From contig NC_043000.1 of assembly GCF_006345805.1 (NCBI RefSeq), positions 91,264,001 through 91,328,000 of the forward strand: 64,000 bases of DNA. Direction: 5' to 3'. Origin of the DNA: Octopus sinensis (taxonomy: Eukaryota). Below, one piece after another: positions 1 through 64,000 of this stretch. Below the pieces are notes generated by a model that saw nothing but the letters and a program-made list of their open reading frames with translations, made no database searches and was not told the DNA's origin. Made by a program: the position numbers and the translations under genes. How positions within the stretch are numbered: the first letter of the stretch is position 1; every line of letters begins with the position of its first letter.

Positions 1-118
1 AACTGGTACTTAATTTATCGACACCGAAAGGATGAAAGGCAAAGTCGACCTCGGCGGAATTTGAACTCAGAATGTAACGGCAGACGAAATGCCGATAAGC
101 ATTTCTGCCAGCTCGCCC
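1..118 (-). mobile_element. tRNA-derived SINE family 2 (central TTTCATCCTTTCGGGGTCGATAAA-type domain), partial
   Basis: Reverse complement has a B-box-like GAGTTCAAATTCC and the central domain; near-identical to copies at 24775-24995, 33060-33270 and 57425-57652. Confidence 0.8.
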
Positions 119-1158
119 CTTTATATACACAAATAATATTAAAAGATTATTTGTAAAATCAGTGTTTTACACTGTGGAATATTCAAATGTACGAAGTAGG
201 GAATTAGCATGACAATAAATACGCAAAAAATTCTTTAGCACTTCAAACATAGTCGTCAAGATTTGACTGGTTGGCAAAGAACCAGAATGAGAATTAAATA
301 GTGGCAAGAAGTCATATTTTTATGATAATATAAAAATACGACTTTTTTGTAGAACACACCAAAAAAAAATACTGGCGATTTTTTGATAAAGTTTCTATTT
401 GATAAACACTGAATGCTTTTCGTTCAATATGTACCAATTTTTATGATATGTGAAATCCAATATGTAAGAGAGGAAATATTTTAGCCAGTTGGTATCTGGA
501 ATATCTTCAAATATCAATAAATTTTCTGTGAGATTTCGCCAATTCCAATCTTTTATTCAAAATTGTGGGAAATGTTTTACGCTTCTGAGAGAAAAAAGAT
601 ACACAACCTTGAGCCAGTAATGTAGGGATGTCGTATTTTGTAAGAGATCGGTTGATTTCGTAATTTTTAATATATCGGCCAGATATATTTGCATTGTAAA
701 GTGTTGAGGTGTTACCTTGTATGTCCGAACATATGCGTATTAAATTTTGTATTTTTTAATTTTTAAACTAGTGCGCTCGTTTTTAGGATAGAATTTGGTC
801 ATGTGCTGCAGAAAGTGTCACAGGTAGCTAGATAAAAAAATTGATAGATAGATATAAATTAAATCACTTCCTGAAAAAGAAAGCTTAAAAATTGATAGCA
901 ATTTTATTTCACTCACTGAGTCTGCTACGGAATCTTTGTTACTTTATGATAAGTCTTAATTCTTTTGTGGTTGAATATAAAAACAAAAGATGAGAATTGA
1001 TTTAACCATAAAATGGCAAGGTGGGTTTGAATTGTTTACCTTACATTTCAGAAAGGAATTCTTTATGGTCTTTCACGTAATGCACTCTTCATTTCTTTAT
1101 GTTCTGGGGAAGAACTCCAATATATTCAAAGAGTAAGATTTAAAGATATGAAACTAAT

Positions 1159-1197
1159 AGGCGCGGGAGTGGCTATGTGGTAAGTAGCTCGCTAACC
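1159..1197 (+). mobile_element. 5' head of SINE family 1, cut off by a 6.4-kb insertion; the rest resumes at 7614
   Basis: AGGCGCGGGAGTGGCTATGTGGTAAGTAGCTCGCTAACC matches the intact heads at 12249 and 36401; A-box TGGCTATGTGG. Confidence 0.9.
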
Positions 1198-2886
1198 TCT
1201 GAACTGTTCGGACGTGTTTCTTTGCGCTCTGTGAAATTCGGTTAAAAAAGAAAAAAGAACAAAAAGTGAATGGTTGTTGTTGTGAAATTTTGAACGTCGT
1301 GGATGCGGTTTCGCGTTTCACTGGTTCTGCGCGTTGCACTTTTTCGGTTCGGGAGGCCGTTTTTCGGTCTGAGGCGACTATGAGCCGCCTCTACCAAACG
1401 GATGAGATGGAAGGGAGAAATTTCTCTGAAATTTCGTCGGAAGTATCGACATCTGAGGAGCAGTTGGCGGTGAAAAACATGGAAAGCACCTACGCAGGTG
1501 TAACGAAGAAGTCAACAGAAAAAGAGATAGACCTGGCTAAGTTGACGGGCTTCCAGGAGTTCATGAAGGAGGAGGAGAACGGAGAGGTAGAGCTGTTGCC
1601 TCCAGCAGGGCGCGGAGACTGGTTCCTTCGTAGAACCATTAAATATAAAGTATTTATGAATGGAGGTAGAAAAATGGAAGTGATTAACATGGAAGCAATT
1701 GAAGAGGCTCTCAAACAGACAGGAGAAGAAATTGTGTACATGACAAAAGGATTAGAATATGGAACCATAACGGTACAATTTAAAAGTGAGAAAGCAGCCA
1801 GGAATGTAGCAGCCAAGGTGGTGAGTACAGAAAAGATTTACTTGTTCCCCTCGTATTTGAATAGAAGGACCACCAGAATTAGGGTGGTGGGAATACCTCC
1901 ACACCTAGAGGTTGAATTAATAACGGCTGCGGTTATCAAAGGAAATGAAGATAAAGTGGACATCCTCCACGCCATTATGAAATATGAAGGCGTGAGAGGT
2001 GCCACACTAGAAATGAACATTCAGACGGAGGCGGAAGTAATAGAAAAGCTTACGGACAGTATTAAAACCGGGAATATTATTATGAGAGTGTGGGTGGAGG
2101 GTAGGGCGCCCAGGTGCTACAAGTGTGGCCAGAGGGGTCACATAAGAGCCTACTGCCCTCCCCCACCAAAGGAAAAAGAAAAGGAAATCGTTGCGGAAGC
2201 CCCAAAAGAGGAAGCCCCAAAAGCGGAAGAAACTAAAGAGAAACAAACAGAAAAGGAAACTACAGATGAAGAGGAGATGCAACAAGATTGGGAAGAAGGC
2301 AGAAAAAAGAGAAAAAGAAAGAAAAAGAAAAACTGTGCGAAGCCCCAACCCACCCCAACACCACCCACACCCTTGGAGACCCATCCTGCCCCTACAAACA
2401 GCGATTCCACCCACTCCCCGCCTACAAGAAAAACAAAAACAGACACACAGAACAAACAAGAGCCCCAGACCTACTTTTTGTGTGTTGTGAGGAAGGGGGA
2501 CACCGAGGACGCAAAAAGGATTTTTCCTAATGACGTATGGCAGGAGTATGAAGACGGCAGTTATGCGGTGTGTGATTTGGAATTTATGGACTCATTGACG
2601 AACAAGAGTAACGAATTGTGTATAAATTGGGTGAAAGCGAGTATGAGGGATGAGATGATAGAGATGTATGAAGGAGAAGTGAAGGCTGTGGTACACGGGT
2701 TTGGAATTGTGATGGGAAACGGACAGGTAAGTGATGCTGGCGGAGGGGGCCGTTAGCATCGCTTTCATATTATCATTTTTTCATTTTAATAATTCATTTG
2801 ATCATAATTTTAATCATATTGTTTTATATCCCCCATGTCTTGTAATGTCCCCCTCTTCGTCGCCCCTAGTGGGTAATAAAGAAATA
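1198..2886 (+). mobile_element. ORF1-only non-autonomous L1/Tx1-type retroelement, copy A
   Basis: Starts TCTGAACTGTTCGGACGTG; one long ORF; short 3' UTR ending in stem-loop GCCC-CTAGT-GGGT plus AATAAA (2875-2880); no EN/RT ORF. Confidence 0.8.
1380..2756 (+). CDS. LINE ORF1/gag-like nucleic-acid-binding protein, 458 aa from the first ATG (RRM-like regions, CCHC zinc knuckle, basic NLS, Pro-rich linker, C-terminal domain)
   Basis: Intact ORF; EGRAPRCYKCGQRGHIRAYCP is CX2CX4HX4C (2115-2156); TTRIRVVGIPP resembles the Tx1/L1 ORF1 RRM start; KKRKRKKKK. The track start at 1266 is a GTG. Confidence 0.85.
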   Translation: MSRLYQTDEMEGRNFSEISSEVSTSEEQLAVKNMESTYAGVTKKSTEKEIDLAKLTGFQEFMKEEENGEVELLPPAGRGDWFLRRTIKYKVFMNGGRKMEVINMEAIEEALKQTGEEIVYMTKGLEYGTITVQFKSEKAARNVAAKVVSTEKIYLFPSYLNRRTTRIRVVGIPPHLEVELITAAVIKGNEDKVDILHAIMKYEGVRGATLEMNIQTEAEVIEKLTDSIKTGNIIMRVWVEGRAPRCYKCGQRGHIRAYCPPPPKEKEKEIVAEAPKEEAPKAEETKEKQTEKETTDEEEMQQDWEEGRKKRKRKKKKNCAKPQPTPTPPTPLETHPAPTNSDSTHSPPTRKTKTDTQNKQEPQTYFLCVVRKGDTEDAKRIFPNDVWQEYEDGSYAVCDLEFMDSLTNKSNELCINWVKASMRDEMIEMYEGEVKAVVHGFGIVMGNGQVSDAGGGGR

Positions 2887-2934
2887 TAACCTCTGAAGTG
2901 TTCGGACGTGTTTTTTTGCTGCTCCAGATGAACG

Positions 2935-3530
2935 TTGTTTCAACGTGAATTGTTGAACTTTCGACTCGACTAAAGGTAGGAATTTTGTATTTTTGTGAGC
3001 GAAGTGAAGTTTTATTGCTTGCATTAATGTTTTTTAGCATTAAATATTTTTTAGCAGATAATAAGGCTCCACTTTGCTCCAGATATGATTTTTCTGCCTG
3101 TGTCGAGTGGAAAGAAAATTGTGTTGATGTCGCGTTGTTTCAACGTGAAATATTGAACGTTCGAATCGACTAAAGGTAGGAATTTTGTATTTTTGCGAGC
3201 GAAGTGAAGTTTTATTACTTGCATGAATGTTTTTTTAGCATTTAATATTTTTTAGCAGATAATAGGGCTCCACTTTGCTCCAGATATAGTTTTTCTGCCT
3301 GTGTCGTGTGAAAAGAAAATTGTATTGATGTCGCGTTGTTTCAACTTGAATTGTTGAACGTTCGAATCGACTACGGGTAGGCGTTTTATGTTTTTGCGAG
3401 TTTAGTGAAGTTTTATTACTTGCATGAATGTTTTTTAGCATTTAATATTTTTTAGCAAATAATAAGGCTCCACTTTGCTCCAGATATAATTTTTCTGCCT
3501 GTGTCGAGTGAAAAGAACTTGTATTTTTGA
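2935..3530 (+). repeat. Three tandem ~200-bp 5' UTR monomers of element B
   Basis: GTTGTTTCAAC(G/T)TGAA recurs at ~2934, ~3134 and ~3335, with near-identical sequence between. Confidence 0.9.
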
Positions 3531-3858
3531 AGCGGCATAGTCCGTCTGAAAAAATTATTGTTTAAATTGTCGTTGTGTTGTCCACGGATTACCAAGGGTT
3601 TCACCAAGGATTATTTACCAAGGTTTACCAAGTGCATTTGGCCTGGATTACCATTTTGGCCGAAGAAGTGTGGAAAAAAAAAAAACAAAAAAAAAAAACT
3701 GAATTCCTTTGCCTGATTTGAACTCTCTTTCTCTTCTATTATTTATTTGTAAAAACTTTTTTGAACTGCCATTTTTATTTCTTCCCTTCTGTTGCATTTT
3801 CATTCTCCTTTCTGTGTCTAATTTTAGTTTACCATTTTGAACTGTTGTATTTTACGTT

Positions 3859-5054
3859 ATGGCACAGGCAAAGAAATTCACTGTGTGGGAGTTAACACCT
3901 CCCAAAAAATATTTGCACGAACTCGAGGAAAGAACCGTGGTGCTGAGGACGTTATCAAAGTCACTCGACGCCATAATGGTTTTTCCGAGAGACACCATTG
4001 TGAACGAGCTGGCAGACTATATGCCAGCCGTTAAACATATTCAACAGGGAGTCAAATACGCAACGGTATGGTTGCTATTTGACTCCGCTGAAGCAGCTTG
4101 CAAATTTGCAAGCCAGCCCATTGAGGGCGATGAGATTCTGTTTCTCCCCAGTTACAAGGGGGAAAAATTGTTACGTTTATGGGTCTGTGGCCTGCCGCCC
4201 GGCTTTGAGCCCGAGTGGGTGGAAGATTCCATCCGCCGGGGTCTGAGCGGTGGTAGCGCCAAGATCCTGAATGTGAAAATGCAGCCTGCGGCTAACTGGG
4301 AAGGAGGAAAGGCTACTTTGACTCTGTGGACCCAGTCGGCCAAGAGTCTGGTTTTGCCGGACTTCCTGAAGATGGCCGGGTCCAAGTATCCGGTGATGCT
4401 TGAGGGACGCGCCCCCAAGTGTCACTTGTGTTCGGAGACCGGCCACATTAAGAAGCAATGCCCCAGGGACCAAAGTAGGATCCTGGAGAAGTTGATATCG
4501 GAGCCTCTCCCTGCCCCACCAATAGAGGGAGAGAAACAGAACGAGGAAGCGGAGACTTCCTCAACGAGAAAACGAAAAGTGGGGAACAATGGTGACCCAC
4601 TAAAAGACCAGGAAGCTACGGGAGACAGAGTGGATCCGGCGTGTGCAACACCGGAACCTCAACCTCCTGTGACCCAAGGTAAAAAGAAAAAAAGAAAGAG
4701 AAACGGAACGCCGCCAGCGGATTGTAACACGCAGACGGCGTCTCCAATGTCTCCTCCGCCGTTTGTGGTTGTGTGGCCGGAGAAATATTATGTGGTCCTC
4801 TTCTACAAGGGAGGAACAATAGAAGATGAAATGGGTAAAATGAGGAGAGAAACCAATGGGAGGGACTTCGGTCCTGCATGGAGTGTCCCGAGTGGCCTTC
4901 GCAGCTGGCTGCGGAGGTCCTACTCCATGACGATCGGTGCAGGTTCGAGAAGTCTTTCCCGGAGGACTCCTACCAAATTATACCTGTATGCGGGGGCCTG
5001 ACGACGAACGATTGCGTCAATAAAGCAAGAGCGTTCATCGGTCGGGTAACGTGA
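3859..5054 (+). CDS. ORF1/gag-like CCHC protein of element B, with a 1-nt frameshift near 4845 (track ORF 3859-5001 has a spurious tail)
   Basis: EGRAPKCHLCSETGHIKKQCP knuckle at 4420-4461; alignment to copy C restores WEGLRSCME...AFIGRVT to the TGA at 5052-5054. Confidence 0.8.
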
Positions 5055-5342
5055 ACCCTTATTTGTGTTATATTGTGATGGAGGTTTATTGCCTCTGGAA
5101 AAACTTTTGAAATTGTGATTTGTAAAATTTGGAATTTTTGTGAAATTATTGTATTTTTGTGAAATTTTGAAAATTTTGTAAAATTATTGAAAAAAGAACA
5201 TTGTTTTAGAGAAGCGGGGGTCGGCGGGCTCTTTCGTCTTCTCCCATCACCATCTTCATTCCATCACCATCATTCATTAATGTCTATGTCCAGCCCGTAG
5301 CTACTATCTGTGTACTGCCCTTGTGGCAAATTAAATGAAATA

Positions 5343-5358
5343 AAGTAGCTTGCTAACC
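5343..5358 (+). repeat. Target-site repeat AAGTAGCTTGCTAACC
   Basis: Same 16-mer at 7614-7629 and, with one mismatch, at 1182-1197. Confidence 0.9.
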
Positions 5359-7613
5359 TCTGAACTGTTCGGACGTGTTTTTTTGCTGCTCCAGATGAAC
5401 GTTGTTTCAACGTGAATTGTTGAACTTTCGAATCGACTAAAGGTAGGAATTTTGTATTTTTGCGAGCGAAGTGAAGTTTTATTACTTGCATTAATGTTTT
5501 TTAGCATTAAATATTTTTTAGCAAGTAATAAGGCTCCACTTTGCTCCAGATATAGTTTTTCAGCCTGTGTCGAGTGGAAAGAAAATTGTATTGATGTCGC
5601 GTTGTTTCAACGTGAATTGTTGAACGTTCGAATCGACTACGGGTAGGCGTGTTATGTTTTTGCGAGTTTAGTGAAGTTTTATTACTTGCATGAATGTTTT
5701 TTAGCATTTAATATTTTTTAGCAGATAATAAGGCTCCACTTTGCTCCGGATATAATTTTTCTGCCTGTTGTCGGGTGTGAAGAAAATTGTGTTTTTGAGG
5801 CGGCGTATTCCGTCTACAAAAATTATTTTTGAAATTGTCGTTGTGTTATCCACGGATTTACCAAGGATTATTTACCAAGGTGTTGTACCAAACATATACT
5901 TGGCCTGGAATACAATTTTTGGCTGAAAAAGTGAACAAAAAAAAAAAAGAAAAATTAATTCCTTTGCCTGATTTGAACTCTCTTTCTCCGTCTATCATTC
6001 ATTTGTAAAAAAAAAAGAACTTTTTTTGAACTGCCATTTTAACTTTTTCTTCCCTTCTGTTGCCATTTTCATTCTCCTTTCTGTGTCTAATTTATTTTGT
6101 AACATTTTGAACTGCTTTTTTTACGTTATGGCAAGGAATTTCACAGTGTGGGAATTAACACCTCCCAAAAAATATTTGAACGAACTTGAGGAAAAGACAG
6201 TGGTGCTGAGGACATATTCGAAGTCACTCGACACCATAATGGTCTTTCCGAAAGACACAATTATGAACGAGCTGGCAGACTATATGCCAGCCGTTAAACA
6301 TATTCAACGGGGAGCCAAATACGCAACGATTTGGTTGCTGTTTGACTCCCCTAAAGCAGCTTGCGATTTCGCGAGTAAGCCCATTGAGGGCGAAGATATT
6401 CTGTTTCTCCCAAGCTATAAGGGGGAAAAATTGATACGCGTATGGGTCTGCGGCCTGCCGCCCGGCTTTGAGCCTGAGTGGGTGGAAGATTCCATCCGCC
6501 GGGGTCTGAGTGGTGGTAGCGCCAAGATCCTAAACGTGAGAATGCAGCCTGCGGCTAACTGGAAAAGGGCAAAGGCTACTTTGACACTGTGGACCCAGTC
6601 GGCCAAGAGTCTGGTTTTGCCGGACTTCCTGAAGATGGCCGGGTCCAAGTATCCGGTGATGCTTGAGGGACGCGCTCCAAAGTGTCACCTGTGTTCGGAG
6701 ACCGGCCACATTAAGAAAAACTGCCCCAGGAACCAGAGTAGGATCCTGGAGAAGTTAATATCAGAGCCTCTCCCTGCCCCACCAATCGAGGGAGAGAAAC
6801 AAAGTGAGGAGGGGGAAAAAATCCTCCTCCAAAAGAAAAAGAAGTGTGGGGAGCAATGGCGACCCACAAAAGGAACCGGAGGCTGCGGAAGAAAAAGAGG
6901 ACCCGGTGCGTATAGCACCGGAACCTCAACCTCCCGAGGTCCAGCGTAAAAAGAAAAAGAGGAACGGAACGCCACCAGCGGACTGTAACACCCAGAGGGC
7001 GTCTCCCATGTGTCCTCCGGCGATTGTGATGCCGGAGAAATTTTACGTAGTCCTCTTCCATAAAGGAGGCACTATAGAAAATGAAATACGTAAGAGGAGG
7101 AAGAGAAACGAATGGGAGGGACTTCGGTCCTGCATGGAGTATCCCGAGTGGCCTTCGCAGCTGGCTGCGGAGGTCCTACTCGAAAATGATATGTGCAGGA
7201 TCGAGAATTCTTTCCCGGAGGATCTCTTGCAAGTCATACCTGTATGCGGAAGCCTGACGATGGACGATTGCGTCATTAAAGCAAGAGAGTTCATCGGTCA
7301 GGTAACGTAAAATTGTAATTGTGTTACATTGTGACAGAGGTTTATTGCCTCTGAAGAGACTTTTAAAAGTGTAAATTGCTAATTGAAATTTTTGTGAAAA
7401 TTTTTTGGAATTTTTTGAAATTTTTGTAATTCTTGAAATTTTGTAAAATATTGAAAAAAAAAAAAAAACATTGTTTTAGAGAAGCAAAAGTCGGCGGGCG
7501 CTTTCTGACTTCTCCCATCACCATATTCATCAATCACCACCATCATCCATTAATGTCCTTGTCCAGCCCGTAGCTACTCTTTGTGCTGCCCTTGTGGCAA
7601 ATTAAATGAAGTA
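5359..7613 (+). mobile_element. ORF1-only non-autonomous L1/Tx1-type retroelement, copy C (same family as B)
   Basis: Colinear with B end to end; two 200-bp monomers (~5401, ~5601); flanked by the 16-bp target repeat on both sides. Confidence 0.85.
6128..7310 (+). CDS. ORF1/gag-like CCHC protein of element C, with a +1 frameshift in the A run at ~6816-6821 (joins track ORFs 6026-6949 and 6804-7310)
   Basis: MARNFTVWELTPPKKY... aligns to B; CHLCSETGHIKKNC knuckle; removing one A gives EEGEKSSSKRKRSVG, colinear with B. Confidence 0.8.
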
Positions 7614-7776
7614 AAGTAGCTTGCTAACCAAACACATGGTTCCGGGTTCAGTCCCACTGCGTGGCATCTTGGGCAAGTGTCTTCTGCTATAGCCTCGGGC
7701 CGACTAATGCCTTGTGAGTGGATTTGGTAGACGGAAACTGAAAGAAGCCTGTCGTGTATATATATATGTATGTATG

Positions 7777-7825
<49 letters not shown>

Positions 7826-8022
7826 CTGTGTTAGTCCCCCTAGCATTGCTTGACAACCGATGCTGATGTGTTTACGTCCCCGTCACTTAGCGGTTCGGCA
7901 AAAAGCGACCGATAGAATAAGTACTGGGCTTACAAAGAATAAGTCCCGGGGTTGATTTGCTCGACTAAAGGCGGTGCTCCAGCATGGCCGCAGTTAAATG
8001 ACTGAAACAAGTAAAAGAGAGT
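7614..8022 (+). mobile_element. Remainder of the interrupted SINE family 1 copy (B-box, internal (TA)n, 3' tail)
   Basis: Continues AAACACATGGTTCCGGGTTCAGTCCC exactly where the head at 1197 stops; ends GAAACAAGTAAAAGAGAGT. Confidence 0.9.
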
Positions 8023-8117
8023 AATCATTAATTTCCATGATGTAACTATCGATTTACGTGTCGCTAAATGCTGCCTTATTATGAACATAAGAAATTTGAA
8101 TATATTAATAGACTAAT

Positions 8118-8280
8118 AGGTGCAGGCGTGGGTGTGTGGCGAGAAGCTTGCTTCCCAGTCATATGGTTCTGGGTTCTGTCCCACTGCGTAAAACCTTGGG
8201 CAAGTGTCTTCTACTATAGCCTCGGGTCTACCAAATCCTTGTAAGTGGGTGTGGTCGACGGAAACTGAAAGAAGCCCGTC

Positions 8281-8314
<34 letters not shown>

Positions 8315-8527
8315 GTGTGTGTGTTTGTCTTCCACCACCACTTAACCACCGGTGTTAGTGTGTTTACGTCTCTATAACTTGGCGGTTCGGCTAAAGAAAC
8401 TGATAGAATAAATACCAGGCTTCAAAAAATAAGCCCTAGGGTCGATTTGTTCGACTAAAACTCTTCAAGGTAATGCCCCAGCTTGACCGCACTCAAATGA
8501 TTGAAACAAGAAAGAGATGATAAAAGA
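8118..8527 (+). mobile_element. SINE family 1 copy
   Basis: Same head, internal (TA)n and tail as 12249-12717. Confidence 0.85.
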
Positions 8528-8544
8528 AGGTATCAATCCCTTGG

Positions 8545-9600
8545 ATGGTGAGCTGGCAGAATCGTTAGCACACCAGGCAAAATGTTTAGTAGCATTCTGT
8601 CTGTTTTTATGTTCTGAGTTCAAATTCCACCGAGATCAATTTTGTCGCTCATCCTTTCGGGATTGATAAAATAAAATAAATACCAGTCAAGCATTGAGTT
8701 CAATGTGATCGACTTAGAAATTTGTAGCCTTGTGCCAAAATTTGAAACCAGTGTTATAAGCGGTGAGTTGGCAAAATCGTAATCATGCCGGGTAAAATAC
8801 TTGCGACATTTCGTTTGACTTCATGTTCTGAGTTCAAATTCCACCGAGGTTGACTTCGCCTTTCATCCTTTTGGCGTCGATAAAATGAATACCAGTTGAG
8901 CACTGGAGTTGATATAATCGACTTAGCCCCTCTCCTAATATCGCTGGCCTTCTACCAAAATTTGAAACTAATATTGATATCATTCAATACTTTCTCAAAC
9001 ATCTGAGACTAGCGACGCGAAGAGAATGAGTTATCTTCAGACCAGAGTTCAGTTCCAACTGTTTGTAAGAGAGTGAATTCTGCTGAAGGCACCCAAAAGT
9101 GTTGTTAAAGCTAGCGTTGGCTTAAATTAACTACATCCCAATATAATGTGCATATTAGATGAATAAATTATCTGAGAGTAATTGTTTGCATGTTAGATGA
9201 ATAAATTACCTGAAAGTGGTTGTTTGCAGTTAATATATTACATTGTCTTAAAACGGCGAACTGGCAGAATCTTTCGCACGCCGGGCAAAATTCTTCGTCC
9301 ATTTTTACGTTATGAGTTCGAATTCCACCGAAGTTGTGTTTGCCTTTCATCCTTTCTGGGTCGATATAATAATTACCAGTTGAGCCTGGGGTCAATGTAA
9401 TCGGGCCAATGTAATTAACTTATCCTCTCCCCCGAAATTGCTGGCCTTGAGTCAAAATTTAAAATCAGTATATTACATTGCCTTCGTTCTGAAGTCGACT
9501 TTACCTTTCATTCCTTCGGGATCAATAATATAAGTGCAACACAAGTTTTTTGACGTACCCTGTCCCACAAAGTTTTTGGCTAGTACCAAGATTTGAAACG
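8545..9600 (+). mobile_element. Cluster of SINE family 2 copies (~8545-8750, ~8760-8970, ~9252-9470, partial ~9490-9600)
   Basis: Repeated GGTGAGCTGGCAGAATC...GAGTTCAAATTCC...TTTCATCCTTT motifs. Confidence 0.75.
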
Positions 9601-9973
9601 AATATATTACTCTGCCTTCCTTAAATCCATCATACATCTATTATAACTTCGCAATTTTATATTTCCTCTCGATAAATAAAATGTTAGTATCTGTAACAAA
9701 TTTCTACAAATTACAATAACAGAATTCTATTATATTTCAGTACTGCCTTTGAAGAACGTATTTATCGATTTTCTGATATATTTTACAGGCATTTACCAAA
9801 GCTCTCAAACCCTCAAAGAGTTATAATTTGTTTGCTGTCAATAATATCTTAAGGGTATGCACGGTGATATGTACACCGTTGCTTAATTAGCAGGTTCATC
9901 AAGGCCGCTTATGACTTGGACATTGTTATTCGAAAGCTTATTAACAAGCAAATATAAATGCTAGATACACATT

Positions 9974-10295
9974 AGGCGCAGGAGTAGTAGTGTGTTAAGA
10001 AGTTCGCTTCTAGCCCTGGGCAGACCAAAGCACTGTGAGTGGATTTGATGAGACGGAAACTGAAAGAAGCTCATCGTTCACATATATATGTTTATACATG
10101 TATCTATGTGTGTTTGTGTTTGTCCCTCACCACTACTCAACAACCGGTGTTTGTTTGTTTAAATCCTCATGAATTTGCGGTTCAGCAAAAAGAGGCCGAT
10201 AGAATAAATGCCAGGCTTTAAAAATAAATACTGGACTCCATTTGTTCAATGAAACCCTTGGAAGCGGCGTTCCAGGATGGCCACAATCAAAAGAC
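9974..10295 (+). mobile_element. SINE family 1 copy with internal deletion
   Basis: AGGCGCAGGAGT head, GGAAACTGAAAGAAGC body and tail motifs. Confidence 0.75.
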
Positions 10296-10409
10296 AAACA
10301 AACACACAGGCACATATCTACACACATACATATATACATTAGCATACATATGTGATTTGATTGCCTGGCTCGGCTCCCGGTCGCTTACGACCACATGTGT
10401 TCCAGTTCA

Positions 10410-10822
10410 TCTAATCAACGGGACAACCTGCATGTGAAATTAACGTGCAAGTGGTAGAGCACTCCACAAACACAGGTACCATTAACGTAGTTCACAGGGA
10501 GAGTCAGCATATCACAAAGTGCGACGAAGCTAGCCCTTTGAATTACAAGTACAATATATTTTTGCCAGCTGAGTGGACTAGAGCAACATGAAATAAAGTG
10601 TCTCGTCAAGGACACAATGCACTTAGCGGTTCGGCTAAAGAACCCGATAGAATAAATACCAGGCTTCAAAACATAAGCACTAGGGTCGATTTGTTCGAAT
10701 AAAACTCTGTAAGGCAATGCCCCAGCTTGGCCACACTCACATGACTGAAATAAGAAAGAGATATCGAACTCACGGCGTTACGATCGCGAGTCGAATACCG
10801 AGGCCACTAATCTATGCGCTTC
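10410..10822 (-). mobile_element. Degenerate tRNA-headed SINE interrupted by a family 1 tail (~10620-10760)
   Basis: tRNA-like head on the minus strand at 10765-10822; body GTGTCCTTGACGAGACACTTTATTTCATGTTGCTC. Confidence 0.55.
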
Positions 10823-11117
10823 TCACATCCATGCATTCATGCATCCATCCATATATATATGCAACACACACAGACACACACAGCACACACATATTTTCGA
10901 AGTGCTTCCATACATTTTCCATCCACCAAATTCACTCACATGACATTATTCGGCCCAGAGTTATCGTAAAAAGGTACTTGCCTAAGATGGTGCACGATGG
11001 GACTGAATCCGAAGGTACCTGGTTGCACAATGAGCTTCGTTGTTACACATCGACACCTTTATGTGCATGTGCATGTGCATGCTTGTATGTAAGTAGATGT
11101 ATAAATACATGTATGTG

Positions 11118-11212
11118 AAGGCGCGCGGCCCAGGGGTTAGTGTGTTGCAATCACGATCACCAGATCACGGGTTCGATTCCAGGACCGGAAACACTTGATT
11201 TCATGTTGCTCG
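11118..11212 (+). mobile_element. tRNA-like SINE head
   Basis: A-box-like GGCCCAGGGGTTAG, B-box GGGTTCGATTCC, then ACACTTGATTTCATGTTGCTC as in the 10410 element. Confidence 0.6.
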
Positions 11213-12019
11213 AGTGCTGTGTGGGGACCAGCATGCCAAAAAGTAGGCTCAACGTTTCCTCGGCGTGCCGTGGAAGGCGAATAAAAGAGGTTGAGGTAGG
11301 ATTTGCGCTACGATCTCGTAAAACTCTCAACAGCAGCGACTACGCAAACCCATGGTTTGGAGGATTGTCGCCTGAGCGGGGCAAAGGTGTCATCCGCCAG
11401 AAGTAGGGAATCACCAACAAACGGTGGATGCAGTGATGCCCTGTTACAGCGCATGGCCCTATCTACTACTTTGTGGGTGTCTGTGAAAATTTATAAGAGT
11501 ATGGGAGTGAGAGAGAAAAAAAGGTGGCGGTGGGTGAATAGACAGGGGTTGAGAGTAATATTTAGAGAGATGGAAAGTGTGCACAGGGAACGGGTGAAGA
11601 GAGGGAGAAAATGCAAAAATTTCCGAAAATTGATTAATAGTTAAAATTAAAAATTCTAATTAAAATTTTAGAAATAAACTGTTTTCAATTAGTTTACTTC
11701 TGATAAATTTTCAATGATATGGAAATATATTCTCGTTAAGAATGCGGCACGAGCGGAGATGTAGAATTTTGTCCACTAGATACTTCATAAATAGAGTACT
11801 TTAGATAATTACGTTAACTTATCTTTATCTTTTTATTTTTTACCTTTTACTTGTTTCAGTCATTGGATTGCAGCCATACTGGGGCATCGCCTTGAAGGAT
11901 CGTGTTCAAACAAATCAACCCTAGTGCTTTTTTTCTTTAAAAAAATATGTCTTGTACTTTTGCCAAGCCGCTAAGTTACTGGGTTGTGGAGACATAAACA
12001 AACCATCACCGGTTATAAA

Positions 12020-12230
12020 GCAGAATGCCCCTTTATTCCAATCAGTTGGTCAAGCTTGATATCCATATCATCTTTCTCTTTTCTCTGTTTTTCCCTTTCA
12101 ATCATCGTTAAATTCTCCATGCCCTCTTTCCTCATCATACGCCCAAGAAATCTCAGTAGCTTGGCCCTTATTTCTTGAAGCAGTTTCCTACTAACCACTG
12201 TTCATGTCGTCATTTCTTCATGACAAACTG
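12020..12230 (-). pseudogene. Degenerate C-terminal fragment of an RTE-type reverse transcriptase ORF
   Basis: RKLLQEIRAKLLRFLGRMMRKEGMENL resembles the RTE I..R.L..FGH..R...LE motif. Confidence 0.6.
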
Positions 12231-12248
12231 TTTAGCAATGTTAATAAT

Positions 12249-12432
12249 AGGCGTAGGAGTGGCTGTGTGGTAAGTAGCTTGCTTACCAACCACATGGTTA
12301 GGGGTTCAGTCCCACTGCGTGGCACCTTGGGCAAGAGTCTTCTACAATAGCCTCAGGCCGACCAAAGCCTTGTGAGTGGATTTGGTAGACAGAAACTGAA
12401 AGAAGCCCGTCGTATATATGTATATATATATA

Positions 12433-12475
<43 letters not shown>

Positions 12476-12717
12476 TTATATATGTGTGTATATATGTATG
12501 TGTGTGTATATTTTGTGTATCTGTGTTTGTCCCGCCAACATCGCTTGACAATCGATGCTGGTGTGTTTAGGTCCCCATAACTTAGCGGTTCGGCAAAAGA
12601 GGCCGATAGCATAAGTACTAGGCTTACAAAGAGTAAGTCCTGGGGTCGATTTGATTCGACTAAAGGTGGTTCTGCAGCATGGCCGCAGTCAAATAACTGA
12701 AACAAGTAAAAGAGAGT
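12249..12717 (+). mobile_element. Full-length SINE family 1 copy
   Basis: A-box TGGCTGTGTGG, B-box GGTTCAGTCCC, internal (TA)n, tail AAGTAAAAGAGAGT. Confidence 0.9.
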
Positions 12718-13039
12718 AATGATTCTACCCCTCGATTTGATCGATATTTTACTCACAGATTGCATATACGTACTGAGAATATTCAGTCTCAAACATTCAT
12801 CCAGCATTGGGTAGCTAGAGTTACTTTACTCAACGTAGCCCGAGATACCGAACCCTTTTTTTATGCCAAGGATAAGATAGCGACTGGGGAATATCACCGC
12901 AAGGATGAGAAGACGACTGTGGAAAATCACCTAAACAGAAGCCTAGTGAGTCAGGTTTTGAATTCAGTACTGTGAATGCCATTGATTGGGATTGGTTGCT
13001 CAACTACATTGAAAAATGATGATAAATGCTAGAAATGAC

Positions 13040-13427
13040 AGAGTGGCTGTGTGGTAAGTAGCTTGCTTACCAACCACATGGTTCCGGGTTCATCTCCACT
13101 GCGTGACACCTTGGGCGAGTGTCTTCTATTATAGTCTCGGGCCGACCAAATCCTTGTGAGTGGTTATGATAGATGGAAACTGAAAGAAGCCCGTCATATA
13201 TATGTATATATATATGAGTGTGTATATATTTGTGTCTGTGTTTGTCCCCCAACATCGTTTGACAACCGATTGTGTTGTGTTTACGTCCCCATAACTTAGT
13301 GGTTCGGCAAAGGAGACTGATAGAATAAGTACTAGGCTTCCAAAGAATAAGTCCTGGGGTCAATTTGCTCGACTAAAGGCAGTGTTCCAGCATGGCTGCA
13401 GTCAAATGACTGAAACAAGTAAAGAGT
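13040..13427 (+). mobile_element. SINE family 1 copy
   Basis: Colinear with 12249-12717. Confidence 0.85.
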
Positions 13428-14293
13428 GAATCTCTCTCAAAATACACCCTACAGTCTTTAAAAAGAAATTACATTGGATAATTTCGTTCTGATACTGAGT
13501 TCCTTATACATAGAAAGCACATTGGACAAACATGGTTATTACACTGTGCAACGCAACTTTTGTCCTTGGGTAGCAATTGTTATCCCCTATTTGCTCACCC
13601 CTAGAAAGTATGCAAAATGGATAATATTTTCTCCAGATTTTGCTTTTGATACATTTATTCAAATCCCCAAAGAATCCTTCTCAGCTCATAGCTTGTGATC
13701 AGAGATGTACGTATTGTCAGCCACTAAGGCACATGCTCAAATAGCTAAGGTCAAGCAAATGGCAAGCAAAACTGTGGTAATGAGCAGAATATTTGCTATA
13801 ACAATATTTCTGCTTCAGCAACTCAGCACTGAACTTGTCCGAAATGTAATGGAAAGTAGGTCAGTTTCAAAACATTGATGTCTAGGTCAAAAAAGCAAAA
13901 ATTGAAGGGAATAGAAGTCATTTCCTTTGATTTCTAGGTAGAAGCAAACAAGAGATAATTTACTGACCAAAGACAAAATTAAATAAAAATTTTGTTAAGC
14001 TGTGTTATCTTTGATCGTAGAGGCCTCCTAAGTCACCTTTGACATGGAACTAAGCAATAAGAACAACTTCCTACATTAACATCATAACTAGTACCATCAC
14101 AGCATCCATCATCACAATGGTTCCGCTACCACTACTATCACTGCTACCAAGATCCCCATCATATCCATTATCATAGCAACTACGACTATTAAGAGTATCC
14201 TTCCATCGTTAATCAGTCTATTACACTATTATCACCACTCATATATCTGTCAAACTCTATTACATTTTACCATCAACAACTTAATTTGGCCTC

Positions 14294-14400
<107 letters not shown>

Positions 14401-14536
14401 TGTATATATATATACATCATCATCATCATCGTTTAATGTCAGTCTTCCATGCCGTCTTGTAGTGGATGGTTTCACAGAGGACTGCACCAAGCTCCACTGT
14501 CTGTTTTGGCATGGCTTTTATGGCAGTATGTCCTTC

Positions 14537-14573
<37 letters not shown>

Positions 14574-14578
14574 TATAT

Positions 14579-14781
14579 CGCGTGTGTACCGTTGGCGATT
14601 TTTTTCCTCCGTCTTCCCTTCTTTGGATCTTTCCTTTTCCTATGTTTCTGGCGAAACGCTCCGCTCGAAACGTTAAACCCTCCTTCTTTCCTTCTTTCCT
14701 GAGCGTCCAATAATACTATACTTGTTCCACGTCCTCGCGTTGTTGTGTTTTCTCTTTGTGTTTTCATGTTTAGATTAACTA
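14579..14781 (+). mobile_element. ~200-bp non-coding element with a degenerate minimal hammerhead (14644-14678)
   Basis: Near-identical to the reverse complement of 43871-44073; GTTT-CTGGCGA...GCTC-GAAA-CGTT-AAAC; TA-flanked. Confidence 0.7.
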
Positions 14782-14806
14782 TATATATGTGTGTGTGTGT
14801 GTGTGT

Positions 14807-16272
14807 ATCAAATGAAAATGGACAAGAAATCTAAAGCAGGACGAGTATCTCAGGTCTTTCTTTTAGAATATTTAATTAAAGTTAATAAAGCCAAAAATAG
14901 AGAAGTAGAAGTAATTAATGTCTTACAGCTGTTTCTGAGATATCCCAGGTGATGGTCCAACATCTCCATATACTGGGTACTCCATCATCAGAGACCCTGA
15001 ATTAGGTAAGGGCAAGTGCCGTAGTTTGTTCTGTATTTAATGACAGTTGGGTTAGGGATTTCTTTGTGTGTTTTTGCTCCACTGAGAATGAGTTTTAGTG
15101 TTTGGGACTGCCTTTAGCTTTTGATGATTTGTTGTTTTTATAAGATTTTTCTCATCTTTTCATCTGCAAATAAAATGGGGAGGTTTTTTGTGGATGTGAT
15201 CAAATATTTCGGTTCTACTGTGATTGAAGGTTGACATACAGTGTAAGACGTCTTTCCTTCTTTTGTTTTCCTAAGTTCATTGATACCCATTTGTTTTGCC
15301 TTGGTTATTCCGTTGGTGATTATACCAGGAGGGAAGGCTTCAGTTCCTCTAGTCTTGGTTCATGTTTGGATGTTTCTGACACTATGGTACAAATTCGTTT
15401 TGCCAGATTAAAAGGAATGTTGAGTTTGATGTGTTCCCTTTATATAAGTGGACTTTATAGTAGTTTGTGTCCATGATTACGACAGTGCTCACTTCCTCAG
15501 CTTCTTTGATAGTTATATTCGTATTTTCTTGTAAATCCAGTACGTTCTTCCATTCATGCTTTGTAAAGTTTGATTTAATGTTTCTGTATTCAATTTTTTC
15601 AAATGGAAATTTCATAATGTATTTGCAGTAGGAATCTAGTGTTTTATTTGAAATTTTATTTGGGGAAAAATTGCTTTTGATTCTGGCTAGTGTTTCGTCT
15701 TCATCAATAGAGTTGTTGGTGGAGTATTCGGCCAGCTTGATTTTTTGGCAGAATTCTGCAATGTCATGTTTTAGTTCGGGGAAGATTAGCCTTTGTGGTG
15801 TAGGTGTAAGCTTCAATCCCTTACTTAGAATTTCTATTTGGCGTGTCAGTTAATGGTTTTTTATAAAGGTTAATTACCTTTGGTTCCTAGTATAGTGGGG
15901 GAGCCAACGTGTGTCCTGGTATTTCTGACCTCGTGCAAAAAAATGATAAGTTACCTTGAGTGTAGTTGATATTTGTTGCTGGTCTATTTTGAGTGGTTAT
16001 TGTAGGGTCGTTTTTAATGGTGAGTGTGTTGAGGAAGGGGTCTGCTGTAGTTGCCTTTATGTTGTGGTCCTGTTGGGGTTCTGTGTGGTCGGGGTGGTTT
16101 AGGTGGGTCTCTTCCAAAGGCCATTGTGTTTATGATATAGTGATTGTCGTTCTAATGAGGGTACTTGTGGTTATATTTTATTCATGGTCCCAATGTAGCC
16201 CTCATTGATCCAGGTGCACCTCTTCCAAAGTTTAAAGTGCATATGTTATAACGTTGGTTTATCTCATTCCTT
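14807..16272 (-). mobile_element. Penelope-like element remnant with the RT core deleted
   Basis: GLKLTPTPQ...SNFTKHEWKNVLDLQENTNITIKEAEEVSTVVIMDTNYY (PLE N-terminus, degenerate ADKG motif) joins HIKLNIPFNLAKRICTIVS (RT thumb); hammerhead at the 3' end. Confidence 0.8.
14920..14995 (-). ncRNA. Type I hammerhead ribozyme
   Basis: Minus strand GUCU-CUGAUGA-[UGGAGUACCCAG...CUGGGAUAUCUCA]-GAA-ACAGCUGU-A-AGAC; palindromic helix III, GUA cleavage triplet. Confidence 0.8.
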
Positions 16273-16612
16273 GATATATATACATATATGTACCTATGTA
16301 GGTATGCATGAATGTGTGTATGTATATATAATTAATTAATAAGGGTGAAAGAATTAGATACTAATTTAATAGCATATCTATTCAACACCAAGTGGCCCAG
16401 TGCCTCGAGAAACCTGGATTATTATAATATTTTATAATATATTATAACATTTTATACAAAAATAAATATAAGAGAATGGTCACTATGTGGCTCATTCTAG
16501 CACTAGAAAATCCAAAAGGTTTCAACCACAAAAATACATGCTTCCTATGAAAGTCAGTACGATTGTTAGCCACACGAACAGGGCAAATAAAAAATAACAA
16601 AAATACAGATTA

Positions 16613-16694
16613 TTTTGGGACAATTGTTTCGCTATTAATGAATTAAATGTAATTTTACTTACAAAAAACCCAACTTGTAGCTCCTCAGCCAAAA
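16613..16694 (-). ncRNA. Type I hammerhead ribozyme, copy 1
   Basis: UUUUGG-CUGAGGA-GCUA...UAGC-GAA-ACAAUUGU-C-CCAAAA; all core nucleotides present, GUC triplet at 16621-16619. Confidence 0.9.
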
Positions 16695-17148
16695 CTATCT
16701 GGATGAAATCCACTCAATCACACGCCAGATTTTACCATAACGATAAATACATGTGTGGTTCAATTGATTACATCCGACGTTATAATTCAAATGCCCTTAC
16801 CAACAGCGCGCCAAACCTTCACGGAAACAAATACTACATTTAGAGATAAATGTAGCATAATTATAATTAATTAATAAGGGTGAGAGAATTAGATACTAAT
16901 TTAATAGCATATCTATTCAACACCAAGTGGCCCGGTGCCTCGAGAAACCTGGATTATTATAATATTTTATAATATATTATAACATTTTATACAAAAATAA
17001 ATATAAGAGAATGGTCACTATGTGACTCATTCTAGCACTAGAAAATCCAAAAGGTTTCAACCACAAAAATACATGCTTCCTATGACAGTCAGTACGATTG
17101 TTAGCTCACACGAACAGGGCAAATAAAAAATAACAAAAATACAGATTA

Positions 17149-17230
17149 TTTTGGGACAATTGTTTCGCTATTAATGAATTAAATGTAATTTTACTTACAA
17201 AAAACCCAACTTGTAGCTCCTCAGCCAAAA
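17149..17230 (-). ncRNA. Type I hammerhead ribozyme, copy 2
   Basis: Same sequence as copy 1; GUC triplet at 17157-17155. Confidence 0.9.
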
Positions 17231-17568
17231 CTATCTGGATGAAATCCACTCAATCACACGCCAGATTTTACCATAACGATAAATACACGTGTGGTTCAGG
17301 AGCTACAAGTTGGGTTTTTTGTAAGTAAAATTACATTTAATTCATTAATAGCGAAACAATTGTCCCAAAATAATCTGTATTTTTGTTATTTTTTTATTTG
17401 CCCTGTTCGTGTGAGCTAACAATCGTACTGACTTTCATAGGAAGCATGTATTTTTGTGGTTGAAACCTTTTGGATTTTCTAGTGCTAGAATGAGCCACAT
17501 AGTGACCATTCTCTTATATTTATTTTTGTACATATATATATATATATATATATACATTTATATATTTG

Positions 17569-17600
<32 letters not shown>

Positions 17601-17741
17601 GATATCACTTTGTTTTTGTTTTTCCTGACATACTTTGCACAAGACATCTTCACAATATATTACAAAATATGTTATAGTTTAAAATTTTTTTTTTTCTCAT
17701 TTTATCTTACACTTTTACTATAACACATCTGTTTTCGTTGA

Positions 17742-17780
<39 letters not shown>

Positions 17781-18309
17781 CATATATTTTCCATTTTTTC
17801 CCCCTGCTCCATCCAACATACATCCACACGCATATATATATCAATGTACAGATCCCTTACCTTGTTTCACTTATCTCTCTTAACTTTTCCAATTCTTTGC
17901 TTTTGTGTTCTGCTTTTTTCCTTATGGTGTCATATAATTTTTTATTGCCTTCATTATTTAAAAAAAATTGGTATTTTCGTTGTTATTGTTGTTATTATTT
18001 TTTTTGTTTGTTTTTTAATGTTTATATTGTAATCTATTTTTGTCATTATTTAAAAACCTTTTTTAGGTCTCCTCTCTGCCCTGATAATCTTCTCTCTGTT
18101 TTTTTTTTGTTTTTTTTATAACTATATTAGAAACATTTTTAGAAGAAATGTCAAGGTAAGAAGAAAAAAATTGGAAATGATAGATTTTGTTCTTGTTGTT
18201 TGGTGGAGGTTTGTAATTTGTGAAAAGATAGAAAAGCAACAACTTTCACTCTATCAAAAATAAAAACAAATCCATAGAATTAACCTCAGGAGTACAAAAC
18301 TTGTTATTC

Positions 18310-18708
18310 TCATCACCATATTCATCATCATCAACATCACCAACACTACCTTCTCCTTCATCATCATCATCATCATCATCACCACGATCATCACCACCAC
18401 CACCACCACCACCACCACCACCACCATCATCGCCATCATCGCCATCATCATCGCCATCATCATCATCGCCACCATCATCATTGCCATCATCATCATTGCT
18501 ATCAGCATTATCACCACCACCACCACCACCACTATCATCATCATCACCATTGTCGTCGTCATCATCGTCATCATCATCATCATCATCATAGTCATTGTCA
18601 TCATTGTTACCATTATCATCACCACCACTACCATCACCACTACCACTACTTCCACCACCTTAACCATGATGATCATTATCGTCATTATCATCATCATTAG
18701 TGTGGTTG

Positions 18709-18752
<44 letters not shown>

Positions 18753-18810
18753 TTCTTCATCATTATTGCTTTCATCATCATTGATGTTCTCATCATCATT
18801 ATCATTGTTA
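18310..18810. repeat. Imperfect (CAT/CAC)n trinucleotide tract
   Basis: Direct reading; source of the poly-Met and poly-Ser/Pro ORFs. Confidence 0.95.
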
Positions 18811-19064
18811 TAACATTTGCTTTCCAATGATTGTATGAAGTCAGACAGAATTCAGTGTGATAAATTTTTCCATGCCATGATGAGCCCTTCATGCTGCCAC
18901 CTTCATCTGATTCTGAGTAAGGCAGCAGTTCCCCCATGACCAGACATATTTCCATGAAAGCATGGACAAGAGGTACACCACTTGTATGATAGTGACAACT
19001 GGTTTTCAACTGTTGTGCAATGTCAATACATGGAGACATTTACATGCACACACACACACACATA

Positions 19065-19888
19065 TCATCATCGTCATCATCATCATCATTTAATGTCCGC
19101 TTTCCATGCTAGCATGGCTTGGACGATTTGACTGACGACTGGCAAGCCAGATGGCTGCACCAGGTTCCAATTTGATATGGCAGTGTTTCTACAGCTAGAT
19201 TCCCTTCCTAACTCCAACCACTCGGAGATTGTAGTGGGTGCTTTTACATGCCACCAGCATGAGGTCCAGTCAGGCGGTACTGGCAATGGCCATGCTCAAA
19301 TGGTGTTTTTATATGCCACCTGAACAAGAGCCAGTCCAGCAGCACTGGCAACGACCTCGCTGGAATGTTTTTTCATGTGCCATTGGCATAAGTGCCAGTA
19401 AGGCAATGCTGGTAATGATCTCACTCAAATGGTGCTTTTTTACGTGCCACTGGCATGGAAGCCAGTTAGCTGCTCTGGCAATGATCACACTCAGATGATG
19501 CTGTTAACGCTTCACTAGCATGGATGCTAGTCATTGAATTTGATTTCAATTTCACTTGCCTCAACAGGTCTTTGCAAGCAGAGTTTAGTGTCCAATGAAG
19601 GAAAGGTATGCACAAGCGGGCTGGTTACACCCCTGGTATAGGCCACGATGTTATGGTCTCACTTGGCTTGTCGGGTCTTCTCAAGCACAGCATATTTCCA
19701 AAGATCTCGATCACTAGTCATTGCCTCGGTGAGGCCTAATGTTTGAAGGTTGTGCTTCACCACTTCATCCCAGGTCTTTCTGGGACTACCTCTTCCACAG
19801 GTTCCCTCAACCGCTAGGGTGTGGCACTTTTACACACAGCTATCTTCATCCATTCTCACCACATGACCATACCAGCACAGTTGTCTCA
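19065..19888 (-). mobile_element. 5'-truncated RTE LINE 3' end with (GAT)n tail
   Basis: Reverse complement encodes LCWYGHVVRMDEDSCV and matches the 3' UTR of 40505-42111. Confidence 0.85.
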
Positions 19889-20562
19889 CATATGTATACA
19901 TATACAATGGGCTCTTTCAGTTTCTCTCTACCGAATCCATTCGTGTTTTGTTGATTCAGGGCTATAATGAAAGACATTTCGTCAAGGTACCATGCAACAG
20001 GATTGAACCTGAAACCATTTCATTCAGCAAAATTCATAATCACACAGCCATGCCAATACCTGTTGTATATATATATATGTTTTCTTTTATTCATTTATTC
20101 TTTTATATCTTTCAGGCATTAGACTGTGAACATGCTGAGGCATCTCCTTAAATTTTTGGTTGACTGAATCAATACCAGGACTAATATTTTAAGCCTGGTA
20201 CTTATTGGATCAGTCTCTCTTACTGAAGCGCTATGTTTAGGGGACGCAAACAAACCAACAATGGTTTTCAACCAGTGGCGGGGAGATGAACACAGACACA
20301 CATATAATTTCATTTCAGGGGCTTTTTAAACTACTCTAGTTGACCAGGACTATTCATAGTACTAGTCATAAAAAGGTTATGTGCCTCCACCGAACATGTT
20401 GTGTAGGCCTCCTATTTTGCTAAAAGCAATAATAAATATGAAACCAATGGTAACTTTCTGACTGGCCATAACCAATGATTATATATATATATATATATAT
20501 ATATATAAGCACACAGGTGAGCACAAAAGTGCAAAACAAAGTGTGAAAAATAGTACTTGAAT

Positions 20563-21190
20563 ACCAAAGCATTTAGAGTGGAGTAAAAACCTACGGAATT
20601 GGTCCCTAGAACAGTAGAAGAATGTTATTTTCTCAGATGAGTCATCTTTACCGGCCGAGTATACATGTGGAGACAGCCAAAAGAAGCATTTGACCCAACT
20701 GTTAAACATAGAGGAGGATCTGTAATGATCTGGGGAGTGGTTGTATCTTGGAAATCCACTGGCCCAATGGCTTCCCTCATGGCAGAATTAATAGTCAAGA
20801 CTATTTATGCATTTTATCTGATCAAATTCATCCTATAGTTGTTGAACTGTTTCTGGAGGGAAACACAGTCGTTCAGGATAATAATGTACCGATTCACACA
20901 GCTAAAGTTATTACTGAATGGCATGAGCAACATTCTAGTGAAGTTGAACATCTTATCTGGCCACCACAGTCTCCAGATCTCAATATTATTGAACATTAAT
21001 GGTGCATTTTAGAAAACCAAGTAAGGAGTTGATATCCTCCACCATCATCACTACAAGGACTGGAGACTGTTTTAGCTGAAGAATGGACAAAAATTCCTTT
21101 GGAAATTATTCAAACTTTGAGTTCTTACCCCATATTAAAATAAACTTGTTTGAAATTTTAAGGTGTTTCCATTATTTTGTTAGATCCAGC
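20563..21190 (+). pseudogene. Tc1-type (DD34E) transposase remnant
   Basis: NVIFSDES, VKHRGGSVMIWG, VQDNNVPIHTAK, WPPQSPDLNIIEH, with stops and frameshifts. Confidence 0.9.
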
Positions 21191-22047
21191 CTCTCACATT
21201 TACCCAACAATGTTATTATAAAAATATGTAATCACATCATTAAAATGCCAAGCCTATTAGATAATGCAGGATTAATTCAAAACAATGTGAATAAATAAGA
21301 ATTGCATAATCTGACAGAGTAATCTGAATGTTAAAGGATTAACTAAAATGAAGGGAATATCCTCTCAGGTCTTAACTGGGCTGATAATTGTTGTGTCTTA
21401 CCTCTTGGATTAACTGAAAGATGAACCAGCTTCCTTAGTATATTACTGGATGATACTGGATTCTCATCAGCTAGGTATTCTCAGTCATGTAGGTATACAG
21501 TGTAAGTTTTCAAATGTAACAATACACTGTAGTGAGACCAATTTCTATTATAGTATATTGAATACATTACACTGATATAGGCTCAGTGCAATAATCTGTA
21601 ATGATGGGTTGTTTTACCTATCATGTGAGTTTTAAACATTGGTTGAGTCCTGTGCTGCGATTGGTTGAGTATAGTGTGGGATTTGGATCAAAGGTCCAAT
21701 CACATTGCGCGTAATATATTTTCAAACAATTAATCTCCATGTGCTTCGGAGCCTCTTTTTGTTTCTATCAATCAGTGCAGAGGGGTGAGTGATTTTCATG
21801 AAGGCAAGTTATGTTGATTTCCTGCCATTATTCACCAGAGCAAAATTAATATAATGGACCACATATAACCAATAAGGACCCTAGCTGAATTATCCAAATA
21901 ATGGATTAACTACAAACACCAGAATTCATAATGTTTATTACCTGATCTACAGTACTACTTTATGGAGGAATAAAGTCTCACTGTTATTTTAAAGTTCATT
22001 TCTTCTATTACTTCCATGAGTGAACACGCAACATATATTGTATAATG

Positions 22048-22351
22048 TTGTTTGTTCCTTCTCGAGCCATGCCTGGCTCATAAGGGCCGGTTTCCCGGTT
22101 TCCTTAGCGTAGAGCTTCCCTTCCTGAATGGGACACCGGTCTGTTGCAGGTGAGCTGCAAGATGCAGGAGGAAAGAGTGAGAGAAAGTTGTGGCAAAAGA
22201 GTCAGCAGAAGTTCGCCATTATCTTCTGCCGGAGCCACATGGAACTTAGGTGTTTTGCTCATAAACACATGCATCGCCCGGTCTGAGATTCGAACCCACA
22301 ATCTCTCGACCGTGAGTCTGCTGCTCTAACCACTAGGCCATGTGCCTCCAC
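22048..22351 (-). mobile_element. tRNA-derived SINE family 3, complete, with 13-bp TSD
   Basis: A-box TGGCCTAGTGG, B-box GGTTCGAATCT; ATATTGTATAATG at 22035-22047 and 22352-22364. Confidence 0.9.
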
Positions 22352-23355
22352 ATATTGTATAATGGTATAATATGATTCAGTCATAAAACCAAAGGAGACT
22401 TTAGACCCTCTGTAAAAACACTCCATATTGTGGATTTGATCTCAGAACCAATGAGATGACAATCCATGATCAAAATTGGCCACATATCTTCTAAAAGGAA
22501 AATATATTAGTTTTACAAGTTACTGCAAAAATATCTTACAAACAACACAAGTTAGGACTCTTCATTGCTGCTTACGTTCACAAATACAAAGATATTTAAA
22601 CATACGCAAATATACAAGCACCTACGCTTGTCTATATATTGTGTGTATGCATATGCATATGCTTACATATGTATGTGTCAAGACAAAGACAATATATGCA
22701 TGTGCACATGAACAAACACACATACATCTATAGGCATACAAACTGGAATCCACATTGACATACACATACATAGACATATGTACATATATGGCATCACATA
22801 TGTAGTTATGAGAATGCGAAATTAAACACATCTAACATATGTAGGCACATTAACACACACACACACATATTCGCATATACAAACACATACAAACATGTAC
22901 TCACAAGTACACATATGTAAGCATGCACAGATATCCACTCGTTCATTTGCACAAGTGATATCCATAAATAATGGCTATATTTAATGCCATGACTAATATA
23001 CCACTTGGTGGAGTGGCATATTATTAGAATATTCCACGGTAATTATTCTCTCACTATGTTCTGATATTAATAAAGAAAATCATATGCAGCAATAGATATA
23101 TGTACTAAATCTTGTGTATACAGTTAACAGTATGATTGCTACTGTTAAATTTCTCATATATAATATATATATATATATATATACACACACATACACACAC
23201 ACACACAACACACACATACACATACACACACATATATATAAATATATATTTATAGATGTATGTATTATATCTATCTATCTATCTATCTATCACTGTATAC
23301 ACGCACACACACACACAAGTATACATATACGCATACAACACACACACGTATATAT

Positions 23356-23735
23356 ACTCTTACTCTTTTACTCTTTTACTTGTTTCAGTCATTTGACTGC
23401 GGCCATGCTGGAGCACTGACTTTAATCGAGCAAATTGATCCCAGGACTTATTCTTTTGTAAGCCCAGTACTCATTCTATCAGTCTCTTTTGCTGAACCGC
23501 TAAGTAACGGGGACATAAACACACCAGCATCGGTTGTCAAGCAATGCTAGGGGGACAAACACAGACACACAAACACACACGCATATATATATATACATAT
23601 ATATGACGGGCTTCTTTCAGTTTCCATCTACCAAATGTACTCACAAGGCTTTGGTCAGCTCGGGGCTATAGTAGAAGACACTTGCCCAAGGTGCCACACA
23701 GCGGGACTGAACCCGGAACCATGTGGTTGGTAAAC
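23356..23735 (-). mobile_element. SINE family 1 copy
   Basis: Reverse complement of the 12249 family. Confidence 0.85.
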
Positions 23736-23959
23736 AAAATATACAAAATATATACAACACACAGACATACACACTGACACTCACACACTGACACACATAC
23801 ATTATTTTGTGATGGTGCATTGCTCAGTGGTTAGAGCGATGGGTTCAGAATCATGAGGCAATGAGTTTGATTCCTGGATGGGACTGAGTTCAATCTAGAT
23901 GATCAAATCATCAATGCTAACCTGTATCCTGAATAGATGGAGTAGATGTATGCCATTGT

Positions 23960-24380
23960 GCAGCAAAAATACATGGCATTGGTTAATAGAAAGTGAGCTC
24001 TTCTGCAGCAAGACAACGCAAAACCCTATGCCACTCAAACAACTTCAAACAAACTCCAGAAACGTGAGGGAATTGAACTGATGTCACAGCCAGCATATAA
24101 TCCAGATATAGATATCTTGGAATATTACATGTTCTAATCTGTGGCTCATTTCCTTGGTTGGGACACTTCATACAATAAGAGAGGTGGTGGAAGCTTCAGT
24201 GAAGGAGTTCTTTTTCTAGAAGGACAAGAACTGGTATTGAGATGAGATCAAAGAGCTGGCAGAAAGGTGACTTCGGATGGTACAACACGATGGCCTCTAC
24301 TTTGAATGCTAGGCTGCTTTTGATGTAACTAGATGAATAAAACAAATAAGTTACCAAAATATTGCAAAACTTCTGATCTA
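23960..24380 (+). pseudogene. mariner transposase C-terminal remnant
   Basis: LVNRK*ALLQQDNAKP...IELMSQPAYNPDI, degenerate. Confidence 0.75.
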
Positions 24381-24387
24381 CATAATA

Positions 24388-24995
24388 TATTCTTTTACTT
24401 GTTTTAGTTATTTGACTATGGCCATACTGGAGCACTGCCTTAAAGGGTCTTACTGGAAGAAATCAACCCCAGGATTTATTCTTTCTAAGCCTGGCACTTA
24501 TTCTATTGGTCACTAAATTACAGGGAAATATACACAACAGTGTCAGTTGTCAAACTATGGCAGGAGGACAAACACATACACACACACACACAGACACACA
24601 AACACACACACACACGCATATGACAGGCTTCTTTCAATTCCCATCTTCCAAATCCACTTACGAGGTCTTGGTCGACCTGAGGCTATAGTAGAAGACACTT
24701 GCCCAAAGTGCCACAACTTGGCCATGTGTCTAACCACTGGGACCATGTGGTCAGGAAGCAAGCTTCTTATTTCTTTTTTGCCCACAAGGTGCTCAACATA
24801 GAGGGGACAAACAACGACAGACAAAGGGATTAAGTCGATTACATCAACCCCAGTGCATAAATGGTACTTAATTTATCGACCCCGAAATGATGAAAGGCAA
24901 AGTTGACTTCGGTGGAATTTGAACTCAGAATGTAATGGCAGATGAAATACCACTAAGCATTTCACCCGGTGTGATAACGATTCTACCAGCTCCAC
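24388..24995 (-). mobile_element. Adjacent SINE family 1 (24388-24768) and family 2 (24775-24995) copies
   Basis: Similarity to other copies in the window. Confidence 0.8.
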
Positions 24996-25569
24996 CATCT
25001 TTTTACCATACTGTATGGCTATATATTTACCATGCCAAATCGCAGCATACCACCAAACAAGCAAGGAGTGTACATAAGTATGTCTGGTCCATAATGTCTA
25101 CAACACTTGTGCTGCTCATGTTGCATAAATTCAAATTTATATTTGAATTTATTCTTATGTATGCATTTGTCAGGGCTTACCAGCAAATGGATGATTATAT
25201 TCTTTGTATAGTGTCATTTGCCTCCAATTTGGTCCAGGTACGTGATGTTGATAAGCTACAAAAATGATGAAACATCGATGTTCATTGCTTCTGAATGGCA
25301 TTTCGGATGAGTTGTCTCAGATGTCCATGACTTCCAGATGTTTAAACATGCAGCACTTTGAGGGAAGTCATCTGCTCCGTGCCCTGTTTGCAGCCTACCG
25401 GCAAACAAGCAAAGCACATACACTGAGTATGTATGTCGATAATATACACACACACACATGTGTGTGCATATGTGTGTATGTGTGTGTGTGCATGTGCATT
25501 TGTGTTTGTGTGTAACTGTTTGTGCCTCCTAACAGAAAGGAGGGAAAATATATATATATATATATATAT

Positions 25570-25770
25570 ACCGGAGTAAGCACATAAATGTGAAGCAAGG
25601 TGGAAAAAAGAGTACTCAAATACCAAAGGTAGAGTAATATGCTTTATTTAAAAGCAGCAGAAAAATAACAAAAGCTGTTACTTGGAGTTTCACGTTCCCG
25701 TTCAGCGGACAATCTTGTTAAAAAAAAACTGTCCGATGAACTGGAATGTGAAACTCCCAGTAACAGCTTT
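25570..25770. mobile_element. Short TA-embedded element ending in a ~41-bp inverted repeat that carries a hammerhead-like motif on each strand
   Basis: 25671-25711 is the reverse complement of 25730-25770; plus strand CUGU-CCGAUGA-AC..GU-GAA-ACU-CCC-AGU-A-ACAG; left end resembles 20505-20570. Confidence 0.7.
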
Positions 25771-25780
25771 AAAAAAAAAA

Positions 25781-25851
<71 letters not shown>

Positions 25852-26732
25852 ATATACACATATATACATATACATATATATATATCATCTATGTCATCTT
25901 TAGATAAAGTTGACATGTAGTTAAACTATTGTATTGAGTGCTTCTTTCATGCCACTATCATTTGCAAGATTGTCATGCAACTTGGAAGACTACCAGCCAG
26001 AGAAGTAGATATATGCTAGAAACTGAGGGATTAAGGTATGAGTGAAAGGGCCTGGGAAAAAGAGGTTTCTTACTGTTGAGGTGAGCACATAGCTACTTAT
26101 ATTTTAGAAGATAGTGGATGGGGCATCAGCTCGTACCAGAAAAGAGATAAGAATATATAGACTGTCAAGAAGGGTGGTGAGGAGAAATGAGTGTGGACAG
26201 CAGGGCAAGGAATGTGGGTAGGTAGCAGTTAAAAGAGCACATGGGGAAGTGAGAGATAGGGGCATGGGTGAAACAGTGAATATACCAAAAGAAGACCAAA
26301 TACTGAGTGGATGCTCACCAGGCAAAATAAAATAAGAACCAGTTGAGCACTGAGGTTGATGTAAATGACTTGCTCTGCCAAAACAATTACTGGGCTCATG
26401 CTAAAATTTAAAACCAATATTTTGACAAACATTTCATGTGCATTATATAGTCTCAAAAGTTACCCTTTAAAGCCTAGGGATGGCAATTAAATCTACTTCA
26501 TGCTAATTATAAATATTGGTTTCAAATTTTGGCACAAAGCCAGCAATTTCAGGGATGTGGTAGGTAAGTAGATTACATGGACTCCAATACTCAACTGGTA
26601 CTTATTATATCAACCCCAAAAGGATGAAAACACAATGTCAATCTCAGTGGCATTTGGACTCAGAATGTGAAGATGAATGAAATGTCACTAAGGATTTTAT
26701 TCGCTATGCTAATGATTCTGCCAGGTTGCCAC

Positions 26733-26736
26733 ATCG

Positions 26737-26767
<31 letters not shown>

Positions 26768-27075
26768 TATTTAACGTCCGTTTTCCATGCTAGCATGGGT
26801 TATATGGTTTGACCAGGGTCTGGAAAGCCAGGAGGCTGCACCAGGCTCCAGTCTGATCTGGCAATGTTTCTACAGCTGGATGCCCTACCTAATGCCAACC
26901 ACTCCATGAGTGTAGTGGGTGCTTTTTATGTACCACTGGCACAGGGACCAGAGGAGGCTGGTAATGGTCACAATCGGTTGGTGCTTTTTGCGTGCCACCA
27001 GCATTCCAGTCAAGGTGGTGCTGGCATCAGCCATGTTCGGATAGTGCTTTTTAAGTGCCACTGGCATGGGTATCA
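26733..27075 (-). mobile_element. RTE LINE 3' UTR fragment with (GAT)n tail
   Basis: Matches 41600-42111; preceded by a SINE family 2 copy at ~26515-26732. Confidence 0.8.
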
Positions 27076-27819
27076 CAACTACAATATCCATTTGATTTTT
27101 ATTTTGATGTTGATGTACTTAACTCAGTAAGTCTCCTTGAGCACGGCAGGTCACCCTACAATCCAAGGTAAGCACAGCAGGCCATCCTGTGAAATATTAT
27201 TAAGTAGTGATTTTGGTATTTAAATAATCTCAGCTGATTGGGAATCCATCTGAAATGTTTAATGACAGTGGCTTCTGATAAAAAGAACCCTATGAAAGTA
27301 AAGCCTGAGAACTCTACCCACATGACCCTTCTATGACTAGTGGCTGGAGAAGATGGATGGAGAGATGGTTTTAATATTTACTGATCAAGCTATAATCAAT
27401 ACATATAGAAAATGACAGCAATACATTTAATATATTTGCAGAATGGAAGAAAATTGCTGATACACACTGACCAGCATAAAATAAAGATTAAAAATGGGAA
27501 TAAGTTGAATGGTTTCATAGAAAAACCAGTGACTTTATATTATGATGAGATTACTGGGGAACTGCTAAAGATTCAATTCACTTAATTTTGTGTCAAAGGT
27601 CTGCTAGAAAAGGTTGGGATGGTGGTGACGGTGATGGTGGTGGTTGTGGTGGTAGTGGTGGTGATGGTTGTGAGGAATTAAACAACAACTCTTACCATGA
27701 AAGTAACAACAATAATCAACAACAGCATAAGCAGCAGCAGCAGCCGCAACAACGACAACAACAACAATTTCTGGTCAAAAGTACATCCAGTGCAAAGGTA
27801 TGCGTACACAGTCGTACAC

Positions 27820-27876
27820 TCTTTGTGTGTGTGTGTGTATGTTTGTGTACAAATATATATATATATATATACATGC

Positions 27877-27929
<53 letters not shown>

Positions 27930-28664
27930 CTTTTTATACATATACATAAATACATATTCATTCTGATATATATATGCATATATATATATATGCATATATG
28001 TATGTGTAAAAATATATCAATATAAGTATACTCTATATATATACTCTATGTATATATATATGTATGTGTGTATTTGTGTGTGTGTGTGCGTGTAACTATG
28101 TATATGTACATTACACATGTATTTGTATATTCCACATATAAACAGATATATGTGTACATAATATATTATATATATATATATATAAATATACCCATATGTA
28201 TACACACACATGTGTAAATGCATGTGTGTGTCTATATTTACCCATATACGTACATACATACATACATACATACACACACTCACACACACACATACATATA
28301 TATAAATGTATAAACATATATAAATATATTTTATATATCTATTTATATACATATATGTATACACATACAAACACACACACACACATGCACACAACTATAT
28401 TATTCAGTAGCATTGTACAATACTGTCTGAAAATCACATTCTCTTGTTGTTCACAATAGGCAAACTAATATATAGCTTACACTGTCAGGTTTCCAACAAA
28501 ATTAATAAGTGTTAAAGTATGTATGTCCATGTTTTTGAGTGAAATGTATAAAGGCGGCCTCCATGTACTAGTCAGTATTTGTAGGTATATATGTGTATTT
28601 CTTACATTGAATATATATATATATATATATACATATAAATATGCATATATATATATATATATTT

Positions 28665-28698
<34 letters not shown>

Positions 28699-28710
28699 TG
28701 TCTGTATGTC

Positions 28711-28774
<64 letters not shown>

Positions 28775-29349
28775 TGTATATGCATGTCTATATATGTGCA
28801 TGTATATATATGTACACTTCTATAAAATTTTGTGTGTTTGTGCTGACCAAGGTGATGCTATTCAATTAGGTATGCCCTGAGCTGCTGCTGGCTGAATCTG
28901 TCTGGAGTTTCTATATAATTGTGTATATATATATATGCATGAAGTTATATATATGTATGTATGTTGTATGTATGTATGTATGTATGTATATGCATGTCTA
29001 TATATGTGCATGTATATATATGTACACTTCTATAAAATTTTGTGTGTTTGTGCTGACCAAGGTGATGCTATTCAATAGGTATGCCCTGAGCTGCTGCTGG
29101 CTGAATCTGTCTGGAGTTTCTATATAATTGTGTATATATATATATGCATGAAGTTATTATATATGTATGTATATGTGTGTGTGGGTGTGTGTGCAAATGC
29201 AAGTATGCATGTACATATGGATGTGTGTCATGGGGATAGGATGTCTTTGTGCCTATATGGACACATATATGATTGTGTCTATCTCTTTTTCTATGTCTGT
29301 CTTTCAGTCTGTCTGACTGTCTATGTAAGTCAGTCTGTCTATCTTCTAC

Positions 29350-29400
<51 letters not shown>

Positions 29401-29890
29401 GAGAGACAGGGAGAGAGAGAGAGACAGAGAATGATATATATGTATATGTACATGTATATATATATATATATTTATATATGTATATATATATATATATTTA
29501 TATATGTATATATATATATTATTATATATATATATATATACATACATATATATATTTATATATATATGCATATATGTCTGCATACTATATGCATGCACAG
29601 ACAGGCATGTACTCATGTACTCAACACATATGGTGTGAAATAAAGTACACATGCTTCTCTAATTATATAAATTATCTTTTTGAAGAGCAATACTTAAAAT
29701 ATGTGAAAGGTCATTAGAAGAGGCCACACACACACATACACACACACACACGCATGTGTGTTTGTCTATATATATATATATGCATACCTACATATACACA
29801 CATATCTATATGTATACGCACACACACACACACACACGCACACACACATATATGCATATAGTCAGAGAGAGAGAGAGAGAGAGAGGGGTT
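27820..29890. repeat. Compound (TA)n/(TG)n/(TATG)n microsatellite region containing a 210-bp tandem duplication (~28740-29160)
   Basis: Direct reading; TATAAAATTTTGTGTG at 28821 and 29031. Confidence 0.9.
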
Positions 29891-30684
29891 AGGTGAAAAT
29901 GAATGAAGTGCAAGAAATGAACAATCAGATTAACAGTGCATCCTACAGCAGAAAACAGAGAGGAAGGCATACATTGATGCAGTCAGAAAAATTGAAAGAC
30001 AGGTAGCTTGTTAATACAGTAAAGGTCTACTAAAATTTAATATAGTAAAGGGCCTTCTATAGATAAGATTAACTTGAGCAGTATTATTATTTTTTATTGA
30101 ATGGCAAAGCATTGTATTTTTTTTCTATAGATTTAATGGTTAGCAGTGGGAAGAACTCTTAAGTAATATCGGATCCACAGAATGGACAATACTCGGTTCT
30201 TTTAATTGTGTCACTTTAGCACTTCATCTTCTTCCTTTTTGTTCTCATCTTGCCACTGCTTCAAAGATAAAATGGCCAAAATGAAAAATGTGTTTTCCTT
30301 CCTTGACTCTGTCTGTCTGTCGCTCTCATTGTTGTGTATTTTATCTTGTATCTTTTGCTTTTTATTTGTTTTAGTCACTAGACTGTGGCCATTCTGGTAT
30401 CCCCACCTTGAAGAATTTTTAGTTGAATGTATTGACCACAGGACTTAGTTTCTGTAAACCTGGTACTTATTCTATTGGTTCTCTTTTACCAAACTGCAAA
30501 GTTACACACACCAGCACCAGTTGTCAAGCAGTGGTTGGAGACAAACATGGACACAAAGACACAAATACAAACACACACACACACACATACACACGCACAT
30601 ATATTCAGTGGGACTGAAACTTGAACCATGTGTTTGGGAAGCAAGTGTCTTACCACACAGTTACACACATACATACATACAAAT

Positions 30685-30741
<57 letters not shown>

Positions 30742-30742
30742 A

Positions 30743-30793
<51 letters not shown>

Positions 30794-30829
30794 TACACAA
30801 ATATTTGTATGTATAGTATATATTATAGT

Positions 30830-31230
30830 GTTCAAATTTTAGTCAAAAATGAAATCACTTTGGTTTTCAATGACTGCAGCCCAACGGGAAAGTAGCTTTT
30901 TTTTTTATGTCACACCCAAAGAAACCTATTTCTTTTCCTGGAAAATATTTCTGAAAGACTTTTCAACTACGTTTCTATTTCTGAATGTTTTACCTCCCTT
31001 AAAATGTTCTAGGGATCTGAACAGAGGGAAATCCATAGTTGCTAAGGCAGGTGAGTATGGAGGATGTGGAAGAATTTCCCATCCTAATGATCTTATTTTT
31101 TCTTGGGTTTGTTTTGAAGAGAGTGGCCATGCATTGTCATGTTGGAGAATAACACCTTTTCTGTTTGCCAAAGCTGGCCACTTTTCATTTATATGATAAA
31201 ATTGTTGTCAATAGACATATACATTGATGA
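30830..31230 (-). pseudogene. mariner (DD34D) transposase remnant
   Basis: NRKGVILQHDNAWP...WEILPHPPYSPALATMDFPLFRSL. Confidence 0.9.
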
Positions 31231-31487
31231 CCCCGCCATGTTATATATGTCTGCGCGTGCGCGTGTGTGTATAATCATGCCAAGGACCTATAATCCTTTA
31301 AAGGATGTTTGCATCCTAGTTCTCCGATATGTACTAGTGTTCAATGAAAACTAAATACTTAAGTTTTGCATTGGTGCATATTGGTATTTAAAATATTCAT
31401 GAATGAGAGAAAGAAGAAAATGGAGAAATTGAGGTATAAGCATTAGTTTATTCAAAGATATTCAAATAAATATAATATGATATTCTT

Positions 31488-31594
31488 GTCTCTACAGCCG
31501 TTTCTATATCGAATTAACTTAATTAGAGAAATTAAATTAAATTCATTTAAAATTTTCATATTGAAACTGGTTAATTGGGTATTTCATCAGGGGA
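31488..31594 (-). ncRNA. Type I hammerhead motif, left arm (helix I weakened)
   Basis: CUGAUGA...AAUUAAC/GUUAAUU...GAA-ACGGCUGU-A-GAGA. Confidence 0.55.
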
Positions 31595-31946
31595 GAATTT
31601 TCAGAAAGGAGTTGCATTCCAACCTGTTGGTCAACCCTTGACAGACTCAGATGTGTGTGTTTTGGTAACCGTTATGAATATAAGTACATACTTATAAACT
31701 AATATGTATGATATAGTTGTGTGCGTGCATTTTATAACTCCTAGTTCACCTTAACTGCAATACCACCACCAATAACTATTATGCATAATAAACTGAGGCG
31801 CACAACTATATCGTACATATTTCTTTATAAGTATGTATATATACTAATAACGGTTTTTTTTTAATACGTACATTACCATAGCGCACACATCTGAGTCTGG
31901 CAAGGGTCGACCAGCACGTTGGAATGTAATTGCTTTCTGGAAATTC

Positions 31947-32052
31947 TCCCCTGATGAAATACCCGATTAACCAATTTCAATATGGATATTTTAAATTAAT
32001 TCAATTTAATTACTCTAATTGAGTCAATTTGATATAGAAACGGCTGTAGGGA
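31947..32052 (+). ncRNA. Type I hammerhead motif, right arm, long helix II
   Basis: UCCC-CUGAUGA (31951)...GAA-ACGGCUGU-A-GGGA. Confidence 0.65.
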
Positions 32053-32210
32053 TAAGAATTTCATATTATGTTGAATTGAATATCTTTGAATAAACTGATG
32101 TTTATACGTCAATTTCTCCATTTTCTTCTTTTTCTCATTATATATATATATATTATATATATATATATATATAACGTATATATGCATATATATATATAAT
32201 ATATACATAT

Positions 32211-32255
<45 letters not shown>

Positions 32256-33059
32256 TCATACATACACACATATCTATAAAAAACACACAGACACACACAC
32301 ACATATACAGTGTAATGTTCCATTAAAGGTGAGATCAGTAAAATAGTATTATAGTAGAGTGGGCTTATGTCATGTGTCGGGTTTTATCAGGCAATCTTCC
32401 AGAATCAAGTGTCAGAAAGGCTACCCAGTAGTACATGATAAGCTATAGAGTTTCGCCTGATTGTAGTACTAATGTAATCAAGAAACTTGTTACCTCAATT
32501 TTAAATCCTGCCTTTGGCAAGTTGGCAGGATCGTTAAATTGACAGGCAAAATGCTTAGCAGCATTTCGTCCGTCTGTGCATTCTGATTTCAAATTCCGCC
32601 GAGGCCCACTTTACTTTCCATCCTTTCTGGGCCAGGGCCTTGCTTTCATGAACGCGAGATCATAGTCTTAATTTCTGGCCCGGCTGGTGAGTTGCTTACC
32701 TGGGCAAACACTTCATCTTACGTCCCTCTATGATAACTTGGACACCTGATCTGTGGTACACCGTGTGCCTGTCCAGGCGATGTCAAGTTGTTGAATAGGG
32801 TGATCTAATGTGCAATACAAACATTTGTTCACTATAGCCAAATCACTTGTGCTGGTTATTCGACAAGAAATTTCAGAACTCTCTTTTTCGAACTATCAAA
32901 CCATACGATCATATGTATATATACATATATAAAAATTTAGCATTTCTTAATTGTTACATTATTTAAGAAAAAAAAATTATAAATTAGTAATCATCAATTA
33001 TATAAAAGTCGTTTAAAAATTGCAGATTTACACACACTGTTAAATAATCATTTCATTAT

Positions 33060-33270
33060 TGCCAACAGAGAGCTAAACATAGAAGGGACAAACAAGGACA
33101 AAGGGATTATGTCGATTACATCGACCCCAGTGCACAACTGGTACTTATTTAATTGACCCCGAGAGGACGAAAGGCAAACCTCGACGGAATTTGAACTCAG
33201 ATCCTAACAGCAGACGAAACACCACTAAGCATTTCTCCCGGCGTGCTAACGATTCTGCCAGCTAGCCGCC
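33060..33270 (-). mobile_element. SINE family 2 copy
   Basis: Matches 57425-57652. Confidence 0.8.
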
Positions 33271-34292
33271 ACACTGTTAATAATATCGCAATGATCTGAG
33301 GTGGTAGACGGATGGAACAAGGCCACGAGAACGAGGAGGGCGGGAGAAAACTGCTATATTTAGTAGCATAATGTTTTCTTGTGTGGCTTGGAAATTATGT
33401 GATATTGCATCATAGTGTAAAGGAAACACACCGTTGCTGTTCATAAATTTTGGGATTTTTTTGCTGCAAAACTTTTGTGCAATGCTTCAAACTGACAACA
33501 GCACTTCTCCACATAAACAATTTCGTTTTAATTTAACACTTCATAATATAAAAGAGACACCCTTCACATACATATATACACGTAACTTCTTTTCGTATGG
33601 ATGTAGTCCCGGTGTGAAGATGTATTCGCATTTTTCATTGGGTGCTAACCATTGTTGTTTTCGTTGGCTATGATTATAGTGAACCTAGTTTTCATCACTT
33701 GCAATCAATCCACAGGAGTCAAGTCTTTCCTTAAGCTGAGAAGCAAATACATGATCAAGTTTAGACACTTTTCCTAGTTCATGAAGTCTGACTTGGAGTT
33801 AAATTGTTTTGCTAATCCTCATTTGACTGAGGACTGGCGAACCAGATGGCTGCGCCAGGCTTCAATCTGATCTGGCAGAGTTTCTACAGCTGGATGCCCT
33901 TACTATAGTTAATAAAATTTAACAACCCTTTCAAATATACTTGAAACTCTGTTTAGTTATTTCAATAACATGCTAACTTAAATCATTAAATATATAAACA
34001 TGGAACTAATACCACTCCTTAAAATTACTGGCCTTGTGCCAAAATAGGAAATCATTATTATTACTATAATCTTACTACGTTATTGGGATATTATCATCAA
34101 GTCTGTAAGGGTGGAACAGACGATAACATGCTGAATAATAATTATACTCATTGATTCATGGCTCAGTTCAAATCTTGCTAGTTAACTTCGAATTGCGTTT
34201 TATTTCACTGTTAGTTTGTAGTAAATATCTAGTATATTCAGTTCAGTAGATTTCAGGTGTTCCAACACATCATCTATACATGTGTATGTATG

Positions 34293-34326
<34 letters not shown>

Positions 34327-34386
34327 TGTATGTATGTATGTATGTATGTATGTATGCATGCATGCATGCATGCATGCATGTATGTA

Positions 34387-34575
34387 AGAGTTCAGGAAAA
34401 AAAAACAAAAGACGAAGATAGGTGGTGTAGAGAACAAACAGATGTATTAGTATAACGCTCAGGAAAGAAAAAGTCTTTTACGTTTCGAGCATACGCTCTT
34501 CTACAGAAAGGGACACAGAAAAAAAACAAGGAGAGAAAAAAATGTGTGTAGTGGCTACCGATCTATCATGGCGAC
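34387..34575 (-). mobile_element. Short element with a minimal hammerhead-like motif (34475-34510), within (TATG)n
   Basis: CUUU-CUGUAGA-AGAGC-GUAU-GCUC-GAAA-CGUA-AAAG; shares CCTGAGCGT with the 14579 family. Confidence 0.65.
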
Positions 34576-34584
34576 TTATGTATG

Positions 34585-34618
<34 letters not shown>

Positions 34619-35817
34619 TGTATGTATAGGTACAACTTACGTTATGCAATAGAAACTCATTTAGGGGTTAGTCTTTTAGCTTTTAACCGGCATTATCCGG
34701 CCCAAATATTCTACCTGTTTTGTGTTAAAACTGACCATATCTGGCCTCTCTCACCTACATGACAGTGCCAGTTTAAAAATAAACCACCACGTCATCGAAA
34801 TCGCAAAGCAATAAGACGATGCATGATTAGTTCAATACAATATGAATAAACAAGCATTATAGTCAACGAAGTAAGCTCAATGTTAAGGGACTAAGGGACT
34901 CTAAGCGGCTAAGGGATTATTAACTGAGGCGGAATACACCAAAACCTATGTAGAGTAGTGGGCTGAAACTACAACATCAAGACTCTTCACTTAATATAAC
35001 GGATGATTTAAGAGAGATTTGCCTGCTATTTTTAGCGTGTTCAACGACCGTATATAGTCCTCTCTTTTTTTAACTCTGTGGTAAGGTGTTTCTCAGATGG
35101 CATCAGCACAAGAATAGATAATTCATTTCTTCTCAAGAAATCTCCTTTCTCGGTGATAAAGAACCACAGTTTGGCAATTGCATTTCACTTATTCTTTCTT
35201 ATATCCTTAAAATACATGCTTGTGTTTACACTTGGTGATACTGGACATGTATGGGTGATAGGTGAAGCTTACTTTTACGTTGCTCTTATTGCAAAAGCTG
35301 TCGTAGTAAACTCTTACTTACAGGGTAACATGACCAAAAGTTATTTTAGAAAGCTGAACAAAATAGCAAAATATAGAAAGATCTCCATGCTAATCCTGTC
35401 AACCCAGTTCACTGATCAGTGCAGGTGGTCAGACAAAGCTGGCTGTAGGAAGATATTAAGTATAAGTTTGGAATATTGGTGGTGTACATCTTACATATAT
35501 AGATATATAATTACATACTGGTATCTATCTATACATGCATAGGCAAGTACATAAATACAAAGATACAGGCATCTCTGTATGCATGCATACATATATGCAT
35601 GTATACATACATACATACATACATACATACATACATACATACATACATACATACATACATACATACAACATACATACATACATACATACGTACGTACGTA
35701 CGTACGTACGTACGTACTTACGTACATACGTGCGTACATACATACATAAAGATGGGTGTTCATAAATTTGTATAAAATCTGTTTGCGTACACAATAATTA
35801 GCATGACTGTGTATATA

Positions 35818-35857
<40 letters not shown>

Positions 35858-35953
35858 TGTATATATTTACATGTGTATCATATATGAATATATATATATA
35901 TATGTTTCTGTATACCTGCCTGTCTCTCTGTCTGTCAGTTTGTCTGTATATAT

Positions 35954-36096
35954 GTAAGTAGCTTGCTTACCGACCACATGGTTCCAGGTTCAGTCCCACT
36001 GTGTGGCACCTTGGGCAAGAGTCTTCTACTATAGCCTCGGGCCGACCAAAGCCTTGTGAGTGGATTTGATAGACAGAAACTGAATGAAATCTATCA

Positions 36097-36167
<71 letters not shown>

Positions 36168-36730
36168 TGTTTTCTATGTGTCTGTATCTCTTCCCTCCAT
36201 CACTGCTTGACAACCGATGCTGGTGTGTTTACATCACCATAGCATAGTGGTTCGGCAAAAGAATAATTACCAGGTTTAAAAAAAGGCAAATACTGTCCTT
36301 GATTCATTCAACTAAATGAAATACCCCAGCATGGCCACATGTAATTGCTGAAACAAGTAAAATATAAACAATAAAAGATATATGCATAATATATATATAT
36401 AGGCGCAGGAGTGGCTGTGTGGTAAGTAGCTTGCTTACCAACCACATGGTTCCGGGTTCAGTCCCACTGCGTGGCACCTTGGGCAAGTGTTTTCTATTAT
36501 AGTCTGTCGTATATATGTATATATACATATATATGTGTACATATATATGTGTCTGTGTTTGTCCCCCCCCCCAACATCACTTGATAACCGATGTAAAAAG
36601 AGACCGATAGAATAAGTACTAGGCTTACAAAGAATAAGTCCTGGAGTTGATTTGTTCGACTAAAGGCGGTGCTCCAGCATGGCCGCAGTCAAATGACTGA
36701 AACAAGTAAAAGAGTAAAATAGTAAGAGAG
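35954..36730 (+). mobile_element. Two SINE family 1 copies (35954-36365, 36401-36730)
   Basis: Head and tail motifs as in 12249-12717. Confidence 0.85.
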
Positions 36731-36799
36731 TATATGCATATATATGTATGTGTGTGCATGTGTGTGTGTGTGTGTACATACATGCACACATGTTTATGT

Positions 36800-38460
36800 T
36801 TACACAGGTTTCAAGTGGTATTTGAATATACATTTGGTAATATAATTAAACAACTCTAATATAGCAAAAACTAAATGCATTTTAAAATAAATTTATGCAC
36901 CTGTTCTTGATATATTATCTTATAAGATTATTCAATGAATCTCCCTTCAGCGTTGAAGACTACTTCAATGCATAACTGAAATTGTTGATATGTTTGCACC
37001 AAATGGTCCTTAGTCATTCGTAGCTCATTTGGACAATGGCAGGCATTAGTAAAGTAAAGATGTTGATTAATCTCCGTTTCAGCAATTCTTCAAACGTAAG
37101 TAGCTGTGATTCGAAAGCTAACCGCTAGATACTCGGTCAGACACAACGAGTGAAGCCCCATAGTTTCACGTGATCGGTCTATACATCAACCAATCAGAGT
37201 GAGGCTGTGGCGTGATATGGTTTTATCGAATGATTTTTCTTGTCCCCTCAAGCAACCACTTTTGGCGCTTTTCTAATCGCAGAGTGTTGAAGGCGACTGG
37301 TTATCTTGACCCATCACTCTAGCCAAGCAGAAGGTTAACAGACCTCTGTTGCCACGGAGATTAGCGCAGTTGACTTAGTATATTTTTTGACCGACCGTAT
37401 GTTATCTCACAGATAACTTTCTATAATTTCAAAACAGTTTATTTTTGTCCCAGCCGGCAATTATTTTATATTGTTCATTGTAAGTAGCCATCACTAAATA
37501 TCTTTATGTCCAGCAACAAATATTTAGTTAAATGTTTGCGAGTTTGCTTCAGTTATTATTCACGCAGCCAACGAAATATATCTTCATTTCCCTGCTAAAC
37601 AATCATCCAAGCCATCTCCCGACAGCAGTAGTCCAAAGGTCTTAAAGCTGGTGAGACTGAAGGCAGCAAGTTCGATGTTACATAATTGTTACGTGGGCTT
37701 TGTGAACAGGTGGTGAGTTTGTTGAAAGAAAGTACGTATAGTCGTCCACTGCATACTTTAAAGAACTGTCTCCAGCCTTTCAACGTATCCAGCAGCATTA
37801 ATTCTACAACTCTGCGGAAAGGTGTGAGTTGATATGACATGAACTTCGATATTACTCATAAAACCACCACAAACGTTGGAAACTTAGGGACATCAGAATG
37901 ATAAACACAGAACGATCTGTCATTGCGTCTGTTTGAATCTTGGTTTTAGTTGAATTTTCTCTCGTCAGAGAAAAACCAAAGTACGCCATATTTGTGAGAG
38001 TTTTTAACTTTAGTAATTAACCGCTTGGTACGAATCAAACGGTTTTTCTATGTCTTTGCAAAAATGAACTTGTCTCTCCTCAGTACATAAGTCATTTCCG
38101 AAATGCCCTCATGCATCAAAGTACTGATAGTCCACTCCGAAACCAGAAGATCTTGGATGGTGCCTCTCATTGATTTTCTGGGATTACCATTGACAATGTT
38201 TTTAATTCGACGACGACTAAATTTTAGTGGCCTTATTGCCCACCAGATCATTCAAATTCTGTCCACATTTACATAGAAAACTGGAACTTTTAAGTCGTTG
38301 TCTCCTGTACATGACTTCAACAATAACAGCATGTCGCATCATTTTATTTGCATGTCTCGTCATTTTCATGTAGATATGAAAACTATGAAAAACTTTAAAT
38401 TGGCTTCAAGAGAGTAACATATTGATAATTATCCTCGAATAATCCAGCACACTCTGTGTG
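36800..38460 (-). mobile_element. Degenerate Tc1/mariner-superfamily (probably DD37D/maT-like) transposon, interrupted at ~37085-37597
   Basis: NPRKSMRGTIQDLLVSEWTI (HTH), WFFSDEK, LPSVSPALRPLDY, C-terminal IEVVFNAEGRFIE*. Confidence 0.7.
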
Positions 38461-38759
38461 TATGTGTCTATGTATGAGTGTGTGTGTGTGTGTAGGCGTG
38501 AGTGTGTCCGTGTATACACATATGTGCATGCATGCATATATACATACACACATATTCCATTCCAGGAATGGAGTACGGAGAGCAAGAGCGCACACGAAGA
38601 CAGAAAGTGTCGCTGAAGAGGTCACAGATGTGTGACGAAAGATTTCCCGACAATGGACATGAGTTAGAATGAGAACAGTAATAAACGAGTGAAGAACTAA
38701 AGTATAGTGCGTGCTTTCATTTGGCAAAAATAAAAATGACCATCCCGAAATACAACAAC

Positions 38760-39271
38760 ATAGAGTAGTGGTACAACAAAGCACCAATAATAACAGGAAA
38801 TTATACATCTACCTTTACGGTGCTTTATTTTACTGGAAAGTAATAATTTGTATTGCAATATTTTATTTTACATTGAAAACTTCTTCACTGTTCTCGGTCT
38901 GTTAACGGCTAAGCGTTCAGGCGAGTATACTGGCATCGATGTAGCAACACTTAAAATATTGTCCAGGTAAATTCATCTGATGAAGACTAATCAATTTTGC
39001 GCTGACAAACGTTTTTGAAGAGTCTGAAACCTAGGTACTGGATTATCCGATTTTGGGTGTCCATTTATCTAATGCTCTTCCTAGAGGTAAGACAAAATTT
39101 TTCATGTTTGTTGCACTCACACGTCTTTGCCAGTATATATGCATTGAAGCTTTACTATAGCGTCGTAAGTGTATCGACTGCTGTTTCCAGTGAATATTGG
39201 TGCCTTGTTGAACCACTACTCTACATTTATACTGCTACCTATACGGTGCTTTATTTTACTGGAAAGTAATA
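38760..39271 (+). mobile_element. Non-coding element: ~426-bp unit with terminal direct repeat, an upstream inverted fragment and a hammerhead
   Basis: CTACCTxTACGGTGCTTTATTTTACTGGAAAGTAATA at 38809 and 39235; 38761-38800 is the reverse complement of 39184-39223. Confidence 0.7.
38972..39042 (+). ncRNA. Type I hammerhead motif
   Basis: CUGAUGA (38977)-AGACU...AGUCU-GAA-ACCUAGGU-A-CUGG; first pair of helix I mismatched. Confidence 0.7.
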
Positions 39272-39629
39272 CATTTGAATAGCAATATTATATATATATA
39301 TATATAATCATACATACAAACAAACACACATATACGTACGACGGGCTCCTTCTAGTTTCTGTCTGCCAAATCGACTCACAAGACTTTTGTCAGCTCGAGG
39401 CGGTAGTAGAAGACGCATGCCCAAGGTTTCACGCAGTGGGACTGGACCAGAGCCATGTGGTACAGAAGCAAGCGTTTTACTACATAACGACGTCTGTACC
39501 TATAACCACACACATACATACATATATGTGTATGTATATATACATAATAGAAATATTAAAATTACTAAGTCTCTATAAAAGAGATTACGGCAGCGTTTAC
39601 TGGAAATTAATTGTTATCGCCATATTAAT

Positions 39630-39729
39630 NNNNNNNNNNNNNNNNNNNNNNNNNNNNNNNNNNNNNNNNNNNNNNNNNNNNNNNNNNNNNNNNNNNNNNN
39701 NNNNNNNNNNNNNNNNNNNNNNNNNNNNN
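39630..39729. other. Assembly gap (100 N)
   Basis: Direct reading. Confidence 1.
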
Positions 39730-39771
<42 letters not shown>

Positions 39772-39930
39772 TTAGAAAAAAACCACCTTCTATCAATTCA
39801 ATAATGAAAAATTAAATATATCATTTAGAAAAATACATATTATAGAAAGATTAAATATAAGATAAAAAATATACAACAATGATTAAGTAATGTGCAAAGT
39901 TAATAAATAAAACGTATATATTTGGTAGAA

Positions 39931-40034
39931 TAACGACACGTGTTTCGTGGCTATATTTAAGAAATGATAATAGTAAAAATAATAGTAGTAGTAGTAAAAT
40001 CACTTCAATATATATATAGCCACTCTTCAGGTTA
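39931..40034 (-). ncRNA. Type I hammerhead ribozyme in an AT-rich element (~39768-40168) between (TA)n and (CA)n
   Basis: UAAC-CUGAAGA-GUGGCUAUAU...AUAUAGCCAC-GAA-ACACGUGU-C-GUUA; complete core, 10-bp helix II. Confidence 0.85.
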
Positions 40035-40167
40035 AAGATAACAACAATAATAAAATAAGTAATTAGATACATTAATAAATATACGTAAATAATCTTGTAA
40101 AATACGAAATATCTTAACAAATATATTCTTATTTAAAAAATAAGATACAATTAATTAAAATATTTAG

Positions 40168-40258
<91 letters not shown>

Positions 40259-40504
40259 TGAGATCCAAAAATATACATTAAGTGAAAACTAAATAATATA
40301 ATTTAAACTATATACATTAAATTAAATTATTAATTAATTCATTCATTTATTTAATAAACATCTAAATAAAATATTATACTCATTAAGTAATTTATATTAA
40401 AAACCTTAGTGTTAAGTAATATACATAATGTTAGTACAAGCTATAAATACTGGAACTAAAAATAGAAAATGGTTCAATATATACACACCTATTAGATAAA
40501 CTAA

Positions 40505-42111
40505 TTATATTGCTCTAATTGCTGAGTCACTATCAGAACTGGAGGAGAAGTTTCAGGTGTGGAAGCAAGGATTAGAATCGAAGGGCCTTAGAGTCAATCT
40601 AGCTAAAACCAAAGTCCTAATAAGTAGGAAGGTAGACAAATCGCAAACGCCTTCAGATAGATGGCCCTGCTCGATCTGTAGAAAAGGTGTAGATAGAAAC
40701 TCTATAAGATGCACCAAGTGTAAGCTATGGACACATAAGAGGTGCAGCAGTGTCAAAGGAAGGCTAACTAGGAAGATAGTTTTTGTATGTGGCAGATGCT
40801 CGGGAGCAATAAACACTGAAAATGGTCTGAGACCAGCTTCTGCCACTTTCCAGGTAGAAAAACTAGAAATAGTTGATAGCTTCCGTTACCTAGGTGACCA
40901 AGTCAGTAGCGGGGGCGGGTGTGCTGAAAGTGTAACTGCTAGAGTAAGAATAGCTTGGGCAAGTTCAGAGAGCTCTTACCTCTACTGGTGACAAGAGGCC
41001 TCTCGCACAGAGTAAAAGGCAGACTGTATGACACGTGTGTACGAACAGCCATGCTACATGGCAGTGAAACATGGGCCGTGACTGCTGAGGATATGCGTAA
41101 GCTCGCAAGAAATGAAGCCAGTATGCTCCAATGGATGTGTAATGTCAGGGTTCATACTCGACAGAGTGTAAGTACCTTGAGAGAAAAGCTGGGCCTAAGA
41201 AGCATCAGATGTGGTGTGCAAGAGAGACGTTTGCGCTGGTATGGTCATGTGGCGAGAATGGATGAAGATAGTTGTGTGAAAAAGTGCCACACCTTAGCAG
41301 TTGAGGGAACCTATGGAAGAGGCAGACCCAGGAAAACTTGGGACGAGGTGGTGAAGCACGACCTTCGAACTTTAGGTCTCACTGAGGAAATGACTAGAGA
41401 CCGAGACCTCTGGAAGTATGCTGTGCGTGAGAAGACCCGGCAGGACAAGTGAGACCATAACCCGTGGCCTTCTACACGCGATGTAGCCAGTCCACTTATG
41501 CATACCTTCCCTTCTTGGGACACAAAACTCTACTTGTGAAGACCTGTTGAGGCAAGTCAGAATCAGAATCGAAATCGATCAATGGAAATTACAGCTGAGA
41601 TACGAGTGCCGGTGGCACGTAAAAGAACCATCCGAACGTGGCCGTTGCCAGCGCCGCCTCGACGTAAAAAGCACCATCCGATTGTGGCCGTTGCCAGCCT
41701 CGCCTGGCCCTTGTGCCGGTGGCACATAAAAAGCACCATCCGATCGTGACCGTTTGCCAGACTCGTCTGGCACCTGTAGCACCGCGCCGACTGGCCTCGT
41801 GCCGGTGGCACGTAAAAAGCACCATTCGTTCGTGATCGTTGCCAGCCTCGCCTTGCCCTTGTGCCGGTGGCACATAAAAAGCACCATCCGATCATGGCCG
41901 TTTGCCAGACTCGTCTGGCACCTGTAAAAAGCATCCACTACACTCATGGAGTGGTTGGCGTTAGGAAGGGCATCCAGCCGTAGAAACCATGCCAGATCAG
42001 ACTTGGCCTGGTGCAGCCTTCTGGCTTCCCAGACCCCAGTTGAACCGTCCAACCCATGCTAGCATGGAAAGCGGACGTTAAACGATGATGATGATGATGA
42101 TGATGATGATG
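40505..42111 (+). mobile_element. 5'-truncated RTE-clade LINE with repeat-containing 3' UTR and (GAT)n tail
   Basis: Begins just after the RT YADD position (ALIAESLSELEEKFQVW); GLRVNLAKTKV, FRYLG, AMLHGSETW, RRLRWYGHV, RGRPRKTW. Confidence 0.92.
40511..41452 (+). pseudogene. C-terminal part of the RTE reverse transcriptase ORF with an embedded PHD-like finger; frameshift near 40960
   Basis: Track ORFs 40557-40991 and 40955-41452 join as RIAWA-KFRELLPLL. Confidence 0.88.
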
Positions 42112-42285
42112 TAGTATCTATAGATTTAATATTTTACTCAATAATATAGTTGACCAAAATATTAATTAATATAAAGCTAATTTACTTAAATGTAATACTA
42201 CGTAATACATAGACCACCTAACTATTAAACAATGTATTGTCTTACAAAAGCATATATATATTATATATATATATATTACATACAC

Positions 42286-42327
<42 letters not shown>

Positions 42328-43262
42328 CACACACACACACACACATATATATATATGAGAGAGAGAGAGACTGAAAGAATACTGTTGTATATACATATAT
42401 TGACGTGTGTATATCTTTGTGTTTGTGTTGGTCCTCCCATTACCACTTGACAACTGGTTTTGGTATGTTTACATCCCAGTTACTTAGCAGTTTGCCAAAA
42501 GTGACCAATAGAATAAGTACTAAAAAAATTAATGACTCCTGCAGTTGATTTTTCGACTAAAACCCTCCAAGGCGGTGCTCCATCATGGCCACAGTAAAAT
42601 GACTGAAACAAATAAAAGAGTAAATGAATTAAAGAAGACATCAATCTTTTTCTTTTTTGTCTCGTCTTTTTTCTTTTCTTTTTTTAAGGTATTTGTGTGT
42701 GAGATGTCAGTGATGGTAAATTCAGAGATAATTGCATACAATGACGGCTGTGGTTGTCTGTTATCAGTCCCTATGTAACCAAATAAATACCACTTAATTA
42801 CAGGCTGTAGTCAGCCAAGATACTTGCATGTTCTACAGCTCGGATAATGGTAGCCATGCGTTTGGGCTGCAGAATGTGTGTGTGTGTATGTGTGTGTGTG
42901 TGTGTGTTTACAACGATGGGTAAGAGATGGACAGTGATTATATGATATGTCCTTGAAAAACAAGGGAGGAAAAACCCCAACAAAACAAAGCAGACAAACC
43001 CGCAAATACAAAATCAATGACAAAAAAATCAACGAACAAAATGCAAAAAAAAACCCCAAAAAAAGAAAAAAAAAAGGAAAATTATATGTTATACAGCATG
43101 GACATTATCTGCTGGGATTCGGACACTGGCACTGAGGGCGATTCAATGGCAAAGGGTAGCTTTCTCTTTTGTTATTTTGATGGGTTTTTCTTGTATATTT
43201 TCCTTTATCAAATGCTGTTGATGTTGTCATTGTAATTGATTGCAATTGATTGTATTGTTATT

Positions 43263-43296
<34 letters not shown>

Positions 43297-43471
43297 TGTG
43301 TGTGTGTGTGTGAGTGTATGTGTGTGTGTTTGTGTGTGTGCATGTGCATGTGTGTAGATTGTGCATGTGTGTAGACTGAGGTTGTCTGAAAAAGAAGATA
43401 AAGTTTCAGCTGTGAAGGATTTCCATAATTGAGCCAAAACCAAGGCTCAGTCTTCATAGCGGAAGTGTGTG

Positions 43472-43523
<52 letters not shown>

Positions 43524-43540
43524 TAGATAGATAGATAGAT

Positions 43541-43602
<62 letters not shown>

Positions 43603-43634
43603 GTAGATATATAGATATATATATATACATATAA

Positions 43635-44073
43635 TAAAAAAACCCCAGAAAAAATGATAAATGCAAACAAACGTAAGGACATAGCAAAAGCAATAAGACA
43701 CTCAGAGAGAAAAAAGAATAGTTGTTTTACGTTTTGAGCAAAGCTCTTCTTCGGAAATAGGAAAAATAGGAAAGTCCAAAGGGAAGAACGAAGTAGGAGG
43801 AAAAACTGCAAACAGTCCACATGCGGTTACATACATATACATACACACACATATATATATATATATATATAGTTAATCCAAACATGAAAGCACAAAAAAA
43901 CACAACAACGCGAGGACGTGGAACAAATATAGTATTATTGGACGCTCAGGAAAGAAGGAAAGAAGGAGGGTTTAACGTTTCGAGCGGAGCTCTTCGTCGG
44001 AAACATAGGAGAAGGAAAGATCCAGAGAAGGGAAGACAGTGGAAAAAAAATCGCCAACGGTACACACGCGGTC
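43635..44073 (-). mobile_element. Two short hammerhead-motif elements (43635-43830 degenerate; 43871-44073 with the motif at 43970-44004)
   Basis: GUUU-CCGACGA-AGAGC-UCC-GCUC-GAAA-CGUU-AAAC; the other has CCGAAGA...AAAA. Confidence 0.7.
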
Positions 44074-44077
44074 ATAT

Positions 44078-44235
44078 ATACATACAAAATTTAAAGGACT
44101 GACCACTAAAAGTGGACGGTCAGGTGTCCTTTAAATTTTGTATGTAAAAATATTTTAATCTTCGGATTTCTTTAATATGCTAGACCACTGGTTTTAATTG
44201 ATTAATATCAATTTCTACCCTTATTCAATTTCATA
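44078..44235. mobile_element. Terminal fragment related to the 16327 element, ending in a fold-back hairpin
   Basis: TACATACAAAATTTAAAGGAC...GTCCTTTAAATTTTGTATGTA; reverse complement has AATAAGGGT...ACCAGTGG like 16337-16395. Confidence 0.6.
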
Positions 44236-44718
44236 TATATATATATATATTATATATATATATATTATATATATATATATATATTATATATATACACAGA
44301 TATACATACACATACACACACATATATATATGCACATACACACACACACATATATATATATATATACACATAGACACAAACTCATATATATGTATATATA
44401 TGCATATATATGTATGTATTCTTCCATTTTCTTTCAATTGTTTCAATCATATGACTGCAGCTATGCTGGAGCACCACCTTAAACGGATTTTTCATGAAAG
44501 AAATTGACTACAGGACTTATTCTTTGTAAGCTTAGTATTTACTCTGTCCGTCTCTTTTGCTTGATTGCTAAGTTATGGGGGAAGTAAACACACTAACATC
44601 AGTTGTCAGGCAATGGTAATGGGACAAACAAAGGCACAAAGACACACACACACATGAATACATACAGACAGTCACACATGAATATACACGTGCACACACA
44701 CACGCACACACATATATG

Positions 44719-44955
44719 CAGGGTGTAATGGGTAAATTGTTGCCATTTTATGTTTCATTTTATGCATGTGTATTGTTTGTATTTTATTTTGTCAACTACA
44801 CAGTATAGTAGGGTCAGCTGGGTACCCTCTGTGAGAAAAACATGACGCAATTCACTTGGCCAGAAATTTGGAAACGACTGCTGTACTATTTGACATTTAT
44901 GCTGGAAGCTCTAGTCTGAAAATTTCAGAGTATTTGAGGACAGTGCAATCTGAGG
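44719..44955 (+). mobile_element. Probable left end of a Tc1/mariner-type transposon
   Basis: CAGGGTGT terminus followed by a degenerate MTQFTWPEIWKR start. Confidence 0.45.
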
Positions 44956-44971
44956 ACATGTACCAATAAGG

Positions 44972-45738
44972 ATTCTTCACCCGGGAGTTACGACACTGCT
45001 CTTACCAATTCCAACCAAACATACAATAATAATAATAATAGAAATAGTATTGATAATAGCAACATTCATAGCAGCGTTGGCATTAACAGTGGTAATATTA
45101 ATAATAATATTATTAACAGTGGTAGTGTTGGTGGTAGTAACGATAGCATTTATAATAACAGTGGTAATATTGATGATAACAACCCCAGCATTCCTATAGT
45201 CATCGATATTGCCGACGATAGTACAATTAATAGTAATGGCAATAACAGGAATAGTTTAATGGTCAATGCTAGCAATAATATTAACAGCAATCATAATAAT
45301 AAAAACTCCGTCTTAGTCTCGGAGGTAAACCCTAACAGATTAAAGTTCTTGTCCAGCAATTCTAAAATTAGAAATTCCATTTACCAGTGTAAAATTTCTT
45401 CCGGTACCGGTGTCTTCTTCTACATTGGGGCGACTACTTCTAAATTATCCCAAAGGATTTCCAATCATTATTCAACTTTCCGAGATAAGAGAAAACAACA
45501 AAGCACAGGACTAAGTAAATTAGTTTGGCGTCTTAAGGACAGCAATGTAACTTTCAAGCTGGAATGGTCCATATTGTCTGTATCCTTTCCGTTTGATAAG
45601 GGTACAAAATTTTGTGGCGTCTGTAATTCCGAACTTTTCCATATACTTTTCGCCAAATTCCCTTTTGTAAACACAATGGTAGAAAAATCCTATAGGTGCA
45701 TGCACTGGCAGAAACACACCTTTCACTCATATGAATGA
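44972..45738 (+). CDS. 3' part of a Penelope-like ORF: Asn/Ser-rich linker plus GIY-YIG endonuclease (5'-truncated)
   Basis: NSIYQCKI...FYIGATT...RISNH...STGLSKLVW.LK...CGVCNSE...N...E...CMH; frame is open upstream of the track ATG at 45259. Confidence 0.85.
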
Positions 45739-46388
45739 CGATTAATATAGATAACCTCCTTGAATTTAATAATTTGGTTCCACTTATACAACACCACCAT
45801 AGACAATTTTTATACTCAGTTTCATGAAGGACTACTACCAAATTCGTTGGGGTATGTTTTACCTTTGTCTCTCTACCTCTCCCTCCTCTCTCTCTCTCCC
45901 TCTCTCTATCGTAAGCATAATCAAACACACAGACACAAACCTGTCACTTCACCACTAGTTGTTTTGGGCATCTACCCACCCACACAAACAATCACGCACA
46001 CACATACACACACATAGACACGAATGCAGTTATAAACATACACACACATAGGCACTCAATCTCATTAGCAAAAGCAATCAACAACACATCACCATTCATA
46101 CGACTTGCACCCTGTCACCTTCCTATTCTTAGATCTCTTCCCTTCCAACCTTGTTTGAACTCTTGAACTTTCTAGAATCTTCTCCATTCAACCATTTTTG
46201 ACGTCACTGCTTATAACGGAATATTTAAAGAAACATTCATTATCACTATGGACTCCGTGTGGGCAGTCATCTAAAAGTTTTTGTTCATCATGATGCTGAC
46301 ATATGTTCCTTGTCTTTACTGATGAGAAGGCAGCATAATGTCGAGAATAAAGGAATTTTTTTAAATCGTCGTTCAACTCCATTCTTTC

Positions 46389-46390
<2 letters not shown>
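45739..46390 (+). mobile_element. Probable 3' UTR/pseudo-LTR of the Penelope-like element
   Basis: Follows the GIY-YIG stop; CTGATGA at 46319 without an intact GAAA; AATAAA; ends at (TA)n. Confidence 0.55.
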
Positions 46391-46425
<35 letters not shown>

Positions 46426-49400
46426 TGATACTAACATATGTGTGTGTATATGTGCATATAAATATATTGTATGTGTATATTCCTTTATCATTGTTTTCCT
46501 GGCTCTCTTTTTCTTTTCTTTCTTTTACATATTTTTACATATTTAGCTTTTCTGATTATCTCACCAAAGCAGTCTAAAAACCTGGTTTATCATCTCTTAG
46601 AGTTCTTATATTATAGAAAAAGACATTTATCCAAAGCGCAATGCAGTAGAATCAAACCAGGAACCCCATCATTGTAATTGAAGCTTCTTAACCACACGGC
46701 TATTAATTTTTAATTTCTAAAGTTTATTTATGGTTTTCATATTTTGTTTTTATTTAAAAAATTTATTCTTACTTATTAAGGATTTGTTTTATTTTTCTTG
46801 TTTACATTGTGAATTTTATATTCTTTGTTCATTTTTCAGTTTAATTTGTTTCACTTATTTTTTAAAAATATATTTTGTCAATTTCATGCTGTCCTATTTT
46901 ATTGTTCTTTTTCATTTGTTTTTGTTTGTTATTTGGTCTGGTTTGATTTTTAAAAATATTTTTATTGTTTAAATTAATTTATTTTCTGTTCCTTTAAGTT
47001 CTTAAATTTTTTTAAAGTTACTGTTCATATTGCTTTGATTTTTTTTTAGAAATAGATCAAGTAGAGAGAGAGAGAGAGAGAGACTGACAAACAGACAGAC
47101 ACAGGGAAAAAGAGACAGACAGAGAAAATGATAGAATGAGAATGCGTGTATTGGTCAAAAAGATTATCCAAAAATAGATATCTTTATATCGTTATATTTT
47201 AAGGAGCTTATCTTAAATTTCTTGGACCATTTATTTGTATTTTTGATTGTGCTTTTGTTGTTAATCACTGAATGTTTGTATGTATCAGCCTATGTGTGTG
47301 TGTTCCCTCTGTGTCTAATTCCTTAAATAATCTCTTATATGTTTACTAGTTTCAGACATTGAATTTTGGTCAAGCATAGGAATCACATTCAAGGTTATTG
47401 TTAATTACAATGACCCCAGGAATTATTTTATCGACCTCAGAAACATGAAAGACAATTTGAACCTGAGCAGGAGTTTGAACTCATGACATAAAGAATCAAA
47501 CTAAATGCTGTCAGCTACAATTCTGCAATCGACACCAATGTTTTATTGTTGTTGTTGTTGTTGATGATCATGATGTTTAGACCCAAATCAACTCTAATCG
47601 AACAGGTCTATAACCAAAGGCATTATCCAATGCTTCCTATTGCATTTCAGATAGCAAGGAATTATCTGAGTGTAATTTAACTACTATTTCTAACAGTTCA
47701 AGTGGCCACATCAAATCTCCTTCTTGACTTAATCACTAATAGTATGGAATGAATTTATCAACCAATCAATATGGTGAATCACTTTCCAAATAGTAATATA
47801 TTAAAATACCAAATTCTGAATTCAGCACATTTGTACTCGTACATAAAATGTGCAATGTACAATATGAACAAAATACATAATATGCAAAGTATAAACAGCA
47901 GAGTGTGTAAAATGTACATTAATCTTTAAATGAGTTATTTGACAGCTAACTGAAAAATGTTCTCTTCATCTTTCTATATGTCTGATGATAAAGTTAGTAC
48001 TGGTAGAGTCAGTAATTTATTTCACATAGTTGAGTTTGGATTAATCTACAAATTGGTGTTGGTTAGCAGCAAGTTATCCTTCACTGAGTAAATCTATGAT
48101 CAAAACAGTCTGTCTATGTCTGTCTCATCTTTTTTAGATATATATGACCATTTTAATGGCTTACCTAGGCATAGTGATGCTAATAACCTGGTGTTAGAAC
48201 TCAATATAGAGATATTCTTCAGAATAAAGCATTAGTTGAGTACAGAGCATAATATGAAATTAAGTAAATGACAAAGGAACAAGAAACTTCATTAACCTAC
48301 TGATGTTTCTGCTATAAGGAGCAGTGCCGTCAGAACTGAGTGCTTGCACATCACCTTATAGCAGAAACAGTGATAAGCTAATGCAGTTCATTGCATAATT
48401 TCCTGTTCCTTTCTAATTTATTTAATTATGTGGCTGTGGCTATGTAGTCCAACATATCTTTATTTTAATTAAGTAAATAAATTTAGCTAATAGAAATAAC
48501 TCAAATATGTCAAAATGCATGAAATAAGAGAAAGGGATCATGACTTCAATAGTGTACAGAAAAACAGTATTCATTTATTGAACTTTACTTCTGATTGGAG
48601 AGTAAAAAATCCCAAAATCATGCAATAGTTGTTAGTAACTCTTTATTAATGTTATGGAGAGATATTTTCAAGAAGTTAAGATTTAATCTCATGAAATTAA
48701 TTCACATGTTCAAAGGAAAATCTGATCCATACTTGAGATTAAATGTAAACAATGGATGTCTTGGTATTATTGGAATCCAACATTATATTATAGAGTGCTC
48801 AAGCTTGCTTTGCTCTGTATTTTACACACACAGAATCTTTGGAGACCATAATTTCTTTAATCAAAATATTTTAGTAAGTAAATAGAAATAGGTGGGAAAA
48901 TAGCAAGAATTTCAATATAAGTAGATGGTTGATATATGTAATGATAACACGCACAAGATTTATGATTTAAAATTTTCCCCAGATTTTGAGAAAGAAAACT
49001 AATGACAAGTTTGTGATTTTCAAAGAAATGGAAAGATAACCTCAAGAAATAATGAATTAATCTTTCAAATCAATATAATTATTTACAAGAACATCTAATT
49101 TATTAAAAAAATTTTAGCTGGCAAACAAAAACTCTAGACCTATTTTGGTCTTGTAAAACTTCATTAGCAAAATCATTTTTAAGATAATAATTTGTGATCT
49201 GAGAACAGTTTTAAATTCTTTCAACTGGGGCAAATAACCAAGTAGAGTTTCTTCCATTGATTCAGGAATTTGTAAGCTCTAGGTACGAGCAAAAGGAAAA
49301 CAACAGAAAAACAGTATATAAACAGAGTCCAAGATTCAACTTATAATGTGCACAGCAAAAAGCAGTCATATATAATATGTCTTACATAAATATATATATT

Positions 49401-51109
49401 ATGTCACATGTAAATGGACATAAGTTTATTTTTGAAGTGCTGAAATGTATTGTAGAACCAGTAGAAAGATATATTTTTATCAAAACGTAAATACTGAACA
49501 GTCTATATAATGGATAATATCCTTTTTTCTGCGCTTAATAGGATGTTATCCTTTATATATGCTATTCAGTATTTACATGTTGAAAAAATATATCTTTCTA
49601 ATATATTTATATAATTAGGTAGATTCATATATATATCTAACATATGGTATAATTATAAACAGGGCAAATTTTAGCCATTTCTTCGCAGATCGAAAAAATT
49701 GATGAACAACCTTAATCATTTATTGGGTTCTCATCAGAGGTGTGCACATCATTCTGATAGTCTCCAGAGAAGCAAGCGGCCAAACTATTTATATACTCAA
49801 CAAATGCAGCAGTTACTCTATGACAGAGTCCCTAATTTGCATACCAAAAGTGTTTAACAGTCTATAAATACCAGCAGCTTGTCAACGGGGATCTTAGTTC
49901 ACACAGGATCAAGGTATGATATAATAAATATGTATGTATGTATGTACCTAAGTACATATATAAATGCTTTTTAATTTTTTTTAAAGCCAAAGCAGTTAAA
50001 ATCATAAGGAATAATACAAATCAACAGTTTGTACTTTTACCTTATATTTCAATGTTTTGGGATCAGTGTGTGTGTATGTGAGGGGTTGCTTTGCATGCAC
50101 AGAGTATTACTATTGTAGCCAATCAGCTGGTTGTAGATCAGTTCTGTTGTTTACACATGGGTTGAGCTTGCTAATTAAGATGACCTCTTTTATTCTCAGT
50201 TTCCCAATATTTTGTTCTGTGGCTTTAGTAGAAACCTAGGTGTATTGGGTGAGGCATTTCACAAATTGTTTTTGACAGAATAAACAATAGAGAACAGGTA
50301 ATCATTAACCCATAAGTGCATTTGTCCAATGATATATCTTGCATGTACTATACATGTTTTATATACCATGTAGGAGTGTAGACAGATATTTTCATCATTG
50401 ATTGTGTAGTTGGATAATATACAAATGGCGTTGATTTGTGTTGGCCAAATTTTAGTTAGGACACTCCTCAAAGAATCTGCTTTGAGTGTTTTAGTAGTGT
50501 ACTGTCCATGACTAACACTTATCCTTATTTCTTACATTACCGAATTTCCATCAACCGATTTCATTAAGTTTAATTCTCTTATTTGTTGATTTTAGATTTT
50601 AGGCACTTCTAGAATGGATCCAATAATTTCCAATCATGGAAGTGTTTACAACTTGTGGTATTATGTATCTGATGCCTTACCATGTTTAAGATAGAAAAGT
50701 GTTTTGCTGATACCAACAATATTTTGGTCTTTGTGCTGCAATTTTCTTGTAGCTTTCGAATGAAGAAATTTAACAGAAAGGCTAAACAGATTGGCTGATA
50801 AAATTATAGATATTTGGACATAGAGGACTGACATTTGAAATTTTAACATTGAAAATCTATATGTTTATGTCTGTGTGCTTCATTGTGTATGTATAATGAG
50901 TGTGTAATTGTGTGTTTGTGTTTTAGTTTATGCTGACCAAATTATCTTTGCTGCCAAAATTAACAGACATGTTTATATATATATATAATAGAATATACAA
51001 AAATACAGCTATACACAAATATATTTCAAGATAAACATACATATACATGAAAGATATATATATATATATATATATACAATATATATATATAATATAATAA
51101 TATATATAT

Positions 51110-51146
<37 letters not shown>

Positions 51147-51626
51147 TATATATATATATATAATATATATATATATATAATATATATATATATATATTGA
51201 TATATATGACCATGTGGGTGTTGGTGTGTGTATATAAGTATATGATATGTATGTAAATATTTATTTTAATGCATCTATATATATGCATATGTATGTGTTT
51301 ATCTATGCACTCACACACATACATACACACACACACATACACACACACACAATATGGCATATATGTTAACGTGTTGGAACGAGAAGGGTGGCATACAAAG
51401 TCGGATGTTTTGTTATCATATTGATATTATTGCGGTCAGTTATTGGTCATTGATCGTCAAATCCTTCTTTTGATAATACACAACTTTAATTACCGACCAT
51501 TGACTGCAATCATTGGGGGAAAATGAAATCATTAGAAATTATTGGCTTTTGTTCTTTGGTCTATACATTTATTCACACACATACATATAATATATATATA
51601 CATACAATATATACATAAACATATAT

Positions 51627-51657
<31 letters not shown>

Positions 51658-51709
51658 CATGCACATACAATATATATCTATATCTGTCTATCTATATATA
51701 TACATATAC

Positions 51710-51759
<50 letters not shown>

Positions 51760-52103
51760 GTGCATGCATACATATATATATGTCTATACGTCTATACTTG
51801 ATGTCTATACGAGGTGATTCTTCAGGATGATTGCCTTAGTCTATAGTGTTCCTAACAACCCATCCAAGCTGGATGTGCAAATTGGTATATTTATATACGC
51901 ACACAAACACACACACACACGCACACACTCATATCTGTATGTGTGCATGTATGCATGCGTGTATGTGTGTGTGTGTGTGTGTGAGTGTGTGTGTTTGTGT
52001 GTGTCTGTACTCATATAATCACAGAAGCGGCCAACAAGGGAGTGTCCATGTAGTTGCTCAGACTGTTTTTCTTTTGTTTTGCCAATAACTAGTAACTAAA
52101 TCT

Positions 52104-52137
<34 letters not shown>

Positions 52138-52289
52138 TCCCATTTCCCTGTCTTCTTATATGGAAGGTCATACTGGATAATATAATCCCGAATAGATTAT
52201 GTCTGAAAAAATAGTCACTGAAGGAATAGTCATGAATGGAATGCTTGGACCACAAGAGTGTTCTATTAGAGCTAACCAGGGGATTTAGT

Positions 52290-52312
52290 TGCTACTACAG
52301 CTACCGCTGTTG

Positions 52313-52410
<98 letters not shown>

Positions 52411-52424
52411 AGCTACCGCTGTTG

Positions 52425-52459
<35 letters not shown>

Positions 52460-52460
52460 G

Positions 52461-52491
<31 letters not shown>

Positions 52492-52492
52492 C
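52290..52492. repeat. (CTA)n microsatellite with duplicated CAGCTACCGCTGTTGCCA interruption
   Basis: Direct reading. Confidence 0.95.
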
Positions 52493-52961
52493 CATGTCAT
52501 TGTAGATGTGAACTGGCTAGGCAGAATTAGATGATGATCTGATTGGTCTTGCACTTCATATTCTTGCACTTCATATTCTGAGGAGTTTTAGATGTGGAAA
52601 AAACATCTCAGAAAAATTGCATAGATGGTCCGAGCTCTTGTGTCACTGCCATCATAGGCAGCCAAACCTTTCTGCCCAATCTTTCTTATAAATGCTTGAA
52701 GAGTTTCTAATCTATGTAGGTTAATCTGCTTCAGGTCTGTTTGAGGCAGACAGACTTGAAGTAGACCTGGAGTTGAGAGGTCATATCATTGATGAAGTCA
52801 TGGATGATAATGAAAGATACTAGGAGAAGCCTAGCTGATTGCTTGATGATCTGAATGACTGAGCAAGCAACTGGATTGTTAATTGGTTAAACATTTATGA
52901 ATTGACTAACTGATTATAATAAAAGTGAAATTGAACCAGTGAATGTTTTTTTTGTTGTAAT

Positions 52962-53497
52962 AATTCGTTCGTTTATTGGCCACAAGGGCTAACAAAGATC
53001 AATTAAAACATAAAGAGACAAAGCACAGGACAAAAGTTCCAAAAGGTTTTGTCCGTTTGAAAAAGTCCGTGTACAAAAGCAGGATTACAACGAAATGTAA
53101 GTAACAATTAAAACTCCCCATAGGGGGAGGTGCTTCGAAAGGTTGGTCGTGGAAAACCCATAAAAGCCACAGGAGCCTGGTCAAAAGCGGGGTAGAGAGC
53201 CCCTTTCTCCTTTTATAATTCCTTTTAATTTTCACAGGTGTACCCTCAGAATTGGTCCGTTCATACTGGCCATTCTTGCAACATTCACCCACCTTTCAAT
53301 AAACTTGCTACCAGACATCACTTCCCTCTCTACTCTCATCTTCCTTTTCAAGTGAAACTTGAAAAAAGTTGATGAGGCCTTGGCCAAAGAGGAAAGTGTC
53401 TGACCTTAGCCCTTTCAAACAGGTCCACCATATCACCTCTTTCACTACAGCCACAAGGCAAAGGAAAACTGCCTTGCCCTCCCGGTTAAAAACCCTT
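52962..53497 (-). mobile_element. 5'-truncated Tx1/L1-type LINE: ORF2 C-terminus plus 3' UTR
   Basis: NREGKAVFLCLVAVVKEVIWWTCLKG...GQGLINFF resembles the L1/Tx1 K..IW..R C-terminal motif; ends AGCC-CTTGT-GGCC-AATAAA. Confidence 0.75.
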
Positions 53498-53598
53498 CTG
53501 AAATACAACATACTGTTTCAACTCAGGAGTTCACATCAAAATTCTCGCAAACTGAATAAAAAAAAAATACAAGATTATATTTTTATAATTACTATATT

Positions 53599-54002
53599 GC
53601 TCTTTTACTCTTTTACTTGTTTCAGTTATTTGACTGTGGCCATGCTGGAGCACCATCTTTAGTTGAGCAATTCGACACCAGGACTTATTCTTTGTAAGCC
53701 AAGTACTTATTCTATCGGTCTCTTTTGCCAAACTGCTAAATTACGGGGGACGTAAACACACCAGCATCAGTTGTCAAGCGATGTTGTGGAGGGGGAGGGG
53801 CAAACACAGACACACATACATATATATATACATATATACGATGGGCTTCTTTCAGTTTCCGTCTACCAAATCCATTCACAAGGCTTTGGTTGGCCTGAGG
53901 CTATGGTAGAAGACACTTGCCCAAGGTGCCAGGCAGTGGGACTGAACCCAGAACCATGTGGTTGTTAAGCAAGTTACTTACCATACAGCCACTCCTACGC
54001 CT
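53599..54002 (-). mobile_element. Full-length SINE family 1 copy
   Basis: Reverse complement of the 12249 family. Confidence 0.88.
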
Positions 54003-54261
54003 ATATATCGTTGAATACTTTTCAGGAACAACCGTGTGTGGGTGCTTCATTGGATGGAATATGATTTGTAATGATCTACTTTTAAGGCCTGATATTCTTC
54101 ATCCTTGTGTTATGTTATTCTTATATTAATCTTATGAACAGAGGAGTACCACATGTGTATCCAGCCCTGGCAAATATCCTACTGTAGAATAACATGTGGT
54201 AGCCAAACAATGGCAGAAGAGCTCTTGAATGCACATTACAAGGTTTTTACCTGAATTATTC

Positions 54262-54298
<37 letters not shown>

Positions 54299-55557
54299 AC
54301 ACACACACACACCACACACACACACACATACACAAGGTGTAAATAATGGTATTACATATCTTTCGTTTATGAGAGTAAATTTGGGTTACAGCTGTTTCCA
54401 GGTACTTTATTGATAGGTTTCCTCAATTGGTTTATTGATCAGCTGAGAAAAGTTGAGTAAAGCTATCAGTAACATACTTATAATGACTACTGAAAACGAC
54501 TGTAAGCCAAATTTACTCTGATAAAGGAAAAATATGTCATGACCAATATTTACGTAGTTGACTCCATGTTTTTTTCTCTCTAAATATACACACACATACA
54601 TAGACACACACACACACATAGAGGAACAGATGACACACATGCATCTGCACACACACTTATAAGTATATGTTCATAAATACATACAAATATGCATGTGTGT
54701 ATATATATGTACATAAGTATATATGTACATGTGTATACATGCATGTGTGTATATATACATATGTGTATATGTGTGTATGTGTGTGTGGTAAATATCTATA
54801 CATATATTTATACTTATATAATCATAAATACTTATATATATTTGTGTATGCATACATATATATATATATTTATATACATACACACATATATATATACATA
54901 CATACATATATATGTATACACATAAATATAAATTATATATATATACATATATATATACACACATATATATATCCTCTTCTACTTTATATATATGTTTACT
55001 TAAACACACATGCATTTATGTGCGTGTGTGTGCTGTGCATGTTTGCCTCTACTTATTCATCAATTTATATCGATCAGATAAAAGGATTTTAATTACATTT
55101 AAAATCCCTTTGTGCATTAGAAGTAACAATGTTGAAACATTTGGTCTCTTTTGTTGTTGCCGAGGTTATTGTTGTTGTCATTGCCTATTTTGTAACTTAG
55201 TAGTGGTAGCGATGTTAGTCCGTAAGGTGATGATTGGTATTGTTGATTGTGATGATGATGACAACAATGATGATGATGGTGATGATGAAATATAGCTAAT
55301 GACTGTGGTAGCAAGGGCCTCAGATTGAGTGCATCTATTTCATGTCAGTCTTAGGAAAAAATGATACTAATTATAGCTTTTGATTAAGGAACAAGGCCAA
55401 TAACTTTGGGAGGAGTGTATCAAGCAATACCATTTACACCCCCAATATTTAACTGGTACTTTATTTTATCCATCCCAAATGGATGAAAGGTGAAGATTTG
55501 AGTTCATCCCAAACGGATGCAAGGTGGGATTTGAACTCAGAACATAAAAAATTGGAA

Positions 55558-55879
55558 TCATAGTGTAAAATGGGAAACAGATTAGTTTTATCCGTGGAAA
55601 GAAAAGCCTATGGAAAAGACTACAGTAACCATGGGCAATAATGTCAAGCAAAAAACACATTACAGTAAGTGACTCTCTTTTTTCCTTTCTCTTTCTTGTT
55701 CATAGGATTATGCTCAAGGTGGCTCCGTCATTCACACATGTCATCCTTGCTACATTTACCTATCTTCTTTAGAAACATTCACTGACCATTCAATAAGGGA
55801 AATGTGATTAATTTGACTTAATTAGAGGTGGACAACCTACAGTGATAGTGCTGTGTAGCATTCTAAATAGTGTACAATG
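55558..55879 (+). repeat. ~320-bp repeat, inverted partner of 59645-59966
   Basis: TCATAGTGTAAAAT...CACATTACAGTAAGTGACTC...ATGCTCAAGGTGGCTCC...TTCTAAATAGTGTACAATG in both. Confidence 0.85.
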
Positions 55880-55999
55880 TTTGTCAAAAAACCAGTATAT
55901 CGGAAAATATTTTTTGAGCTAACTTTATTTAAATGCTATCTTTTCAATTCATTGTGAATTTCAGAAATACTTACAAATATTCCAAGTTCACTTCTCAAC

Positions 56000-56620
56000 C
56001 TTCTTGGATTTGTATCCAGTGAAGCAGTGATTTGAACAAAGCTGTCCTTCTCTGTGCTTCTTGCAATAATGTGGTTTTCATCAAGTATCTCAGATAGAAA
56101 TTTGTCCAAATGTTTTTTTGAACACATCCACATCAGTGCCTCATAAATCTTTGAAGTTTTTTGGCAAGGTATTGAAACAATGTGGATCCTTGACCATTAA
56201 GATGTTACCATATTTAGATCGAGAGTGCAGGATCTTTGATACTATACAATGGCATCAGGTTGAAGTATTGCTATAACTTTCAATCCCAAAGTTAGATGCT
56301 AGAGTCTTCAGGACCTTTTACACACACACTCACCACTGCATATTTTTTGGATCTGCTCTTTGGAGAGCAGAGAAGAGACTCAGTTCTTTCAGCCTCTTCC
56401 TATAGCTCATATGTTGCACTTTCTGTTGGATTGCCAGCAGCTCATGTGAAGCACTCTTTGTTGGATTGTCATCAGTTCATATCAAGCAATCTTTGTTGGA
56501 TTGCCTCAAGCTCCATGGTTAGTTTGGTGCTTTATGGTAAACATAATCGGGAGAAGTAGTCTAGGTGATTGAGAACGAATGCTCCCTATAGAATTAACAT
56601 GGTTTCCTTTCCCGTTGTTC
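56000..56620 (-). pseudogene. Degenerate CR1-group LINE RT C-terminal region
   Basis: ELEAIQ...MSYRKRLKELSLFS...NFGIESY...FNTLPK...KHLDKFLSEILDE. Confidence 0.75.
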
Positions 56621-56802
56621 TGATTGACTTAAGAATCTAGCCATCTTAGTAATATGCACACAAAATTATGCATTCAAGTTAATTTCAGTCTTGCTTAATA
56701 CATGGAAATCTCAAATAATTTCACCAAGAATGGGATTTTTAACTCAACATTTACACACTATTATTTGTAGCTTATTTGTCTCAAGATCCATGTTCCAAAA
56801 GA

Positions 56803-56893
<91 letters not shown>

Positions 56894-57424
56894 GTATACA
56901 TACAGATAAAATATTAATTTTCATTAAAATTTCTGGGACATCTAACCAATAAAAAAATTTTGAAAGTCTGACTTCTTTATATTTTCTTAGATGTACTTTT
57001 TTTGAGTACTAAATAATTATATTTTACCACAAAAAATAGGCTTAGAAGTACACTTTTTTGTAATGTAGACTTCCTGACATCTGGACTGAAATTTTCTACT
57101 AACAAAAAAGAAAGAAACTTTTTTCTACATGGTTACATGTCCATTTAGAAACAGTAGTCAAATCTCCACCATTTCATATTCTAAGATCTGGTTTCTGAAT
57201 TTGGTCCAATGGTTTCTGAATTAGGCTCAAGACCAATAATTTTTGTAGGGAACACTAGTACTTAATTGGTATTTTATTTTATCGAACCTGAAATGGTGAA
57301 AAGCAAAGTTGTTCTTGATGAGATGTGAATTCAAAATGCAAATAATTCTTTTAAATTCTTATGGTGATGTCCTGTACACATTGTGTATTTTTCATTTTAT
57401 ATATATATATATATATATATATTT

Positions 57425-57652
57425 CTTTACTATCCACAAGGGGCTAAACATAGAGGGGACAAACAAGGACAGACAAAGGGATTAAGTCGATTACATCGAC
57501 CCCAGTGTGAAACTGGTACTTTATTCATCGACCCTGAGAGGATGAAAGGCAAAGTCGACCTCGGCGGAATTTGAACTCAGAACGTAACAACAGACGAAAT
57601 ACCGCTAAGCATTTTGCCTGGCATGCTAACATTTCTGCCAGCTCGCCACCTT
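57425..57652 (-). mobile_element. Full-length SINE family 2 copy inside (TA)n
   Basis: GGTGGCGAGCTGGCAGAAA head, GAGTTCAAATTCC, central domain, 3' end AGCCCCTTGTGGATAGTAAAG. Confidence 0.85.
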
Positions 57653-58068
57653 CTTTTATATATATATATTGTACAAATGCTTATGGAAAATTAGCATCTA
57701 CAATAGTTAATTGCTCAGAGGCAACACCTCCATAAGTAAAAAAAAATGAAACTAAATCAGCATTAGCAAATAAACCTAAACATTTACTTAGTGATTATCT
57801 TATCACAATAATTGTAGGTACTATGGAATCGATGGATAATTCAGAGAATTGACTGAGACTTAAACATATTCAGGGTTGTATCATGCACTTAACATAAAAA
57901 TTTTAAACTTTCAAATCGAATTATATTTTCCTTACAACAGTGACATTTCTGTTTGCCTTTTCGATGGTCACAATATCAACGATGGTTACACGGGTATGGA
58001 TATGCCACAAACATCTAGATATGTGGGTGTGTACAGATATATATATATATATATATATCTACACACAC

Positions 58069-58119
<51 letters not shown>

Positions 58120-58232
58120 TTATGTATATGTATGTATGTATATGTATGTGTGTATGTATCTTAATACAGCCTGCGAAGTTGTGGTCATGTTGGTATAGAA
58201 TCTATAGAAATGTATATATATACATATATATA

Positions 58233-58284
<52 letters not shown>

Positions 58285-59208
58285 GTATATATATATAGAT
58301 ATAGATATACATATGCTCACACACATATACAGAAGCATACATACTCATAAACACATATATATACATATATAGGTATGTATATTTGTATGCATAATGTGTT
58401 TTGGGGTGTGTATATATATATGTGTGTGTGTGTGTTTGTGAGAATATGTGTATGCATATATATACACACACACACACACACAGACACACACACACATATG
58501 CATGTATATGTATATATAATAAATATTAGGCTGTACTAATATGGGTATCATCACTCCAGTAAGGAAGCCTATTTTTTGTGAACTGACCTAATCATAACTA
58601 CTATTCTTCTCTGTCTCGCCTAACTCCTGATTCTCTTTGAACAGGTTAAGAAGAATTTGATTATTATTGAACTCTGTCTGGCGCTGTCTGCAGTTTGAAT
58701 TTTATTAATCTCCTAGCACTGCTAAATAAACCTACAGCCTAAACAACTATGCCAAATGTTTATGTGTAAATATATACACATACATATGTATGTATGTATG
58801 TATATATGTGTGCATATGCATGTGAATATGTTTGTATACGTGCTTACATGTAAGTGTAACTGTATCTGTGTGTATAATAAATCCATACATATATATGTAT
58901 ACACTCATTTATATAAATATATGTATTTTTATGTGAGTGTGTATATATATATATAAATATAAATACATACATACATACATATATACACTCATACATATAT
59001 ACATATATACGCTCATACACACACACAAATACACACACACGCGTGCATATGTGTATTTAAATATACCTCAAATATACCTATGTTTATATGTATATAATAT
59101 ACAACTAGACAGTTAAATAGATAGCTATCTATCTCAATAGATATTAGTATAACTATAAGTATATACGTATATATATATATATCTATATGTACATATATAT
59201 ATATATAT

Positions 59209-59243
<35 letters not shown>

Positions 59244-59644
59244 ACACACACACATATACATGCATACACGCGGTGTGTGTGAATGTACACATATATATGT
59301 GTATATATATATTAAAAACAACACATGGAACATAATTCAATTTATTCAGAAGATGAATATATGAATTTTTGCAACATTAATGATTGATTTGGGAACCACA
59401 CTTCCAAATATACTCAAAGAACTAGGAAGAAAAAAAAAAGTTAATGAAATGATAAAGCCAAACACAGTTGTTTTATTAATATAATATCCCATGATTAGGA
59501 AAATACCCTGGAAAGCTTGTAGTGTGAAATCTTAAAAGTAAAATGGGTGTAACCAAACCAGGAAGTTTTAAATGATGTGAACTATTTTCTTGTTGATGAA
59601 AATGAGTGATAAATTTAGAGTCTAATTTTCATTTATAATGCAGG

Positions 59645-59966
59645 CATTGTACACTATTTAGAATGCTACACAACACTATCAGTGCAGGTTGCCTACGTTT
59701 AATTAAGTTAAATTAATCACACTTTCCTTATTGAATAATCAGTGAATATTTCAAAAGAAGATGGGTAAATGTAACAAGGATGACATGTGTGAATGATGGA
59801 GCCACCTTGAGCATGGTCCTATGAACCAGAGAAAGAAAGGAAAAAAGAGAGTCACTTACTGTAATGTGTTTTTTGCTTGACATTATTGCTCAAGATTACT
59901 GTGGTCTTTTCCGTAGGCTTTTCTTTCCACATATAAACCTAATCTGTTTTGTATTTTACACTATGA
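59645..59966 (-). repeat. ~320-bp repeat, inverted partner of 55558-55879
   Basis: See partner. Confidence 0.85.
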
Positions 59967-61478
59967 CATTTGTGTGATACACGATCCCTATTGATCGGCT
60001 TCCCCACCTTTTTTTTTCACAATCCCTTTTGATCGAAATTCTACCCCTTCCTTTTGTTTTCCTTCTCAAAAAGAAAAGCTCTCCTTTGTATTTTGTCCCC
60101 TCTGTGTAACTTAATGGTTTGGTAAAAGAGATCAATAGAATGAGCTCTAGGCTTACAAAGAATAAGTTCTGGGGTTGATTTCTTAGACTAGAACTCTTAA
60201 ATGTGGTGCTCCAGCATGGCCACAGTCAAATGAGTAAGACATGTTAAAGAATAAAAGAATACATGTATATATGAATTAAAGATACAAACTTAAGTGTTTG
60301 CATATAATACATTTCACTGAGGAAATATTAGTGTTGGTTTTCTGTGAGTGAGTTTTAGAATAAAAGAAAATTGCATTTTACTAAACAGTTAGCATATGAA
60401 AAATTTTATTGAATAAAATATGAGCAGGATTTTTCAAAAGAAATTTTACAGAAGCATAAAAAAAAAAAAAAAACATATTTTACTAACTGCTTTGCATTGT
60501 TATGCAGCTTGTTAAAGTTTAAACTTTGTTTTTCAGTGCTATTTCTAGCTCATGTTATGGGCCCAAATTTTCCTTCTTCAGGATTATGGAGTGCCTGATT
60601 TTTCAAACTGAATTTTTGTTAGCACATATGTATCTATGATGAGTTTGAATTGAGATGAAACTGTCTTTACTGTTAGTAAACAGATACAGTTTGAAACCAC
60701 AATCAGGCTCTGTGTTGAATTACAAAACAAATCAAGACTGCTGATGACTTAATTCTGAACAAATGTATTAGTGTTGGTTCTCCTTGTCTCCTTTACATAG
60801 AACAGAAGGTGTGAATTCAGTTCTACTAACCTACACACGTTATAATTGATTATACAATGTTTGTATTATTACATATTGATAAACTATACATACATCATGG
60901 TACTTATTTATAATAAGAAGCACTGAGCTAGACAGCATAAATCATGACCATAGTGGTTCAATATAAATCTTTCAGATATCCAGAAGCAGATCAACAACAA
61001 CTTAACTCATCTGTCATCAACTGTTTTAGGTAGAATAATGCACACAATACATGAAATGCAAAGCTGATTATTTTTCACTGAAATGTGAAACAGTCAAATG
61101 TACATTTACAGAACAAACGTTAAATTGATGTTAAAGAATGTTAACATATGGTTTGGTTTACGTGATACTTCTGTTTTTTAATTCTTGCAAGTTTTTAACG
61201 AGATATGCTAGAAATATATAGAAAAAAAACATGATGAAATAGCTTTGCAAAATGTGGAAGAAAGGAACAAAAATTGGTTTGAATTAAGATTGAAATGACA
61301 TGTATACAAATATGCAAGAACTTATACTTATATATATGTACACATACACACACATGCACACACAAGTATATTTATACATGCATAAGGATATATATATATA
61401 ACTATATATGTTTATATATATAAAAAATATATATATGTATATGTATATAAGTATATATAGGTATATATCTCTCTCTCC

Positions 61479-61522
<44 letters not shown>

Positions 61523-61615
61523 ATATGTATATATGTATATATGTATTATATATATAAGTATAATATATATGTATATATACATAAGTATATATATATAAGT
61601 ATATATATGTATATG

Positions 61616-61696
<81 letters not shown>

Positions 61697-63164
61697 GTAA
61701 ATATATGTGTATAAATACATAAATACATATACATGCATATATATATATATTTAAAGAAACAGATATAAACAGTAAAAGATAAGCACTTGGTTGAATGCAA
61801 CAAGCAAAATGAAAAAAAAAATGTTAGTGTGCAGAAGTTTAAGAATAGTACATATTTTATAGGAATTTTTTGTGTCAATTATATGTAGAGACTTAAGTAG
61901 TTAAATGGTTAGATTGATAGGCACACACACACACATACACACTCACACACATGCACACACACATGCACAAACACACACAAATACATTCACACGTATTTTT
62001 TCATGAGTGATGATTAGTAATAAAAAATTATGATAGCTGACTTTTGCCATGTGTAACAAACAAAAGTGTCAATAAATATGCAATAAATTGTAAAAAGAAA
62101 AACTATATTATATACACACACACACTATTTTATAAATATATAGATATATGTATATAGTACATAAATATACATAAAATCTATATACATATGTATAATATTA
62201 TATAAACACACATAAATAGTATATATTGTTTATATATAAAATGCTATATGTATAATGCATATGTGTACATAAATATATGTAAATGTGTGTGCATACACAC
62301 ACACAAGTATGTATATGTATATATATAATGTATTCAAAAGCATTTATGTAAATATTTAGATACACTTTTCTATATGTATGTGTATATGTATACATGTATA
62401 AATGTTTGTTTATCTATATATATGTAATGTTTAATTTTTAATAATAATGATAATAATAACAACAAGCACCACAGCAACAACAACAACAACAACAACATCA
62501 CCAAGAATGACAAGTACAACAACTCCAGCAACAGAAATAATCATAATTACAAGTACAAAATTATATAGTAGTAGTAGTAGTAGTAGTAGTAGTAGAACTA
62601 GTAGTGATAATAATAAGATGATGGCAAAAACATCAACAACAACCAAGAATAACAGTTGTGACTGTCTGGATGAGCAAACACAACTCAACATGGAACACAA
62701 CAAGACTTGTCCATCAAGAGACCATCACCATCACCATCACCATCATAAAAAAAAAGTTCTCCAAAATAAAAAATTTAGATTTTGAAGAATTTTTTTCTTT
62801 ATGACAAGTATAGGTGTTTTTTGGAGAGATGCATGTACTTTTGCTAGGAATATTCCTTCTGTATTGGAATATATGTTGGAATTTCATTTGCTTGCTGATC
62901 TGAATGTTTAAGGGTATGAAGACAGTATTTTTATGTGAGTGTGCTTCTGGATGTGTTTGTGTGTATGTGTGTGTGAGTGAGAGAGAAAGAGAGAGATGTA
63001 TGAGATTGCTTCCAAGTTTGGGAATCCATTAAGTAAGGTATGACAAATCAGTGGTTCCCAACCATTCAAAGTTAAAATTAAATCCTGTTATATTTTCTAT
63101 AATTAAATATTACTAGGAATTGAATTAAAAAAATTGTTAAAAATATTGTGTATTATAGAAGTAT

Positions 63165-63558
63165 ACTCTTTTACTCGTTTCAGTCATTTGACTGCGGCCA
63201 TGCTGGAGCACCGCCTTTAGTCGAGCAAATTGACCCCAGGACTTATTCTTGTAAGCCCAGTACTTATTCTATCGGTCTCTTTTGCCAAACCGCTAAGTTA
63301 TGGGGATGTAAACACACCAGCATCGATTATCAATCGATGTTGGGGTGACAAACACAGACACATGAAGACACACATATATATATATACATATATACGACGG
63401 GCTTCTTTCATTTTCCGTCTACGAAATCCACTCACAAGGCTTTGGTCGGCCTGAGGCTATAGTAGAAGACACTTGCCGAAGGTTCCATGCAGTGGGACTG
63501 AACCTGTAACCATGTGGTTGGTAAGCAAGCTACTTACTCCACAGCCACTCCTTTGCCT
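63165..63558 (-). mobile_element. Full-length SINE family 1 copy
   Basis: Reverse complement of the 12249 family. Confidence 0.88.
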
Positions 63559-63618
63559 ATATATATATATATATATATATTTTGGGAAACAATGCGGATT
63601 ATACTTGAGGATTTACGG

Positions 63619-63667
<49 letters not shown>

Positions 63668-64000
63668 AGCAAAGTAGGTAGTTAGAAAATCTCTATACTG
63701 CAAAGTAATGTTTATAGCCACATCAATATGTCTATTTGACGTTGCTACCGTTTTTAACCCTGAGAAGAGCCTCCTCTTGCTGGCTATCAATGCAATCTGC
63801 ACCCAGTATATATTGCAAGCAGAGAGTGAACTTCTGCTATTTTTCAGCAGACGATGGGATCAGCAGACCAAATGGTTTCAGGCTAGATGGGCCTGTCATC
63901 AGTAGTGATATACATATACACACACATCTATCTCTTTATCAATTGCTATGTATTTATCTTTTAATATATTTAATACGAGAGATTACCTAAAGCATAGTAC

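Follow-up and report, generated by a model that had tools for sequence, protein, structure and literature searches.

A non-coding hammerhead repeat with two fixed ends in the octopus genome, likely written into (TA)n tracts by a Penelope-like enzyme in trans

The locus considered here raises the question of how a protein-free tandem repeat, carrying hammerhead ribozymes and ending in an inverted fragment, came to be inserted between TA-rich microsatellites. It lies in the window, by which we mean the whole 64-kb stretch of DNA analysed, within a 2.72-Gb microsatellite-rich eukaryotic genome. Both how animal retrozymes move and how Penelope-like elements (PLEs) make tandem copies with inverted ends are treated as open in the available parts of the literature (PMC7229834, PMC8557442, bioRxiv 10.64898/2026.07.22.740005).

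The features of the locus are collected in Table 1. The original prediction described two near-identical units; the near-identity stands, with 6 of 437 columns differing in the alignment, and the count does not, as the array comprises 1.8 units. The inverted arm was correctly described as starting inside the ribozyme core, its first base being G7 of CUGAGGA, and a TA-rich microsatellite is reached on either side, as had been stated. Because both ends merge with (TA)n, the exact bases of the tail are uncertain by approximately 5 nt. No target-site duplication was discernible at the window locus (long-end flank). The unit is non-coding, low in GC (32%) and apparently without LTR organisation, and contains short frames only: the longest stop-to-stop frames within the array reach about 80 aa, and the 81-aa frame that was scanned gave no Pfam match, in line with the earlier claim of no real ORF. 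Likewise, no frame combining reverse transcriptase (RT) and GIY-YIG domains was found inside the arrays, which sets the repeat apart from an autonomous PLE.

Table 1. Features of the repeat locus in window coordinates.
Feature	Position	Strand	Details
Hammerhead 1	17142..17237	-	Helix I 5' arm 17237-17225; CUGAGGA 17224-17218; long stem II 17217-17167
Hammerhead 1, remaining parts		-	GAAA; palindromic helix III 17163-17156; C17 17155; helix I 3' arm 17154-17142
Hammerhead 2	16606..16701	-	Sequence same as hammerhead 1; core 16688, C17 16619
Predicted 536-nt monomer between both cleavage sites	16619..17154	-	Release and circularisation putative
Full 536-nt unit	16763..17298	-	Unit position 1 = 17298
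Partial second unit, positions 1-437 (436-437 nt)	16327..16762	-	Stops at long end, site A
Inverted arm, unit positions 79-309, 232 nt	17299..17530	+	Head-to-head with array; stops at short end, site B
Tail, ~130 nt from site B (unit ~305) to site A (~437)	16327..16458	-	On array arm, missing from inverted arm
TA-rich microsatellite, long end	16274..16326	.	
(TA)n, short end	17531..17594	.	

Part of the unit is listed for 20 public sequencing runs from 12 studies, none of them entered as RNA. The family is real: contigs were examined for four of these runs, each belonging to a different study, and they extend over the unit and not over its flanks, none of them spanning the window locus. Three runs of unrecorded type were tentatively taken for RNA; their contigs, too, contain the unit, and cannot show transcription, strand or ends. 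Two X16 contigs end at 17160, at a distance of 5 nt from the cleavage site, and were not accepted as evidence.

A relaxed type I hammerhead scan of the whole window returned 5 matches, and a strict scan only two cores, both on the minus strand and with GUC sites 536 nt apart, exactly as first proposed. Either copy matches the core consensus CUGANGA/GAAA/NUH with CUGAGGA, GAAA and GUC, and helices I, II and III, with helix I open, are those of a type I hammerhead. The predicted extension of helix I is likewise present: GUUUUGG/CCAAAAU provides 7 contiguous pairs and grows to 13 positions with one A·A mismatch. The 4-bp base of stem II, GCUA/UAGC, closes a 51-nt insert between A9 and G12. Helix III, ACAAUUGU, is a self-palindrome in 8 of 8 positions; it can pair over 2 bp in cis and over 8 bp with a neighbouring copy, at predicted energies of approximately +1 kcal/mol for the intramolecular helix vs -6.4 kcal/mol for the 8-bp inter-copy duplex. 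The suggestion that this palindrome permits a double hammerhead gained support from modelling, since a dimer cut back to where helix I ends forms one in its predicted minimum-energy structure; in longer tandem contexts usually one of the two hammerheads is predicted to fold at a time. For the 536-nt monomer, the predicted circular fold (-133 kcal/mol, z = -3.7 vs 60 shuffles) has both helix I and stem II formed. Folding of a minus-strand read-through RNA that includes the inverted arm placed the first hammerhead in double-stranded RNA, with a predicted helix I probability of 0.0. As read-through would bury hammerhead 1 in this model, the locus is expected to release a monomer only if transcription begins at or after approximately 17298. 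The motif can be classed from its sequence as a conserved type I hammerhead, and self-cleavage after C17 is predicted. No hammerhead appeared among the best 150 of the 249 Rfam matches in the window, which were microsatellite or hairpin microRNA noise only, probably on account of the long stem II. Of 9 retrozymes predicted in Xenopus, 8 are reported in a preprint to have failed to cleave in vitro (bioRxiv 10.64898/2026.07.22.740005).

Other genomic copies, looked for as the original prediction had proposed, are numerous: a 22-nt core motif has 1647 exact matches in the genome and its reversed control none. The copies are dispersed over many contigs, and scaling from the sample on contig C1 leads us to infer approximately 600 insertions in the family. 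Two samples were inspected, together about 70 of these estimated 600. One was drawn in order of position from the first 100 matches of the core motif along contig C1, which resolve into 37 insertions once duplicated blocks are merged; the other consists of 34 best-hit loci. Two blocks copied along with their flanks, L112 and the second one of L106, were left out before counting, as were L015, L019 and L090 (repeats of L013), L257 (equal to L256) and L028 (ending in an N gap); L114 was merged with L113, and loci fetched twice were counted once (L002, L004, L005, L007, L008, L009, L017, L022, L026 and L030). Only arms of at least 42 nt are seen, and the end classes are broad (296-345 and 420-475) because BLAST extends into (TA)n. 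Blocks duplicated together with their flanks (L013/L015/L019, L106, L111/L112 and L256/L257) were noted as segmental duplication or assembly redundancy.

The combination of a partial tandem with an inverted end had been read as a PLE hallmark, and this holds across the family: 23 of the 37 C1 insertions are fold-backs, every one head-to-head, and the tail rule was kept. In 22 of these 23, one arm ends at A (~437) and the other at B (~305). The remaining fold-back pairs an A end with an arm reaching only to position 347, where it borders on unrelated sequence, and neither A+A nor B+B combinations occurred among the 23. The 14 single-arm insertions of the same sample divide into 7 with an A end and 7 with a B end, so that independent ends would make half of the fold-backs same-end; at even odds, 22 of 22 A+B has a probability of p = 2.4e-7. 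The best-hit sample behaved alike, with A+B ends in 17 of 17 fold-backs, next to 16 single-arm insertions and 1 complex locus. The window insertion obeys the same rule, its array arm ending at A and its inverted arm at B. This two-site end rule, which the original prediction had missed, is the most informative feature of the family. The inner 5' ends, by comparison, are scattered and do not accumulate around the cleavage site, as only 2 of 110 fall in unit positions 139-151. In 30 single-arm insertions, 11 of the 5' ends fall in AT-rich patches beside A and B (8 at 421-435, 3 at 294-322), which suggests microhomology joining to (TA)n. Target duplications of 12-37 bp were seen at L020, L076, L122, L123 and L077; judged by eye, about 5 of 70 loci are convincing.

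A head-to-head inversion is also produced by L1 twin priming, where both target ends prime cDNA synthesis; there the second site is generally described as variable and the arms as non-overlapping, whereas in the window family both sites are fixed and the arms overlap. A further parallel is found in PLEs. Their insertions consist of partial tandems plus an inverted copy, often with a 30-40 bp tail on one end (PMC8557442, PMC3846280). One PLE has been studied as a purified protein: it prefers AT-rich DNA, of which it cuts and extends either strand, its tail is delimited by two internal start sites of the RT, and it is predicted to form a dimer (PMC11167929). As far as these papers could be consulted (PMC11167929, PMC8557442, PMC3846280), the octopus repeat shares with PLEs the partial tandem with head-to-head inverted copy, the one-end extension, the AT-rich targets and the two internal end sites. 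It differs in lacking a reading frame, in a tail of ~130 nt as opposed to the published 30-40 nt, and in the one-each use of the ends, which is strict in our counts and 'optional' or 'often' in the sections available. PLEs of the Hydra clade, as described in the accessible part of PMC8557442, additionally share (TA)n targeting and a canonical hammerhead.

The same end rule recurs in related and unrelated sequences of this genome. A 546-nt sister family (56% identity to the 536-nt unit, alignment score 279 vs 175 ± 14) has a tail of ~85 nt; 24 of its loci, chosen by their long end, include 9 fold-backs, and a second long end is absent from all 9. Two homologous families keep the 7-bp helix I, pairing with different sequences. 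A very abundant Hydra-like PLE family (16738 first-look candidates) has its ends ~50 and ~205 nt past the cleavage site and hence a tail of ~150 nt; long and short ends are combined in 6 of 7 of its two-hammerhead loci, 1 being unscorable, and 0 of 15 inverted partners are long. Sister retrozyme families and a decayed older copy were encountered at L242:5155-5700 (-), L202:2340-3160 and L241:380-820 (-), all with a GCGCGC...CATTTGAA block upstream of the hammerhead that could be a promoter or a protein-binding site. Further hammerhead repeats occur in the window itself. One at 40030 (-), with a 77-nt stem II insert and an 8-nt palindromic helix III, lies between (TA)n tracts and belongs to another family with a relative in L028; the copies at 44000 (-) and ~14600-14800 belong to a common repeat that has a minimal hammerhead and only 2 nt in the loop of helix III, C4 replacing U4 in the 44000 copy.

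The one-each end signature is that of Penelope-type retrotransposons, which makes it likely that the repeat is copied by a PLE enzyme, and its recurrence in the sister family and in Hydra-like PLEs makes PLE mobilisation likely as well. We therefore hold with good confidence that this is a non-coding 536-nt repeat with two fixed ends that is likely written into (TA)n by a PLE RT-endonuclease acting in trans, probably on circular RNA. By analogy with the purified enzyme, sites A and B would be its two RT start sites, one for each target end. The following course of events may be envisaged. A tandem array would be transcribed, and adjacent hammerheads, as in the predicted fold, would pair through the palindromic helix III and cut, giving a 536-nt monomer that, like the retrozymes of coral, mussel and axolotl, may be ligated into a circle. 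Both strands of AT-rich DNA would receive a staggered cut from a PLE protein, which is likely dimeric (cf. the target duplications at a few loci). Each 3' end would then presumably prime reverse transcription at B or at A, one site per target end, to give the observed pattern. The resulting cDNAs, of variable length and often running past the cleavage site several times, would be joined head-to-head, or a single cDNA extending far would leave a single-arm insertion. More tentatively, and with less than even confidence, we suggest that a Hydra-type PLE dimer holds one ribozyme-made circle at two sites 130 nt apart, one for each target end, and that two rolling-circle reverse transcriptions meet head-to-head.

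For an arm to run past the cleavage site many times, the template must be a circle or an uncleaved multimer, or the enzyme must jump repeatedly. It is possible, though on the whole we think it unlikely, that the same PLE machinery with its two start sites uses an uncleaved multimer transcribed from a small number of source arrays, or jumps on a linear monomer, circles being a by-product or absent. Arrays of at least 14 units could serve as sources (L071 has 14 that are full or near-full), and subsets of units share some variants. According to the available text of PMC11167929, moreover, uncleaved RNA is the dominant template of the green anole PLE and the hammerhead is dispensable in vitro, so a circle is not required. 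Such a template does not, however, readily explain that arrays start near-homogeneous. The difference between units is 0.9% within an arm and 0.8% across arms, the arms thus being equally close, vs 3.5% between loci, and two loci are 0.0% divergent over 4-6 pieces. It is also at odds with private variants found in every unit of both arms (L102 7/7, L088 6/6). A total of 11 locus-private variants (majority allele) are common to both arms in 9 of 40 loci; 3 private variants are fixed in one arm only, all in L088. Most within-locus variants are singletons (167 of 205), with 30 shared within one arm and 8 shared across arms by some units only. The partly shared 30 + 8 suggest that some duplication or conversion took place later, or that templates were heterogeneous, and the overall pattern fits one template per insertion followed by decay and some reshuffling. 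By our judgement, array homogeneity makes a circle roughly twice as probable as its alternatives. A further point against an uncleaved template is that the core stays intact while N7 drifts: the hammerhead core is intact in 214 of 225 family pieces, N7 being G in 38, C in 29 and T in 1 of 68 loci, and 11 core sites are invariant in 34 of 34 loci not selected on the motif. The comparison of core and helices with the rest of the unit is marginal (0 of 39 vs 36 of 495 variable sites), and an uncompensated C·A mismatch in helix I was scored in 10 of 68 loci, a count in which compensation could be missed because loci entered the C1 sample by a match on the partner strand. The window copy, described as young in the original prediction, is not the youngest, as its within-arm distance is 1.2% vs a family median of 0.9% and 0.0% at some loci.

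Two other readings depart further from a circle copied in trans. The repeat could be the terminal pseudo-LTR of an autonomous PLE that was not found, the arrays being 5'-truncated copies; this we consider improbable. A decayed PLE frame does lie 70 nt past the long end on the same strand, and truncated partial tandems are normal in PLEs (PMC8557442, available text), but that frame is old, its next-best relative having 71% aa identity, carries its own hammerhead at 14991 and is separated from the repeat by a microsatellite. In addition, the unit repeats head-to-tail at least 14 times without intervening coding sequence, and among the ~70 of ~600 insertions inspected PLE fragments stand at unrelated distances and in unrelated orientations to other arrays. 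Still less credible, to the point of being very improbable, is a minisatellite spread at the DNA level by unequal crossover and fold-back repair, with the hammerhead an inherited relic, or a local assembly artefact. Some blocks (L106, L111/L112, L013/L015/L019) were indeed copied together with their flanks, and a 2026 preprint proposes local amplification in its accessible text (bioRxiv 10.64898/2026.07.22.740005); spread of this kind nevertheless cannot account for two fixed ends used one each, variable inner joints and dispersal over many contigs. That no contig from the four public runs bridges the window locus would suit an artefact, whereas the coverage of the unit in four runs of four studies and the 6 sites distinguishing the window units do not.

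The PLEs of this genome were surveyed for a possible partner. At 14800-16260 (-) the window holds a decayed Neptune-like PLE fragment with a GLKLTPTP motif, frameshifts and an internal deletion (frame ~15140-16260); its hammerhead has a palindromic helix III, and the same hammerhead type is found in L175. It was rejected as the element's own coding part on the grounds given above. L076 was rejected as an autonomous copy, since its arm stops at site A with unrelated DNA beyond. Several Neptune-like families (L051-L070, L161) retain intact frames of 772-883 aa, most with RT and GIY-YIG (linker motif), and have tails of 35-38 nt; most carry U3/A8 hammerhead variants, which escape a CUGANGA scan, and some of these loci have an upstream frame of 360-500 aa without Pfam match. 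These families were not accepted as homologous to the unit: beyond AT-rich sequence, they have at best a terminal CACCC motif in common with it. The Hydra-like family has an intact 787-aa frame with asparagine-rich inserts (L236:2000-4360, +), and the endonuclease end of such a PLE, 76% identical to that frame, lies in the window at 45154-45735 (+). The L236 frame gave no Pfam RT match and no significant match to P0001 (E = 0.24); its clade was assigned from motifs (DKT and YRDD, a CxxC next to E, and CCHH not observed) together with an Atlas look-alike, and should be taken as putative. Its hammerhead has a C3/G8 core, a 54-nt stem II insert, an 8-nt palindromic helix III and a GUC site, the same build as in the unit, with no sequence similarity between the two families. 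No coding element sharing the unit's sequence was found among 88 RT/GIY-YIG and 75 Hydra-like loci, a small share of thousands of candidates, and the only non-AT-rich unit matches in these loci are separate family fragments (L064, L241, L202). In consequence a partner can be proposed from build and not from homology, and the best candidate, at about even chances, is the Hydra-like PLE.

The repeat itself fits an element class already known, the animal non-LTR retrozymes. Like those in the accessible text of PMC7229834, it is a non-coding, low-GC tandem with one type I hammerhead per unit in dimers to multimers, the short helix III of the axolotl retrozyme similarly suiting dimeric cleavage; it is also dispersed and multi-copy, and its duplications, when present, exceed 4 bp. 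The retrozymes described there are 150-450 nt long, in contrast to 536 nt with a 51-nt stem II insert, fold-backs and two fixed ends here, and expression and circles, which have been demonstrated for them, are predicted for the octopus family. The words 'inverted', 'rolling' and 'microsatellite' were absent from the main text of that paper as available, and 'tail' from that of the preprint (bioRxiv 10.64898/2026.07.22.740005). With two consecutive units and complete hammerheads, the window repeat falls under the preprint's definition of a 'putatively active retrozyme', its unit length lies within the 51-972 bp range given there, and PLEs co-occur in both. The preprint's own link to PLEs, to the extent that its text could be consulted, is co-occurrence and pLTR homology, mainly in vertebrates, whereas the link made here is the insertion signature, pLTR homology not having been found. 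PLE mobilisation of retrozymes was proposed in the accessible text of both sources (PMC7229834, bioRxiv 10.64898/2026.07.22.740005) without a signature at the level of insertions. A search of open-licence papers and bioRxiv found no report of the octopus family or of tails or fold-backs in retrozymes.

A protein-free element with the two-site signature of PLEs ties retrozymes to PLE enzymes by mechanism, beyond co-occurrence, and the strict one-each rule predicts that the two priming events are coupled. If the reading of a dimer holding one circle at two sites is true, PLE tails, inverted ends and retrozyme arrays would come under one mechanism, and the PLE clade that carries a given retrozyme could be read from the tail length.

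Elsewhere in the window, tandem repeats of ~200 nt occur in two places (2933-3525 and 5400-5790) in a GC-richer, skewed region, and frame fragments with a WPPQSPDLN motif at 20700-21010 (-) resemble a Tc1/mariner transposase.
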